Source of the DNA: Thermoanaerobaculia bacterium
Lineage (GTDB): Bacteria; Acidobacteriota; Thermoanaerobaculia; Multivoradales; UBA5704
Assembly (NCBI GenBank): GCA_036399915.1
Contig: DASWME010000219.1
Coordinates: forward strand, 343-64,342
Length of the DNA: 64,000 bases
Direction: 5' to 3'
Shown here piece by piece: positions 1 to 64,000 of the stretch. Positions within the stretch are counted from its first letter, which is position 1. Every line of letters starts with the position of its first letter. The position numbers and the translations under genes are program-made. The notes under the pieces are model-generated. The model was not told the DNA's origin. It searched no databases and saw only the letters and a program-made list of their open reading frames with translations.

Positions 1-192
1 AGGCGGACAGGCGCGCAGGCGCGCGATCAAACCCGGCAGCCGCTGCCGCTCGCGCGAGATCTCCTGGACGCGCTCGCTCAGACGAGGGAGGAGACGATCG
101 AACGCCCGCCCATGGAACGAGAGGCGGCTCCCTTCCCAGATCTGTCCCCACTCCCTGCGACAGACCCACCAAGTGGATAACAGGTGGCGCAC
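1..192 (-). CDS. partial ORF of unknown function (first 64 codons; continues beyond the left edge)
   Basis: GTG at 190-192 lies 18 nt downstream of the anti-sigma stop (210-212). The frame stays open to position 1 (VRHLLSTWWVCRREWGQIWEGS...LIARLRACPP). No family recognised. Absent from the ORF track because it has no stop inside the window. Confidence 0.25.
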   Translation of the reverse strand, partial: MRHLLSTWWVCRREWGQIWEGSRLSFHGRAFDRLLPRLSERVQEISRERQRLPGLIARLRACPP

Positions 193-209
193 GGGAACAG
201 CCGGCAGCT

Positions 210-1589
210 TCAGGAGGGAGGCGTGAACCGCAGCTCAGGATTCTCGCGTGCCTGCTTCAGGAATCCCGAGACCTTACGGACGAGCTCGAGCTCCACCTGG
301 TCCAGGCGGGCGGCGGTGCAGAAGGCCAGGAGAGCCGCCATGGCCTCCCGATGGGTGTTGTGAGCCTGGAACACGGTGAGCGTCTCCTCGGCGACACGGC
401 GTACGTCGGCGCTCCGCCCTTGCAGGATATAGACGCCAGCCAGGTCGAGGGAAGCCAGTGCGGCGTCGTATCCGAGGCCCAGTTCGACGAAGCCCTCCCG
501 GACCTCCCGGAAGGCCGCCTCGGCCTGCTCGATCCGCTGCAGCGCGAAAGCCACGAGACCTTCCAGCCAGCGAAGCTTCAGGAGGTTCATGCGCCCGCCC
601 GCCTTCAGATAGAGAGGCCGGGTGTGGAAGAGCAGGGCGAAGGCCTCGCGCGACCGGCCGCTCTCGTTGAGCGCGTTGATCAGGTTGTGCCGGGCGGCGA
701 GGAACACCCGCGGGTCGCGCTGAGGGTCGATCAGATCGAGCGCCCGCCGCAGCAGCCTGATCGCGCCCTCAAGGTCCCCGGCCACGGTGCAGACCATCGC
801 CTTCTGGAGGAGCGTCCGCCCGAGAAGGCTCCACTGTCCCAAGGTCTTGTAGAGAACGGCGACGCGGTCGAAAAGCTGGAAGGCTTCGTCGAACCTGTGT
901 TGCTCCCTGCGCAGGGACGCCAGCAGGGCGAGCACCCGCGCCCGGTCGAGGAGGCCGATGCAACCCTCCTCCAGCAGGGATTCGGCGACGGCGAACGCCC
1001 TCTCGGCGCTGGCATGGTCTGAATTGACGCGGAAGGCGTTGCCGAGATGAGCCCAGGCCCTCGCCCGCAGGCTGTCCAGCGGCTCCTCGCCGCCGCAGTC
1101 CTCCTTCTCCAGGCGGTCCGCCACCAGCGTGCCGAGATGGGCGGCTTCGATCGACCGGCGGGGATCCTCGAACCCGGTCTCGTGGCTCTCCTCGATGAGC
1201 CGCTCGCAGAGCATCCGGTTGCGGAAGCGATGGCTGTTGCTCACCAGGAGGTGCCGGCGCTCCGCCGGGACTTGCATCAACTCCGCGAAGAGCTCGCAGC
1301 CTGCCGCCCGCTGCTCGGCCACGGCCGCTTCCGCGGATACCACCCGCGCGAAGACCCGGTCCAAGACCTCGTCGTAGCCGTCCCGGGCATTCTCCTCCCC
1401 TGCCGCTTCCAGGGCGCGGTCCAGCGGATCGTCGAGCTCGTCGCCAGGCTCCCAGAGGGTGGCCGTGGCCTCATGGCACTGTCGGCAGCCGGTCAGCAGG
1501 TGCCGTGCGATCTCCCGCATCTCCGGTGCGGAGAGCTGTCCCAGCACGAACCGCTCCAGGGCCTCTGGCGCCGGATGGATCTCAGTCAT
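210..1589 (-). CDS. soluble anti-sigma-factor-like protein: N-terminal ZAS-type zinc finger (H-x3-C-x2-C) plus long TPR-like helical-repeat domain
   Basis: 459-aa ORF with N-terminus ...IARHLLTGCRQCHE.... No hydrophobic TM segment seen. Its start overlaps the stop of the upstream sigma gene by 8 nt (1582-1589). Full-length paralog of 3247-4584. Confidence 0.7.
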   Translation of the reverse strand: MTEIHPAPEALERFVLGQLSAPEMREIARHLLTGCRQCHEATATLWEPGDELDDPLDRALEAAGEENARDGYDEVLDRVFARVVSAEAAVAEQRAAGCELFAELMQVPAERRHLLVSNSHRFRNRMLCERLIEESHETGFEDPRRSIEAAHLGTLVADRLEKEDCGGEEPLDSLRARAWAHLGNAFRVNSDHASAERAFAVAESLLEEGCIGLLDRARVLALLASLRREQHRFDEAFQLFDRVAVLYKTLGQWSLLGRTLLQKAMVCTVAGDLEGAIRLLRRALDLIDPQRDPRVFLAARHNLINALNESGRSREAFALLFHTRPLYLKAGGRMNLLKLRWLEGLVAFALQRIEQAEAAFREVREGFVELGLGYDAALASLDLAGVYILQGRSADVRRVAEETLTVFQAHNTHREAMAALLAFCTAARLDQVELELVRKVSGFLKQARENPELRFTPPS

Positions 1590-2118
1590 TGCCGGTCTTC
1601 TTCCTGCCGAACCCCGACAGCGTCAGATACCGCGTCAGGGCGTCGATACACCTCGTCGTGATCTTGCTGATGCTGGCAGGGCTGTAGCCCAGCCGCTCCG
1701 CCAGCTCCGGAGGCTCGTACCCCTGGCGATAGCGCAGCGACAGCAGAGAACGGCAGCGCTCCGGCAGGCGCTCCAGGGCGCTCGCCAGATCGCGGCGCAG
1801 AGTGGTCTCTTCCTGAGCCGGCGCGAGCGGCTCGGCCACGTCCTCAAGAACCGCGGAATCGACGGAGTCATACAGCTTGCGCCGCTGCTCTCTCCAGTAC
1901 AGCAGGCACTTGTTGCGCAGGGTCCCGAGCAGCCAGGCTTCCGGATCCCGGATCTCCTGGGATTGATACACGAGGGCGAGCAGGGCCTGCTGCAGGATGT
2001 CCTCCGTGTCCTGGGGAGGAATGCGATAGTGCGCGAACAAGGCCTTGAGACGAGGCCGGACCCTCCTCAGAAAGCCTTCGAGCGATGCCTCGACTTGCGG
2101 TTGGTCCAGTGCACTCAT
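1582..2118 (-). CDS. ECF-type RNA polymerase sigma factor (paralog 1)
   Basis: 178 aa. Region-2-like DTEDILQQALLALV...EAWLLGTLRNKCLLYWR and region-4 HTH LPERCRSLLSLRYRQGYEPPELAERLGYSPASISKITTRC. Translationally coupled to 210-1589. Confidence 0.85.
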   Translation of the reverse strand: MSALDQPQVEASLEGFLRRVRPRLKALFAHYRIPPQDTEDILQQALLALVYQSQEIRDPEAWLLGTLRNKCLLYWREQRRKLYDSVDSAVLEDVAEPLAPAQEETTLRRDLASALERLPERCRSLLSLRYRQGYEPPELAERLGYSPASISKITTRCIDALTRYLTLSGFGRKKTGND

Positions 2119-2240
2119 GGTCCCGGGGAGCGCCTCTTCTAAATTTCAGGATACACTACCACTATCCCGGAAGCGTGTCCAGTCAGGAGGGACCGGAAAA
2201 CCTGGCCGCCGCAGCCGGCCGAGGCTTGGCTCCCGAGGAG

Positions 2241-2459
2241 CTAGGAATTGCCCTCAGGATCGATCATCACGCCGGCCTTCTCGAGGACGGCGATCAGGAG
2301 CCTCCAGGGGGAGAAGGACTCAAACCTGCTGGATACGTCGCGGCCCTTCCGCCCTGAGCGGTCTCGTGGCTCCGCGCTTACGCTCCGCACGGGGAGCAGC
2401 GCGAGGACGGACACCAGTGCGGTGGAGGCGAGGGCGCGGCGAAGCTTGGGCTGGAACAT
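2241..2459 (-). CDS. small secreted peptide (72 aa, predicted signal peptide), unknown function
   Basis: MFQPKLRRALASTALVSVLALLPVRSVSA|EP... has n-h-c signal-peptide architecture. A strong SD AAGGAG lies 7 nt upstream of the ATG (reverse complement of 2460-2480 reads cgatcctgaaaggagattgcg). Sits between sigma paralogs 2 and 1. Confidence 0.5.
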   Translation of the reverse strand: MFQPKLRRALASTALVSVLALLPVRSVSAEPRDRSGRKGRDVSSRFESFSPWRLLIAVLEKAGVMIDPEGNS

Positions 2460-2621
2460 CGCAATCTCCTTTCAGGATCGTCTGCTTGGCGGAACGGCCA
2501 TAGGCCTCTTGAAGGCTCCTACAGAACAGTTACCGCAGGAGAGCCTCCGGGGGACACGAAACCTGAAGGGAGAAGCCGACTCGCTCCGCGGACGCCCAGG
2601 CCGATGGACGGCGGGACGGGC

Positions 2622-3149
2622 TCAGGGCTCAGGCTGGAATCCGGCCCCGAGAAGCTGCTCCGTCAGGGCTGCCAGGCAACGACGGGTGACTTTCCGGATG
2701 CTGGACTTGCAATAGCCTGTCCTCTCCGCCGCCTCGGCGGTGCTGCAGCCGAACCCATAGCGGAGACGGAGCACGGAACGGCAGCGGTCGGGCAGGCGCG
2801 AGAGCAGGGTGTCGAGGTCGTAGCGCAGATCCGCCTTCTCCTGCGGCGGCGCTTCCACGTCGGCCAGCAGCTCGAGGATGGCGCTGTCGACCAGGTCCCA
2901 CAGCCGGCTGCGGTGCTTGCGCCAGTAGAGGATGCAGCGGTTGGCCAGGGTCCCGAGCAGCCAGGCCTCGGGATTCCGGATGCTCCCCCACTTGGAGATC
3001 ATGATGAGAAAGGTGTCCTGTAGCAGGTCGTCCACATCCTGCGCGGGGATCCTGTAGCGGCTGAGGACCCTCTTCAGCCTGGGCTCCATCCTCTCCAGGA
3101 CGTCTTCGAGAGAAGGCTCCGCCAGATCCGGGGGGACCGAAGGTTTCAT
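2622..3149 (-). CDS. ECF-type RNA polymerase sigma factor (paralog 2, no adjacent anti-sigma gene)
   Basis: 175 aa. DVDDLLQDTFLIMI...EAWLLGTLANRCILYWRKHR and LPDRCRSVLRLRYGFGCSTAEAAERTGYCKSSIRKVTRRC. Clearly homologous to 1582-2118 and 4577-5131. Confidence 0.85.
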   Translation of the reverse strand: MKPSVPPDLAEPSLEDVLERMEPRLKRVLSRYRIPAQDVDDLLQDTFLIMISKWGSIRNPEAWLLGTLANRCILYWRKHRSRLWDLVDSAILELLADVEAPPQEKADLRYDLDTLLSRLPDRCRSVLRLRYGFGCSTAEAAERTGYCKSSIRKVTRRCLAALTEQLLGAGFQPEP

Positions 3150-3246
3150 TGCAGTAGCTAAATGTAACGAGGGCTTAATCTAGCAGCATTCCCGCCCTTT
3201 GTCCAGCAAGGACGGCTCGCGCGAGGTTTCCCGGGCCAGGAGGGCT

Positions 3247-4584
3247 TCAGCGGGGTTCCCGGAAGCGGAGCCCCAAGTCGGCGCGCGAGTCCTTGAGATA
3301 GCCGCTCACTTCCCGGATCAGGCCGAGGGTGACGCGCTCCATCTGTGCCGCTTTCTGGAACAGGAGCAGCGCGGCGATGGCCTCGCGGCGGATGTCCAGG
3401 GACTTGAAGATGGAGAGCATCTCCCCGGCCAGGCGGCGCATCTCGGCGCTCCGGCCCTGCTGGGCGTAGCTGTCGGCCAGGTCGAGGGAAAGCAGGGCGG
3501 CGTCGTACTCGAGCTCGCGCTCGATCAGCTCCTGGCGCACGTCCCGCAGGATCTCCTCGGCCTCGGCGAACCGCTTGAGGGAAATGGCGATCTTCCCCTC
3601 CAGCCAATGCAGGCGCAGCAGGCTCATCCGGTCTCCGACCTGGTGGTAGAGGGGCCGCGCGCGCTCCAGGAGGCGCATGGCCTCGTCGCTCTGCCCGCTC
3701 TCGAACAGGAAGAGGATCAGGTTGTGCTGGGCCGCGACCAGGAGGCGCGGATCGGAGGACGGGTCCAGCTTCCGGATCCCTTCCGTCAGGCAGGGGATCG
3801 CCGCCTCCTGATCGTTGGCAATCCCGAGGAGGAAGCCCCGCATGATGAGAGCCCTGCCGCAGAGCTGGGGATCGTCCAGCCTGCGGCCGATCGCGAGGGC
3901 CCGGTCGAGCAGCCGGAGGGATTCCCGGAAGCGCTGCTGATTGCCCAGCAGGGAGGACTTGAGGAGGAGGACGTGGGCCTTCTCCACCGGATCTCCAGTC
4001 CCCTTCTTGAGCAGCCGCTCGGCCCTGGCGAAGCTCTCCTCGGCGTTGCGGAAGTCCGAGCGGATGCGCTGCGCGTTGGCCAGGCCCGCCCAGGCTCGCG
4101 CGACCAGGTCGTTCACCCGCGACTCTCCATAGGCGGCGGGGTCGAGCCGCGCCGCGACCTCCACGCCCAGCTTCGCGAGCTCGAGGGCCCGCGCCGGATC
4201 CTGGAAGCCCCGCTCGCGGGCCGCCTCCAAGAGCAGCTCGCAGAAGCCCCAGGAGCGATACCGGGAGCTGCCGGTCGCCAGGATCCGCTGCTGCTCGCAC
4301 GGCTGGGCCAGCAGCTCGCGCAGCAACCCGGGCGCCGCCGTCCGCTCGGCGGCGAGGTCGGCCTGCCGGCGCTCGGTCTCCCGCCAGGCCCGCACGAAGG
4401 CCCTGCCGTAGTCGAGCCATCCCGCGTCGCCTCCCACCCGGGCCGGGGGGAGATAGCGCGAGGCGATCCGGCAGCAGTGCCCGCAACGCGCGAGGAGGTG
4501 ACGGACGATCTCGCGGTTGCGGCGACGGGAGAGCCGTCCGCGCGCGAACATCGAGAGGAGGACCGGATCGGAGTGCTTATCCAT
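3247..4584 (-). CDS. soluble anti-sigma-factor-like protein (ZAS-type zinc finger plus TPR-like domain), paralog of 210-1589
   Basis: The track ORF 3247-4797 is trimmed to the ATG at 4584 (MDKHSDPVLLSMFARGRLS...VRHLLARCGHCCR). This start reproduces the same 8-nt overlap with the upstream sigma stop (4577-4584) seen in the other pair. The C-terminus ...YLKDSRADLGLRFREPR parallels ...FLKQARENPELRFTPPS. Confidence 0.7.
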   Translation of the reverse strand: MDKHSDPVLLSMFARGRLSRRRNREIVRHLLARCGHCCRIASRYLPPARVGGDAGWLDYGRAFVRAWRETERRQADLAAERTAAPGLLRELLAQPCEQQRILATGSSRYRSWGFCELLLEAARERGFQDPARALELAKLGVEVAARLDPAAYGESRVNDLVARAWAGLANAQRIRSDFRNAEESFARAERLLKKGTGDPVEKAHVLLLKSSLLGNQQRFRESLRLLDRALAIGRRLDDPQLCGRALIMRGFLLGIANDQEAAIPCLTEGIRKLDPSSDPRLLVAAQHNLILFLFESGQSDEAMRLLERARPLYHQVGDRMSLLRLHWLEGKIAISLKRFAEAEEILRDVRQELIERELEYDAALLSLDLADSYAQQGRSAEMRRLAGEMLSIFKSLDIRREAIAALLLFQKAAQMERVTLGLIREVSGYLKDSRADLGLRFREPR

Positions 4585-5131
4585 CCTGCGGTTCGCCTTC
4601 GGGCTCGCGTTCGAAGCCGACAGCCAGGAGCTGCCGGGTGAGTGCCGCGAGACAACGGTTGGTGACTTTGCGGATGCTGGAGGTGCGGTAGCCCATCTGC
4701 TCCGCCACCTCGGTGGGCCCGTAGCCCAGGCCGTACCGCAGCTTGAGGAGCGAGCGGCAGCGGGTCGAGAGACGGGACAGCACCCGGTTGAGGTCACAGG
4801 TCAGCTCGGCCTTCTCCTGATCCGGCGCCTGCGGGGTCGCGAGCAGGTCCAGGATGGCCGTGTCGACGGATTCGCAGAGGCTGCCCCGGCGCTTGCGCCA
4901 GTACATGATGCACTTCTTCTTGACAGTGCCGACCAGCCAGCTCTCGGGGCTGCGGATCTTGTCCCACTTGTAGAGCAGGGTGAGCTGCGCATCCTGGAGG
5001 ATGTCCTCCGCATCCTCTGGAGGGATCTCGAAGTTCCTGAGCACGCGCTCCAGCCGAGGGCGCGAGTTCCTCAGCAGAAGGTTGAGTGATTCCCGCAGTT
5101 CAGGATGGTCGAGAGTTGCCATAGAAATCAT
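4577..5131 (-). CDS. ECF-type RNA polymerase sigma factor (paralog 3)
   Basis: 184 aa. DAEDILQDAQLTLLYKW...ESWLVGTVKKKCIMYWRKRR and LSTRCRSLLKLRYGLGYGPTEVAEQMGYRTSSIRKVTNRC. Confidence 0.85.
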   Translation of the reverse strand: MISMATLDHPELRESLNLLLRNSRPRLERVLRNFEIPPEDAEDILQDAQLTLLYKWDKIRSPESWLVGTVKKKCIMYWRKRRGSLCESVDTAILDLLATPQAPDQEKAELTCDLNRVLSRLSTRCRSLLKLRYGLGYGPTEVAEQMGYRTSSIRKVTNRCLAALTRQLLAVGFEREPEGEPQDG

Positions 5132-5216
5132 ATCTGCCGTCGACAGTTGCCTAGGCTAACACCCCGTACGCCCCCTGTCCAGATGAACGGGGAGTCTCTG
5201 GGTATTACCCCCTCCC

Positions 5217-5255
5217 GCGTTCATTTGGATGAACGCTGCAGGGAACGGGGTTCCC
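5217..5255. promoter_or_regulatory. two adjacent perfect palindromes in the divergent sigma-3 / membrane-protein intergenic region (candidate operator sites)
   Basis: GCGTTCAT-ttgg-ATGAACGC at 5217-5236, with a third ATGAACGG half-site at 5183-5190. GGGAAC-ggg-GTTCCC at 5241-5255. Confidence 0.3.
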
Positions 5256-5293
5256 TCGCGGCGCGGCATCGGGTCCGGTAAGATTCGCCCGCC

Positions 5294-6109
5294 ATGGGCG
5301 TTTTCTTCCTGTTCCTGCTGGCCACCTGTCTGGGGTCTCTCTCCACGCTCTACTGGATCCCCGAGTCGGACATGGGGCGCGGGTACTTCCAGATGAACGC
5401 CCTGGTGGTGCTGGGGCTTTTGGGCATCGCCGCGGCGGTGGTGGCGCTGCACCCGTTCCATCCGTTTGGCGACCAGCCCGCGGCCGGCGTTACGGCCCTG
5501 GCCGCCGCTCTCGCGGGGAGCTTCCTCTACTACGCCGCCATCTGGCGGGAGAGCTGGGACCTCTGCCGTTGGCCCCTGACCTTGGCGGCGGCCGGCAGCG
5601 CCGCGGCTCTCCTCCTCGCCGGCCCGCACGTGGTCTCCCCTCACGTCCCCCTCCCCCACCGCGGCGGCCTGCTGGCGGCGGCCCTCCTGGCCTCGGCCCT
5701 GCTCCTCGGCTGGTCGCTCATCACCATGCTCCTCGGCCACTGGTACCTGGTGGCGCCGAAGCTGACGTTCCGGCACCTGACGGTCTTCTGCTGGGTCCTG
5801 CTGGGAGTGGTCGTCCTCCGGCTGCTCTCGGTGGGCGCCACCCTGGCCATGGCCGCCGGGGTGAACGAGCTGGTGGAGCCCCACCCCCTGCGGGTGCTGA
5901 CCAGCCTCGGCGGCCAGGGGATCTTCTTCTGGTTCCGCCTGCTCTGGGGCCTCGCCATCCCGCTCGCCCTCGCGATCATGGCCTTGCACTGCGCGCGCCA
6001 ACGCTCGAACCAGTCGGCCACCGGCATCCTCTACGTGCTGGTGGTCGGCGCCTTCATCGGCGAGATCACAGGTTACTACCTCAGCGTGACCACCGGTGTG
6101 CCCGTGTAG
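5294..6109 (+). CDS. polytopic integral membrane protein, unknown function
   Basis: 271 aa with about 8 hydrophobic helices (e.g. ALVVLGLLGIAAAVVAL, LLAAALLASALLLGWSLITMLLGHWYLV, GIFFWFRLLWGLAIPLALAIMAL). No family recognised. Confidence 0.6.
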   Translation: MGVFFLFLLATCLGSLSTLYWIPESDMGRGYFQMNALVVLGLLGIAAAVVALHPFHPFGDQPAAGVTALAAALAGSFLYYAAIWRESWDLCRWPLTLAAAGSAAALLLAGPHVVSPHVPLPHRGGLLAAALLASALLLGWSLITMLLGHWYLVAPKLTFRHLTVFCWVLLGVVVLRLLSVGATLAMAAGVNELVEPHPLRVLTSLGGQGIFFWFRLLWGLAIPLALAIMALHCARQRSNQSATGILYVLVVGAFIGEITGYYLSVTTGVPV

Positions 6110-6116
6110 TTTCGAG

Positions 6117-6590
6117 ATGCGTGTCCGCACCCAGTGCCGCGACTGCGGGCTCCCCTTCCGCGCCGTCCTCTCCCCCGACACGGTAGAGCTCGCCTGCCCC
6201 AACTGCGGCAAGGCCCGCGCCGTGGCGCGCGAGGGATGGAGCGACGCGCCCGAGGCGCGCGTGGACGTCTGCCCCCTCTGCGGCTGCCGGTACCTCTACC
6301 GCCAGCGCGACTTCAACCGCGCCCTCGGCTGCGGCCTGGTCGCGGTGGGGGCGGCCCTGGTGCCCTGGACGTTCGGGCTGTCCCTCATCGCCTTCGGCCT
6401 GCTCGACCTCTGGTTGTACCGCCGCCTACGGGACGCGGTCGTCTGCTACAAATGCGATACGGCGTACCGCGACGCCCGCCCCGGCCCGCGGCAGGGGGAG
6501 TTCGACCTGCTGAAGCACGACGTGCTGAAGCACGGGAAGGCGTGGGAGCCGAAGCAGGGGCCGTCGGCGGAAACCGGCCCCCGTCCCTGA
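6117..6590 (+). CDS. zinc-ribbon protein with two C-terminal-half TM helices, unknown function
   Basis: Four CxxC pairs (CRDCG, CPNCG, CPLCGC, CYKCD) flank a hydrophobic hairpin LGCGLVAVGAALVPWTFGLSLIAFGLLDLWL. Start set at ATG 6117 (track start 6096 overlaps the upstream gene). Confidence 0.55.
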   Translation: MRVRTQCRDCGLPFRAVLSPDTVELACPNCGKARAVAREGWSDAPEARVDVCPLCGCRYLYRQRDFNRALGCGLVAVGAALVPWTFGLSLIAFGLLDLWLYRRLRDAVVCYKCDTAYRDARPGPRQGEFDLLKHDVLKHGKAWEPKQGPSAETGPRP

Positions 6591-6593
6591 CCC

Positions 6594-7868
6594 CTACGTC
6601 CCCTCTTCCCAGGTGTTCAGGTACTTCTCCTGCTCGGCCGTCAGGGTCGAGACCGGCACGCCCAGGGCGACCAGTTTGAGGCGGGCCACCTCGCGGTCGA
6701 GCTCCGCCGGCACGCGGTGCACGGCGACGGGGAGCTTCTCCGGGCTCCTCGCGATCATCTCCGCCGCCAGCGCCTGGTTGGCGAAGCTCATGTCCATCAC
6801 CACGGCCGGGTGGCCCTCGGCGGCGGCCAGGTTGATCAGCCTACCCTCGCCCAGGACGTTGATCCGCCGGCCGTCCTTCAGCCGGAACTCCTGGACGAAC
6901 GGCCGCACCCCGCGGCTGCCCGCGGACAGCTCGCGCAGGCCGGGCAGGTCCAGCTCGACGTCGAAGTGGCCGCTGTTGCAGACGATGGCGCCGTCCTTCA
7001 TGGCGGAGAACTGCGAGCGGCCGATGACGTGCTTGTTGCCGGTGACGGTGATGAACACGTCGCCTACCCGCGCCGCCTCGTCGATGTCGAGCACCCGGTA
7101 GCCGTCCATCACCGCCTCTAAAGCCCGCACCGGGTCGACCTCGACCACGATGACGTTGGCCCCCAGGCCGTCCGCCCGCGACGCCACGCCGCGGCCGCAC
7201 CAGCCGTAGCCGACCACCACCACGCTCAGGCCCGCGAAGAGCACGTTGGTGGACCGGATGATGCCGTCGATCGTGCTCTGGCCCGTGCCGTAGCGGTTGT
7301 CGAACAGGTGCTTGGTATCCGACTCGTTGACGGCGATCACCGGGATCTTAAGCGCGCCGTCGCGCGCCATGGCGCGCAGGCGGATGACGCCGGTCGTCGT
7401 CTCCTCCGTGCTCCCCATGATCCCGTCGAGCAGCTCGGTGCGGTCCTTGTGCAGCATGGAGACTAAATCCGCGCCGTCGTCCATGGTGATGTGGGGCCGC
7501 GCGTCGAGCACCGACTTCAGGTGGCTGTAGTAGGTCGCGTTGTCCTCGCCCTTGCGGGCGAACGTCGCGATCCCGTAGTCCTCGACCAGGCTCGCCGCCA
7601 CCTCGTCCTGGGTGGACAGCGGGTTGCTCGCGCAGAGGTAGGACTCGGCGCCCCCGGCCTGCAGCGTCCGCATCAGGTTCGCGGTCTCGCTGGTGACGTG
7701 GAGGCAGGCGCCGATGCGCAGGCCCTCGAGCGGCTTCTCCTGCTCGAAGCGCTTGCGGATCAGGGCGAGGACCGGCATGTGCTGGTCGGCCCACTCGATG
7801 CGCAGCTTGCCGGCGCCGGCCAGCCGCGGATCGGTGACGTCGGAGGGTACGGCGGTGGTCGTCGTCAT
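6594..7868 (-). CDS. ahcY: adenosylhomocysteinase (S-adenosyl-L-homocysteine hydrolase)
   Basis: 424 aa. ...[15 protein letters not shown]...[23 protein letters not shown]...[13 protein letters not shown]...GHFDVE... matches the SAH-hydrolase family along its full length. Confidence 0.95.
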
Positions 7869-7888
7869 CTTGGCTCCTGTGCTCTAAG

Positions 7889-7922
7889 CCCCTCTCCTTT
7901 CAGGAGAGGGGTGGGGGTGAGG
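7889..7922. repeat. REP-like palindromic unit, family A (single unit) between metK stop and ahcY start
   Basis: CCCCTCTCC-tttca-GGAGAGGGG-t-GGGGGTGAGG. The same unit occurs as inverted pairs at 14992-15164 and 53009-53094. Confidence 0.7.
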
Positions 7923-7926
7923 TCAG

Positions 7927-9096
<1,170 letters not shown>

Positions 9097-9115
9097 CGTT
9101 CGCACCTCTAGAGTA

Positions 9116-9703
9116 TCAGCGGATGGGCCGGCTCTCCATCGTACCGTAGAAGAGCGTGGCGAGGGCGTGGAAGGTGGACAGGGCGATGTTCTTGCGCCGG
9201 GTCTCGAGCCCCCCGGTGAGCGAGCTGGTGATGCCGCCGCTCCTGCGCGTGCCGGGGATCGCGAAGGGGATCTGGGCGCTGTCGAGCCCGGAGACGATGC
9301 GGTTCGGGATCTGGATGGCGCCGCTCGACCCCCAGGACTCGCCCAGCACGCTGCGCATCACCGTCCAGTTGCGGATCAGATACGCCTGCCGGCCGTCCAC
9401 CTCCAGCGACTCGATCCCTCCCTCGTTGGCGATGTAGAAGTGGTAGGTGCCCTTGAGCCGCTCCTCCAGCTCCAGCGCCCGCTTGCGGGCGTAGCGCACC
9501 ACCTCCTCGTCCGAGACCAGCAGGCCCACCGGCTCCTCCTCCACCGGCTGCGGCACCACGGCCACCGAGACCGTGCGGTCCATCCCGTCGTGGAAGAAGC
9601 GCAGGAAGCCGTCGCGCACCCCGAGGAGCTTGTCCGCGGTGTGCCCGGCCACCGCCACCTCGACTCCGGTTTGGAGCCGCTGCCAGAAGTTCTTAAGATC
9701 CAT
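9116..9703 (-). CDS. DUF84/YjjX-like putative inosine/xanthosine triphosphatase
   Basis: 195 aa. Collinear by eye with E. coli YjjX (my recollection): [22 protein letters not shown] / VSVAVVPQP / [10 protein letters not shown] / ...[30 protein letters not shown]. First gene of an apparent operon with metK and ahcY. Confidence 0.55.
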
Positions 9704-9705
9704 GC

Positions 9706-10482
9706 GTGATCACCAGCCGCCAAAATCAAAGGCTCAAGGATATTCGGCGGCTCCGGCGAAGGCAAGGCGAGCGCGCTCTGCTCGAAGGCCCCCACCTGGT
9801 GGAGGAAGCCCTCGCCGCCGGCCTCGCCCTGGAGGAGGTCCTGGCGACCCCGCCCTTCCTCGACTCGGCCGACGGGCGGCGGCTCGCCCGCTCCCTGCCG
9901 CGCCCGCCGCTCGAGGTGAGCCCGGACCTGCTCGCGGACCTCACCGACGCTGACTCCCCCCGCGGCGTCCTCGCCGTGGCCCTCCTCCCCCGCTCCGGCG
10001 TCGAGGCCCTGCCCGTCCGTCCGGGCCGACCCTACCTCTATCTGGACGGTCTCCAGGACCCGGGCAATCTCGGGGCCCTGGCCCGCGTGGCCGAGGCCGC
10101 CGGCGCCGCCGGGCTCGCCCTCTCCCCCGGCTGCGCCCACCCGAACCATCCGCGCGCCCTCCGCGCCTCGGCCGGCAGCCTCCTGCGCCTGCCCGTCGCC
10201 GTGAACGCCGACCCCGACGCCCTCGACCGCCATCTCGCCCCAACCCGCCCCCGCTGGACCGCCCTCGTGCCGCGCGACGGCGAGAACTTCTACCACGCTT
10301 CCCTCGCCGGCACCCTGATCCTCGCCGTGGGAGCCGAAGGCCCCGGCCTCTCCCCTCCTCTCCTCGCCCACGCCAGCCTGCGCCTGACCATCACCATGGA
10401 GCCGGCGGTCGAATCCCTCAACGCCACGGTGGCGGCGGCGCTGGTATTGTTCGAGGCCAGGAGACAGCGGGAAAACCCCTGA
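9706..10482 (+). CDS. TrmH/SpoU-family RNA 2'-O-methyltransferase
   Basis: GTG start. ITSRQNQRLKDIRRL... N-terminus, then LDGLQDPGNLGALARVAEAAGAAGL, LILAVGAEGPGLS and ESLNATVAAALVLFE (SpoU methylase motifs). Confidence 0.85.
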   Translation: MITSRQNQRLKDIRRLRRRQGERALLEGPHLVEEALAAGLALEEVLATPPFLDSADGRRLARSLPRPPLEVSPDLLADLTDADSPRGVLAVALLPRSGVEALPVRPGRPYLYLDGLQDPGNLGALARVAEAAGAAGLALSPGCAHPNHPRALRASAGSLLRLPVAVNADPDALDRHLAPTRPRWTALVPRDGENFYHASLAGTLILAVGAEGPGLSPPLLAHASLRLTITMEPAVESLNATVAAALVLFEARRQRENP

Positions 10483-10521
10483 AGGCGAAAGCGGGACGGT
10501 GAAAACCGCCCAAAAACTCCT

Positions 10522-10565
10522 CACACATTGTTTTTTCCCAAAAAACAATGTGTGGGTGGTTTTTT
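10522..10565 (+). terminator. candidate intrinsic terminator downstream of the TrmH-family gene (also the first element of the AT-rich repeat array)
   Basis: Perfect 15-bp inverted repeat CACACATTGTTTTTT-ccc-AAAAAACAATGTGTG (10522-10554), followed 5 nt later by TTTTTT (10560-10565). The stem is AU-rich, so the terminator role is uncertain. Confidence 0.35.
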
Positions 10566-10672
10566 ACATTGTTTTTTCCGTTCAAACAATGTTTGAGGGG
10601 AAGAAACAATGTGTTGGACCCAAAAAACAATGTTTGACGGCTTCAAATAATGTGTGACGGGAAAAACAATGT
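10522..10672. repeat. AT-rich array of 8 copies of the 9-mer AAACAATGT (6 direct, 2 inverted) phased at about 20 bp
   Basis: Inverted ACATTGTTT at 10525 and 10566. Direct AAACAATGT at 10543, 10584, 10604, 10625 and 10664, plus AAATAATGT at 10645. Spacings are 18, 23, 18, 20, 21, 20 and 19 bp. The direct copies extend to about 20-bp units (AAACAATGTKTGACGG-like). Confidence 0.9.
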
Positions 10673-10876
10673 TCTACGGGATTTCCAGTGTGAGAGGAGC
10701 CTGGAGACCGGGATTCGGCGGGATGGGGAGTTCGGCGCGGCTGCCCAGTGTTCAAGAGAATTCGAGGGCAGTAGAGCGTCCTTTCCGGCGCAAAACGGAG
10801 GGGCGGGCTTGTCCCCGCCCCCGCCCGGAGGGCGACGTTTCGCTGATAGGCTGAAGAGACTTCCAAGGAGACTCCC

Positions 10877-13272
10877 CTGGCCGACTCCTTCGACGTCTTC
10901 CTGAGCCACAACAGCAAGGACAAGCCGGCCGTCCGCCGGATCGCGGAGGCGTTGCGGGACCGGGGACTGCGCGTCTGGCTCGACGAGTGGGAGTTGATCC
11001 CGGGGCGCCGCTGGATTCCTGAGCTGGAGAAGGTCATTGAGACCACGAGGACGGCTGTGGTCCTGGTCGGAGAGAGTGGCTTCGGGCGATGGGAACAGCC
11101 CGAGTATGAGGCTTCTCTCTCGGAGTTCGTTGAGCGTGGCCTCCCTGTCATCCCCGTTCTGTTGCCCGGCGCGCCGGCCAAGCCCAAGGTCCCGCTCTTC
11201 CTGAAGGGCTTTACCTGGGTCGATCTCCGTGGCGGCATCACTGACGAAGGCTTGAGTCGCCTCGAATGGGGCATTACCGGCAGCAAACAGGATCGGGAGG
11301 CGAAGGTTCAGGTCTCCCAGGCCCCACGCCTCCACAACCTCCCTTTCCTCTCCATCCGCGACCTCCTGAAAGGACGGGACGAGGAACTCCAGCGCCTCCT
11401 CACCAACCTGGGAAGCTCGGCTCAGGCCACGGCGATCACCAGGCCATCCACGGCCTGGGGGGCATCGGCAAAACCCGGCTGGCCGTGGAGTATGCCTGGC
11501 GCTCGGGTAATCGGTACGATGCGGCCCTCTTCGTGACGGCGGACTCCCCCGAGGCGCTGCGGTCGGGTCTGGCGAGCCTAGCAGGGCCGCGCATCCTTGC
11601 CCTTCCCGAGTACCAGGCCGGAGCGGAGGCGGAGACCGTCGAGGCCGTCCTGCGCTGGCTCCGGGAGCATTCCCGGTGGCTGCTGATCCTGGACAACGTG
11701 GACACGGAAGAAGCCGTGTGGGCCGTCCGGGAGATCCTGCCGCAGCTTCAAAGCGGCCACATCCTCATCACCTCCCGTTGGACGGAATGGTCGGCCGGAA
11801 TCCAGGAACAGCCGCTCGGCGTCCTCTCGAGGGAAGAGGCTGCCCAGTTCCTCCTCCAGCGCACACAGAGAAAAAGAACGTCCGCACCGGATGACGCCGA
11901 GCAGGCGGGCCGTCTGGCGGACATCCTGGGCGGCCTTCCTCTGGCTCTGGAGCAGGCGGCAGCCTACATTCGCCGCCATCAGACTACCTTTGCCCGCTAT
12001 CTGGAGGATTGGGAGCGTGAGCGCGAGAAGGTTCTGGAGTGGCACGACAGAACCGTCATGGACTATCCCGCCTCCGTAGCGGCGACCTGGCAGACGACCT
12101 TCCGTCAGCTCAGCCCGAAAGCCGCCGCCCTTCTCCGTCTGACTGCCTTCCTCGCCCCGGAGCCTATCCCCGAAGCGATGTTTGAAGAGGGCGAGGGGAT
12201 CGTTGAGGAAGCGTCTGCGGCCCTCATAGAGGAAACTGATCAGCTGGCGATCGAGCGGACTGTCCGGGATGTCCTCGCGGAGCTGGCCGCCTACTCCATG
12301 GTGACCCGGTCGACCGGCAACTTTACCGTCCATCGCGTTGTGCAAGAGGTTCTCCGGACCCGAATCCCTGGCGACCGTCGCCGGGAGTGGATCGAACGTT
12401 CCGTACGTCTGGTAAACGCCTACGCGCCATTCGACGCTGACGATGTCCGTACCTGGCCTGTCTGGGACCTTCTCCGTCCCCACGCGTTGCGAATCGTTAA
12501 AGAGGCGGACGATGTTGGTATTCCTTATCCCACCGCCAGCCTCATGGGCCAGTTGGCGCTTCTCCTTTTCGAGAAGAGCCTCTACGCGGAGGCCGAGCCG
12601 TTGATGCAGCGGGCCTTACAGGTCGGAGAAGACACCCTCGGACCCAATCACCCAGCAGTCGCCATCCGCCTCAACAACCTGGCGTCGTTGCTTCAGGCCG
12701 CGAACCGTCTGTCGGAGGCCGAGCCGTTGATGCGGCGGGTGGTGGAATTCTTCGAAATCAATCTGGGTCCTAACCACCATAACCTCGCCACGGCTCTGAA
12801 CAACCTGGCTCAGTTGCTTCAGGCCACGAACCGTCTGTCGGAGGCCGAGCCGTTGATGTGGCGAGCTTTGCAGATCGACGAGGGCTCCTTCGGACCCCAG
12901 CACCCCAAAGTCGCTATCCGACTCAGCAACCTGGCAGCATTGCTTTACGCTACGAACCGTCTGTCAGAGGCCGAGCCGTTGATGCGGCGGGCCTTGCAGA
13001 TCGACGAGGACTCCTTCGGACCCCAGCACCCCAACGTCGCCAGAGACCTCAACAACCTGGCTCGGTTGCTTCAGGCCACGACCCGTCTGTCGGAGGCCGA
13101 GCCGTTGATGCGGCGGGCGGTGGAGATCTGCGAGGCCAGCCTAGGGCCGGACCACCCCAAGACGCGGATTGCGCGGAAGAACCTGGAAGCCCTCTTGGAG
13201 GAGATGGGGTTGGCAGGCTCGCAGGATAGCCAATCCACTGAGGACCCTCCCCCATCTCCCCGGACCGGGTAG
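10877..13272 (+). pseudogene. TIR - NB-ARC (STAND NTPase) - TPR protein; reading frame interrupted by an apparent 1-nt frameshift near 11440 and lacking an ATG/GTG/TTG start upstream of the TIR core
   Basis: Frame 2 encodes the TIR domain: (L)ADSFDVFLSHNSKDKPAVRRIAEALRDRGLRVWLDEWELIPG...VVLVGESGFGRWEQPEYE...VIPVLL, then ...NLPFLSIRDLLKGRDEELQRLLTNLGSSAQATAIT. Frame 1 continues with QAIHGLGGIGKTRLAVEYAW (P-loop), WLLILDNVD (Walker B), ILITSR, GGLPLALEQAAAYI (the GxPLA motif of NB-ARC) and five 42-aa TPR units. An in-frame TAG lies at 10847. AAGGAG (10865-10870) sits 6 nt before CTG 10877. Confidence 0.8.
12575..13204 (+). repeat. five tandem 126-bp (42-aa) repeats encoding the TPR array of the STAND gene
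   Basis: The core CGAACCGTCTGTCGGAGGCCGAGCCGTTGATG recurs at 12701, 12827, 12953 and 13079 (CGACCC variant), an exact 126-bp period. A partial first copy has GAGGCCGAGCCGTTGATG at 12589. Confidence 0.9.
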
Positions 13273-13308
13273 AATCCGCCGGACTCGATCTCGGGGGAGA
13301 CGCGGCCC

Positions 13309-13740
13309 ATGAAGATCGGCATCGGCTCGGACCACGCCGGATACCGCTACAAGGAAGAGATCAAGAACTATCTTGCCGGGCTCGGCCACGAGGTGCGGGA
13401 CTTCGGCACGGACTCGGAGGAGTCCGTCGATTATCCTGTCTTCATCCGGCCCGTGGCACTGGCCGTGGCGAGCGGCGAGGTCGAGCGCGGGATCGTGCTC
13501 GGCGGGTCGGGCAACGGCGAGGCCATGGTGGCCAACCGGGTGCGCGGCGTCCGCTGCGCTCTCTGCTGGAACGAGGAGTCGGCGCGGCTTGGCCGGCAGC
13601 ACAACGACGCCAACGCGATCTCCCTCGGCCAGCGGATGATGACCCTGGAGACCGCCCTCGCCATCGTGCGGATCTGGCTCGAGACCCCGTTCGAGGGCGG
13701 CCGGCACGTGCGCCGGATCCAGATGATCGACGAGCCGTGA
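13309..13740 (+). CDS. rpiB: ribose-5-phosphate isomerase B
   Basis: MKIGIGSDHAGYRYKEEIKNYLAGLGHEVRDFG...GIVLGGSGNGEAMVANRVRGVRCALC... (RpiB/LacA/LacB family). Confidence 0.92.
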   Translation: MKIGIGSDHAGYRYKEEIKNYLAGLGHEVRDFGTDSEESVDYPVFIRPVALAVASGEVERGIVLGGSGNGEAMVANRVRGVRCALCWNEESARLGRQHNDANAISLGQRMMTLETALAIVRIWLETPFEGGRHVRRIQMIDEP

Positions 13741-13786
13741 GCCCTCGCACCAAAGGAACACGCTCCGGCCAGGGCTGGCCCGCCCT

Positions 13787-13975
13787 GGAGGGGCGGAATT
13801 TGAATAGCCCGGGGCGGAAGCCCCGGGTACGGATGCCCAGACCAACCCGTCGAGCCCCGAAGGGGCGGCAGGCGCAGGTCCGGCCTCCTGATGTCGCCCT
13901 TTCAGGGCTCAACCGTGATTGTTGGCGCTCCGTTCCCGGGGCTTCCGCCCCGGGCTATTCAAATCCTGCCCCTCC
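13787..13975. repeat. REP/MITE-like element, family B: two 41-bp arms in inverted orientation around a 107-bp core
   Basis: Arm 1 (13787-13827) is GGAGGGGCGGAATTTGAATAGCCCGGGGCGGAAGCCCCGGG. Arm 2 (13935-13975) is its reverse complement with 2-3 mismatches. Each arm contains an 8-bp hairpin CCCGGGGC-GGAA-GCCCCGGG (a GNRA loop in one orientation). Confidence 0.8.
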
Positions 13976-14022
13976 GGGGCAGACCTTCACGGCTCTTCCC
14001 TTCTTTCCCGGCCTGCTCTGAC

Positions 14023-14961
14023 ATGCACGCTGTTGAAGCCCTCCGCCGGGCCCTAAGGCCGGACCGGGTACGGACCGGCGAGGTCCTGGCGCCCTACACC
14101 ACCTTCAAAATCGGCGGGCCGGCCGACCTCTTCTACGAGCCCGAGACGGCGGACGAGCTGGCAGCGGCGATCCTGGCCGCCCGCGAGCACGGGGTGCCGT
14201 TCTTCCTGCTCGGCATGGGGGCCAACATCCTGATCGGGGACCGGGGCTTCCGGGGCCTGGTGATCCGGAACACGGCCCGGCACGTCGAGTTCTTCCCCGG
14301 GGACGGCAGAGTCCGCGCCGAGAGCGGGGCCGTGGTCTGGCCGGACCTGATCGAGACGGCGATCGACCACGGCCTCTCCGGGCTGGAGCACTACGTGGGC
14401 ATCCCCTCGACCGTGGGCGGCGCCCTCTGGCAGAACCTCCACTTCCTCTCGCCGGCCCCGGCCCGCGAGCGGACGATGTTCATCGCCGAGGTCACCCGCG
14501 AGGCGGAGATCCTCACCGCCGAAGGCGAGCGCCGGACCGTGGACGCCGGCTACTTCGAGTTCGGCTACGACACCTCGATCCTCCACCACCGGCCGGATGT
14601 CGTGCTGACCGCCACTTTCCAGCTCGAGCCGGGAGACCCCGCGCGGATGCGGCGGATCGTGGAGGAGAACCTCGAGTGGCGGAGCGCGCGCCACCCGCCC
14701 CTCGACAGCGAGCCGAGTGTGGGCTCCATCTTCAAGAAGATCGAGGGGATCGGCGCCGGCCGCCTGATCGACGAGTGCGGCCTTAAAGGCGCCAGGATCG
14801 GCGGCGCTATGATCACCCACCGCCACGCCAACATCTTCATCAACACGGGCGGCGCCACCGCCGCCGACGTGCGCGCGCTGATCGCGCACGTCCAGGAGAC
14901 CGTCTACAAGAGGACGGGGTATTGGCTGGAGCCGGAGATCTCGTTCGTGGGGGAATTTTGA
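14023..14961 (+). CDS. murB: UDP-N-acetylenolpyruvoylglucosamine reductase
   Basis: MHAVEALRRAL...APYTTFKIGGPADLFYEPETADELAAAILAAREHGVPFFLLGMGANILIGDRGFRG...GSIFKK.... The start is trimmed to ATG 14023 because the track start 13891 would read through repeat family B. Confidence 0.9.
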   Translation: MHAVEALRRALRPDRVRTGEVLAPYTTFKIGGPADLFYEPETADELAAAILAAREHGVPFFLLGMGANILIGDRGFRGLVIRNTARHVEFFPGDGRVRAESGAVVWPDLIETAIDHGLSGLEHYVGIPSTVGGALWQNLHFLSPAPARERTMFIAEVTREAEILTAEGERRTVDAGYFEFGYDTSILHHRPDVVLTATFQLEPGDPARMRRIVEENLEWRSARHPPLDSEPSVGSIFKKIEGIGAGRLIDECGLKGARIGGAMITHRHANIFINTGGATAADVRALIAHVQETVYKRTGYWLEPEISFVGEF

Positions 14962-14991
14962 GAGAGTGCACGGCGAGGCGTTCTGCCCTTC

Positions 14992-15164
14992 GAGGCCTCA
15001 CCCCCTTGCCCCCTCTCCCTGACGGGAGAGGGGGAACGAGGCGGTTGGGGTTGCCGATAGAATGCGCTGTGCGTTCATCGAGCTTCAAGGTGCGCTACAG
15101 GCAGGTCGTCCTAGTCAGGTTCCCCCTCTCCCGTCAGGGAGAGGGGGGCAGGGGGTGAGGCCTC
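14992..15164. repeat. REP-like family A, inverted pair (two 46-bp arms around an 81-bp core) between murB and the glycosyltransferase gene
   Basis: Arm 14992-15037 is GAGGCCTCACCCCCTTGCCCCCTCTCCCTGACGGGAGAGGGGGAAC. Arm 15119-15164 is GTTCCCCCTCTCCCGTCAGGGAGAGGGGGGCAGGGGGTGAGGCCTC. Confidence 0.85.
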
Positions 15165-16344
15165 AACGGGCAGCCGCTCCCGTCACCAACGAGTACTCCC
15201 GGAGCAGCCTTTCCGCCACCACCCCCGGATCATGCCGCTCCCGGAGGGCCCTCCGGCCTGCCTCGACGAGGGACGCCGCGAGCGCGGGCTCCCGGTGGAG
15301 CCGTGCGATCGCTGCCGCGAACTCTCTCGGATCGCGGGTGACCAGGGCCTCGCGGCCGTCCTCCGTCTCCAGGCCGGCCAGGGCCGCCGGGGTCGCCACC
15401 ACCGGCACGCCCCGGGCCCAGGCTTCCAGGACCTTGATGCGGATCCCGGAGGCGATCCGCAGGGGGACGGCGAGAATCGAGCCCGGCGCGTAGACCTCGG
15501 CGCTGTCTTTGGGAGCGGGATGGCGGATCACGTCCGGTGCCTCCGGTCCGGGGGCCGCTCCGAACAGGTGCAGGATTGCGCCGGGGGCCGCGGCGCGCAC
15601 GGCGGGCCAGACTTCGCCGGCGAACCAGGTGGTGGACTCCTCGTTGGGCAACCACCCCCGGCTGCCGAAGACGACCACGGCCGGCTCGCCCGCGAGCCGC
15701 CCCGTGCCCGGTGGGAGATCGGGAAACGGCGCGCGGACGACCTCCACGCGGCCCCCATCTCCCGCCAGCTCGCGCAGGCGCAAAGCATCCTCTTCGGTCA
15801 ACGCTAGCGTCGCGGCAGCCCGGCGGACCGCCCTTCCCTCATAGGCTGCCAGGCGGTTCGCCTCTCTGCGAAGGAGGAGCCCGCGGAATCCCCTCCCCCG
15901 CCGGGCCGACTCCGCCCAGAGGTCGCTCTCCACGTTCTGGGCCCGCAGGACCACCGGAACCCCACGGGCGAAGGCCGGCTCGGCCTGCGGCAGCGCCTGG
16001 AGCTGCTCGGCGTGGACGAGATCGAAGCGCTCGGCCCCGAGAAGGCGCTCCACCTCGCGGCGCACGGCGGGCAGGGAATGCCGGGCGATCGACAGCGGCG
16101 CGCCTCCAGACCGGAGCAGCGCCACGGCCGGCGGCAAAGGAGCCGCCGGAACCAGCCGGGGCGCACACCACGCCGACAGCTCACGGGCGACCTCGCCGAG
16201 ATCGAACGCCGCGGGATCGACCGGCGCCACCAGCGTCAGCCGACATCCCGCGGCAGACAGCGCTTGGAGGGTGTTCCGCAGCAGCAGCCGGCCGCCGTCA
16301 ATGGGTGGCCAGGGAGCCTTGGTGGCGATGACCAGGACGTTCAT
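15163..16344 (-). CDS. glycosyltransferase (GT-B fold, GT4-like)
   Basis: MNVLVIATKAPWPPIDGGRLLLRNTLQALSAAGCRLTLVAP... with C-terminal ...PLRIASGIRIKVLEAWARGVPVVATPAALAGLE... (E-x7-E-type region). Start trimmed to ATG 16344. Confidence 0.8.
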   Translation of the reverse strand: MNVLVIATKAPWPPIDGGRLLLRNTLQALSAAGCRLTLVAPVDPAAFDLGEVARELSAWCAPRLVPAAPLPPAVALLRSGGAPLSIARHSLPAVRREVERLLGAERFDLVHAEQLQALPQAEPAFARGVPVVLRAQNVESDLWAESARRGRGFRGLLLRREANRLAAYEGRAVRRAAATLALTEEDALRLRELAGDGGRVEVVRAPFPDLPPGTGRLAGEPAVVVFGSRGWLPNEESTTWFAGEVWPAVRAAAPGAILHLFGAAPGPEAPDVIRHPAPKDSAEVYAPGSILAVPLRIASGIRIKVLEAWARGVPVVATPAALAGLETEDGREALVTRDPREFAAAIARLHREPALAASLVEAGRRALRERHDPGVVAERLLREYSLVTGAAAR

Positions 16345-16448
16345 GGACTGTTCTAAAACTGTCGAAAGGCGCTCGAAGGGGGCCTTCAAACCCGCATGGT
16401 TCTAGGGCTTTCAAGATCGAAGGCCGATTTTACGTCTTATGGGGGTTG

Positions 16449-17972
16449 ATGCTAGCCCGTGCCACCGCAGCAACCCCATGGGGGATCGAAGCCCGTCCCG
16501 TCCAGGTGGAGGTCGACGTCCACAACGGCCTCCCGCAGGTGCAGATCGTGGGGCTCGCCGACGCCGCGGTCCGCGAGAGCCGCGAGCGGGTGCGCGCCGC
16601 GATCTGGAACTGCGGCTTCGCCCTGGAGCCCAAGTCCATCATCATCAATCTCGCGCCGGCCGACCTGCGCAAGGAGGGCAACCACCTCGACCTCGTCATC
16701 GCCCTGGCGATGCTCGTGGCCTACGAGCAACTGCCCCAGGAGGCGCTGGACGGCCGGCTGATCTGCGGCGAGCTGGGCCTGGACGGCGCCGTCCGTTCCG
16801 TGCGCGGCGGCCTCGCCATCGCCGACCTGGGATTCCGCCTCGGGATCCGCGAGGTGCTGCTGCCGGCGGCTAACGCTCCCGAGGCGGCAGCCCTGCAGGC
16901 CGTGCCGGTGGTCGGTCTGCGCGGGCTCGCCGAGGCCATCCAGCACCTGACCGGAGCCGGACCGCTGACGCCGGTCCCCGCCCGGCCTCTCTCCGCCGAC
17001 GGGGCGTCGCCCGCGCCCGACCTCGCGGAGGTGCGCGGTCAGGAGACGGCGAAGCGGGCCCTGGAGGTGGCTGCCGCGGGCGGGCACAACCTGCTTTTCC
17101 TGGGTCCGCCGGGCTCGGGAAAGACCATGCTCGCCCGCCGCCTGCCGGGCCTGCTGCCGCCGCTCACCCTGGCGGAGTCGATCGCCGTCACCAAGATCCA
17201 CTCCCTGGTGGCCGAGGAGCCGCCGGCCGGGCTCCTCCAGCAGCGGCCGTTCCGCAGCCCGCACACCGGCACCAGCACGGCGGGGATGATCGGCGGCGGC
17301 AGCAATCCACGTCCTGGCGAGGCGAGCCTGGCCCACAACGGCGTCCTCTTCCTGGATGAGCTGCCCGAGTTCCGGCGCGACACCTTGGAAGCCCTCCGCC
17401 AGCCGCTCGAGGAGGGGAACGTCAGCGTGGTGCGCGCCCGCGCCCGGCTGGTGTTCCCGGCCCGCTTCTCGCTCCTTGCCGCCATGAATCCGTGTCCGTG
17501 CGGGCATCTGGGGGACCCCCGGTACTCGTGCAGATGTCCTCCGCCGCTCATCGAGCGCTACCGCGGCCGGGTCTCGGGGCCGTTGCTCGACCGCATCGAC
17601 CTCCACGTCGAGGTGCCGGCGGTGAGCTTGAAGGAGCTGCGCTCCTCGGCGGGCGAGAGCACGGAGACGGTGGCCCGCCGGGTGGCTGCAGCCCGCACCA
17701 TCCAGCTCGACCGCTTCGGCCCCAACACGCCCACGCCCAACAACGCCACCATGGGCCCGGAGCAGCTCCGCCGGTTCTGCGCCGTCGATCCGGCGGGCCG
17801 GTCGCTGCTCGACGCCGCCTTCGAGAAGCTCGGCCTCTCCGCCCGCGCCCTCGACCGCGTCCTCAAGGTGGCCCGCACCATCGCCGACCTCGCGGGGAGC
17901 GATTCGATCCGCGCGGCGCATCTGGCGGAGGCGATCCAGTACCGGAGCCTGGACCGGAGGGTGGCGGGGTGA
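16449..17972 (+). CDS. comM: YifB/ComM-family Mg-chelatase-like AAA+ ATPase
   Basis: MLARATAATPWGIEARPVQVEVDVHNGLPQVQIVGLADAAVRESRERV...GHNLLFLGPPGSGKTMLARRL...NGVLFLDELPEF.... Confidence 0.9.
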   Translation: MLARATAATPWGIEARPVQVEVDVHNGLPQVQIVGLADAAVRESRERVRAAIWNCGFALEPKSIIINLAPADLRKEGNHLDLVIALAMLVAYEQLPQEALDGRLICGELGLDGAVRSVRGGLAIADLGFRLGIREVLLPAANAPEAAALQAVPVVGLRGLAEAIQHLTGAGPLTPVPARPLSADGASPAPDLAEVRGQETAKRALEVAAAGGHNLLFLGPPGSGKTMLARRLPGLLPPLTLAESIAVTKIHSLVAEEPPAGLLQQRPFRSPHTGTSTAGMIGGGSNPRPGEASLAHNGVLFLDELPEFRRDTLEALRQPLEEGNVSVVRARARLVFPARFSLLAAMNPCPCGHLGDPRYSCRCPPPLIERYRGRVSGPLLDRIDLHVEVPAVSLKELRSSAGESTETVARRVAAARTIQLDRFGPNTPTPNNATMGPEQLRRFCAVDPAGRSLLDAAFEKLGLSARALDRVLKVARTIADLAGSDSIRAAHLAEAIQYRSLDRRVAG

Positions 17973-17977
17973 GGTGA

Positions 17978-18000
17978 GTCTTGAGGTCTTGGGGTCTTGA
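17978..18000. repeat. left heptamer array (3 x GGTCTTG-like) flanking the four-helix-bundle gene
   Basis: GTCTTGAGGTCTTGGGGTCTTGA. It is complementary to the array at 18375-18406. Confidence 0.75.
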
Positions 18001-18001
18001 A

Positions 18002-18366
18002 ATGAGGGATCACAGGAGATTGAAGGCGTTTGTGTTAGCAGACGAGTTGGCTGTCGAGATCTATCGCGAGACGGTGAGGTTACCGAAAAGCGAACTCTTC
18101 GGGTTGACCCGCCAGATGCGGCGCGCAGCCTTCTCGGTGGCCGCCAATCTCGTGGAGGGCTGCGCTCGCGCTGGGGAAGCGGAGTTTCTCCACTTCGTGA
18201 ACATTGCCTTTGGATCGATCCGTGAATTAGGCTATGCAATCGACTCTGCCATCGTCTGGGTTATTTCCCTGCAGATGTCTTCAGCCGTTTGCACAAGTTA
18301 CAAAGCCGTTGTGCCGCGGCCCTCGCCGGGCTGCTTCGTGCCTTCCAAGCCCGTAAATCCCTATAG
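18002..18366 (+). pseudogene. four-helix-bundle protein of the 23S-rRNA-intervening-sequence (S23p-like) family, with an apparent 1-nt frameshift near 18253
   Basis: Frame A: MRDHRRLKAFVLADELAVEIYRETVRLPKSELFGLTRQMRRAAFSVAANLVEGCARAGEAEFLHFVNIAFGSIRELGYAIDSAI. The family-typical C-terminus RLGYFPADVFSRLHKLQSRCAAALAGLLRAFQARKSL* is in the -1 frame (stop 18364-18366). Local GC is lower. Confidence 0.7.
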
Positions 18367-18374
18367 AGACGCCC

Positions 18375-18406
18375 TCAAGACCTCAAGACCTCAAGGACCC
18401 AAGACC
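18375..18406. repeat. right heptamer array (4 x CAAGACC-like), inverted relative to 17978-18000
   Basis: TCAAGACCTCAAGACCTCAAGGACCCAAGACC. Confidence 0.75.
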
Positions 18407-18448
18407 AGGAAACCTCGGCATGCTGATTCCCCATATTTTACGGACCAC

Positions 18449-18476
18449 TTGACATCGTGTTTCCAGAGACTACAAT
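18449..18476 (+). promoter_or_regulatory. near-consensus sigma-70-type promoter upstream of the M23 peptidase gene
   Basis: TTGACA (18449-18454), a 16-nt spacer, then TACAAT (18471-18476), about 80 nt upstream of ATG 18556. Confidence 0.5.
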
Positions 18477-18555
18477 ACCCGGGCGCATAGCCGCCCGGTT
18501 ATGGGTCCCTTGTTGGTTGACCAGTTCGCTGGCCCCCTGTAAGACGGCGCTTTGA

Positions 18556-19434
18556 ATGGCTAAACGGCACCACACGGTCATCCTGATCCCCCATGCGCAC
18601 GCCAAGCTGCGCAAGTGGCAGATCACCAACCTGCAGATCGGGATCGCAGCCGGTGCCTTCCTCTTCCTCACCCTCGCCGCCGCCTTCTTCACCTGGACTC
18701 ACTTCAACAGCAAGGCCAATCCCGTCGAGATCGCCCGTCTCAAGCATGAGAACGAGCGGCTCCGGCAGACGAACCTGACCTTCGAATCGAGCCTCAAGAA
18801 GCTGCAGGGCCAGCTCGCCGAGTACGAGGACCGCACGCGGCAGCTCGCCATCGTCGCCGGCGTCGAGAGCCTGGAGAGCGGGGCCGAGGCCGGCATCGGC
18901 GGCGGCACGGCCGCGGACGACGTCGAGGTGGGCGGCCTGCCGGCGGTGGAGAGCCGGGCCAGCCAGATCGCCGGCGCCCTCGACGCCGTGGAAGCCCGGC
19001 TCAACGAGCGGGTGCGCTGGATCTCCTCGACTCCGGCCATCACTCCCGTCCGGGGGATCTTCACCAGCGGCTTCGGGTTCCGCAGCGATCCTCTCACCCA
19101 TGGGCGCGGCATCCACCAGGGGGTGGACATCGCCGCCGCTCCGGGTCAGCCGGTGCGGGCGAGCGCCGACGGCGTGGTCGTGCAGGCCGGCGTGATCGGC
19201 GGCCTGGGCCAGGCGGTCTACGTCGCCCACGGCTTCGGCGTGACCACCCGCTACGGCCATATGTCGCACATCGACGTCCGGCCCGGGCAGCGGGTCAAGC
19301 GTGGGGACGCCCTCGGGCGGGTCGGCAACACCGGCCGGTCCACCGGGTACCACCTCCACTACGAGGTCCGCGTGGACGGCGACCCGGTCAACCCCCTGGC
19401 CTACATCCTCGACGACGCGGCCGGCGCCTCGTAG
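18556..19434 (+). CDS. M23-family peptidoglycan DD-metalloendopeptidase with N-terminal TM/coiled-coil
   Basis: ...GFGFRSDPLTHGRGIHQGVDIAAAPGQPVRASADGVV...TTRYGHMSHIDV...GNTGRSTGYHLHYEVRVDGDPVNP (HxxxD and HxH LytM motifs). Confidence 0.9.
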   Translation: MAKRHHTVILIPHAHAKLRKWQITNLQIGIAAGAFLFLTLAAAFFTWTHFNSKANPVEIARLKHENERLRQTNLTFESSLKKLQGQLAEYEDRTRQLAIVAGVESLESGAEAGIGGGTAADDVEVGGLPAVESRASQIAGALDAVEARLNERVRWISSTPAITPVRGIFTSGFGFRSDPLTHGRGIHQGVDIAAAPGQPVRASADGVVVQAGVIGGLGQAVYVAHGFGVTTRYGHMSHIDVRPGQRVKRGDALGRVGNTGRSTGYHLHYEVRVDGDPVNPLAYILDDAAGAS

Positions 19435-19566
19435 GGTTCCAGCTCCGGCCGTCGCCGCGAGCCCTCACCACCCCGGCCGCCTGGAATCTTTCTGATAGAC
19501 TTTCCGGTTGTAGGCGCTGCCGCTCGAACTCGGCCCCGAGCCTCCCCCGACCCTAGTGAGATCCTG

Positions 19567-22260
<2,694 letters not shown>

Positions 22261-22276
22261 TATCCTTCCCCACCTC

Positions 22277-23761
<1,485 letters not shown>

Positions 23762-23784
23762 GCCGTCCTGCTTGCACTGAAGTC

Positions 23785-23851
23785 TGCATTGCAAACTGGT
23801 TATTGACAACGACTCGGCACGGCGTATTCTTCTCTCATGGTTTGCAACGCA
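23785..23851 (+). promoter_or_regulatory. sigma-70-like promoter bracketed by a 12-bp inverted repeat (candidate operator of the downstream wHTH regulator)
   Basis: TGCATTGCAAAC (23785-23796), then TTGACA (23803-23808), a 16-nt spacer and TATTCT (23825-23830), then GTTTGCAACGCA (23840-23851; 11/12 complementary). SD GGGAGG lies before ATG 23882. Confidence 0.45.
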
Positions 23852-23881
23852 GACCAGTCCTCAAGATAAACGGGAGGCGTC

Positions 23882-24478
23882 ATGCAAGACCTGAAGCGAA
23901 TGCAAGCGGTGACCGAGAATTTCTTCCTCTGGCAGGGCCTGCGGCTGGTGCCTTTTGGGTTGATGGGGATCTTCTACGCGATCCATCTCGCGGAACCCTC
24001 CTGGTGGCCCCTCCAAGGCGTGTCCAACGAATTGATCCTCGTGGCGGTCCTGGCTCTGACCCTGGTCGCCTTCTCCTGGATCGGCCGCTATTACGACCGC
24101 AACTTCGGCAAGGTGCGCGGACTTCCGGGGAGGCACGCCCGCAGGGACGCCATCAAGTGGTGGGTCGTCTACCCCGCGATGGGAGCATCGCTTTTCGTGG
24201 ACGGTGTCCTGAAGCCGCCGGTCTTCGTCTCCGGACTGGTCTGGGGCGCGGCGGTGGTGGCCTACTGGGCCTCCACGGGCCGGGGCCGGCGGCACTACCT
24301 GGCGATTGCCGCGCTGTTCGCCGCTCTCACCTTCGTCCCCGCCCTGGGGCTGGTTTCGGCCGGCAAGGCAATGATCGGCTTGTTCATGGGAGTCCTCGGC
24401 GGGGTCTACATACTCGCTGGAATCTTCGACCACCTGGAGCTGGTCCGTATCCTGCGGCCGGTGCGGGAGGAGGAATGA
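23882..24478 (+). CDS. integral membrane protein (about 6 TM), unknown function
   Basis: 198 aa with hydrophobic helices throughout. Its TGA overlaps the ATG of the next gene (ATGA at 24475-24478). Confidence 0.6.
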   Translation: MQDLKRMQAVTENFFLWQGLRLVPFGLMGIFYAIHLAEPSWWPLQGVSNELILVAVLALTLVAFSWIGRYYDRNFGKVRGLPGRHARRDAIKWWVVYPAMGASLFVDGVLKPPVFVSGLVWGAAVVAYWASTGRGRRHYLAIAALFAALTFVPALGLVSAGKAMIGLFMGVLGGVYILAGIFDHLELVRILRPVREEE

Positions 24479-24801
24479 GCGCGCCGTTCGAGAGGCTCGC
24501 GGGGCTCGACCGGCTGGTCCACGAGCCGGCGCGCCTCGCGGTCCTGACGGTCCTCTCCTCCTGTCAGAGCGCCGAGTTCTTGTTCCTGCAGCGTTTGACG
24601 GGGCTCAGCAAGGGGAACCTCTCGAGCCATCTCGGAAAGCTCGAAGAGGCTGGGCTGGTCGCGATCGAAAAGGACTTCGTGGGCAAGCTGCCCCGGACCC
24701 GGATCTCGCTGACGCTTCAGGGACGGGAGCAGATCGAGGAGCACTGGCAGCAGCTCGACCAGATCCGGGCGGAGACGCGGAGCTGGCAGCCGCAGGAGTG
24801 A
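24475..24801 (+). CDS. winged-helix (ArsR/MarR-like) transcriptional regulator
   Basis: MSAPFERLAGLDRLVHEPARLAVLTVLSSCQSAEFLFLQRLTGLSKGNLSSHLGKLEEAGLVAIEKDFVGKLPRTRISLT. Start chosen at ATG 24475 within track ORF 23803-24801. Confidence 0.75.
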   Translation: MSAPFERLAGLDRLVHEPARLAVLTVLSSCQSAEFLFLQRLTGLSKGNLSSHLGKLEEAGLVAIEKDFVGKLPRTRISLTLQGREQIEEHWQQLDQIRAETRSWQPQE

Positions 24802-24833
24802 CGAGGGCCGGTCGGGTACACTCTGACCGGCCT

Positions 24834-25844
24834 ATGAAACCTCTCTTCCACCCCCGGCTCGTCAACGATCCCTTCGGGGACCCGGGGCTGTACGTGGACT
24901 TCCTTTTCGAGCGCCGGGCCCTACTGTTCGACTTGGGGGACCTCTCTCCCCTTTCGGCCCGGCAGCTCCTCAGGGTCAGCCACGCTTTCATCTCCCACAC
25001 CCACATGGACCACTTCGCGGGGTTCGACACGCTGCTGCGCATCCTTCTCGGCCGCGAGAAGGTCCTGCACCTGTTCGGGCCGCCCGGCTTCATCGACCGG
25101 GTGGAGCACAAGCTCGCCGCCTACACCTGGAACCTGGTAGCCAATTACGAGAGCGATCTCGGGGTGCGGGTCACGGAGGTGAGCCCGGAGGGGAGCGTCG
25201 AGTCCGCCGGGTTCCGCAGCCGCACCGGATTCCGGCGCGAAGCCGCTGCCATCCCGTCGATGCCGGAGGGAGCCCTCCTGGATGAGGACACGTTCCAGGT
25301 GCGGGCTGCCTTCCTCGACCACCAGATCCCCTGCCTGGCCTTTGCGCTGGAGGAGAAGTTTCACGTCAACGTCTGGAAGAACGGCCTCGAGGAGCTGGGC
25401 CTTCCCACCGGCCCCTGGCTGCGGGACCTCAAGTCGGCGGTGGCCCGGGGCGAGCCTGCCGAGACGCCGGTCTCCGTGCGCTGGCGCGCGGACGGAACGG
25501 TCTGCGAACGGACGGTCTCGCTCGGCGAGCTCAAGCAGAAGGCGCTGCGGATCGTCCCCGGCCAGAAGATCGCCTACGTCACCGATGCCGGCTACACGCC
25601 GGAGAACGCCGGGGCCATCGTGGACCTCGCCCGCGGCGCGGACGCGCTGTTCATCGAGGCCGCCTTCACCCACGAGGAGGAGCGGCGGGCGGCTGAGAAG
25701 TACCACCTGACGGCTCGGCAGGCGGGCGGGCTGGCGCGCGCCGCCGAGGTGAGGCGGCTGATCCCGTTCCACTTCTCCCCCAAGCACACCGAAGAGGCGG
25801 ACCGGCTGGTGCAGGAGGCCATGGAGGCGTTCGCAGGCGCCTGA
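24834..25844 (+). CDS. MBL-fold metallo-hydrolase (RNase Z-like)
   Basis: MKPLFHPRLVNDPFGDPGLYVDF...AFISHTHMDHFAGFDTLLR (HxHxDH motif) ...AYVTDAGY...IPFHFSPKH. Confidence 0.8.
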   Translation: MKPLFHPRLVNDPFGDPGLYVDFLFERRALLFDLGDLSPLSARQLLRVSHAFISHTHMDHFAGFDTLLRILLGREKVLHLFGPPGFIDRVEHKLAAYTWNLVANYESDLGVRVTEVSPEGSVESAGFRSRTGFRREAAAIPSMPEGALLDEDTFQVRAAFLDHQIPCLAFALEEKFHVNVWKNGLEELGLPTGPWLRDLKSAVARGEPAETPVSVRWRADGTVCERTVSLGELKQKALRIVPGQKIAYVTDAGYTPENAGAIVDLARGADALFIEAAFTHEEERRAAEKYHLTARQAGGLARAAEVRRLIPFHFSPKHTEEADRLVQEAMEAFAGA

Positions 25845-26750
25845 CTACCAACTGCTCGATGACCCGCCGCCGCCGAAGCTGCCACCGCCGCCGGAGAAGC
25901 CGCCGAAGCCTCCGCCCCCACCGCGGCCGCCTCCCCAACCTCCCCCGCCCCAGCCGGGGCCGATCCACCAGCCGCCCGGACCCCGGAAGCGCCCCGAGGC
26001 GCGGCGCCGCGGCAGGAGCATCCGCAGGAGCGGGAAGAGCACGAGCCACACCCCGAGCGCGATGAGCCCGACGATCGGGCTGGCGATCAAGCCCAGGAAG
26101 AAGATGACGGGAGCCAGGACGAGGTAGACGATCCAGCTTCCGCTCCGGATGGCGTTCAGGAGGAATGGACCGACCGCGAACAAGGCGAACAGGAGGAACC
26201 CGATCCAGTCGCCTCCTCCCCTTCCTCCTCCAGCCGGCGGCTCCTGGGCGGGCGCGGGCTGCACCTCTTGGCCCTGGATCGTGCTCAGGATGGCGTCCAC
26301 CCCGGCCTCGATGCCGCCGCCGAAGTCGCCCTGCTTGAAGTGGGGGATGATGACCTCGTTCTGAATGATGCTCGTCTGCAGGTCGGTCAGCACGGGCTCC
26401 AGGCCGTAGCCGACCTCGATCCGCATCTTGCGGTCCCCCTTGGAGACCAGCAGGAGGACGCCGTTGTCCTTCCCCTTCTGGCCGAGGGCCCAGGTGCTCG
26501 CCACCTTGTGGGAGTAGCTCTCGAGGTCCTCGCCATCCAGGCTGTCGATGGTGAGCACGGCCACCTGGTTGCCGGTCTGCTGCTCGAACTGCGCGAGCTT
26601 GGCCTCGATCCGCTGTCGCTGGTCGGGCGGGATCAGGTTGGCGTAGTCGTTGACGCGGCCTGTGAGGTAGGGGATGTCCTTGGCCGCGGAGACCCAGGGG
26701 ACAAGGACGAAAAAGACGGCAAGGACGAGCGAGGACGGGCGCCGGATCAT
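25845..26750 (-). CDS. TPM-domain (YgcG-like) secreted/membrane protein with Gly-rich tail
   Basis: MIRRPSSLVLAVFFVLVPWVSAAKDIPYLTGRVNDYANLIPPDQRQRIEAKLAQFEQQTGNQVAVLTIDSL...GVLLLVSKGDRKMRIEVGYGLE..., TM helices, and a ...GGGGWGGGRGGGGGFGGFSGGGGSFGGGGSSSSW tail. Start trimmed to ATG 26750. Confidence 0.8.
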   Translation of the reverse strand: MIRRPSSLVLAVFFVLVPWVSAAKDIPYLTGRVNDYANLIPPDQRQRIEAKLAQFEQQTGNQVAVLTIDSLDGEDLESYSHKVASTWALGQKGKDNGVLLLVSKGDRKMRIEVGYGLEPVLTDLQTSIIQNEVIIPHFKQGDFGGGIEAGVDAILSTIQGQEVQPAPAQEPPAGGGRGGGDWIGFLLFALFAVGPFLLNAIRSGSWIVYLVLAPVIFFLGLIASPIVGLIALGVWLVLFPLLRMLLPRRRASGRFRGPGGWWIGPGWGGGGWGGGRGGGGGFGGFSGGGGSFGGGGSSSSW

Positions 26751-26751
26751 T

Positions 26752-27408
26752 TCAGTCCCTTTCCCGGCGCAGCTCGTTGGACAGCTCGTCCTGGTCTTCG
26801 GGCCGGCGCTCGACTCCGTGCCGTTCCAGCAGCTCGCCGCAGGCGCGGATGGCCTCGACGAGCGCGGGACCGGGCCGGCCGCTCCGGATCTCCCCGGCCA
26901 AGCGGTTCGTGATCGCCGCCCACCGCTCCTCCTCCACCTTCTGGTGGATGCCCGAGTCGGCCAGCAGCACGACCCGGTGCTCGAACAGAGAGAGGAAGAG
27001 GAGGATGCCCGTGCGGTCGCGGGTGCGGAAGACCTCCTGTTCGAGGAAGGCCACCGCGGCACGCTGGCGGGCTCGGGCCTCGAGGATCTCCGCCCCCACG
27101 ATCCAGCGCTTCACTGGCCGGAGGAAGTCCGCCAGCAGGTAGCCGATCGCCCCGCCGAGCGGCGCCGGCAGCGCGATCCAATACCCGAGCGGCAGGCCCC
27201 AGAGATCGCTCCAGCGGTGGAGGGCGAGCGCCACCATCGGCCCCAGGAGGGCTCCCAAGGCGGCCCCTTTCCACGCCGCCGTCGGGTACCCGTCGCTCTG
27301 CTCCACGACGTAGGGGACGATCTCCCCGGAGGTCCGCTCCTCCGCCTCCTTGACGGCGGTCTGGATGGCGTCGAGATCGGCTTGAGTGAAGAAGCGATCA
27401 GGTCCCAT
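26752..27408 (-). CDS. TPM-domain (TLP18.3/Psb32-like phosphatase family) membrane protein
   Basis: FFTQADLDAIQTAVKEAEERTSGEIVPYVV...GILLFLSLFEHRVVLLADSGIHQKV.... Its stop lies 1 nt upstream of the next gene's start codon. Confidence 0.7.
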   Translation of the reverse strand: MGPDRFFTQADLDAIQTAVKEAEERTSGEIVPYVVEQSDGYPTAAWKGAALGALLGPMVALALHRWSDLWGLPLGYWIALPAPLGGAIGYLLADFLRPVKRWIVGAEILEARARQRAAVAFLEQEVFRTRDRTGILLFLSLFEHRVVLLADSGIHQKVEEERWAAITNRLAGEIRSGRPGPALVEAIRACGELLERHGVERRPEDQDELSNELRRERD

Positions 27409-27448
27409 CGCGCGCGTCCCGCGGGCATCCTATACCAGGGGCGCGCCG

Positions 27449-27871
27449 TCACTCCCATCCGCTCGGCGCCGACCGCTCCCGTTTGCGCTGGCCTTGGCGC
27501 CGCTTCTCCTCCAGCCGGCGGGCCCTGGCCGCCCGGGACGGCCGGGTCTTCTTGCGTGGCGGTTCCTCGCGGAGGTTCTCGCGCAGCAGCTCGGCGAAGC
27601 GCTCGACGGCCGCCTCACGGTTCGCCGCCTGGGTGCGGTGCCGCTGCGAGGTGACCTGGAGCACGCCGTCTCTGGTGATCCGGGTCGCCAGCCGCTCCCT
27701 GAGCCGGGCCTTCTGCTCCTCCGACAGGCTGGGCGACCCCGCCAGGTCGAAGCGGAGCGTCACCCGCGTCTCCAGCTTGTTGACGTTCTGCCCGCCGGGG
27801 CCGCCGCTGCGGGAGGTCGTGAAGGCGACCTCCTCGTCGGGGATGGAGAGGTCTTCGGTGATCGGGATCAT
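27449..27871 (-). CDS. arfB: alternative ribosome-rescue factor ArfB (class I release-factor-like peptidyl-tRNA hydrolase)
   Basis: 140 aa. ...FTTSRSGGPGGQNVNKLETRVTLRFD... (GGQ motif) plus a basic C-terminal tail KKTRPSRAARARRLEEKRRQGQRKRER. Confidence 0.9.
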   Translation of the reverse strand: MIPITEDLSIPDEEVAFTTSRSGGPGGQNVNKLETRVTLRFDLAGSPSLSEEQKARLRERLATRITRDGVLQVTSQRHRTQAANREAAVERFAELLRENLREEPPRKKTRPSRAARARRLEEKRRQGQRKRERSAPSGWE

Positions 27872-27920
27872 TTATGCAGCCTTGAGGATAAGATGCTCGC
27901 ACGACGGAAGGAGTCTCTGC

Positions 27921-29882
27921 ATGCATCGCCATCTTCGCCGATTTCTCAGCACCGCGCTCCTCCTCCTGATCTCGCCGCTCGCACTGTCCGCCGCCTCCGC
28001 GGCTTCCAACGCCGACCCCGAGCCCTCGAAGGGCCCCTTCACGGTCTCCGGCTCGGTGCCAGGCCTGAAGCTCGAGCAGATCGCGAGCAACCTCGGCTCG
28101 GTGACGGGAATCACCAACGCCGGGGACGGCCGGCTGTTCCTGACCTTGCGCGACGGCCGCATCCTCGTCTTCGAGAACGGGAGCGTGCGCTCCCAGCCGT
28201 TCCTCGACATCCGCGGCCAGACCACCACCGATAGCGAGCGCGGCCTGCTCTCCATGGCCTTCCACCCTCGCTACGCCCAGACCGGGTTCTTCTTCATCAA
28301 CTACACCGACACCTCGGGCGACACCGTGATCGCCCGCTACCAGGTCTCCGCGGGCGATCCCAACCGGGCCGATCCGGCGAGCGCGCGGACGCTGATGGTC
28401 ATCGACCAGCCATACTCGAACCACAACGGCGGGCAGATCCAGTTCGGCCCCGACGGCTTCCTCTACATCGGCATGGGCGACGGCGGCGCCGGCTTCGACC
28501 CGGAGTGCCGGGCGCAGAAGACGAGCACGCTTCTCGGCAAGATGCTGCGGATCGACGTGGACCAGAACGTCGCCACGCCCCCCTTCTACGGCATCCCGGC
28601 GAGCAATCCGTTCCGCGGGCCCGGCGACCCGCCGGACGAGGTCTGGGCGAGCGGCTTCCGCAACCCCTGGCGCTTCTCCTTCGACCGCGAGACCGGCGAC
28701 CTCTGGATCGGCGACGTGGGCCAGAATCACCGCGAGGAGATCGACTTCCAGCCGGCCTCCTCGCACGGCGGTGAGAACTACGGCTGGAAGGTCATGGAGG
28801 CGACCCTCTGCTCCACGGCTGACGCCTGTCCGGCCTCGACGCCCCCCTGCAACTCGTCAGCGTTCACCCCGCCCGTCCTCGAGTACGACCACAACCCTCC
28901 ATGCTCGGTAACGGGCGGTTACATCTATCGCGGCAGCCGCTTGGCGCAGCTCCGCGGCGCCTATGTCTTCGGGGATTTCTGCACCGGTGTGGTCTGGGCC
29001 GCCTTCCGCCAGGACGCGGGCTTCACCGTGCGGACGATCCAGGGGACAGCCTCGCAGCTCACGACTTTCGGCGAGGATGCGGCAGGCGAGCTCTACGCGG
29101 CCACTCTGACCGGCACGCTTCTCCGCCTCACCGGGGAATCATCGGGTGGCGGTGGCGCCAAGGCGGAGACCGTGGGGCTCTATGATCCGAAGCCTTCCCT
29201 CTTCCAGTTGAAGACCGCCAACTCGGCCGCGGGCAAGATCCTGGCCGTCCGCTTCGGCCCGCGCCGCAGCGGCTGGACCCCGCTCGCCGGCGATTGGGAC
29301 GGCGACGGCAGGACGACGATAGGCCTCTACAACCCCAAGGCGTCGGTCTTCCATCTCAAGAACTCCCTTCAGGGAGGGGCCGCTGATGTCGTGCTGGCCG
29401 TTCCGGCGCCGTCCTCCAACGTCCTCCCCGTGGCCGGGGACTGGGACGGCGACGGCAAGGACACCGTCGGGCTCTACGACGTCACGACCGGCACCTTCCA
29501 CCTCAAGAACTCGCTGAGCGGCCCCGGCTTCGACCTCACGCTCGCCTTCGGCCAACCGGGCCAGGCGCTGATCCCGCTCGCGGGCGACTGGGACGGCAAC
29601 GGCGCCGACGGCATCGGCCTCTACGATCCCACTGGGTCGGTCTTCACCCTGGCGAACTCCTTCACCGGCGGCGGTCCGGACCTCCAGGTCGCGTTTGGCG
29701 CCCGGGGCTCGCTGCCCGTCGTGGGCGATTGGGATGGCGACGGCCGGGACGGGATCGGGGTCTACGATCCCCGCTCCGCCATCTTCAGCTTGAAGAACGC
29801 CTTGAGTGCCGGGAACCCGGACCTCCGGTTCCGCTTCGGTCCCCGGCGCAACGCCTACAAACCCATCGCGGGGGCATGGTAG
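27921..29882 (+). CDS. secreted PQQ-dependent sugar (glucose/sorbosone) dehydrogenase-like beta-propeller fused to FG-GAP/VCBS-like repeats
   Basis: Signal peptide MHRHLRRFLSTALLLLISPLALSAASA. GLLSMAFHPRYAQTGFFFINYTD, QPYSNHNGGQIQFGPDGFLYIGMGDGG, FRNPWRFSFDRETGDLWIGDVGQNHREEID, GENYGWK. Four C-terminal GDWDG[DN]G...GLY[DN]P...F.LKN units. ATG 27921 follows GGAAGGAG. Confidence 0.8.
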   Translation: MHRHLRRFLSTALLLLISPLALSAASAASNADPEPSKGPFTVSGSVPGLKLEQIASNLGSVTGITNAGDGRLFLTLRDGRILVFENGSVRSQPFLDIRGQTTTDSERGLLSMAFHPRYAQTGFFFINYTDTSGDTVIARYQVSAGDPNRADPASARTLMVIDQPYSNHNGGQIQFGPDGFLYIGMGDGGAGFDPECRAQKTSTLLGKMLRIDVDQNVATPPFYGIPASNPFRGPGDPPDEVWASGFRNPWRFSFDRETGDLWIGDVGQNHREEIDFQPASSHGGENYGWKVMEATLCSTADACPASTPPCNSSAFTPPVLEYDHNPPCSVTGGYIYRGSRLAQLRGAYVFGDFCTGVVWAAFRQDAGFTVRTIQGTASQLTTFGEDAAGELYAATLTGTLLRLTGESSGGGGAKAETVGLYDPKPSLFQLKTANSAAGKILAVRFGPRRSGWTPLAGDWDGDGRTTIGLYNPKASVFHLKNSLQGGAADVVLAVPAPSSNVLPVAGDWDGDGKDTVGLYDVTTGTFHLKNSLSGPGFDLTLAFGQPGQALIPLAGDWDGNGADGIGLYDPTGSVFTLANSFTGGGPDLQVAFGARGSLPVVGDWDGDGRDGIGVYDPRSAIFSLKNALSAGNPDLRFRFGPRRNAYKPIAGAW

Positions 29883-29917
29883 CGGTATAGAATCGCGCCA
29901 CACTTCGAGGAGACCTC

Positions 29918-31636
29918 ATGAAGCCGACGACAGCCCTCGCCCTGGTGCTCCTGGCGCTCTTTCTTCTTTCCGCCCTCATCACCCGCGCCGTCCGCGCCGA
30001 GGAGACGAAGACCTACGACCTCATCCTGCGCGGCGGGACGATCTACGACGGCTCCGGAGGCAAGCCGTTCATGGGCGACGTGGCCGTGAACGGCGACCGC
30101 GTCGCGGCCGTCGGCAACCTGAGCAACGCCCGAGGGAAGACCGAGGTGGACGCGAAAGGGCTCGCGGTCTCCCCCGGCTTCGTGAACATGTTGAGCTGGG
30201 CCACCGAGTCGCTGCTGGTGGACGGGCGCGCCCAGAGCGACATCCGCCAGGGGGTCACCCTCGAGGTCATGGGCGAGGGCGGGTCCATGGGGCCGCTCAA
30301 CGAGGCGATGAAGAAGGAGATGGTCGAGCAGCAGGGCGACATCAAATTCGACGTCACCTGGACCACCCTCGGCGAGTACCTCGACCAACTCGTGGCGCGC
30401 GGCATCGCTCCCAATGTCGCCTCCTTCGTGGGCGCCACCACAATCCGCATCCACGAGGTGGGCTATGCCAACCGGCCGCCCACGCCCGAGGAGCTGGCGC
30501 GGATGCGCAAGCTGGTGGACCAGGCCATGGAAGAGGGGGCCCTGGGCGTGGGCTCCTCGCTGATCTACGCTCCCGCCTTCTACGCTGGCACCGACGAGCT
30601 GGTGGCCCTCTGCGAGGAGGCATCCAGGTACGGCGGCATGTACATCTCCCACATGCGCAGCGAGGGCAACCGCCTGCTGGAAGCCGTCGACGAGCTGCTC
30701 GAGATCTCCCGCCGGGCCAGGCTCCCGGCCGAGATCTACCACCTCAAGGCCGCCGGCCAGCAGAACTGGGGCAAGCTCGACGCCGTCATCAAGAAGGTCG
30801 AGGACGCCCGCGCCTCCGGCCTCAGGATCACCGCCGACATGTACACCTACACCGCCGGCGCCACCGGCCTCGACGCCTCCATGCCTCCCTGGGTCCAGGA
30901 GGGCGGCCTGGAAGCCTGGATCGCCCGCCTGAAAGACCCGGCCATCCGCGAGCGGGTCCAGAAGGAGATGGCGACCCCTACCGACGCCTGGGAGAACTTC
31001 TTCGTCGCCGCGGGCCCGGACAAGATCCTCCTCGTGGCCTTCAAGAACGACAAGCTGAAGCGGCTGACCGGCAAGACCCTGGCCGAGGTGGCGAAGATGC
31101 GCGGCAAGTCGCCCCAGGAGACGGCCATGGACCTGGTGATCGAGGACGACAGCCGGGTCGGCACCGTCTACTTCCTGATGTCCGAGGACAATGTCCGCCG
31201 GCAGGTCGCCCTTCCCTGGCTGAGCTTCGGCTCCGACGCCGAGGCCCCGTCCACCGAGGGCGTCTTTCTCAAGTCCAACCCCCACCCCCGGGCCTATGGC
31301 AACTTCGCTCGCCTCCTTGGCAAGTACGTGCGCGACGAGAAGGTGGTCCCCCTGGAGGAGGCCATCCGCAAGCTCACCTCGCTGCCCGCCTCGAACCTCA
31401 AGGTCCGCGACCGCGGGCTGCTCAAGGAGGGCTACTTCGCGGACGTGGTCGTCTTCGATCCGGCGAAGGTCCAGGACCACGCCACCTTCGACAAGCCGCA
31501 CCAGTACGCGACCGGCGTCAAGCACGTCTTCGTCAACGGCGTTCAGGTGCTCAAGGATAGCGAGCCCACCGGCGCTGCGGCCGGGCGGGTCGTGCGGGGG
31601 CCGGGGTGGAAGGGATGGAAGAACGAGAAGCGCTGA
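29918..31636 (+). CDS. N-acyl-D-amino-acid deacylase (D-aminoacylase) family amidohydrolase, secreted
   Basis: Signal peptide, then YDLILRGGTIYDGSGGKPFMGDVAVNGDRVAAVGNLS...VSPGFVNMLSW...GVTLEVMGEGGSMGP...YISHMRSEG...GYFADVVVFDP.... Confidence 0.8.
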   Translation: MKPTTALALVLLALFLLSALITRAVRAEETKTYDLILRGGTIYDGSGGKPFMGDVAVNGDRVAAVGNLSNARGKTEVDAKGLAVSPGFVNMLSWATESLLVDGRAQSDIRQGVTLEVMGEGGSMGPLNEAMKKEMVEQQGDIKFDVTWTTLGEYLDQLVARGIAPNVASFVGATTIRIHEVGYANRPPTPEELARMRKLVDQAMEEGALGVGSSLIYAPAFYAGTDELVALCEEASRYGGMYISHMRSEGNRLLEAVDELLEISRRARLPAEIYHLKAAGQQNWGKLDAVIKKVEDARASGLRITADMYTYTAGATGLDASMPPWVQEGGLEAWIARLKDPAIRERVQKEMATPTDAWENFFVAAGPDKILLVAFKNDKLKRLTGKTLAEVAKMRGKSPQETAMDLVIEDDSRVGTVYFLMSEDNVRRQVALPWLSFGSDAEAPSTEGVFLKSNPHPRAYGNFARLLGKYVRDEKVVPLEEAIRKLTSLPASNLKVRDRGLLKEGYFADVVVFDPAKVQDHATFDKPHQYATGVKHVFVNGVQVLKDSEPTGAAAGRVVRGPGWKGWKNEKR

Positions 31637-31665
31637 GAAATGGACAGGACATGGAGGCGCGAGAA

Positions 31666-31932
31666 ATGGCGATCCCCTGTACCCACCTGGACCAGATCCG
31701 CGACGTGGAGCCCCACACGCGGGGCTGCGAGGAGTGCCTGAAGACGGGCGACTCCTGGGTCCACCTGCGGCTCTGCCTGACCTGCGGCCACGTCGGCTGC
31801 TGCGATTCCTCGAAGAACAAGCACGCGACGAAGCACTTCCACGCGACGGATCATCCGCTGATCCAGTCCTTCGAACCGGGAGAGGACTGGATCTGGTGCT
31901 ACGTGGATGAAGTGATGATGGAGCCGGGGTGA
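31666..31932 (+). CDS. UBP-type zinc-finger protein
   Basis: MAIPCTHLDQIRDVEPHTRGCEECLKTGDSWVHLRLCLTCGHVGCCDSSKNKHATKHFHATDHPLIQSFEPGEDWIWCYVD. GGAGG lies 8 nt before ATG 31666. An alternative ATG is at 31651. Confidence 0.75.
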   Translation: MAIPCTHLDQIRDVEPHTRGCEECLKTGDSWVHLRLCLTCGHVGCCDSSKNKHATKHFHATDHPLIQSFEPGEDWIWCYVDEVMMEPG

Positions 31933-31939
31933 GGGGGCC

Positions 31940-34822
31940 CTACCGTCCTGACGGCACCCCGCTCACCGTCCGCGCCGTGAGGCCCTTCCTGCCCGCCACC
32001 TCGACCTCGATCCTCCCCCGCCCTTCCGCGGTCTCCCTGGGATAGAACGCCAGCGTGTATTGGCTGCGCAGCTCGGAGAGGATCTGCTGGTAGACGCCGG
32101 AGAGGTCCTGGTCTCGCTCGATGAAGTAGACCTGCCCGCCCCCCGCTTCGGTAAGACGCTGGAACTTGGCCGCGGAGGGCTCGGAGAGAAAGCCGCCGTC
32201 CTCGCCGCGGGCCGCTCGCGGGTTCGCCACGATCAGGTAGATCGGGATGCCGCTCCCGCGGGCGGCGGCGAGACAGGAGGAGAAGGAGAAGCGCTCCCCT
32301 TCGTCGATGCCGTCCGAGTAGACCACCAGGGCCTTGCGGCCGGAGATCCCCCGGAGCTGCGCCAGCGAGAAGGAGATGGCGTTCCAGAGCGCCGTGCCGC
32401 CGTCGGCCGTCAGGGCGCGCAGAGAGGAGGAGACGGCTGCCAGGTCGCGGGTCACGGGCTTGACCAGCCGGGGCTCGGTGTCGAAGTCGATCAGCAGGGC
32501 CCGGTCGCGGTTGGTGAGGCCGCTCTCCAGCAGCGAGGCGACGGCCTTGCGCACGTCCGGGAGCTTCAAGAACATGCTGGCCGAGGAGTCGATGGCGAGC
32601 GCCACGGTGAGCGGCAGCTCGCCGGCGTTCTCGAAGGCCGAGATCTCCTGCTCCCGGCCGTCCTGGCGGAGGCGGAACGCCTCCTTCGGCAGCCCCGGCA
32701 CCGGCTTGCCCGAGGGGTCGGTCACCACCACCGCGAGCTGGACGAGGCGCACGTCGATCCGGTCGCCGATGTCAGAGGCGTTGAGCGCCACCGCGTCCTC
32801 GGCCGTGGAGCCGTCCTCCAGCCGGGCGGCGACTTTCAGGTATCCCACCGGCTGGCCCCGGGGCACCATGACGCGGTGGCGGAAAGGCGGCGCGTAGAGG
32901 GTCCCGGCCAGCTCGTCGTTCCAGAAGAACTCCACCCGCTCGACGCGCTTGCCGGACGGAGCCCGCACGTCCGCTTCCACTTCGACCGGGCCGACGCCCT
33001 TCTTCGCGGCCGGCTCCACGATGCGCACCTGGAACGCCTCGCCCGGGTCGTTGATCCGCACCGAGTCGCGGGCCAGCTCCCTGCCGGCAGCGTCGTAGGC
33101 CACGGCCTGAACGACCTGCGGCCGGATGCGGCGGCCGAGGTCGACCTCGGTTTCGCAGGGGAGCCCCGGGCACGCGCTGGCCGCGCGGTCGCCCGCCTTG
33201 ACCTCGACGCGGGCGATCCCCTCTCCCCCACCGTTGACCTTGAGCCGGACCCTGCCGGCCAGGGCATCCCCGGACGGCGGCACGATCCGCAGTACGGGGC
33301 GGCTGACGGAGAGGGCGTCCGGCTCCGCGGCCTGCCCTGAGAGGGTCACCACCTGGCCTCCCCAGGCCCCGCCGGCGAGCGGCCCGACGAGCACGGCGAC
33401 GGCTTCGGCTTCCTCCGGCAGCGGGACGGAGATTCGATAGGCGCCGGCCTCGGGGCCCGCAAGGTCCGCGGTCAGGAGGCGGTGCGACGCGGCGGCGCTC
33501 CCCGGCCCGGCGACCGTCAGGCGGAAGGGGCCGTGGATGTCCGGGGATTCGATGCGCAGATCGAGCGTCCCCCGCCGCTCGGCGGGGGGAGCCGTGGCGT
33601 CCGGCTGGATCCGGGCCGAGATCTCCAGCCCCCCTCCGTCTTCTTCCCCTTCGAGCAGCCTGCGGGCTCGGGCCGCGGCGACCTCCTCTGGAATGCCCGC
33701 CGCGTCCCACCGCCGCGCCCGCACGCTGAGGTCCGAGCGCTGAGCGCGCACCTCCACGGCGCGGGGCCGTCCGTCCGTCTCCCGGGGCGCCTCGTAGCGT
33801 AGCCAGAAGCGGGAGCGCAGGCGCGCGAGGGCTCCGGCGAGGTTCTGGGCCTGGAGGACGACCTCGCCGCCGGTGGCTTCCGCCAGCCAGGCGAGGGGCT
33901 CATCGGGAGCCAGCAGCGCCGGGAGCGGCGGCGGCTGGTCCTTACCCGGCTCCTTGGGCTTCTTGCGGCCCAGGGGAATGGTGACGCCAATGGGCACCTG
34001 CGGCGTCGAGCTGGGCCGGATCCGCCGCAGGTCCGGGAGATTCGAGTCGCCCACGGGAAGAGGCAGGGCCGTCCAGCCGAGGGCCGCGGCCGTGCGCACC
34101 GTCTCCAGGGCGGTCTTCTCGAGGGCTCCCTCCTGGCGCTGAGAGCCCGGGGCGTAGAACGCCGCAGGGTCGCGGTCGAACCCGTCGCTCACCAGCAGCA
34201 GGGCGCGAGGGCCGTCGCCGGTCTGGGCCAGGAGCCACTCGGCGAAGGCGTCCTGCTGGCGCCGGACGAGCCGCGCCTCGGTCTCGACCGCTTCGGCGGC
34301 CCGCTCGGCCGGGCTCTCCCCCTGCGCCGCAGCCTCCTCGCGGAACCTCTGCCGCAGGACCCGCAGGTCGTCCCGGCCCTCGCCGGAGAGCCACAGGCGG
34401 GAGAGGGCTTCGTCGATCATCTTGACGTCCCGGGTCGCCGGCAGGACCTCCCGCGGCTGGGGCTCCGCCACCACCACCTCGACCGTGCCGAGGGCCGCCA
34501 GCTCGGGCGCCCGCTGGGCGAGGGCGCCAGCCGCCGTCCGCAGGGTGCGCGAGCTGGAGAGGACCCGGTCGACGTAGACGACGATGCGCCAGGGGGGCGA
34601 GACCGGAGCCAGGTCGAGGATACGGCGGGGCTGGCCGTCCTCCAGGACGACGAGGTCTTCCGATTTGATGGCCTGAGGGACCTCGCCCTTGCGGTCGAGG
34701 ATCTGGACGGGGAGCTCGATTCGGGCCAGGGCCGGAGGAGGCGCTGGGAGCGGCGCCTCCGAAGCCGGAGTCTGCGTGGCGAGGAGGACGGCGGACAGGA
34801 GGAGAACCGATGCGGAAATCAC
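31940..34822 (-). CDS. large secreted protein with a C-terminal VWA domain and a degenerate N-terminal VWFA-related module
   Basis: 960 aa with signal peptide MISASVLLLSAVLLATQTPASEA. The C-terminal part reads ...VRLVQLAVVVTDPSGKPVPGLPKEAFRLRQDGREQEISAFE...LTVALAIDSSASM (MIDAS DxSxS)...GGTALWNAI...ALVVYSDGIDE.... The N-terminal part repeats the ...LDRKGEVPQAIKSEDLVVLEDGQPRRI... pattern. Confidence 0.7.
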   Translation of the reverse strand: MISASVLLLSAVLLATQTPASEAPLPAPPPALARIELPVQILDRKGEVPQAIKSEDLVVLEDGQPRRILDLAPVSPPWRIVVYVDRVLSSSRTLRTAAGALAQRAPELAALGTVEVVVAEPQPREVLPATRDVKMIDEALSRLWLSGEGRDDLRVLRQRFREEAAAQGESPAERAAEAVETEARLVRRQQDAFAEWLLAQTGDGPRALLLVSDGFDRDPAAFYAPGSQRQEGALEKTALETVRTAAALGWTALPLPVGDSNLPDLRRIRPSSTPQVPIGVTIPLGRKKPKEPGKDQPPPLPALLAPDEPLAWLAEATGGEVVLQAQNLAGALARLRSRFWLRYEAPRETDGRPRAVEVRAQRSDLSVRARRWDAAGIPEEVAAARARRLLEGEEDGGGLEISARIQPDATAPPAERRGTLDLRIESPDIHGPFRLTVAGPGSAAASHRLLTADLAGPEAGAYRISVPLPEEAEAVAVLVGPLAGGAWGGQVVTLSGQAAEPDALSVSRPVLRIVPPSGDALAGRVRLKVNGGGEGIARVEVKAGDRAASACPGLPCETEVDLGRRIRPQVVQAVAYDAAGRELARDSVRINDPGEAFQVRIVEPAAKKGVGPVEVEADVRAPSGKRVERVEFFWNDELAGTLYAPPFRHRVMVPRGQPVGYLKVAARLEDGSTAEDAVALNASDIGDRIDVRLVQLAVVVTDPSGKPVPGLPKEAFRLRQDGREQEISAFENAGELPLTVALAIDSSASMFLKLPDVRKAVASLLESGLTNRDRALLIDFDTEPRLVKPVTRDLAAVSSSLRALTADGGTALWNAISFSLAQLRGISGRKALVVYSDGIDEGERFSFSSCLAAARGSGIPIYLIVANPRAARGEDGGFLSEPSAAKFQRLTEAGGGQVYFIERDQDLSGVYQQILSELRSQYTLAFYPRETAEGRGRIEVEVAGRKGLTARTVSGVPSGR

Positions 34823-34825
34823 GCC

Positions 34826-35146
34826 TTATTCTACGGCGGAATCGATCCCATCCTTGGCTTTGGCGGTGTCGTTCCTGGCGCTCCGTATCTGGGCATTTAC
34901 GAGTACCAAACCAACGAGAACGACCGCGATCAAGATGTGCGGCGCGAAGGAGAACCACGCTGTCTCGAAAGCCATGATGTAGAGCATCCGAAGTGACAGC
35001 GCTGAGAGAGGCAGCGTAGCCAGCGCGACGAGCAGCAGCCAGAATCTCAGAGGCGCCGGATAGGACCCCAGCTGCAGCTTCAACGTCCACACGATCGCGC
35101 CCATTGCGAGGAGGGCAGGTATCAGGAAGAGGATCGTGTCGAACAT
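34826..35146 (-). CDS. small membrane protein (3 TM), unknown function
   Basis: 106 aa. MFDTILFLIPALLAMGAIVWTL..., LRFWLLLVALATLPLSALSL..., FAPHILIAVVLVGLVLV. Stop lies 3 nt before the VWA gene start. Locally lower GC. Confidence 0.55.
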   Translation of the reverse strand: MFDTILFLIPALLAMGAIVWTLKLQLGSYPAPLRFWLLLVALATLPLSALSLRMLYIMAFETAWFSFAPHILIAVVLVGLVLVNAQIRSARNDTAKAKDGIDSAVE

Positions 35147-35167
35147 ATCGACTCCTGGCCGGTCATT

Positions 35168-35932
35168 TCAGAATCGCGGCTGCGTCGGCGGCACCGGCTC
35201 TCCCCGCAGGTCCGTCACCATCTCCAGCAGCTCCCGGAGGAACGGCCGCAGCAGCGGGAACTGGAACAGCGAGACCAGCCGCAGAACCAGCTTCACCGAG
35301 CGCTCCATCAGGCGGTAGCTCTTGGCGCGCCCTGGCGAGGTATCGTGGATCCAGTAGAGGACGATCCCCATGTGGTAGATCCAGAGGAGGTTCGGCAGCT
35401 CGGCCGCCAGCTCAGCGGTGAGGCGGGTGTCCGCGCCGGTCACCACCTCGGCGAAGAGGTCCGTGGACTGCTGCCGGACCGGCTGCGACTCCTCGCTGAA
35501 GGGATTGAGCGGGCTGGCCGGGTCTGCCGCCGTCTTGAAGAGGACGCCCGCGAACTGGTGATAGGGCATGATCGTGTCGAGCTTGGCCCTCATCACGCCG
35601 AGGAGGCGCTCGCGCAGGCCCCGCTCCCGGTCGAGCACCTCGCGGCTGGCCGCCAGGTGCTCCTCGTGCGTCCGCGCATAGAACGCCTGGATCAGATGCT
35701 CCTTGGATCTGAAGTAATAGTAGGCGTTGCCCACCGCCACCCCCGCCGCCTCGGCGATGGCGCGCATGGTCGTCTCCTCGTAGCCCCGCTCACGGAACAG
35801 CTCGAGGGCGGCCTCGAGGATCTTCGCGCGGGTCTGCTCGCTCTTGCGGGGCTTCTTCGGCGCCTCCTGGAGAGCGGCGGAGGACGTTATAGGTTCTTCC
35901 ATTGCCGCAGGAGCCCGCGGATCGAATCTCAT
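35168..35932 (-). CDS. TetR/AcrR-family transcriptional regulator
   Basis: ...SEQTRAKILEAALELFRERGYEETTMRAIAEAAGVAVGNAYYYFRSKEHLI... (TetR HTH). ATG 35932 is preceded by GAGGAGG. Confidence 0.88.
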   Translation of the reverse strand: MRFDPRAPAAMEEPITSSAALQEAPKKPRKSEQTRAKILEAALELFRERGYEETTMRAIAEAAGVAVGNAYYYFRSKEHLIQAFYARTHEEHLAASREVLDRERGLRERLLGVMRAKLDTIMPYHQFAGVLFKTAADPASPLNPFSEESQPVRQQSTDLFAEVVTGADTRLTAELAAELPNLLWIYHMGIVLYWIHDTSPGRAKSYRLMERSVKLVLRLVSLFQFPLLRPFLRELLEMVTDLRGEPVPPTQPRF

Positions 35933-35961
35933 ACCACCTCCTCGGGAGCGAACGCGTCTAT

Positions 35962-36027
35962 TTGAACGCGTTCAAGAGCAGCGTAGGCGCCGCGGGCGGT
36001 GGTGTCAAGAGGTTTTGAACGGGTTCA
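35962..36027 (-). promoter_or_regulatory. TetR-gene promoter with two palindromic operators
   Basis: Minus strand: TGAACCCGTTCA (36027-36016), TTGACA (36008-36003), a 17-nt spacer, TACGCT (35985-35980), then the perfect 14-bp palindrome TTGAACGCGTTCAA (35975-35962) over the expected transcription start. Confidence 0.55.
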
Positions 36028-36035
36028 GTTTGAGC

Positions 36036-39000
36036 CTACTGCCGCTCCACGCAATAGCTGCAGGGGCGCTTGCCCTTGGCGAGGGCATCCTTCAGGGTCA
36101 TCGCGGCGCCCCCGGCCTTGACGAACGTGCAGCGCCGCTGGTGGTAGCGGTCGCCGAATTCGGTCACGAACACGGAGTCCTCTGGCCGCAGGGCCGCGCA
36201 CGTCGCCGCCAACAGGTCGACGACGTCATCGTGGCCGGCCTCGCCGGCCAGAATCGAGGCGGTCGCCGGGTGCTCCCCTCCGGACACGGCTTCCGCGACT
36301 TTGCAGGCCCCGCGGTCGAGGAGCTGGCGGACGATCTCCAGATCGCCGGTGCGCGCTGCGCCCATCAGCGCCGTCCGGCCGTCGCGCCCCTTGCCGGTGA
36401 CGTCGGCTTGGGCGGCAAGCAGGTCGAGGACGATGCCGCGGTGGTCCCCACCGGCTCCCCCGTCGGCGGCGAAGGCGGCGAGGATCAGAGCCGAGTCGTC
36501 CCGCGAACGGCGGGCATTGACGTTGACTCCGTCGCGCAGCAGCTCGCCGACCTTCTGTCGGTCTCCCTGCTCGGCCGCACGCAGGAGCTGCGCCTCCTTC
36601 TCTCCTTCCTTGGCCCCCGCCCGCCGCAGCAGGTCTTCGACGGCCGCGTGTTCTTCCAGGATGGCCGCCATCAGCGGCGTGTTGCCGAAGGCGTCGCGCG
36701 CGTTGAAATCGGCGCCCGCCGCGAGCAGCACCTCCACCGCCGCCGCCTGGCCCCGCAAGGACGCCAGGATCAAGGCGGTGGCGCCGTTGGCGTCGCGAGC
36801 GTCGACGGGGGCTTGGCCGGCCAGCAGCGCGCGCAGGACGTCGGCGCGTCCGGCCTCGGCCGCGACCATCAGCGCCGTGCGGCCTTTCTCCCCCGTGGCC
36901 CCCACCGGGACCTGGCGCGCGATCAGGGCCTCCACCACCGCCTGGTGCCCCTCCCGCGCCGCCAGCATCATGGCCGTATCGCCCCGGCGGTCTCTGAGAT
37001 TGGGGTTCGCACTCTGGGCCAGCAGCCTCTCGACGATGCCCGCGTGGCCGGCGGTGGCGGCGGCCAGCAGCGGTGGCCGCCCTCCTTCGCCGGCCAGATC
37101 GACCGCGGCGCCCTTCGCCAGGAGCGCCTCCACCAGGCCGGCGGCGCCCAGGCTCGCCGCGACCGAGAGGGCCGTGCGCCCGTGGGGGCCGCGCAACTCG
37201 GGATCGGCGCCGGCGTCGAGCAGCGCCGCGGCCACCTGCGGGTAGCCACCCCGGCAGGCTCCTAGCAACGCCGTCCGCCGCTGCGTCCCCAGGGCGTTGA
37301 CCTCGGCACCGGCGGCGAGGAGCTGGCGGACGCGCGCGATCTGCCCCTTCTCGGCGGCGCGGATCAGGTCCGCCTCCGCCCGGCCCGCGGTGGCGCCGTA
37401 CTTCACCAGGAGATTTGAGAGAGCCGTGTGGCCCTCCAGGAGCGCGATCAGCAAGGGCGTGCGGCCGTGCTGGTCGCGGGCATCAGGGTCCGCCTTGGCC
37501 TCGAGCAGAGCGCGCGCCGTCTGCACGTGGCCCGCCAGGCAGGCGGCCATCAGCGGCGTGCGGCCGCCCTTGCCTTCCAGGTTGGGCGAGGCGCCGTGCT
37601 TGAGCAGGTGGCGGACGACCTGCAGATGGCCGCCGGCGGCGGCCCGCTCGAGGGCGGAGACGCGCTGCGACGAGCGGTCGTTGACGTTGGCGCCGAATTC
37701 GACCAGCGCCTTCACGACCTCGAGGTGGCCGCGCTCTGCGGCCGCCAGCAGCGGCGACCTGCCGTGGCTGGCTCGCGCTCCCGCCGGCACGCCCGCGGCG
37801 AGGAGCTCGCGGACGCGCTCCGCGTCGTCCCGGCGCGCGGCGAGGAAGAGCTCCGCCTCCTGCTCGCCGCGCCTCGCTCCGTGCCGGCGGAGGAGGTCCG
37901 CCATCTCTTTGCCGCCGGTCAGGACGGCCGACATCAGCGGGCTCTCGCCGTCGCGGGAGACGGCGTTGACGTCCGCTCCCGCCGCGATCAACTGGCGGAC
38001 GACGTCGAGATGACCGTTCTCGACGGCCAGCATGAGCGGCGTGCGACCGTCGCGGCGCTGAACGTCGACGCGGGCGCGAAAGGCGAGCAGCTCGGCGACG
38101 GCCTCGCCGTGGCCCTCCCGGCTGGCCTCGTGCAGAGCGGTGCCGCCGTCGCCGCGGCGGGCATCGGCCTTCGCCCCGGCCGCGAGCAGCGCGCGGACCG
38201 TCGCGTAATCGTTGTGGCGGGCCGCGAGGGCCAGCGGCGCACGCCCCTGGTCGTCCGTCTGCTCCAGGAGCGGGCGCTGGGCGGCCGGCGCCGCCAGCAG
38301 CAGACCGACCACGGCGCTGCGCCCCTGGCGGACGGCGGCCAGCAGGGCCGAGCGTCCTCCGCGGCCCGCCACGCCGGCCCGCGCGCCGGCCGCCAGGAGG
38401 GCCCGCACCTCCGCCTCGTTGCCCTGCTCGGCCGCGAGGATCAGCTTCGCCTCCGCCTCTCCGGCCCGCGCGCCTCTGGCGCGGAGCAGGCCGGCGATAT
38501 CGTCGTAGCCCTCCAGCAGCGCCGCCATTAGAGGGGTCTGGCCCCGCGCGTCGGCACGCTCGGGATTGGCGCCGGCCGCCAGCAGCCGCTCTACCACGCC
38601 CCGTTGCCCGCTCTCCACCGCGGCCAGCAGAGGCGAGGCGCCGTCCCGGCCTCCGAGGTTGACGTCCGCCTGATAACGCAGAAGCTCGTCGACGATCTCG
38701 ACGCTGCCCTCGCGGCTGGCTACATGTAGCGCGGCCTCCCCCTCCGCATCCTGGCGGTCGACGTTCACGCCGCGCGCGAGCAGCGCCCGGGTGCTGCGCA
38801 CCGCGCGCTGTCCGACGGCCACCTGGAGAGGGGCACGGCCGTCGGCGTCGGGCAAGTCGAGATCGGCGCCATGCGCGGCCAAGCCTTCCACGACCTCTGC
38901 GTGGTCCGCCTCGGCCGCCCTGCTGGCGAAGGTACGGCCGTCCGGGCCGACGGCGTTGGCGTTCAGGCGAGCCAGGAACTCCTCCAGGAGCCGTTGCGAC

Positions 39001-39923
39001 GCCGGGTCCCCCGCCCTGAATCCGGCGAGGAAGCTCTGAAACTGCGCCGCGGCCGCGTCCTCCGCGCCGCGGCGTCCGTGGGCGCCGTACTCGAGGAGCA
39101 AAGCCTCGACCGCGCGGCTGCCCGGCTGCCGGTGGGCGATGTCGTAGGTCGTGTCGCCGTTGCCGTCCACGGCGTTGATTCTGGCCTTGTAGTTGTTGAC
39201 CCTGGTCTTGTAGTGCAGGAGCAGCGCCCGGGCGCAGCCCACGTTGCCCGACTCGGCGGCGGCCATCAGCGCCGTTCGCCTCTTCAGGTTCGTGTCGTCG
39301 GGATCGGCCCCGGCGGCGAGGAGGGCTTCGACGATCGCCGGATTGCCGTCGGGCTGGCCGGCGACCTCGATCAACGCCGTGCTTCCTTCTTGAGTCCTGG
39401 CACTCAGCTTGACCCGCTTCTCGATCTCCGCGCGTACTCGGTCGAGATCGCCGTCTTGCGCCGCGAGGAGCAGGCGGGTCCCCGACGCGGGCGCCGGCCG
39501 CGCGCCGGCCGCGATCAGCTCGGTTTCGAGGTCCTCCCGCCGCACCAGGATTGCCGCGTCGAGAGGGGCGAGGCCTCCGAGCGTCGTGCGGTTCGGATCC
39601 GCAGGCTTCCTGCCGAGCCGGCGTCGGAGAAGGAGACGGACGGTCTCGAACTGCCCCTGGAGGACCGCCACCACCAGGGCCGTATCGCCTCCCTCGCTCG
39701 GCAGGTCGGGATGCATGCCCCCCCGGAGGAATCGCCGGATGATGTCGAGCTGCCGGTCGCCGTTGCGCACGCGGCCGAGGAAGGCCTCGGGAGTGAAGGA
39801 GATCCCCCGCTCGGTCAGCCAGTGGCGGTCTCGAAACGCGATGAACTGGTAGGCGCCGTACAGTCCGCCGAGCACTGGGATCAACAGCCCGATGAAGGTC
39901 AGGATCTGGAGGAGAAGCGACAT
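36036..39923 (-). CDS. giant membrane-anchored ankyrin-repeat protein (1295 aa) with C-terminal Ada-like H-x3-C-x22-C-x2-C zinc motif
   Basis: N-terminal TM MSLLLQILTFIGLLIPVLGGLYGAYQFIAF. Then about 30 or more ANK units by eye (G.TPLM.A...GH..VV..LL..GA.VN motif repeated throughout). The C-terminus is VFVTEFGDRYHQRRCTFVKAGGAAMTLKDALAKGKRPCSYCVERQ. AGGAG lies 7 nt before the ATG. Confidence 0.85.
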   Translation of the reverse strand: MSLLLQILTFIGLLIPVLGGLYGAYQFIAFRDRHWLTERGISFTPEAFLGRVRNGDRQLDIIRRFLRGGMHPDLPSEGGDTALVVAVLQGQFETVRLLLRRRLGRKPADPNRTTLGGLAPLDAAILVRREDLETELIAAGARPAPASGTRLLLAAQDGDLDRVRAEIEKRVKLSARTQEGSTALIEVAGQPDGNPAIVEALLAAGADPDDTNLKRRTALMAAAESGNVGCARALLLHYKTRVNNYKARINAVDGNGDTTYDIAHRQPGSRAVEALLLEYGAHGRRGAEDAAAAQFQSFLAGFRAGDPASQRLLEEFLARLNANAVGPDGRTFASRAAEADHAEVVEGLAAHGADLDLPDADGRAPLQVAVGQRAVRSTRALLARGVNVDRQDAEGEAALHVASREGSVEIVDELLRYQADVNLGGRDGASPLLAAVESGQRGVVERLLAAGANPERADARGQTPLMAALLEGYDDIAGLLRARGARAGEAEAKLILAAEQGNEAEVRALLAAGARAGVAGRGGRSALLAAVRQGRSAVVGLLLAAPAAQRPLLEQTDDQGRAPLALAARHNDYATVRALLAAGAKADARRGDGGTALHEASREGHGEAVAELLAFRARVDVQRRDGRTPLMLAVENGHLDVVRQLIAAGADVNAVSRDGESPLMSAVLTGGKEMADLLRRHGARRGEQEAELFLAARRDDAERVRELLAAGVPAGARASHGRSPLLAAAERGHLEVVKALVEFGANVNDRSSQRVSALERAAAGGHLQVVRHLLKHGASPNLEGKGGRTPLMAACLAGHVQTARALLEAKADPDARDQHGRTPLLIALLEGHTALSNLLVKYGATAGRAEADLIRAAEKGQIARVRQLLAAGAEVNALGTQRRTALLGACRGGYPQVAAALLDAGADPELRGPHGRTALSVAASLGAAGLVEALLAKGAAVDLAGEGGRPPLLAAATAGHAGIVERLLAQSANPNLRDRRGDTAMMLAAREGHQAVVEALIARQVPVGATGEKGRTALMVAAEAGRADVLRALLAGQAPVDARDANGATALILASLRGQAAAVEVLLAAGADFNARDAFGNTPLMAAILEEHAAVEDLLRRAGAKEGEKEAQLLRAAEQGDRQKVGELLRDGVNVNARRSRDDSALILAAFAADGGAGGDHRGIVLDLLAAQADVTGKGRDGRTALMGAARTGDLEIVRQLLDRGACKVAEAVSGGEHPATASILAGEAGHDDVVDLLAATCAALRPEDSVFVTEFGDRYHQRRCTFVKAGGAAMTLKDALAKGKRPCSYCVERQ

Positions 39924-39987
39924 CGCGATCTCCTGTCACCCCTCGCGCAGGACAGCTGCGTTTTCCTGGTGTCGGTAGGTATCCTTT

Positions 39988-39996
39988 ATTCTATCA
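39988..39996 (-). promoter_or_regulatory. candidate extended -10 promoter element for the ankyrin gene
   Basis: Minus strand reads TGATAGAAT (TGn-TAGAAT) in an AT-richer patch about 65 nt upstream of ATG 39923. It is flanked by CTATCA...TGATAG. Confidence 0.3.
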
Positions 39997-40203
39997 CCAA
40001 TGCGGAAGCATTTAGCATATGATAGCAGGAATCCCGTGAGGGCGAGACGGCTGTATCATCGGACCTCTCAGTACTCTTGCTCGAGATCCCAAGGGGAGTT
40101 CGGCTGATGTCCAAATTCATATCCTTGTAGTCAGCCTCGCCGTTTTACGTACCGGGGTTTTGCCGCTGCGGGTGATCCACGTGAGGTGGGCTCGAATCCA
40201 CAC

Positions 40204-41358
40204 CTACATCGTATCGGCGATGGATGACCTTTCTTCGATCAGTGTCCATCTCCTCCCGCGCTCGCCCACATACTCCGACTCCGGCCGGATCAGCCGTCCA
40301 TGGGCGAGTTGCTCCAAGCCATGGGCGGTCCAGCCGGCCACGCGGCCGACGGCGAAGGTGGGGGTGAACAGCGCGGTGGGCAGGCCCAGGCCGTGCAGCA
40401 GGAGCGCGGTGTAGAACTCCACATTGGTGTCGAGCCGGCGGTCGGGCTTGTACTCCCGGAGCAGTCGCAGGGCCGTCTGCTCCACCTTCAGGACCAGCTC
40501 GTAGAGATCCCGGTCGCCGCCGTGGCGGTAGAAGCGCTCGGCCGCCTCTCCCAGGACGTCGGCGCGCGGGTCGCGCACCCGGTAGACGCGGTGGCCGAAG
40601 CCCATCAGCCGCTCGCCGCGGTCCAGCTTCTCCCGTAGCACGGGCTCGGCCCGCTCCGGTGTGCCGATCTCGAAGACCATGTCCAGAGCCGGGCCAGGGG
40701 CGCCGCCGTGCAGCGGGCCCTTGAGCGCCCCCACCGCTCCCGTCACGGCCGAGATCAGGTCGGACCGGGTCGAGACGATCACCCGGGCGGTGAAGGTCGA
40801 GGCGTTGAGCCCATGGTCCGATACGGTGTTCAGATAGGTCTCGAGCCCACGGGCCCGCTCGGGCGCGGGCTCCTCGCCGGAGAGGAGATGGAGGTAGCTC
40901 GCCGCGTGGCCGAGGTCCTGCCGGGGCTCGACGGGTGCGTCACCGTGGAGAAGGCGCCAGTAGGACGCCACGATGGCAGGGAAAGCGGCGACGAGCGTCA
41001 CCGCGTCCACCCCTGGGTCCTCGCCCGCGCCTGCGGCCAGGCTGAGGGCCCCCACCGCCATGCGCAGGGCGTCCATCGCCGGGAGGCGCCGGCCGGCCGC
41101 CGCCCGCAGCAGGTCCAGGACAGCCCCGGGCAGCGCCCGCCGCAGGGCAAGGCGGCGCTTCAAGGCCTCCAGCTCCGCGGCACCTGGCAGAGCGCCAGTC
41201 CAGAGCAGATGGACCATCTCCTCGAAGGTGGCCCGGGGAGCGATCTCCTCCACCGGAAAGCCGGCAAGGAGCAGCTCGCCCGCCGCTCCATCCACGCTGC
41301 TCAAGCGGGTCGTGGCTGCCACGACCCCCTCAAGACCCTGTTTCGTCTCGGTGCTCAT
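40204..41358 (-). CDS. citrate synthase family protein (short, about 380-aa type; citrate or 2-methylcitrate synthase)
   Basis: MSTETKQGLEGVVAATTRLSSVDG...LLAGFPVEE...GFGHRVYRVRDPRADVL...NVEFYTALLLHGLG.... Confidence 0.88.
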   Translation of the reverse strand: MSTETKQGLEGVVAATTRLSSVDGAAGELLLAGFPVEEIAPRATFEEMVHLLWTGALPGAAELEALKRRLALRRALPGAVLDLLRAAAGRRLPAMDALRMAVGALSLAAGAGEDPGVDAVTLVAAFPAIVASYWRLLHGDAPVEPRQDLGHAASYLHLLSGEEPAPERARGLETYLNTVSDHGLNASTFTARVIVSTRSDLISAVTGAVGALKGPLHGGAPGPALDMVFEIGTPERAEPVLREKLDRGERLMGFGHRVYRVRDPRADVLGEAAERFYRHGGDRDLYELVLKVEQTALRLLREYKPDRRLDTNVEFYTALLLHGLGLPTALFTPTFAVGRVAGWTAHGLEQLAHGRLIRPESEYVGERGRRWTLIEERSSIADTM

Positions 41359-41445
41359 GGGATTCTTCCTTTCCGCGCCCGAAGTCCGGCCGCGTCAGTA
41401 TCCCACGATTGATTTCGGCTGGATCGGCCTTCAGAGACAGCGCGC

Positions 41446-42219
41446 CTAGGCTCCGAGACAAACCGGCTCTACAAGCTCGTGGAGCGCTGAGCCGGCCGCC
41501 AGGAGCCGCTCCCTCACCCGAACCACCTCCCCCACCACGATAGTCGCCGGCGCGCGCAGCCCGGCCCGGGCGACCTCGCCGGCGATGGTCCCCAGGGTCG
41601 CCGCCACGACCCGCTCCTGCGGCAGGGTTCCCTGGGCGATCACCGCGACCGGCGTGTCCGCCCCGCGGCCGTGGAAGAGGAGGTGGGCCGCGATCTCGGG
41701 CAGCCGGGAGAGGCCCATCAGGACGACCAGGGTGTCGGTCCGCGCCAGGGCCGCCCAGTCCTGCCGGTCCCCCTCGGCGCAGTGGCCGGTCACCACGGCG
41801 AAGCCGCCCGCGACCTCCCGGTGGGTGACGGGGATGCCGGCCCGGGCCGGGACGCCGACCGCGCTGCTCACCCCGGGGATGACCTCCCAGGGCACCCCCG
41901 CCTCGGCGCAGGCCAGGGCTTCCTCCGCGCCCCGGCCGAAGACGAACGGGTCGCCCCCCTTGAGCCGCACGACCGTGCGGCCCGCCCGGGCGTGGCGGAC
42001 CAGCAGCGCGTTGATCTCCTCCTGCCGGCAGGCGTGGTCGCCGGGCGCCTTGCCCACGAAGACCCGCTCGGCCCAGGACGGCGCCTCGTTGAGCAGCTCC
42101 GGAGAGACCAGCCGGTCGTAGACCACCACGTCCGCCCGCCGCAGGCGGTCGAGCCCCAGGACCGTGATCAGCCGGGGATCGCCGGGTCCGGCGCCGACCA
42201 GGTAGACGATCCCGCTCAC
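41446..42219 (-). CDS. cobA: uroporphyrinogen-III C-methyltransferase (SUMT)
   Basis: GTG start. VSGIVYLVGAGPGDPRLITVLGLDRLRRADVVVYDRLV...VVRLKGGDPFVFGRGAEE...EVIPGVSSAVGVPARAGIPVTHR.... GTGA overlap with the upstream gene (42216-42219). The track ORF 41446-43305 is a fused over-extension. Confidence 0.9.
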   Translation of the reverse strand: MSGIVYLVGAGPGDPRLITVLGLDRLRRADVVVYDRLVSPELLNEAPSWAERVFVGKAPGDHACRQEEINALLVRHARAGRTVVRLKGGDPFVFGRGAEEALACAEAGVPWEVIPGVSSAVGVPARAGIPVTHREVAGGFAVVTGHCAEGDRQDWAALARTDTLVVLMGLSRLPEIAAHLLFHGRGADTPVAVIAQGTLPQERVVAATLGTIAGEVARAGLRAPATIVVGEVVRVRERLLAAGSALHELVEPVCLGA

Positions 42220-42866
42220 GCGGCGCCGCTTTCCGGCCGCACGCCCAGGATCTCCTCGAACCGGGCGATCGCCGCCTCCTCCTCGCCCCGCTGCAGCAAC
42301 TGGAGGATGTCGGAGTCGATCAGCCGGTACCAGAGGTCCCGCCGGGCCGCGAGGTCCGGCAGGAGCTTGGCGAGCGGCGCGCGGACCGACCCCGCCAGCT
42401 CCAGGAACCGCGCGTGCTCCTGCCCCAGCTCCGACTCCAGCCGCTGCTTGAGGCGCACCGCCAGCGCCGGCGCCTTGCCGTTCGTCGAGATGGCCACCCC
42501 GAGGTCCCCCCTCCGGACGACGGCGGGAGCGATGAAGTCGCAGTGCAGCACGTCGTCCACCGTGTTGACCAGGACGTTGCGCTCCCGGGTCTCCTTCCAG
42601 ATCACGTCCACGATCACCGGGTCCTTCTCGACCACCACGGCGAGGAAGGCCTTGCGGAGGTCCCCCCACCGGTAGCGGCGGGCGATGACGTCGAGCCGTC
42701 CCTCCACCGCCAGGTCCGCCAGGCCCGGCGTGATGTCGGGAGACACCACGGTCACCCGGGCGCCGGCCGTGATCAGCCCTCTCGCCTTCTCCTCCGCCAG
42801 GCCGCAGCCGCCGACGACGACGCAGGGCCGGTCCTTCAGGTCCAGATAGACGGGATAGGGTTGCAC
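42216..42866 (-). CDS. precorrin-2 dehydrogenase / sirohydrochlorin ferrochelatase (SirC/Met8p/CysG-N-like)
   Basis: MQPYPVYLDLKDRPCVVVGGCGLAEEKARGLITAGARVTVVSP...NVLVNTVDDVLHCDFIAPAVVRRGDLGVAISTNGKAPALAVRLKQRLE. Confidence 0.85.
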   Translation of the reverse strand: MQPYPVYLDLKDRPCVVVGGCGLAEEKARGLITAGARVTVVSPDITPGLADLAVEGRLDVIARRYRWGDLRKAFLAVVVEKDPVIVDVIWKETRERNVLVNTVDDVLHCDFIAPAVVRRGDLGVAISTNGKAPALAVRLKQRLESELGQEHARFLELAGSVRAPLAKLLPDLAARRDLWYRLIDSDILQLLQRGEEEAAIARFEEILGVRPESGAA

Positions 42867-42868
42867 GG

Positions 42869-43345
42869 TCAGACCTCCAGGCTCTCGACCGAAACGCCGC
42901 TCCGGTCGATCTCCAGGGTGAGACGGCAGCGGTCCGTCCGCAGGCCGAGGCGGAAGACCCCGGGCCCCTGGACGGTGAAGAGCATCCCTTCGAGGGCCTG
43001 TCCCTCCAGGGTGGCGAGAGCCTCGTTGACCGCCTGGGTGGTCCGGCGGGCCGCGGCGCCTCCCGGGGTCTGGTGGAAGAGGCGCAGCAAGGCCTGCTCG
43101 CTCTCGGCCCCGTGCACGCGCCGGGTGCGGCCGGTCTCGAGCGTGATCTCGAGCACCCTTTCGAGACGCCCGAGAAGGTCCTGCCCCACCTCCCCATCCG
43201 CGACGGCGGTGGCCAGCTCGTCGTAGGGACCGCGCAGGCGCGGGTCCCGCAGCGAGCCCGCGAGGGTCTCGATCTCCTCCAAGAGAACCTCCCGCTGGGC
43301 CGCATCGAGCGACAGGGCGCCGGGCGTGGGGGCCAGCCCGTTCAC
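42869..43345 (-). CDS. uncharacterised 158-aa protein embedded in the sulfite-reduction/siroheme operon
   Basis: GTG 43345 overlaps the cysH stop (GTGA, 43342-43345). Its own stop is 2 nt before the sirC-like start. VNGLAPTPGALSLDAAQREVLLEEIETLAGSLRDPRLRGPYDELATAVADGE...LFTVQGPGVFRLGLRTDRCRLTLEIDRSGVSVESLEV. No family recognised. Confidence 0.55.
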   Translation of the reverse strand: MNGLAPTPGALSLDAAQREVLLEEIETLAGSLRDPRLRGPYDELATAVADGEVGQDLLGRLERVLEITLETGRTRRVHGAESEQALLRLFHQTPGGAAARRTTQAVNEALATLEGQALEGMLFTVQGPGVFRLGLRTDRCRLTLEIDRSGVSVESLEV

Positions 43346-44175
43346 CGGACGGTCCTCAAGGGTCCATGCCCCTGCGGTTGCAGCAGGGCTTCGAGCTCGT
43401 GCTCGAACGCGCCGGTCTCGATCGGGCAGTGGATGCCGCACTCCTTGGGCGCGTTCTTCTCCCACCACCAGCGGCCGGCGCGCGGGTCTTCGCCCGCCGC
43501 CGTGGCCCGCGTGCAAGGTGCGCAGCCGATCGAGGTGAATCCCTTGGCGTAGAGCGGGTGCTCGGGTACGTCGTGGGCCCGGTTGTACTCCTTCACCTCC
43601 TCCAGGGTCCAATCCGCGAGGGGGTTGATCTTGGCGAGCCCGCCGTGATCGTGGTCGATCTCGATCTTGCGGATGTTGGCCCGGCTCGCCCACTGGTCCC
43701 GGCGCAGACCGGTGATCCAGGCGTCGAGCCCCTCCAGCACGCCGCGGATCGGCTCCACCTTGCGCACGTTGCAGCACAGGAGGCGCGCCTGGACGCTGCG
43801 CTGGAAGAGGTTGGGCCCGAAGCGCCGCACCATCGACTCCACCTGGCGGGCGTCGGGGAAGTAGACCTCCACCTCGATGCCGTACCGCTTGCGGACCTCC
43901 TCCATCACGTCGTAGGTCTCCTGCGGCAGGCGGCCGGTGTCCACGGTGAAGAGCCGCACGCCGGGGTCGAGCCGCCACGCCATGTCGAGGATGGCCATGC
44001 CCTCGGCCTGGAAGCTGGTACAAATCGCGACCTGCGAGCCCCAGCGGTCGAGCGCCCAGGCGATGACTTCCTGCGGAGTCGCAAAGTCGAACTCCACGGC
44101 CAACTGCCCGGCCTCGAACTCGTCCAACAGATCTCTCGGGTCCATTCGGATCGCGGTCGCTTTTTCCAGAATCAT
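43342..44175 (-). CDS. cysH: assimilatory adenylylsulfate (APS)/PAPS reductase, Fe-S-cluster type
   Basis: MILEKATA...VAICTSFQAEGMAILDMA...FTVDTGRLPQETY...LLCCNVRKVEP...SIGCAPCTRA...KECGIH. The CC...CxxC cysteines are typical of APS reductases. Confidence 0.88.
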   Translation of the reverse strand: MILEKATAIRMDPRDLLDEFEAGQLAVEFDFATPQEVIAWALDRWGSQVAICTSFQAEGMAILDMAWRLDPGVRLFTVDTGRLPQETYDVMEEVRKRYGIEVEVYFPDARQVESMVRRFGPNLFQRSVQARLLCCNVRKVEPIRGVLEGLDAWITGLRRDQWASRANIRKIEIDHDHGGLAKINPLADWTLEEVKEYNRAHDVPEHPLYAKGFTSIGCAPCTRATAAGEDPRAGRWWWEKNAPKECGIHCPIETGAFEHELEALLQPQGHGPLRTVR

Positions 44176-44186
44176 CGTTCTTCCTT

Positions 44187-45815
44187 TCACGCTTGAACGG
44201 AAACGGCTTCTCCCAGACCCATCGCCACCAGCTCCTCGTCGCCCTGGCGGGCGAAGAACTGCTGGATGCGCTCCCCCTCCCGGCGCCCGTCGAGATAGGC
44301 GCGGAACAGTCGCTCGATCACCCGGTGGACCTCGGTCCCCGGCACCCGCTTCAAGACCGGCCGGCCGATGGCCGCGTCCCGCCCGAGGCCGCCGCGCAGG
44401 AAGAGGTCGTAGCCGTGCAGCCTCTCGCCCGCCGGGCCGCGCTCGCGCAGCGTCGTCCCCTGCAGGCCGATGTCGCCGATCCAGTGGTGGGCGCAGGCGT
44501 GCGGGCAGCCGTCGAGGTTGAGCCGCAGGCCCGCCGCCTGCTGGCCGAAGACTCCCTCCAGGTGCTCGACGATCTCCTGGAGCTTCCCCTTGGTCTCGGC
44601 TACCGTGTAGTTGCAGAAGGGATCGCCCGTGCAGGCGATGCTCGCTCCCCGCAGCCCCATGCCCGCCCGCGGAAAGCCGAGGCCCTCCACGGCGCGCACC
44701 GCCTCGTCCACCCTCTCCTCCGGGATCTGGCTCAGGATGAAGTTCTGCCGCCGCGTGAGGCGGATCTCGCCGCCCCACTCCTCGACGAGGTCGGCCAGGC
44801 GCAGCATGGTCTCGCCGTTCATCAATCCCAGGTGGACCGGGAAGCCGGCGTAGAAGAGCCCCGCCTGGCGCTGGGGATGGATTCCGGTGTGGTCGTGCTC
44901 CTCCACGGGCGCGGGCGGCACCGAGCCATCGTCCAGCCGCCGGTCGAGCTTTTCCTCCACCCGGGCGCGGAAGGCTCCGGCCCCGAGGTCGTGCACCATG
45001 AACTTGAGGCGCGCCTTGGCCCGCGACAGGCGGTACCTGAGGTCCTCCCGCCAGACGTCCACGATGGCCCGCAGCACCGGCAGGGCTTCCTCCGCCGGCA
45101 CCCACACCCCGAGGTCGTCCGCCAAGCGCGGCCAGCTGGCGAGCCCGCCGCCCACCCGCACGGCGAAGCCCGGCCGGCCCTCCCGCAGCATGCCGATGAG
45201 GGCGATGCAATGGATCTCCGGCGCGTTGCACTGGTGGGGGCAGGCGGCGATGGTGATCTTGTGCTTGCGCGGCAGGTCCGAGTACTCGCGGTTGCGGATG
45301 AAGAACTCCGTCGCCTGCTCGATCAGGCCCTGGACCTCGAACAGCTCGCCGCGGTCGATGCCGGCCACCGGGCAGCCGGTGATGTTGCGCACGTTGTCGC
45401 CGCAGGCGCCGGTGGTGGTCATGCCCCCCTCGTCGAGGGCGCGCAGCACCTCGGGGAGCTTCGCCAGCTCGATCCAGTGGAGCTGGATGTTCTGCCGCGT
45501 GGTCAGCTCGCCATACCCGCGGCCGAACCGCTGGGAGATGCCGCCGATGACGCGCAGCTTCGCCGGGGTGAGGACGCCGCCGGGCACCTTCACCCGCAGC
45601 ATGAAGTACCCGACCTTCGGCTTGTCGTGGTACAGGCCGTACCACTGCATGCGCACGAAGTCCTCCTCGGGCACCGCCTCGTAGCCGGCCGCGATCATGG
45701 CAGGCAGGTCGTGGATCACGTCGAGGCCGCCCTTCTCGTGCTTCAGGCGCTCCACGAAGTTGCGCTTGCGGATCAGGTCCCAGGTGATCTCCGCCTGGGG
45801 CTCTCCTACTGGCAT
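44187..45815 (-). CDS. ferredoxin-dependent sulfite (nitrite/sulfite) reductase hemoprotein
   Basis: ...VRMQWYGLYHDKPKVGYFMLRVKVPGGVLTPAKLRVIGGISQRFGRGYGELTTRQNIQLHWI...TTGACGDNVRNITGCP...ACTGDPFCNY...GCPHACAHHW. ATG 45815 is preceded by GGAGGT (the track start GTG 45827 is 4 codons upstream). Confidence 0.9.
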   Translation of the reverse strand: MPVGEPQAEITWDLIRKRNFVERLKHEKGGLDVIHDLPAMIAAGYEAVPEEDFVRMQWYGLYHDKPKVGYFMLRVKVPGGVLTPAKLRVIGGISQRFGRGYGELTTRQNIQLHWIELAKLPEVLRALDEGGMTTTGACGDNVRNITGCPVAGIDRGELFEVQGLIEQATEFFIRNREYSDLPRKHKITIAACPHQCNAPEIHCIALIGMLREGRPGFAVRVGGGLASWPRLADDLGVWVPAEEALPVLRAIVDVWREDLRYRLSRAKARLKFMVHDLGAGAFRARVEEKLDRRLDDGSVPPAPVEEHDHTGIHPQRQAGLFYAGFPVHLGLMNGETMLRLADLVEEWGGEIRLTRRQNFILSQIPEERVDEAVRAVEGLGFPRAGMGLRGASIACTGDPFCNYTVAETKGKLQEIVEHLEGVFGQQAAGLRLNLDGCPHACAHHWIGDIGLQGTTLRERGPAGERLHGYDLFLRGGLGRDAAIGRPVLKRVPGTEVHRVIERLFRAYLDGRREGERIQQFFARQGDEELVAMGLGEAVSVQA

Positions 45816-46031
45816 CGATACCTCCACGCCTCCCCCGCGGGCGAGGGAGGTGTACGGATCACGCTTGCGGCCGGGTTGCGGCCGTCAAGTCGTCAGAAGC
45901 TGGGAATGGCTTTCCGGGGAGAGGCGGATGCGGACGGCCCGGAGCCGTTCACACCCGCTTGCTACAGATGCAATGCACCTGCTGAGGCGGGAGGGTGGTG
46001 GCGTTGAGGCTGCTGGAACTCATTTGTGACT

Positions 46032-46060
46032 AGATTAGTACCTTTCTCTCACCCTGTCTA
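46032..46060 (-). promoter_or_regulatory. candidate sigma-70-like promoter for the sulfite-reductase operon
   Basis: Minus strand: TAGACA (46060-46055), a 17-nt spacer, TAATCT (46037-46032), bracketed by ACTAG/CTAGT. It would give a 5' UTR of about 210 nt. Confidence 0.3.
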
Positions 46061-46634
46061 GTGCCGCCAGTTCATCCTGGCGGGACAGCCGCCGTCACCA
46101 CCGGGGGCGCGAGCTTCGAGGTGCGGCGCCGGCGACCGGATCATCTGCTTCGGGGAATCCCCAACGCGTTGCGAGACCTCCTTCATTCGCTGCGAAGTTA
46201 CGAAGGGCAGCTTGCGCCCCCCGGAAATCTGTTGCGAATGACTACCATGGCGCTGTGACTAGAAAAGGGCGCGCTCCACGGATCTCGTCCCATGCTGCCA
46301 GACCCACCCCATGCGCTGCGAGACCTTAGAGTCCCGCTGCAAGACCCGGGGCAGCATGCTGTCAACAATTCTTGGTTCGCAGCATTCCCTGCCAGGGGAG
46401 ACGCTCCCCTCTGACGGGTGGCAACATATTTCTGGAGGGCCGTGACTGCCCTCCAGGGGCACGCCTCGCGCAAGCGGACATTCGCAGCAACAGATGGGAG
46501 GGGTTGGTGCTAATTTTTCGGGGTCCCGTACCGCAATACCACAGGGCGCTGTCGGCCCTTGTTGGCTACGTCTTGGCGCTACACTCTTGGCGGACCCGGT
46601 GCGAGGGTCCAGGACTTCGGGAGGAGGGCGCGGA

Positions 46635-46988
46635 ATGGCGGTCCCCGGTGCCAAAAGGCGGATCGAAGAGGTGGTGCTCACCTGGCCCGGTGTGGTCTCC
46701 CAGCCGCACCGGTTCGGCGGCACCGAGTTCAACCTGGGCAAGCGCGAGGTGGGGCACATCCACGGCGACCACCTGCTGGACATCGCGTTCCCCCGGCCGG
46801 TGCGGAACGAGGTGGTCGCGGCCGGCGAGGCGCAGCCGCACCACATCCTCCCGGACACCGGCTGGGTGAGCTTCTATATCAGGAAGGAAGAGGACGTCGA
46901 CCACGCGGTCGCCCTCCTCCGCCGCTCCTACGAGCTGGCCCGCGAGCAGCAGGAGAGGAAGTACGGCGGGCAGATCCCGGCTCGGTAG
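46635..46988 (+). CDS. small conserved protein (luciferase-like/DUF5519-type by recollection)
   Basis: MAVPGAKRRIEEVVLTWPGVVSQPHRFGGTEFNLGKREVGHIHGDHLLDIAFPRPVRNEVV...GWVSFYIRKEEDVDHAVALLRRSYELA. ATG 46635 chosen inside track ORF 46494-46988. Confidence 0.55.
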   Translation: MAVPGAKRRIEEVVLTWPGVVSQPHRFGGTEFNLGKREVGHIHGDHLLDIAFPRPVRNEVVAAGEAQPHHILPDTGWVSFYIRKEEDVDHAVALLRRSYELAREQQERKYGGQIPAR

Positions 46989-46989
46989 G

Positions 46990-48609
46990 ATGGAAAGACC
47001 GATCCAAGCTGACGCGAGGGTGGCGAAGGCTGACGCTCCGTCGTCCCCCTGGAGACCGCTGCGCCACCCGATCTTCCGCTGGCTGTGGATCGCCAGTGTC
47101 GCCTCCAATATCGGCACCTGGTTCCAGAACGTCGGCGCGTCATGGCTGATGACTACCCTCAGCCCGTCGCCGACCCTGGTGGCGCTCGTCCAAGCGGCTA
47201 CCAGCCTGCCGATGTTCCTGCTGTCGCTGCCGGCCGGGGCCGTCGCTGACGTGGTGGACCGACGCCGTCTGCTCTTGGTCACCCAGGGCTGGATGACCCT
47301 GGCGGCCTTTGGCCTCTGGGCCTTCACGGCGGCCGGGGCCACGACGCCCTGGACCCTCCTCACCTTCACCTTCCTCCTGGGGCTGGGCGCGGCCCTGAAC
47401 GCGCCGGCCTGGCAGGCGAGCATCCCCGAGATGGTGCCGCGGGAGGACCTCCCCGGTGCCGTCATGCTGGGAAGCGTGGGCTTCAACATCGCCCGGGCCG
47501 CGGGCCCCGCCCTGGCCGGCCTGGTCGTGGCGGCCGCCGGCCCGGCCGTCACCTTCCTGGTGAACGCCATCTCTTTCCTGGGCGTGGTGGTCGTGCTCTT
47601 CTTCTGGCGTCGGCCCGCCAGAGAAGCAGTGCTGCCGGGCGAGCGCATCCTGGGTGCCATGACCACCGGCTTGCGCTACGTCCGTCACGCTCCAGAGGTG
47701 ATCGCTCCCATCGTGCGCGGCTGCACGTTCGTCCTCTGCGGGGCTTCGCTGTGGGCCCTCCTGCCGCTGGTGGCGCGGCAGGAGCTGAAATCCGGGCCCG
47801 AGGGCTATGGCCTCCTCCTCGGCGCCCTCGGGGTCGGCGCGGTGGCTGGCGCCATGGTCCTCCCCCGCCTCAAGCGGAACAACTCGACAGGCGGGGTCGT
47901 CACCGCGGCCACGCTAGTCTTCGCCGCGGCCACGGTCGCGCTGGCCGGGGTGCGGGAGTTCTGGCTGCTGATGCTCGCCATGCTGCTCGCCGGCGGCGCG
48001 TGGCTCTCCCTGCTCTCCAGCCTCAACGTGGCGGTGCAGACGGTGGTCCCCTCCTGGGTGCGGGGCCGCGCCCTCTCGGTCTACATGCTGATCTTCTTCG
48101 GCGGGCTCGCGGGCGGCAGCGCGCTCTGGGGCGCCGTAGCCGAGCGCATCGGCATCTCCGAGGCCCTCCTCGTCTCGGCCGCCGGCATGATCGTCGGCCT
48201 TGCCGCGACGTTCCGCATCCCCCTGCGCTCCGGTGAAGGGCTCAACCTCGCCCCCTCGCGCCAGTGGCCGGCTCCCATCGTGGCGCACGACCTCGAGCCC
48301 GACCGCGGCCCGGTGCTGGTGACGGTCCAGTACCGGATCGATCCCGCCCGCGCCGCTGAGTTCGCCGCGGCCATGCGCGACGTCCGCCGCATCCGCCTGC
48401 GGGACGGCGCCATGCAGTGGGGTCTCTTCGTGGACGCGGCGGACCCCGCCCTCTACACCGAGGTCTTCCTCGTCAGCTCCTGGGTCGAGCACCTGCGCCA
48501 GCACGAGCGGGTGACGGTCGCCGACCGCGACATCGAAGAGCGCGCCCGCGCCTTCCACATCGGCCCGCAGCGGCCGGTCGTCCAGCACCTCGTCGCCGAG
48601 ACCGCGTAG
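46990..48609 (+). CDS. MFS transporter (EntS/MFS_3-like) with a soluble C-terminal extension
   Basis: ...FRWLWIASVASNIGTWFQNVGASWLMTTLSPSPTLVALVQAATSLPMFLLSLPAGAVADVVDRRRLLL.... About 12 TM helices, then a non-membrane tail of about 110 aa. Confidence 0.8.
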   Translation: MERPIQADARVAKADAPSSPWRPLRHPIFRWLWIASVASNIGTWFQNVGASWLMTTLSPSPTLVALVQAATSLPMFLLSLPAGAVADVVDRRRLLLVTQGWMTLAAFGLWAFTAAGATTPWTLLTFTFLLGLGAALNAPAWQASIPEMVPREDLPGAVMLGSVGFNIARAAGPALAGLVVAAAGPAVTFLVNAISFLGVVVVLFFWRRPAREAVLPGERILGAMTTGLRYVRHAPEVIAPIVRGCTFVLCGASLWALLPLVARQELKSGPEGYGLLLGALGVGAVAGAMVLPRLKRNNSTGGVVTAATLVFAAATVALAGVREFWLLMLAMLLAGGAWLSLLSSLNVAVQTVVPSWVRGRALSVYMLIFFGGLAGGSALWGAVAERIGISEALLVSAAGMIVGLAATFRIPLRSGEGLNLAPSRQWPAPIVAHDLEPDRGPVLVTVQYRIDPARAAEFAAAMRDVRRIRLRDGAMQWGLFVDAADPALYTEVFLVSSWVEHLRQHERVTVADRDIEERARAFHIGPQRPVVQHLVAETA

Positions 48610-48636
48610 CGGAGGCGCTGGGGGGAACTTCCCGGC

Positions 48637-50517
48637 TCACTCGAACCCGAGGACCCGCTCCCGCCCCCGCTCCAGGCCCAGGGTGCGGTCGAGGTTGAAG
48701 GCGGCGCTGATGACGGCCAGGTGGGTGAAAGCCTGGGGGAAGTTGCCCAGGGCCTCGCCCCGCAGGCCGGTCTGCTCGGCGTAGAGCCCCAGGTGGTTGG
48801 CATAGCCGAGCATGCGCTCGAAGAGGAGGCGGGCTTCCTCGAGCAGCCTGGGCTCGACGCGGCCGGCGCGGGTCAGGGCCTCGACGAGCCAGAAGGTGCA
48901 CATGTTGAAGGTCCCCTCGTCGCCGGGCAGGCCGTCCACCCCGCGGCTGGTGTTGTAGCGGTAGACGAGGCCGTCGGAGAGCAGGCCGCCCTGATCCGGC
49001 GGCCGGCGGATCGCCTCCAGGGTCTTCAGCATGCGGGGATCGTTCGGCGCCACGAAGAAGACCAGCGGCATGATCAGGTTCGAGGCGTCGAGCCACTCGC
49101 TGCCGTAGGACTGGACGAACGCCTGGCGCTGGGGGCTCCAGCCCTCTTTCATGATGCTCTCGTAGATCTCGTCGCGGACGGCGAGCCACTGCTGGCGGTT
49201 GGTGGGGAACGAGCGCTTGTCCGACAGGCGCAGGCCGCGGTCCATGGCCACCCAGCACATCAGCTTGGAGTAGACGAACTGCCGCCGGCCGCCCCTGACC
49301 TCCCAGATCCCCTCGTCCTCCCGCTGCCAATTCTCGGCGACGTAGTGCAAAAGCTCCCGCAGGTGGAGCCAGGTGTCGTGGGAGATGGGCGAGGCGTACT
49401 TGTTGTAGAGGTAGACCGAGTCCATCAGCTCGCCGTAGATGTCGAGCTGGAGCTGGTTGTAGGCGCCGTTACCGATGCGCACCGGCCGCGAGCACCGGTA
49501 GCCTTCCAGGTGGTCGAGGGTCTGCTCGGTCAGGTCCCGCCGGCCGTCGATGCCGTAGACGATCTGCAGGCCCGCGTCGCGGTCGGCCTCGGCGCAGCGG
49601 GCGTCGATCCAGCTCATGAACTGCGCCGCCTCCTCGGTGAGGCCGATCCGCAGCAGGGCGTAGACGGTGAAGGCGGCGTCGCGCAGCCAGGTGTAGCGGT
49701 AGTCCCAGTTGCGCACGCCGCCCGGATGCTCGGGCAGGCTGCAGGTGGGCGCCGCCACGATAGCTCCCGTGGGCTGGAAGGTGAGGAGCTTGAGCGCCAG
49801 GGCCGAGCGGTGGATCATCTCGCGCCAGCGGCCGTGGTAGGTGCAGGCCGAGATCCAGCGGCGCCAGAAGGCGACGGTGCGCTGGAACAGCGCCTCGGTC
49901 TCCTCGGGCGAGGGGCCCCGGCCGCAGCCGCCGCTGGGATCGACCGGGCGGAGGACGAACGTCGCGTTCTCCCCCTCCTTGAGGGTGAACTCGCAGGCGA
50001 CGCCCCGCTCGTCCTTCGTCAGCGGCACGTCCGTGGCGAGCCCGAGGCTTAAGCCCTTGGAGTGGAAGCAGGCTCCCCCCTTCTCGATCACCGTCTCGTG
50101 AGAGGCGCGCGCATAGTCGAAGGCCGGGTGGCAGCGCAGCCGGAACTTGAGGGCACCGCGCACCAGCCGCACCCGGCAGATGAGGTGGTCCCGCCAGGCC
50201 CCCTCCGCCGGCCGGCCCACCGGCATGAAGTCCTCGATCTCCCCCACCCCGTCCGCCGACAGGAAGCGGGTGACCAGGACGTTGGTCTCGGGCCAGTAGA
50301 GCTGCTTGGTGGCCGCTCCGTCGCCGACCGGCGCGATCTCGAACCGTCCGCCCTTCTCGTCGTCCAGGATGGCTCCGAAGACGCTCGGCGAATCGAAGTA
50401 CGGAAAGCAGTACCAGTCGATGGAGCCGTGCCGGCCCACCAGCGCCACCGTCCGCATGTTGCCGATGATTCCGTAGTCCTCGATGGGCTGATAGGCCACG
50501 CCGGAAGACCGGTGCAA
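48637..50517 (-). CDS. glycoside hydrolase family 15 (glucoamylase/trehalase-like)
   Basis: [44 protein letters not shown]...[16 protein letters not shown]...LGLYAEQ.... Confidence 0.88.
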
Positions 50518-50801
50518 CTTGCTTGCCGATCTCTCGCCTGCGGTCTGTTAAGCTCATCCCGTCCCCATGCGCCGAAGCATCCTCTTCCTCCTCTGCGCCC
50601 TGCTGCCGGCCCTCGCCTGCCGGAGGACCCCGACACCCGCGCCGAGGACCACCCCTCCGCCGCCGGCACCGGAGATCGCCCACGCCGGAGATCCAGCGGG
50701 TGCTGGGACAGGTGACGGGAATGTAAGACTGCCCTCTCGGGTGTGAGGCGGCGAAAAGCGTGCCGGGCCGGCGATCTACGCCGGTCCGGCGTGGTGAGAC
50801 T

Positions 50802-51581
50802 CTAGTAATAGTAGAAACCGCTGGTGCAGTGCACCCCCTCGTCCTCCTGGTGGCAAACATCGGATGCCACCTTCTGGGGGAAGGGCGACTGGCCGGCGGC
50901 GAAGTTCGAGATGCCGGGCAGGAAGGTGTCAGGCGCCCCGTCGCTGTCGGTATCGACCTTCACGAAACCCTCGGCAGGGCCGGCGGGTCGGTCAAGGGCG
51001 GACCAGTAGGCGATGGGGGCGGGCGGGAAGCGCAGGGCCTTGCGCAGCTCGAGAGCTTCCGTGGTGACCCGTCCGATGGGCGTGAAGCTGAGCTTGACGT
51101 TGACCCAGATCGGCGCCCAGAAACGGCCGCCCTTCGCGTTGTCCCGCACGATGCGCATGGTGGTGATCGGCTGCTCGCCATCGAGCGTCACGTTGAGCTT
51201 GAAGTCGCCGCAGGCGGTCTTCACCGGAGCCACGCTCTCGAACTGCATGGCGCGCATCTGGATGCGCGTCGTCGCCACCCCCCGCTTGTTGAACGCGGCG
51301 TTGTCGAGGCGCTGGATGATCGTGTCGGTGGCGCCCAGGACACCGGGCTGGCCGGTGGCGATGGGAACCCCCCTGAGCACGACCTTGCCGGTGAAGGGCG
51401 CCGACCTGGAGCAGAAGAACCCGGCCGGGATCACCTCCTTGGAGAAGTCGGCGAACGTCCTGCCGTTTCCCTTGGTAATCCAGAGATCGATCCCGTTGAC
51501 GATCGTGCGGTTGGCGGCGAAGGCCGGCACCGCGAGCAGGACTGCGAAAGCGATGATCAGAAGCGTGGAAAGCCTCTTCAT
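50802..51581 (-). CDS. secreted protein of unknown function (259 aa)
   Basis: MKRLSTLLIIAFAVLLAVPAFA|ANRT... signal peptide. SD AAGGAGAGGAG lies upstream of ATG 51581. C-terminal CHQEDEGVHCTSGFYYY. No family recognised. Confidence 0.6.
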   Translation of the reverse strand: MKRLSTLLIIAFAVLLAVPAFAANRTIVNGIDLWITKGNGRTFADFSKEVIPAGFFCSRSAPFTGKVVLRGVPIATGQPGVLGATDTIIQRLDNAAFNKRGVATTRIQMRAMQFESVAPVKTACGDFKLNVTLDGEQPITTMRIVRDNAKGGRFWAPIWVNVKLSFTPIGRVTTEALELRKALRFPPAPIAYWSALDRPAGPAEGFVKVDTDSDGAPDTFLPGISNFAAGQSPFPQKVASDVCHQEDEGVHCTSGFYYY

Positions 51582-51715
51582 GAGGTTTCTCCTCTCCTTA
51601 TTGAGATAGGGGTTGGGGATTTCGCAAAAGGATCCCACAATGAACGCGCGCCGCGGCGGAGCGCGTGCTCCAGGACGGGAGGGGATGGAAGACGGGCTAG
51701 CTTCCAAGGCAGGGT

Positions 51716-51731
51716 ATCCGAAATTTCGGAT
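51716..51731. promoter_or_regulatory. perfect 16-bp palindrome in a divergent intergenic region (candidate operator)
   Basis: ATCCGAAATTTCGGAT, located between the secreted-protein gene (start 51581, minus strand) and the S41 peptidase gene (start 51809, plus strand). Confidence 0.4.
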
Positions 51732-51808
51732 CTCCTCTAATTAAAAGGTGCTGTCTCCCCCCTCCCGCGAGCCGGGGACTTTCTACCCTCTGCTAGGCTC
51801 CGCCCAAT

Positions 51809-53005
51809 ATGAGACGGCATAGAGCTCTCGCGACGGTCCTCCTCGTCTTGACGGCGATCCGGCTCGCGGCAGAGCCGCCGTCCAAGGACTTCCGAGCCCT
51901 CGGCCATGAGGTCGTCCGACTGGTCAAGGAGCGCTTCTACGACCCCACCCGCTCCGAGCCTTGGGCGGCGGAGAACGCGGACTATGCCGCCGCGATCCGC
52001 GACGCCGAGACCTTCCGCCGCGAGACCCGGCGCCGGCTCGCGGAGCTGCGCGCCTCCCACACCGAGCACTACACGCCGGACGATCCCGGCTACCGCGACC
52101 TGCTCTCCATCTTCGAGCCGGTCCTCAAGCGGTCCGCGGCAGGCGAGAACTTGGGTCTCGCCGCTGTGGAGCGGGAGGGTGGCTGGTTCGTGTTCCGGAC
52201 CTTCGCGGGCGGTCCGGCCGAGGCCGCGGGGCTGCGCCGGGGGGATCGGATCGTCGCCGTGGACGGCGAGCCCTTCCATCCGGTGAGGTCCCTGCGAGGG
52301 CGGGCAGGGCGCCGGATCGTCCTCGAAGTCCAGAGCCGCCGGGACGGGCCGGTGCGCACGGTCTCCGTCAGGCCGTGGATCACCGATCCCAAGCGAGAAT
52401 GGCTGGATGCCCAGAAGGCCGGAAGCCACATCCTGGAGCGGCAGGGACGGCGCATCGGGTACGTGCCGATCTGGTCCTGCGCGGGAGTGGACTACCAGGA
52501 GGCGTTGAACGAGGCGCTGGCGAAGCCCCTTGCGGACGCCGACGCCCTGGTGATTGACCTACGCGGCGGCTGGGGCGGGTGCAACCCGGATTTCGTCGGC
52601 CTATTCGATCCTGCCGTGCCGGACCTCACCCGGATCGACCGCGACGGCCACCGTTCCGTCTTTCGATCAGCTTGGCGCAAACCGCTCGTTGCACTGATCG
52701 ACGGCGGCTCGCGGAGCGGCAAGGAGATGGTGGCCCGTGCGCTCCAGCGGAGCCGCAGGGCCGTCCTGGTAGGCGAGCGCACGGCGGGAGCCGTGCTCGC
52801 CGGCCGGCCGTTTCTCCTCGCGGACGGCTCGCTGCTCCTCCTAGCCGTGGAGGACATTCTTGTCGACGGCGAGCGGCTGGAGGGGATCGGAGTGACGCCG
52901 GACGTGCCCGTCCCGGCGGACCTCCCCTACGCCGAGGGACGGGATCCGCAGCTCGAGCGGGCCCTCGACGTGGCGGTGGGGCGGACCGGCGGCGCTTCGC
53001 TGTAG
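51809..53005 (+). CDS. S41-family (C-terminal processing/tail-specific-like) serine peptidase with PDZ domain
   Basis: Signal peptide. PDZ segment ...FVFRTFAGGPAEAAGLRRGDRIVAVDGEPF.... LVIDLRGGWGG...ALIDGGSRSGKEMVARAL.... Confidence 0.8.
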   Translation: MRRHRALATVLLVLTAIRLAAEPPSKDFRALGHEVVRLVKERFYDPTRSEPWAAENADYAAAIRDAETFRRETRRRLAELRASHTEHYTPDDPGYRDLLSIFEPVLKRSAAGENLGLAAVEREGGWFVFRTFAGGPAEAAGLRRGDRIVAVDGEPFHPVRSLRGRAGRRIVLEVQSRRDGPVRTVSVRPWITDPKREWLDAQKAGSHILERQGRRIGYVPIWSCAGVDYQEALNEALAKPLADADALVIDLRGGWGGCNPDFVGLFDPAVPDLTRIDRDGHRSVFRSAWRKPLVALIDGGSRSGKEMVARALQRSRRAVLVGERTAGAVLAGRPFLLADGSLLLLAVEDILVDGERLEGIGVTPDVPVPADLPYAEGRDPQLERALDVAVGRTGGASL

Positions 53006-53008
53006 CGA

Positions 53009-53094
53009 CCTCACCCCAGCCCCTCTCCTAAAGGAGAGGGGCTTCATGTTTACCGTTCCCCCTCTCCTTTAGGAGAGGGGGCCAGGGGGTGAGG
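53009..53094. repeat. REP-like family A, inverted pair
   Basis: CCTCACCCCAGCCCCTCTCCTAAAGGAGAGGGG (53009-53041) and CCCCCTCTCCTTTAGGAGAGGGGGCCAGGGGGTGAGG (53058-53094). It overlaps the last codons of the hydrolase gene (translation ...LAPSPKGEGER). Confidence 0.85.
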
Positions 53095-53937
53095 TTTCGC
53101 GGGCGAGCCAATCGACTTCAGAAAATCCCCAATCTCTTCCCAGACCTGCCGCCGACCCAGCAGGTCGTTGTGCGCCGCGCCACGGACCTCGACCCAGCGG
53201 GTGGGGCCGGCCAGCAGGGAGGCGATCTCCCGCCCCTGCCCCACCGGGATCAGGTCGTCCCGCTCGCCGTGGACGACCAGGGCGGGCACGCGGATGCTCC
53301 GCGCCACCTCGCGGGAGTCGTAGCGTTCCCGCAGCATCGCCTTGACGGCGAACGCCGGGAAGATCTCCGAGGCCACCTCGGCCAGCGTGGTCCAGGGGGA
53401 CAGGGCGATCAGGCCGCGCACCTCCCCGGGATGACGGGCGACGAGGGCGATGGCCAGCGCCGCGCCTAGCGACCAGCCGGCGACGACGACAGGCCGCTCC
53501 GGGTGCCGCTCGCGTGCCCATGCCAGAGCGGCCTCGCCGGTGGCGATCAGCCCCTCCTCGGAAGGCGTCCCCGTGCTCCGGCCGTAGCCGGGGAAGTCCG
53601 TGGCGAGGACCGCCACCCCCAACCCGTCCAGCTCCTCGAAGAAACCCGCCCAGCGCAGCGTCTCCAGGTTCTCGCCATTGCCGTGGAAGAAGAGGACGAC
53701 CGGTGCCTCAGGCCTCAGGCCGGGAGCGGCCAGGGCCCAGGCCCCGACGCGCTCGCCGGTCGCGAGATCGAGCCGCACCTCCTCCAGCGGCGCCGGCGGC
53801 GGCGAGGGCACCGGCACCGAAGGCGCGGGATAGAGCATCTGGCGGGCGAAGGCGTCGAGCATGGAAGGCAGTAGAGCCCCGGCCATGATGGCCAGTAGGA
53901 AGATGACGGCGACAAGTCTAGACCATCGGCGGGTCAT
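53050..53937 (-). CDS. alpha/beta-fold hydrolase (membrane-anchored or secreted)
   Basis: ...VVLFFHGNGENLETL...TDFPGYGRSTG...VVAGWSLGAALAIAL (GxSxG) ...VVHGERDDLIP...AAHNDL. Confidence 0.82.
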   Translation of the reverse strand: MTRRWSRLVAVIFLLAIMAGALLPSMLDAFARQMLYPAPSVPVPSPPPAPLEEVRLDLATGERVGAWALAAPGLRPEAPVVLFFHGNGENLETLRWAGFFEELDGLGVAVLATDFPGYGRSTGTPSEEGLIATGEAALAWARERHPERPVVVAGWSLGAALAIALVARHPGEVRGLIALSPWTTLAEVASEIFPAFAVKAMLRERYDSREVARSIRVPALVVHGERDDLIPVGQGREIASLLAGPTRWVEVRGAAHNDLLGRRQVWEEIGDFLKSIGSPAKPHPLAPSPKGEGER

Positions 53938-54024
53938 GATCTTGTCAGAACTCGCCCATCACCTCCCCGCAGAGCGCCTCCCAGGGCCGCAAGGTTGACG
54001 CGCCGGCCGCGCTCGCCCCTTCCG

Positions 54025-54450
54025 TCAGGGCAGCGGCTCGGGGCCGCAGGTCTCCGGCTGGTTCCGGTAGAGATAGCAGAGCTGGGACGCGATGTCGAAG
54101 TAGACGAACGGATCGTTCGGGGACGTCCGGAAGCCGGCGGTCACCTTCCTCGGCTTGAAGTGGTACTGCGAGGCGTCGGGATACCGCGTCCGTAGCTGCT
54201 TGCAGGCGCGGGCGATCTGCGTCTCCATGCAGATGCGGCAGCCCTGGTTCGTGGTCCTGTCCGGACAGCCCCGGCCGTAGAGGACGAACTGGATCGACGG
54301 GCAGCCCGGCTTCGGCTGGTTCTGACCGTCCAGGCAGTCGACGATCAGGCCGGCTTGGGGGATGCAGTTGATGTTGGGATCCACGTCGTTCGCGGATGCG
54401 AGCGCCGCGAAGCCGAGCACCAGGACGAGCGCCGACAGCATGTTCCTCAT
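54025..54450 (-). CDS. small Cys-rich secreted protein (141 aa, 9 Cys in the mature part), unknown function
   Basis: MRNMLSALVLVLGFAALASA|NDVDPNINCIPQAGLIVDCLDGQNQPKPGCPS...GCRICMETQIARAC.... SD AAGGAGGG lies upstream of ATG 54450. Confidence 0.6.
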   Translation of the reverse strand: MRNMLSALVLVLGFAALASANDVDPNINCIPQAGLIVDCLDGQNQPKPGCPSIQFVLYGRGCPDRTTNQGCRICMETQIARACKQLRTRYPDASQYHFKPRKVTAGFRTSPNDPFVYFDIASQLCYLYRNQPETCGPEPLP

Positions 54451-54501
54451 TTTCACCCTCCTTGAACACAAAAAAGAATGGCTCGGAGCACAGGATATCA
54501 C

Positions 54502-55701
54502 TCAGAACTCGCCCGTTGACCCACCGCCCCCGAACTCTCCCCCGCCGCCGGCGAAGCGCGGCTCGTCGCGCACCGGCCGCGCCTCGGGCGAGAACGACAC
54601 GACGGCGGCTCCGGCTTCGAGGAGCCTCTGGCGTCCGATGTCCTCGAAGAGCGGCTCGGCCGTGAAGCCTGCCCGTTCCCTGGCTGGACCGGAATCGAGA
54701 TAGCGGCGCAGGGCGAAGACCGCGGCCACCAGCGCGGCTCCCGAGACCGTGAGGATCGCCCAGGGCGGCCCGAGGTAGACGTAATAGCGAAGGGTGATCA
54801 GCGAGGCGATGCCCGTCCCCAGGCCGAGGAGGAGGAAGGGGTAGCGCCGGGTCCTGATCCCGACGGCGAGGTAGACCACCGGAACGAGCGCGGTCGCCGC
54901 CGCCGAGAGCCACCACAGGAGGCTGCTCGTCGAGGCTGAGCCAGGATTCCGGCCGAATCTGCCGATCTCCTCGATCAGACCGCTCTCGAAAGATCCGAGA
55001 TGCAGGGCCACGTAGAGGCCAGCCAGGGCCACCCCGAGCGCGGCCTTGCAGGAGCCGCGGTGTGCGGGCGGAAGCCGTGCCGAGTCCGAAAGGCGCACCA
55101 GCAGTGGCGCGGTCACGGCCGGTACGGCGATCCAGAGGACGCGGCCTCCGGGCAGAGCGGCGAGGCAGGCCAGCAGCGCTGCGCTCGCGGCTCCCGCGTA
55201 GAGGGCATAGCCCCAGCGCCACGCCGCCGCGCCGAGGAGCAGGGCCGCGACGAGGAGCAGGACCTTGAACGCGATCTCCTCCGGCAGGTCGAACTTCTCG
55301 AACAGGAGCCAGCCGGAGCCCGCGATCAGGTAACCCAGGGCCGCGAGCGACGTGGCCGCCTCCGTCCCGCCCTGCGACCGCCGGAGGCTCCCTAATTGGA
55401 ACTCCGTGAAAGCCGCCAGCGCGAGTCCGAAGAGGATCGTCGACCATCCTAAGGCGGCGTCCTTCTCCGAAGCCGAGTCGAGGAACAGCAGCCAGAACAG
55501 GCCGAACCCGGCGTTGACGGCGAGGAGGGTGAAGAGGAAGAGCAGGATGCGGAAGACCGGCCCGACGCGGACGCGGTCGTCGGGATAGGTGGCCTCGATC
55601 GCCGACAGGGTTGCATCGTTGATCGCGTCGGCCTTCTTCCACGAGCGGGCGGCGCTGCGGACGGCCGCGCTGCGGTCGGCGCGGGCGGCGTCGGGCTTCA
55701 C
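54502..55701 (-). CDS. polytopic membrane protein (about 400 aa) with Gly-rich C-terminal tail, unknown function
   Basis: GTG 55701 overlaps the upstream stop (GTGA, 55698-55701). About 10 hydrophobic helices. Tail ...FAGGGGEFGGGGSTGEF. The track ORF 54502-56373 is an over-extension. Confidence 0.6.
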   Translation of the reverse strand: MKPDAARADRSAAVRSAARSWKKADAINDATLSAIEATYPDDRVRVGPVFRILLFLFTLLAVNAGFGLFWLLFLDSASEKDAALGWSTILFGLALAAFTEFQLGSLRRSQGGTEAATSLAALGYLIAGSGWLLFEKFDLPEEIAFKVLLLVAALLLGAAAWRWGYALYAGAASAALLACLAALPGGRVLWIAVPAVTAPLLVRLSDSARLPPAHRGSCKAALGVALAGLYVALHLGSFESGLIEEIGRFGRNPGSASTSSLLWWLSAAATALVPVVYLAVGIRTRRYPFLLLGLGTGIASLITLRYYVYLGPPWAILTVSGAALVAAVFALRRYLDSGPARERAGFTAEPLFEDIGRQRLLEAGAAVVSFSPEARPVRDEPRFAGGGGEFGGGGSTGEF

Positions 55702-56657
55702 AAAGGCTCCCTCATCCGCCGCTGGGCGGCGATCAGGACGAACAGCAGCACGAGGGCGCTCGCGAAGAACCAGAGGCAGCCGAAGACCTCGGCACCCGCG
55801 ACCTCCAGGATCAGCCGGCTCAAGGCAGCATAGCCGGCCACCACCCCGAGAGCGAAGAGAGGAAAGCGGCGCAACGAGTACGCTCCCGCGGCCAGGCCCG
55901 CTCCGGTGAGCAGCAGTGCGAACGTCCACCCCTCCCAATTCGTCTCTCCAATCCCCGAAGCCAGACCGCCCAGGACCAGCAGCCACCCCAGGTGGACCGC
56001 CACCGGCTCGAAGTGCGCCTTCCGCCCCGTGCGGGCGAGGACGAGCCCGAGCACCGCGAAGAGGACGCCGCAGCCAACGGCGTTCCAGCGCACCGCATTC
56101 TCCGTGCTGGCCCAGAGGACCGAACCGAAGCGGGCGACCGACACGCCCCGCCAGGCCGCGAAGGTTGCGAGGGCCAGGGAGAAGACGACGCGGGAGTCGA
56201 AGCGGAACGCGGCGAGGGCCGTGAAGAGCGAGACGATCAGCAGATGCCAGGGCCAGTTCGCCCCTAGCGGCGTGAACCGCACCTCGACGTACGCGAGGTC
56301 CGCCGCGGCAAGGAGCAACCCGAGGAGGAGCATGTAGTCGAACGCCAGGTTCGGCGACGCCGCCTCCCGCCACGAGAACGGCGGCGCGACCCGCGCCACC
56401 CAGGCCAGCGCCGCGGCGGCGGCAAGGCCGAGGACGGCGGCGATGGTGACCGGTCCGATGCGTTCGAGGTTCTCCTTGACCAGCAGGCCGACGCCGGCCG
56501 TGACGAGCAGGACGCCCGCGTAGAGGAGCATCCGCAGCTCCCGGTGGACCGAGACCAGCTCGCCGCGGGACACGCGCAGGAAGAGCCGCGCCCTCTCCGG
56601 CGGCAGGGCGCCGGCCTCGACCAGCCTCGGGATCGCGTCAGCGACATCGGGATTCAT
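55698..56657 (-). CDS. polytopic membrane protein (DUF2157-like by recollection)
   Basis: MNPDVADAIPRLVEAGALPPERARLFLRVSRGELVSVHRELRMLLYAGVLLVTAGVGLLV..., then about 9 further TM helices. Confidence 0.6.
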   Translation of the reverse strand: MNPDVADAIPRLVEAGALPPERARLFLRVSRGELVSVHRELRMLLYAGVLLVTAGVGLLVKENLERIGPVTIAAVLGLAAAAALAWVARVAPPFSWREAASPNLAFDYMLLLGLLLAAADLAYVEVRFTPLGANWPWHLLIVSLFTALAAFRFDSRVVFSLALATFAAWRGVSVARFGSVLWASTENAVRWNAVGCGVLFAVLGLVLARTGRKAHFEPVAVHLGWLLVLGGLASGIGETNWEGWTFALLLTGAGLAAGAYSLRRFPLFALGVVAGYAALSRLILEVAGAEVFGCLWFFASALVLLFVLIAAQRRMREPL

Positions 56658-56719
56658 GGCAGCTCCGGTATTTTTATCCTACCCCACGCTGCGCGTATAC
56701 TTGGCGGGAGGCGCCGAAC

Positions 56720-57832
56720 ATGCCCGATCAGGTCTGGTATCTGTTCCAGGACGGTACCCAGCAGGGCCCCATGACCCTGGAGGTGTTGCGCGATCTGGCT
56801 GATCGGGGGAAACTCCGTCCGGACGGCCTCGTCACCCGGGTCGGCATGGCCGACTGGGTGCCGGCGCGCTCGGTTCCCGAACTGTTCCCTCACGAAGCGG
56901 CCGTGCGTCCACCCCTGCCCCCCGGAGTCGGCCCCAAGCGCGACGCGCTGGCGTTCGGCCGCGGCCTCGCCGAGCGGATGCGCCGCACCTTCGGAGACGA
57001 CGCCGTCCAGTCCCTGCCTCACCTACGGGCCGTGCGCGCCCTCCTGGACATCCTGCGGCGCGGCGTCACCGAGAACGGGCTGGCCACCGCCGACCGCATC
57101 GCCCGCCAAGCCGGGCACCTCGCCTACATGGCGGCGGCCGTGGTGCTCGCCCTCGCCTACATGGTCCTCGGCGTCCGGGGCGACAGCTTCAGCCTCTTCT
57201 TCGCCGGACTGCTGGTCCTTCTGCCCGCGGCCGTGATCCTCCACTTCCTCGCCGTCCTCTTCCTGGACGCGGGCCCTTCGCTGCTGCGCAGGTCACCGAG
57301 CGAGTTGTCGTCCCCCGCCGTGCTCGTCTTCTCCTCGCTGGTGTTCCTGGCCGGGGCGCTGTACTGCTTTTTGATGGGACTCTACGGTCTCATCCGGGGT
57401 GGCCCCTTCCTCCTGTTCGGTCTGTGGATGGTCGGCTTCGCCGTGCTCCTCTACGCCTGCGGCCTCGCCCTGCACCCGCAGACCGTCAACGTGACCACGG
57501 GCGTGGACCTCACGGCCGGCGAAGAGGCGCTCGGCATCGGCATGTTCCTCGTCAAGCTGCCGGTCCGGCTCGTCCCGTTCCTGTTCGGCGTGGGCTCGGT
57601 GGTGGGCCTCTGCGCCGCCATCTACCTCCTCTATCTCACCTTCGCGGAAGAGTCCTACTTCGTCAACGACGCGGCCTACCGGACCGCCCGCAACGTCCTG
57701 GGCCTCGCCCTCCTGCCCTTCCTCGCCTACCTCGGCTTCACCCTTTCCTTCCTGCTGGTCGAGGTTCTCCGCGCCATTCTGCGGACGCCGGCCCGCATCG
57801 ACGCCTTGCGGCAGGACGTGAACGGGCGCTAG
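56720..57832 (+). CDS. GYF_2 (DUF4339)-domain protein with polytopic membrane C-terminal region
   Basis: MPDQVWYLFQDGTQQGPMTLEVLRDLADRGKLRPDGLVTRVGMADWVPARSVPELF, then about 6 TM helices. GGGAGG lies before the ATG. Confidence 0.7.
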   Translation: MPDQVWYLFQDGTQQGPMTLEVLRDLADRGKLRPDGLVTRVGMADWVPARSVPELFPHEAAVRPPLPPGVGPKRDALAFGRGLAERMRRTFGDDAVQSLPHLRAVRALLDILRRGVTENGLATADRIARQAGHLAYMAAAVVLALAYMVLGVRGDSFSLFFAGLLVLLPAAVILHFLAVLFLDAGPSLLRRSPSELSSPAVLVFSSLVFLAGALYCFLMGLYGLIRGGPFLLFGLWMVGFAVLLYACGLALHPQTVNVTTGVDLTAGEEALGIGMFLVKLPVRLVPFLFGVGSVVGLCAAIYLLYLTFAEESYFVNDAAYRTARNVLGLALLPFLAYLGFTLSFLLVEVLRAILRTPARIDALRQDVNGR

Positions 57833-58758
57833 CCCCGCACCGCCGGCCGCCGGCCCACCAGCCAGACGCCCAGCAGGATCGCGACGCCGCCAGCCAGGGT
57901 GGCCAGGAGGAGCGGCTCGCCCAGCAGGACCGCCGCGACGGCGACCGCCACCAGCGGCTCGAGGTAGAGGAAGGCTCCCACCTGGGACGCCGGGAGGACG
58001 CGCAGGGCGTCGTACCAGAAGACGTAGGCCAGCCCCGAGCAGGCGATCCCCAGGAAGGCCACGGCACTCCAACCCCGCGCCGACAGGCCGACCACGTCTC
58101 CGAAGCCGGGTCCTGTCAGGAACAGGATGGTGGTGAGCAGCCAGCCGGTCGCCATCACCCAGAACATCATCCCCGCGGACGAGTGGCGCTGAAGCCCCTT
58201 GCGGGAGAGCACCGAGAAGACCGCCCAGTTCGGTGCGCTCAGCAGGATCAGGAAGTCGCCCGGCGTGCCGAACCGCCCGGCGGATACGGCCGAGAAGTCG
58301 CCCCGCGAGACCACCAGCAGCACGCCCAGGGCCGCCACCGCGATGCCGGCCGCGCCCAGCCATCCCAGCCGCTCCCGCAGCACCAGCCAGCCGAGCAGGG
58401 CCATGAAGATGGGCGTCGAGGCGACGATCCAGGCCGTGGTCCCCGCCTGCGCCGTCACCAGACCGTTCGACTGCAGCCACTGGTGGAAGGTGATGCCGAG
58501 GAACCCGAGCCCGGTGAAATAAGCGAGGTCCGAGGCCTTCGGAACGAAGAGCTGCCGGCGGAGGGCCACGATCATCCCCATCACCGCGACCCCCATGGCG
58601 AACCGCAGCCAGACCACCGTGACCGGCTGCACCTCGGGCAGAGCGATCTTGGTGGCGATGAACGAGGCGCCCCACACCACCACGGCGAACAGGGCCTTCG
58701 AAACCGGCACGGCGCGCGAGACCGGCCGGACCGCGGCCACGGCGGAGGACGTTTCCAT
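57829..58758 (-). CDS. DMT-superfamily (EamA-like) transporter
   Basis: 309 aa with 10 TM helices and two EamA-like halves (...FAVVVWGASFIATK..., ...WAVFSVLSRK...). Confidence 0.82.
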   Translation of the reverse strand: METSSAVAAVRPVSRAVPVSKALFAVVVWGASFIATKIALPEVQPVTVVWLRFAMGVAVMGMIVALRRQLFVPKASDLAYFTGLGFLGITFHQWLQSNGLVTAQAGTTAWIVASTPIFMALLGWLVLRERLGWLGAAGIAVAALGVLLVVSRGDFSAVSAGRFGTPGDFLILLSAPNWAVFSVLSRKGLQRHSSAGMMFWVMATGWLLTTILFLTGPGFGDVVGLSARGWSAVAFLGIACSGLAYVFWYDALRVLPASQVGAFLYLEPLVAVAVAAVLLGEPLLLATLAGGVAILLGVWLVGRRPAVRG

Positions 58759-58795
58759 GAGGGGTCCTTTTTAGTATGCCCCGCGACCGCGGGGT

Positions 58796-59791
58796 TCAGA
58801 GATTCAACTCGATCCCCCGCCCCACCGCCAGCGCCTTCGCGTAGACGTGCCGGCCCGCGGCGAGGTCTTCCACCGCGATGCCGAGAGACTTGAAGAGCGT
58901 GACCTCCTGCTCCGAGCAGCGGCCGGGGACCTTTCCCTCCAGCAGCTCACCCAGCTCGCCGAGGATATGATCGTCCGCGACCGCTCCCTCCTTGCGGGCG
59001 AGGAGGAAGTCCCCCGCCTCGGCGAGGGCCGACTCGCGCCGGTCCACGAACAGCCGCGAGCGCGCCACGGCCGCCGCGTCCAGCTCGCGCACGGCCGGCG
59101 TGCAGGCGCCCACGGCGTTGACGTGCGCACCCGGCGAGATCCACTCCCCCTTCAGCACCGGCTCAGTGGCGGCGGTCACGGTGCAGATCAGGTCCGCGCC
59201 CTCGACCGCCTCCTGTGACGAAGGCACGGCTTCCACGGCGAGGCCGAGCCGCCCCTCCTCCCGCTCGGCGAAGCGCCGGGCGCTCTCAGGCCGGCGGCTC
59301 CAGACCCGCACGCGGCGCAGCGGCCGGACCGCCCGCATCGCATCCAGGTGGCTCCGCGCCTGCGTGCCCGAGCCCAGGATCGCCAGGTCCCCCGCGTCCC
59401 TGCAGGCCAGCGCCCGCGTGGCGACCGCGCTGGCCGCGGCGGTGCGGATGGCGGTCACGGCGGTGGCGTCCAGGAGGCAGAGCGGCCTGCCTCGCTCCTG
59501 CTCGAACAGGAGGACCATGCCCTGGTGCGACTCCTCGCCGTGGAGGTGGTTCTCCGGCACCACCGTGAGCACCTTGACGCCCGCCACGGGAGGGCCCCCT
59601 GGAGCGTTCAACATCCCCGGCATCACGCCCAGCAAACCGTGGCGGTCCGGCATCCAGAGGGCGGAGCGCAGCGGCTGGAGAGCCTCGCCCCGGGCCAGGG
59701 CCTGCAGGGCGGCCTCGACCACGTCGACGCACTCCTCCATGGGCAGGAGGGCCTCGATGTCTTGACGGTTCAGGAACAGGAAGGACGCCAT
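58796..59791 (-). CDS. ornithine cyclodeaminase / mu-crystallin family protein
   Basis: MASFLFLNRQDIEALLPMEECVDVVEAALQALARGE...LDATAVTAIRTAAASAVATRALA...LAILGSGTQARSHL...HVNAVGA.... Start trimmed to ATG 59791. Confidence 0.82.
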   Translation of the reverse strand: MASFLFLNRQDIEALLPMEECVDVVEAALQALARGEALQPLRSALWMPDRHGLLGVMPGMLNAPGGPPVAGVKVLTVVPENHLHGEESHQGMVLLFEQERGRPLCLLDATAVTAIRTAAASAVATRALACRDAGDLAILGSGTQARSHLDAMRAVRPLRRVRVWSRRPESARRFAEREEGRLGLAVEAVPSSQEAVEGADLICTVTAATEPVLKGEWISPGAHVNAVGACTPAVRELDAAAVARSRLFVDRRESALAEAGDFLLARKEGAVADDHILGELGELLEGKVPGRCSEQEVTLFKSLGIAVEDLAAGRHVYAKALAVGRGIELNL

Positions 59792-59888
59792 GGTCCAGTC
59801 TTCCACAATGGAGGGCCAGAGTATAACCGTCCGGAGCCGGCCGGCGCCGTTATATCCTTGCTCTGACCACGGCACTCCGGGAGGTCCC

Positions 59889-61355
59889 ATGTCCTTCGTC
59901 TCCGAGTTGGAACCGCGAGCCCTCTGGAAGCACTTCGACGAGATCCTGAAGATCCCGCGCCCCTCCAAGCACGAGGAGCGGGCCCGCCGCTACGTCCTGG
60001 AAGTGGCGGAGCGCAAGGGGCTGCGCCACCGGCAGGACGCGACCGGGAACGCCGTCGTCGAGAAGCCGGCTTCCCCCGGCCGCGAGAGTGCGCCCATCGT
60101 GGTGCTCCAGGGCCACCTCGACATGGTCACGGAGAAGAACTCGGGGACCGTCCACGACTTCGAGCGCGACCCCATCATCCCCCGGCGCGAGGGCGACTGG
60201 GTGAAGGCCACCGGCACCACCCTCGGCGCGGACAACGGCATTGGCGTCTCGGCCATGCTGGCCGTCCTGGAGGCGGACGACCTCGTCCACGGCCCCCTCG
60301 AGCTGCTCTTCACCGTGGACGAGGAGACCGGCCTCAACGGCGTCCTCGCCCTCGATCCCGAGGCCATTGCGCTCCGCGGCCGCCGGCTCCTGAACCTGGA
60401 CTCCGAGGAAGAGGGGACGGTGACCATTGGCTGCGCCGGCGGCTCTGCCAGCCGCCTCACCCTGCCGCTCGAGACCGCCCCGGCGCCGGAGGGGACCGCG
60501 GCCCTGGACGTGAAGCTCTCCGGCCTCAAGGGCGGCCACTCGGGGATGGAGATCCACCTCCAGCGCGGCAACGCCGTGAAGCTGCTGGCCCGCTCCCTCT
60601 TGGCCGCGGCCCAGCAGACGCCCTTCCACCTCGCCTCCTTCGAAGGGGGCAACAAGCACAACGCCCTCCCCCGCGAGGCCGCGGCCAGGATCCTGGTCCC
60701 CGCGGACGCCCGGGACGCCTTCGCCGCCGCCGTCGAGCGCGAGGTGACCGCGATCCGCGACGAGATCCGGACTGTCGACCCCGGCCTCAAGGTCGAGATC
60801 GCCGGTGCCGCCATTCCGGATCGGGTCTGGACGGCTGCGGCGACCCGCAGGGTGCTCGACCTCCTGAACGCCCTCCCCCACGGCGTCTTGGCCATGAGCA
60901 ACGACATCCCCGGCCTCGTGGAGACCAGCCTCAACCTCGCCACCGTGGCCGCCGCCGATGGCCACCTCGCCGCTCTGACGAGCATCCGCAGCTCCGTCGC
61001 CTCCGCCATGCGGGCCACCAAGCGGGGCCTCCGCGCCATCGCCGAGCTGGCCGGCGGCGACGTGAGCGAGACCGAGGGCTACCCCGGCTGGAAGCCGAAC
61101 GTCGACTCCCCGCTCCTCTCCCTCTTCCGCCAGGTCCACCAGAGAGCCGCTGGCACCGACCCCGAGCTGAAAGCCGTCCACGCCGGCCTCGAATGCGGCG
61201 TCCTCGGAGAGAAGTTCCCGGGCATGGACATGATCTCCTTCGGACCCGTCATCGAGGGAGCCCACTCGCCGGACGAGCGGGTGAAGATCGATTCGGTGGG
61301 ACGGTTCTATGAGCTGCTGAGGGCGACGCTGGCGGAGTTGGCAGAAGAGCCCTGA
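59889..61355 (+). CDS. pepD: aminoacyl-histidine dipeptidase (M20C, PepD-like)
   Basis: MSFVSELEPRALWKHFDEILKIPRPSKHEERARRYVLEVAERKGL...VVLQGHLDMV...TTLGADNGIGVSAMLAVLE...EETGLNG...GPVIEGAHSPDERV. Confidence 0.85.
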   Translation: MSFVSELEPRALWKHFDEILKIPRPSKHEERARRYVLEVAERKGLRHRQDATGNAVVEKPASPGRESAPIVVLQGHLDMVTEKNSGTVHDFERDPIIPRREGDWVKATGTTLGADNGIGVSAMLAVLEADDLVHGPLELLFTVDEETGLNGVLALDPEAIALRGRRLLNLDSEEEGTVTIGCAGGSASRLTLPLETAPAPEGTAALDVKLSGLKGGHSGMEIHLQRGNAVKLLARSLLAAAQQTPFHLASFEGGNKHNALPREAAARILVPADARDAFAAAVEREVTAIRDEIRTVDPGLKVEIAGAAIPDRVWTAAATRRVLDLLNALPHGVLAMSNDIPGLVETSLNLATVAAADGHLAALTSIRSSVASAMRATKRGLRAIAELAGGDVSETEGYPGWKPNVDSPLLSLFRQVHQRAAGTDPELKAVHAGLECGVLGEKFPGMDMISFGPVIEGAHSPDERVKIDSVGRFYELLRATLAELAEEP

Positions 61356-61363
61356 AGGGCGCC

Positions 61364-62329
61364 TCACCCCACCCGCACCACGATCTTCCCCCGCACGTGA
61401 CCGGCCTCGCTGAGGTCGTGGGCTTTGCGGATCTCCTCCAGAGCCAAGACCTCCTGAATCTCCGGCCGGAGCCTCCCCTGCTCCGCCAGCCGCGCCAGGA
61501 CGGCGAGGTCCTCGGCCTTCGGCTTGGCCACGATCGTGCGGGCCCGCTTCTTCGGCCCCAGGAGACCGCTCAGCGTCGTAAGCGGGATAGCGATGAACAG
61601 CCGGGCGCTGGCCACCGTGGAGACGTAGATCCCGCCGTCCCGCGCGAGCACTGGCTCGCAATCGCGATAGGAGGAGTTGCCGACGGTGTCGAGGATCACG
61701 TCCCAGGTCTCGTCGCGGCCGGTGAAGTCCTCCTCCTCGTAGTCGATCACCTCATGGGCGCCCAAGCCGCGGACGAACTCGAGGTTCCTCCGGCTGGTCA
61801 CGGCGGTGACGTGCGCCCTGAGGGTGAAGGCGATCTGGACGGCGAGGTGCCCCACCCCGCCGGAGGCGCCGTTGACGAGCACCCTCTCTCCCGCGACCAG
61901 CTCGCCCTTGTCGCGCAGGGCCTGGAGGGCCGTAACCCCCGCCACCGGCAGTGCCGCCGCCTCCTCGAAGGAGAGCGCCTCGGGCGTCGCCGCCAGCGCC
62001 GACTCGCGGGCCAGGGCCAGCTCGGCGTAGGAGCCGCCCTGCGGGCGCGCGTCCACGCCGCCGAAGACCCGATCGCCCGGCTGGAAGCGGGTCACCTCGG
62101 GACCGATCGCCATCACCTCGCCGGACGCGTCGTAGCCGAGCACCCGGGGGAATTTCGCGGGCATGACGAGGCGCATCCTCCCCTTGCGGATCTTCCAGTC
62201 GACGGGGTTCACGCTCGCCGCTCGCACCCGCAGGAGCACCTGCCCGGGACCGGGTGGCCCCGGGTCCGGCAGGTCTCGCACCACCAGCCGGTCGCTGCCG
62301 CCATAGCCGTCGATCGCCGCCGCTCTCAT
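61364..62329 (-). CDS. zinc-type/quinone oxidoreductase of the medium-chain dehydrogenase/reductase (MDR) family
   Basis: MRAAAIDGYGGSDRLVVRDLPDPGPPGPGQVLLRVRAASVNPVDWKIRKG...LGYDASGEV...VLVNGASGGVGHLAVQIA...GKIVVRV. GGAGG lies before ATG 62329. Confidence 0.85.
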   Translation of the reverse strand: MRAAAIDGYGGSDRLVVRDLPDPGPPGPGQVLLRVRAASVNPVDWKIRKGRMRLVMPAKFPRVLGYDASGEVMAIGPEVTRFQPGDRVFGGVDARPQGGSYAELALARESALAATPEALSFEEAAALPVAGVTALQALRDKGELVAGERVLVNGASGGVGHLAVQIAFTLRAHVTAVTSRRNLEFVRGLGAHEVIDYEEEDFTGRDETWDVILDTVGNSSYRDCEPVLARDGGIYVSTVASARLFIAIPLTTLSGLLGPKKRARTIVAKPKAEDLAVLARLAEQGRLRPEIQEVLALEEIRKAHDLSEAGHVRGKIVVRVG

Positions 62330-62393
62330 CGCCGCTCCTCCTCTCCGACCGGCCCCCCCAATCCCTTCCCCCTCTCCTGACGTACAATAAGTC

Positions 62394-63935
62394 ATGAAGT
62401 CTCTCGCAGCTCGCAAGACCCTGTCCTGGGTTCTCGTCGGTGGTCTGCTCGTCTCCACCCTCGGAACGCCCATCGCGGCGGCCACCAGCGCCCGCGACAT
62501 CCTTGGGGTGGCCCACTCCGCCGGCCGGTACAACTTCACCGAGGAGGATTACCTCAACGAGGGGGCAGACCGCATCCTCGAGCTCGGCAGCCGGGTGATC
62601 AAGGTCTTCCTGACTCCCGAGAAGATCCAGGACTTCTACTCCTTCAACTCCGACTGGTCGCCCGCCACCACGGACGTGGTGGAGCTGGCCCAGCGGCCCT
62701 ACTTCCAGAGCCTGTTCGCGAAGCCGTTCTCGACCTTCATCCTGGTGGTCTCTCCCGTCACCGGCTCGCCGCAGTTCCTCGACGGCTTTACCCACAGCGA
62801 GGCGGAAGCGGAGCGCGACCAGATGTACCGGCTGGCGAAATACTTCCTCACCACCTACGCTAACTCGGACAAAACTTTCATCCTGCAGAACTGGGAGGGG
62901 GACCACCTGCTCCGCTACGGCCTGGGTGCGGGCGTCGATCCCAACCCCGTGCGCATCCAGGGGATGATCGACTGGTGGAACGTCCGCCAGGACGGCGTCC
63001 GCCAAGCCCGCCAGGAGGTCGGCGAGCAGGGCGTCGAGGTGCTCCACGCGGCCGAGGTGAACCTCGTCGAGGATGCCATGGCGGGCAAGGTCTCGGCGAC
63101 GAACAACGTCCTTCCGGCCACCGAGTCCGACCTCTACTCCTACTCGAGCTGGGACGTGAAGTTCACTCCCCAGGAGCTGACCCGGGCGCTCGATTACCTG
63201 GCAGCGAAGGCCCCCGACAGCCGCCGCTTCGGCGGGCGCAACATCTACCTGGGCGAGTACGGCATGGGGAAGGACAGCGGCGCGCCCGAGGGGCAGCGGT
63301 ACGAGCGGATCCGCCAGTTGATGGAAGCTGCCCTCGGCTGGGGCGTTCGCTACGCCGTGTACTGGCAGGTCTTCTGCAACGAGCCGCTGCGCCACTACAA
63401 CGGACGGCCCCGGAACAAGGATCTGCGCGGCTTCTGGCTCGTGCGGCCCGATGGCGCGACGACGCCGATGTGGGACACGCTCGGCGGGCAGCTCCGGGCC
63501 GCGCTCCACCGCGCCTCTTTCAGCAGCTTCTCGAACCAATACTTCTCGGTGTCCGCCGACCACTCCGTCAACGCCGTTCCCGGGACCCGCGGCGACGTCT
63601 GGAGGAACTTCACGCTCAAGGACTTGAACGGCGGCTCCCTCGAAGACGGCGACACGGTGACGCTGCAGGCCCACGACGGCCTGTACCTCACCGTCGAGGC
63701 CGGAGCCGGAGGGCGGGTCTTCGCCCGCTCCTCCACCGCCACCAAGCCGGAGCTGTTCACCATTCAGGCGGTCGACGGCAACGGCCACATTCTTCCCGGC
63801 GATGCGGTGGCCTTCCAATCGGTCCGCTCCAGCAAATATCTCAGCACCGAGGCGGGCGGCCGCGGCGCCATCCGCGCTCTGCGCCCGGTGGCGGGGCGGA
63901 CGGAGGTGTTCAAGTACGTGGTACCGGAGGAGTAG
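62394..63935 (+). CDS. secreted two-domain protein: putative clan GH-A-like TIM-barrel glycosidase plus C-terminal fascin-like beta-trefoil
   Basis: Signal peptide MKSLAARKTLSWVLVGGLLVSTLGTPIAAA. FILQNWEGDHLL and NIYLGEYGM resemble acid/base and nucleophile strands. C-terminal ...VTLQAHDGLYLTVEAGAGGRVFARSSTATKPELFTIQAV...VAFQSVRSSKYLSTEAGG...RTEVFKYV. Confidence 0.5.
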   Translation: MKSLAARKTLSWVLVGGLLVSTLGTPIAAATSARDILGVAHSAGRYNFTEEDYLNEGADRILELGSRVIKVFLTPEKIQDFYSFNSDWSPATTDVVELAQRPYFQSLFAKPFSTFILVVSPVTGSPQFLDGFTHSEAEAERDQMYRLAKYFLTTYANSDKTFILQNWEGDHLLRYGLGAGVDPNPVRIQGMIDWWNVRQDGVRQARQEVGEQGVEVLHAAEVNLVEDAMAGKVSATNNVLPATESDLYSYSSWDVKFTPQELTRALDYLAAKAPDSRRFGGRNIYLGEYGMGKDSGAPEGQRYERIRQLMEAALGWGVRYAVYWQVFCNEPLRHYNGRPRNKDLRGFWLVRPDGATTPMWDTLGGQLRAALHRASFSSFSNQYFSVSADHSVNAVPGTRGDVWRNFTLKDLNGGSLEDGDTVTLQAHDGLYLTVEAGAGGRVFARSSTATKPELFTIQAVDGNGHILPGDAVAFQSVRSSKYLSTEAGGRGAIRALRPVAGRTEVFKYVVPEE

Positions 63936-64000
63936 GGCGAGCCCTACCGCTGGTCACAGTCCCCCCAGCAGGCGTTTCAGCGCGTCGAGGTCCGCCGGCT

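Follow-up and report, generated by a model that had tools for sequence, protein, structure and literature searches.

The 64,000-nucleotide stretch of DNA analysed in this work (the window) encodes a 1295-residue protein that very probably consists of an N-terminal membrane anchor, a long array of ankyrin (ANK) repeats and a C-terminal ADA_N-like zinc domain. Each part is of a known kind; their combination, rare and as yet uncharacterised, is a new domain architecture. The gene belongs to a free-living lineage of acidobacteria, probably Thermoanaerobaculia. We propose that the protein is a resident of the cytoplasmic membrane, held there by a single N-terminal helix with the N-terminus outside, and that the other ~1265 residues are placed in the cytoplasm. 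The ~36 ankyrin repeats, split by hairpin-less cap-like repeats into about seven rigidly connected blocks, would form a long protein-protein interaction scaffold extending from the membrane's cytoplasmic side, with the 47-residue zinc domain at its far end. This domain would most likely serve as a small nucleic-acid-binding knuckle of basic character (net charge +4), and the protein may thereby hold or recruit DNA, RNA or their bound proteins at the membrane. We assign a probability of roughly 0.45 to this reading as a whole; its functional part, nucleic-acid binding and tethering, is a tentative prediction.

Table 1. Features of the ANK gene and its product (positions are those of the window).
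Feature	Residues	Position	Strand	Basis or remark
Complete CDS	1-1295	36036..39923	minus	1295 aa + stop; ORF list and translation
Shine-Dalgarno-like AGGAG		39930..39934	minus	6 nt ahead of ATG, read directly
TGaTAGAAT, extended -10-like element, tentative		39988..39996	minus	65 nt upstream of ATG
N-terminal hydrophobic anchor SLLLQILTFIGLLIPVLGGLYGAYQFIAF, then RDRH	2-30	39834..39920	minus	Kyte-Doolittle
Ankyrin-repeat array, ~34-36 repeats	45-1245	36189..39791	minus	Pfam, self-HMM, manual register
Junction 1 GARAGEAEAKLILAAEQGNEAEVRALLAAG, N-cap-type ANK repeat	484-513	38385..38474	minus	without beta-hairpin
Junction 2 GARRGEQEAELFLAARRDDAERVRELLAAG	682-711	37791..37880	minus	translation, P0001 alignment, cap scoring
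Junction 3 GATAGRAEADLIRAAEKGQIARVRQLLAAG	843-872	37308..37397	minus	N-cap score 59 vs internal consensus 52
Junction 4 GAKEGEKEAQLLRAAEQGDRQKVGELLRDG	1103-1132	36528..36617	minus	N-cap score 47 vs 41
C-terminal ADA_N-like zinc domain (47 residues)	1249-1295	36039..36179	minus	hhalign, AF2, Foldseek
Predicted ligand H1261	1261	36141-36143	minus	tail motif
Predicted ligand C1265	1265	36129-36131	minus	tail motif
Predicted ligand C1288	1288	36060-36062	minus	tail motif
Predicted ligand C1291	1291	36051-36053	minus	tail motif

Gene, orthologs and membrane anchor

The bacterial gene of 1295 residues is real: the reading frame opens with an ATG, is shut 5' of it by an in-frame TGA (39938-39936) and contains anchor, array and tail. 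The ORF of the preliminary description is thus genuine, but its end coordinate, 39996, has to be corrected as it overshoots the ATG by 73 nt on the upstream side and is out of frame. The -10-like element in Table 1 is to be read as a pattern match only, because the consensus scan, judged by its own criteria, did not find a sigma-70 site; the intergenic region that holds it is 280 nt long and AT-richer. The gene has a GC content (0.72-0.74) similar to that of the genome around it. The gene lacks an operon, and no conserved neighbouring gene was found across the window and four homolog loci. Its neighbours in the window are a TetR regulator, citrate synthase and genes of sulfur/tetrapyrrole metabolism, and an Acido-Lenti-1 RNA is also present.

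The whole architecture is rare: it was found in about 17 proteins, of which the named ones come from metagenome-assembled genomes (MAGs) of Thermoanaerobaculia (Acidobacteriota), which we take to be a free-living environmental lineage. One ortholog (P0001) is also 1295 aa long and colinear, with 55% (MAFFT) or 53% (BLASTP) identity, and another, from a different MAG (L005), is 52% identical across residues 4-1295. The ortholog alignments are colinear repeat for repeat; therefore the number of repeats is under selection. An assembly artefact, i.e. a size produced by expansion or collapse of repeats, has next to no probability and was ruled out: the internal DNA repeats are merely 60-72% identical, long tandem repeats were not found in the gene, an independent ortholog has exactly the same length and matches repeat for repeat, and another MAG contains a third copy.

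The single N-terminal transmembrane helix suggested earlier is supported by the hydropathy profile, where the 19-residue Kyte-Doolittle mean reaches 2.31 within residues 2-30; the sole other stretch above 1.6 is found around residue 917, within an Ala/Leu-rich ANK repeat. A clear hydrophobic helix is also present in the 8 close family members (1.7-2.5). Twelve members have a hydrophobic segment, and each of these carries 3-6 K/R residues on the C-terminal side of it and 0-2 on the N-terminal side; by the positive-inside rule this predicts an N-out/C-in orientation with the array in the cytoplasm. The helix is 29 residues long and lacks a basic n-region, and an AxA cleavage site was not found in the translation.

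The reverse orientation is improbable but deserves discussion. In this case the helix would be a signal anchor and both the ANK array and the tail would be periplasmic or otherwise extracytoplasmic, as are most ADA_N-like relatives, so the tail might bind extracellular DNA or envelope components. Periplasmic ANK proteins do exist, e.g. AnkB of P. aeruginosa. Signal peptides were detected by a crude test in about half (73 of 150) of the best-scoring tail relatives, indicating that the domain frequently lies outside the cytoplasm, which fits poorly with a cytoplasmic tail, and the ADA_N-like proteins of C. difficile are predicted to be secreted (PMC12353581). However, in every family member the basic residues come after the helix and not before it, both n-region and cleavage site are missing, and the hydrophobic stretch exceeds the length of a signal-peptide h-region.

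Ankyrin array and its junctions

Pfam matches in the protein belong to ANK families only (Ank_2, E=1.5e-168, 17 stretches). An HMM made from the protein's own repeats gives 34 units and the manual register, with degenerate ones counted, gives 36, so the earlier estimate of 30-35 repeats holds. The remark that this far exceeds what is typical of bacterial ANK proteins holds for cultured genomes; among metagenomic bacteria, however, ANK-only proteins of 1800-2200 aa are numerous. These giant proteins of uncultured bacteria (e.g. P0024-P0041, with P0028 from Sulfuricella) are likewise very long and start with N-cap repeats but, unlike the protein described here, have neither a membrane anchor nor a zinc tail.

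The best sequence and structure matches to the array are ankyrin-R/B (24 repeats) and NOMPC (29 repeats), which are also membrane-associated tethers with more than 20 stacked ANK repeats. The resemblance to these continuous eukaryotic solenoids is just TMq ~0.45, and the bacterial protein differs from them in that its array is broken by hairpin-less cap-like repeats, it carries its own transmembrane helix, and the ZU5/death or channel domain is missing.

All four linker strings quoted in the preliminary description were found (Junctions 1-4 in Table 1), but the higher-order super-repeats they were thought to open were not confirmed. The modules are unequal (6, 5, 8 and 4 repeats), their mutual identity of 33-47% is no higher than the general likeness of ANK repeats, and the linkers are themselves N-cap-type ANK repeats, so a duplicated higher-order unit was rejected. 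The linkers are domain or cap junctions, all four of them conserved, formed by hairpin-less cap-like repeats. Junction 1 scores higher with the DARPin N-cap than with the internal consensus (52 vs 40) and is kept in P0001 as well as in more distant homologs, and Junctions 3 and 4 are also kept in P0001. An AF2 model of residues 393-850 (pLDDT 93.5, pTM 0.81) has helix pairs throughout, with an elongated first helix at Junction 1 (H97-108), where pLDDT is steady, and an elongated helix at Junction 2 (H295-305). As pLDDT has no dip at the junctions, the modules are predicted to be rigidly joined.

We infer that the array is a protein-protein interaction scaffold. The ANK binding-face positions are conserved to 36% between orthologs as compared to 40% for other surface positions, and nothing points to a conserved groove for a ligand.

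The preliminary description also pointed to a host-interaction effector or a part of a conflict system, and neither role is borne out: the lineage is presumably free-living, the anchor is conserved, there are no shared neighbours, and the matching models are ANK-only and below their cut-offs. It is quite improbable that the protein serves in anti-phage defence or another conflict system, with the array as a sensor of invader proteins. The PADLOC models PDC-M72A, Ankyrin and MzaA do match, as does the NCBIfam MzaA model, a TIR-CHAT-NB-ARC-TPR gene lies 3 kb from one homolog, and the ANK binding face evolves rapidly; but the matches are at the level of repeats and far under the cut-offs (MzaA, 285 bits vs 800), the protein has no effector domain, no partner gene recurs in the window or the four homolog loci, and the neighbours in the window are the regulatory and metabolic genes named above. 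A secreted, eukaryote-directed effector comparable to the Ank proteins of Legionella, Coxiella and Wolbachia is more improbable still. NCBIfam Dot/Icm Ank models match with E-values down to 1e-72 and the database matches include eukaryotic ANK proteins, but the model scores are 2-10x under the equivalog cut-offs and repeat-derived, and the lineage of the named family members, the Acido-Lenti-1 RNA, the conserved anchor and a GC content near that of the surrounding genome all speak against it.

The C-terminal zinc domain

The boldest guess of the preliminary description, an Ada-like zinc motif in the tail, turned out to be right. The motif H1261-x3-C1265-x22-C1288-x2-C1291 is located at 36051-36143 exactly as claimed, and the Ada spacing C38-x3-C42-x26-C69-x2-C72 agrees with the E. 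coli MG1655 gene. The motif is beyond chance, since 13 family tails and 70 domain instances all have the same four ligand residues. In two hhalign comparisons with E. coli Ada the four ligands were in register (95.4% probability, E=1.9e-8, for Ada residues 27-77; 90.3% in the second), and the top four matches of a PDB profile search are Ada N-terminal domains. The AF2 model of the tail (pLDDT 86.7) gave three Foldseek matches, all Ada (TMq 0.51-0.59), with E-values of ~1 that are not significant alone. Direct searches of Pfam and NCBIfam with the tail gave no match even at E<=10; Ada_Zn_binding is matched by 42 of 110 tail relatives, and some relatives reach the Pfam cut-offs for Ada_Zn_binding and DUF6233. 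The tail thus belongs, as a divergent member, to the superfamily of Ada N-terminal zinc domains, and zinc binding by His1261, Cys1265, Cys1288 and Cys1291 is predicted.

This superfamily was named "ADA_N-like", an ECOD X-group, in 2025 (Pei et al. 2025, PMC12353581), so the tail is not an orphan. It shares fold and ligand register (Ada Cys38/42/69/72) with ADA_N-like, PF02805 Ada_Zn_binding, PF19746 DUF6233 and the NCBI 'sunset domain', as well as the conserved core V-x-V-T-x2-G-x2-Y-H-x3-C ... A-x3-G-x-[RP]-P-C-x2-C and the C-terminal placement of most members, but is too divergent for a direct Pfam match. The relatives number more than 10,000 and are mostly C-terminal or tandem domains of secreted proteins, with a subset fused to nucleases; the partners recurring in more than one protein among 110 relatives are SNase (19), PLD-like (2) and metallo-beta-lactamase (2). 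The architectures in PMC12353581 comprise LGFP, ComEC, CW_binding_2, L4 and ArfC but do not include one with ANK repeats.

It is instructive to compare the tail with E. coli Ada (PDB 1adn, 1eyf, 1u8b, 1zgw, 1wpk). Both have the zinc-binding beta-sheet and the C-terminal C-x2-C helix, and the A-x3-G-x-RPC-x2-C segment is near-identical. On the other hand, the AraC-type HTH and O6-alkylguanine transferase domains of Ada are missing, the zinc domain is C-terminal instead of N-terminal, the spacer has 22 instead of 26 residues, and the first ligand, at the position of Cys38, is His. Cys38 is said to be the methyl acceptor of Ada, a result attributed to He et al. 2005, and its replacement argues against Ada-type methyl-transfer chemistry at that position. 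PMC12353581 gives Cys69 as the acceptor, and the equivalent of Cys69 is retained as C1288.

The Ada N-terminal domain itself binds DNA, and two of the Ada entries, 1u8b and 1zgw, are DNA complexes. Together with the net charge of +4 and the fusions of ADA_N-like domains to nucleases and, as reported in PMC12353581, to ComEC and ribosomal L4, this suggests that the tail may bind nucleic acid. Rather unlikely, though by no means negligible, is a tail that serves as a structural end-cap or protein-docking knob, in which case the same architecture would be a purely protein-protein scaffold at the membrane. The function of ADA_N-like domains has nowhere been demonstrated outside Ada and certain members have lost their zinc sites (PMC12353581), many relatives are tandem arrays within small secreted proteins that lack a nuclease domain, and the net charge spans -9 to +10 across the domain family; but the recurrent fusion partners are nucleases, ComEC and ribosomal proteins, and most tails in the ANK family have a basic net charge (+4, +3, +6, +1, +4, -1, +3, +5).

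ArfC of M. tuberculosis (PMC12353581) also joins an N-terminal transmembrane helix to a C-terminal ADA_N-like domain, but it is a small protein with a degraded zinc site, whereas the ANK protein has ~1200 residues of repeats between its ends and all four ligands intact. Among the ORFs of the window the ADA_N-like domain occurs in this ANK ORF only.

The gene and its reading frame

The ANK protein, in which an N-terminal anchor is followed by an ankyrin (ANK) array and a zinc tail, is listed among the ORFs of the window and translates from an ATG that has AGGAG 6 nt upstream of it. The preliminary description had let the gene run to position 39996. However, an in-frame TGA upstream of the ATG excludes a longer reading frame, so that this end lies 73 nt too far. 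Position 39996 coincides with a TGaTAGAAT element, 65 nt before the ATG, that resembles an extended -10 element and was not called by the consensus promoter scan; scans for promoters and terminators found nothing on the strand of the gene. In GC content the gene (0.72-0.74) differs little from the window as a whole (0.65-0.74), and no other ORF of the window encodes ANK repeats or the zinc tail.

Features of the ANK gene and its surroundings (window positions)
Feature	Position	Strand	Remarks
Acido-Lenti-1 RNA (Rfam RF01687)	13781-13827	-	39.6 bits, gathering score 37
VWA_2 protein, 960 aa	31940-34822	-	VWA_2 at residues 741-838, weak bacterial Ig (Big_7) match
ANK gene	36036-39923	-	1295 aa
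Spacer citrate synthase / ANK gene	39924-40203		280 nt, AT-richer, holds TGaTAGAAT
In-frame TGA	39938-39936	-	upstream of the ATG
TGaTAGAAT element	39988-39996	-	
619-aa ORF	41446-43305	-	TP_methylase at residues 367-574 only
767-aa ORF	43342-45645	-	PAPS_reduct at residues 539-714 only

A protein of this size and repetitiveness might also arise from repeat collapse or expansion in the assembly, a concern raised at the outset. The gene contains no long tandem array, its internal repeats have diverged at the DNA level (60-72% identity, at most 72%), and an independent ortholog, P0001, is exactly 1295 aa long and can be aligned with it repeat for repeat, junctions included, with few indels. The chance that the size is an assembly artefact is thus practically nil.

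The ankyrin array and its blocks

The ANK array belongs to the ankyrin-repeat superfamily (Pfam clan Ank). Pfam detected ankyrin families only, with Ank_2 at E=1.5e-168, and the scores exceed the gathering thresholds by far (Ank_2, 548 bits vs 27.3; Ank, 401 bits vs 21.1), which confirms the earlier reading of the repeats. An HMM built from the repeats of the protein itself finds 34 units, while a register set by hand counts 36, from residue 45 to residue 1245.

The repeats had been described as higher-order super-repeats, each opened by a conserved linker, and the four linkers quoted (here called junctions) start at residues 484, 682, 843 and 1103. When the junctions were scored against the N-terminal capping repeat and the internal repeat of the DARPin consensus, the capping repeat gave the better fit at three of the four, and at the fourth the two scored almost alike. 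At residues 147 and 291 there are two more repeats that resemble the cap, but less strongly. Each junction is preceded by repeats of 31 residues in which the loop and the hairpin are missing. The blocks after residue 490 are unequal in size (6, 5, 8 and 4 repeats) and 31-47% identical to each other, i.e. no closer than ordinary ANK repeats, and for these reasons we rejected a duplicated super-repeat. The array consists of ANK blocks that are strung together by cap-like repeats which have no finger.

An AlphaFold2 model of residues 393-850, which span two junctions, is confident (pLDDT 93.5, pTM 0.81) and consists of paired helices, with an elongated first helix in each cap repeat and no drop of pLDDT at the junctions. 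Foldseek matched it to continuous ankyrins as well as to engineered rigid DARPin-DARPin fusions at TMq values of at most 0.47. In the model, the ANK blocks appear to be rigidly connected.

Large bacterial ANK proteins were suggested to be host-interaction effectors or parts of conflict systems, and here the database matches lend no support. The matches to PDC-M72A, MzaA and the Dot/Icm Ank effectors in PADLOC and NCBIfam are at the level of repeats and far below the cut-offs. A Dot/Icm T4SS effector was rejected because the best NCBIfam model, AnkG, scored 243.7 bits vs a cut-off of 500, with repeat matches spread over several stretches; the named relatives of the ANK protein come from Thermoanaerobaculia MAGs. 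MzaA of the MZA system was rejected as well: it scored 285 bits vs a cut-off of 800 through ANK repeats only, and the PADLOC match covers 80 residues. The sigma-70 domain of MzaA is absent according to Pfam, mzaB-E partners were not found, and the neighbours of the gene have no PADLOC match; nor does any neighbour recur beside homologs. We therefore regard a secreted effector as most improbable, and a component of a conflict system as improbable too, if somewhat less so.

The predicted zinc tail and the ADA_N-like superfamily

The last 47 residues contain the motif H1261-x3-C1265-x22-C1288-x2-C1291, whose four residues are predicted to be zinc ligands. Single-sequence methods reveal little about this tail: with the last 84 residues as query, neither Pfam nor NCBIfam gave a match at E<=10, not even to Ada_Zn_binding (PF02805, gathering cut-off 23 bits), and a phmmer search against the PDB returned chance matches only. 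Among the best 120 relatives that database searches gave for the full protein, 12 carry the same tail, and most of these 12 also have an N-terminal hydrophobic segment; the family tails share V, T, G, Y, H and the three Cys without exception. With a profile of 13 sequences the PDB search yielded mainly spurious matches of 11 residues, to designed 'Pizza' propellers, and an Ada signal emerged only with a profile of 70 sequences. In the 70-sequence alignment, headed by the tail of the window, the H, C, C, C ligands are invariant in all domain instances, and the first PDB matches are the N-terminal domain of Ada (1adn/1eyf, 1u8b, 1zgw, 1wpk; E=0.003-0.008). Alignment of the tail profile with E. 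coli Ada residues 27-77 by hhalign gave a probability of 95.4% (E=1.9e-8), or 90.3% when the tails of the ANK family alone were used, and it places H1261, C1265, C1288 and C1291 on Cys38, Cys42, Cys69 and Cys72 of Ada. For comparison, the published members of the ADA_N-like superfamily score 82-98% (PMC12353581). The AlphaFold2 model of the tail (pLDDT 86.7) has three strands followed by two short helices (E-E-E-H-H), and its only three Foldseek matches in the PDB are all Ada (1zgw, 1u8b, 1wpk; TMq 0.51-0.59, E ~1).

On this profile evidence the tail is a predicted member of the ADA_N-like superfamily with its four ligands in the Ada register, and so the initial guess of an Ada-like zinc motif was correct at the superfamily level. 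The tail is no orphan, however, and a His replaces Cys38. The ANK protein contains neither the AraC-type HTH domain nor the O6-alkylguanine-DNA alkyltransferase domain according to Pfam and NCBIfam, and Cys38, which reportedly is the methyl acceptor of Ada (He et al. 2005), has His1261 in its place; a role as an adaptive-response regulator or methyltransferase was rejected for these reasons. The recent survey of the superfamily names Cys69 as the acceptor (PMC12353581).

The ADA_N-like superfamily was defined by Pei et al. 2025 (PMC12353581), who found its domains mostly at C-termini, among others in ribosomal L4, Cwp27, ComEC and the TM protein ArfC, and without a demonstrated function outside Ada. 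The domain is very widespread, and in a search of 1.84 billion representative proteins the tail profile recovered 10,390 relatives at E<=1e-3. The best matches carry 2-16 tandem copies of the pattern VYVT-x2-G-x-KYH-x3-C-x~22-A-x3-GY-x-PC-x2-C-xPP. In 110 of these relatives, Pfam identified Ada_Zn_binding in 42 (E<=0.001, best E=9.5e-34), DUF6233 in 43, and the partner domains SNase (19), PLD-like (2) and metallo-beta-lactamase (2); three relatives scanned individually exceed the 23-bit cut-off of Ada_Zn_binding (P0199, 27.5; P0131, 28.1; P0176, 24.9). The 'sunset domain variant' of L17 in NCBIfam is probably an ADA_N-like domain. Literature searches returned no mention of DUF6233, of 'sunset domain' in the ADA_N-like sense, or of ankyrins in Thermoanaerobaculia. 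We also observed that the tandem arrays, with up to 16 copies, often occur in proteins of ~1000 aa, that the ligand spacing among the best 150 relatives is either H-x3-C or H-x4-C, and that a subset of them, which carries no Pfam annotation, shares a conserved N-terminus (MATxxxGKLKxxxSKRGIAYKWGDGEIHR).

Topology, proposed role and distribution

Residues 2-30 are strongly hydrophobic (Kyte-Doolittle 19-residue mean 2.31), and no further credible TM segment is seen in the Kyte-Doolittle profile. A basic n-region is absent from the helix. In all 12 family members with a hydrophobic segment, 3-6 K/R residues are found in the 15 residues after the helix, compared to 0-2 before it. By the positive-inside rule this bias places the N-terminus outside and the ANK array in the cytoplasm, and we predict a single-pass membrane protein, N-out/C-in. 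The reverse topology, with the array and the tail in the periplasm, is suggested by the secreted relatives of the tail, as about half of the best 150 of the 10,390 have signal peptides by a crude test, but in view of the charge bias we consider it unlikely.

The architecture, i.e. anchor, ANK array and ADA_N-like tail, is assigned with high confidence. Our confidence in the function is modest: we read the ANK protein as a membrane-tethered cytoplasmic scaffold that ends in a probable nucleic-acid-binding zinc knuckle. The N-terminal helix would fix it in the cytoplasmic membrane with the array on the cytoplasmic side, and the array would act as a scaffold, which is what ANK repeats generally do. 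We detected no conserved binding groove: the identity between orthologs is 36% at the positions randomised in DARPins vs 40% on the convex surface and 73% in the framework. We propose nucleic-acid binding by the tail because of the DNA complexes of Ada, the fusions of the tail's relatives to nucleases, ComEC and ribosomal proteins, and the tail's net charge of +4. It is also possible, though we think it the less probable case, that the tail is purely structural or a docking site for proteins.

A more speculative view, which we consider unlikely, is that the ANK protein is a tether or spring between membrane and nucleoid, the tail gripping DNA that is possibly damaged or alkylated. The TM helix would then hold one end in the membrane and the zinc knuckle would hold DNA at the other, and the ~36 repeats would span ~30 nm when fully extended (a rough estimate that assumes ~1 nm per repeat). 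Such a tether would be the bacterial counterpart of ankyrin and NOMPC, which tether membrane and cytoskeleton, and it would give the ADA_N-like domain its first functional role outside Ada.

All parts of the proposed scaffold are of known kinds (ANK repeats, N-terminal anchor, ADA_N-like domain), and it is their combination that is rare and uncharacterised. If our reading is right, the family would give two known kinds a new architecture, as a bacterial ANK array of great length that brings its own membrane anchor, and as the first ANK fusion of this recently defined domain; the architectures that PMC12353581 lists include no such fusion. The layout of anchor, spacer and knuckle would be a convenient test case for ligands of ADA_N-like domains, and it might also reveal if ANK solenoids serve bacteria as tethers inside the cell. 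The value of the ANK protein is mainly in annotation and domain classification, and it opens no long-standing question.

The family is small, contrary to the possibility that orthologs are widespread, ordinary ANK proteins. Among 185,579 species-representative genomes, full orthologs are found only in two Thermoanaerobaculia MAGs (locus L005, 52%; locus L006, 57%, partial) and the remaining matches are generic ANK proteins, while a C-terminal alignment against 5.8 billion proteins added only two further fragments (P0271 and P0272). The total is ~17 members, counting fragments and the copy in the window. A distant member, P0004, is also labelled Thermoanaerobaculia. It belongs to a sister subfamily (P0004, P0008, P0010, P0013 and P0014; 1782-2210 aa) that combines ANK repeats with the zinc tail; in it the tail is followed by a conserved (K/A/G)(I/F)DW(T/M/K)C whose Cys is the final residue; the N-terminal hydrophobic segment is mostly weaker there (KD 0.8-1.4; P0014, 2.16).

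The survey of orthologs thus pointed to a rare family but to no conserved neighbouring gene: none of the neighbours in the window (by Pfam TetR, VWA/Ig protein, citrate synthase, tetrapyrrole methylase, PAPS reductase and amidohydrolase) occurs beside any homolog, and the homologs' own neighbours differ at every locus examined. At locus L002 a 1191-aa TIR-CHAT-NB-ARC-TPR protein (6882-10457, +), typical of bacterial conflict systems, is encoded ~3 kb from the homolog P0002, from which it is separated by LiaF-like genes and those of a LytTR two-component system; the association was seen at this locus and at no other homolog locus examined. In the window, the VWA_2 gene is the second gene downstream of the ANK gene, shares its strand, and is not conserved beside homologs. 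The N-terminal 360-540 residues of the 619-aa and 767-aa ORFs may be over-extensions in DNA of 70% GC, or real fusions. The window contains no tRNAs, and its only Rfam match, the Acido-Lenti-1 RNA, fits an acidobacterial origin.
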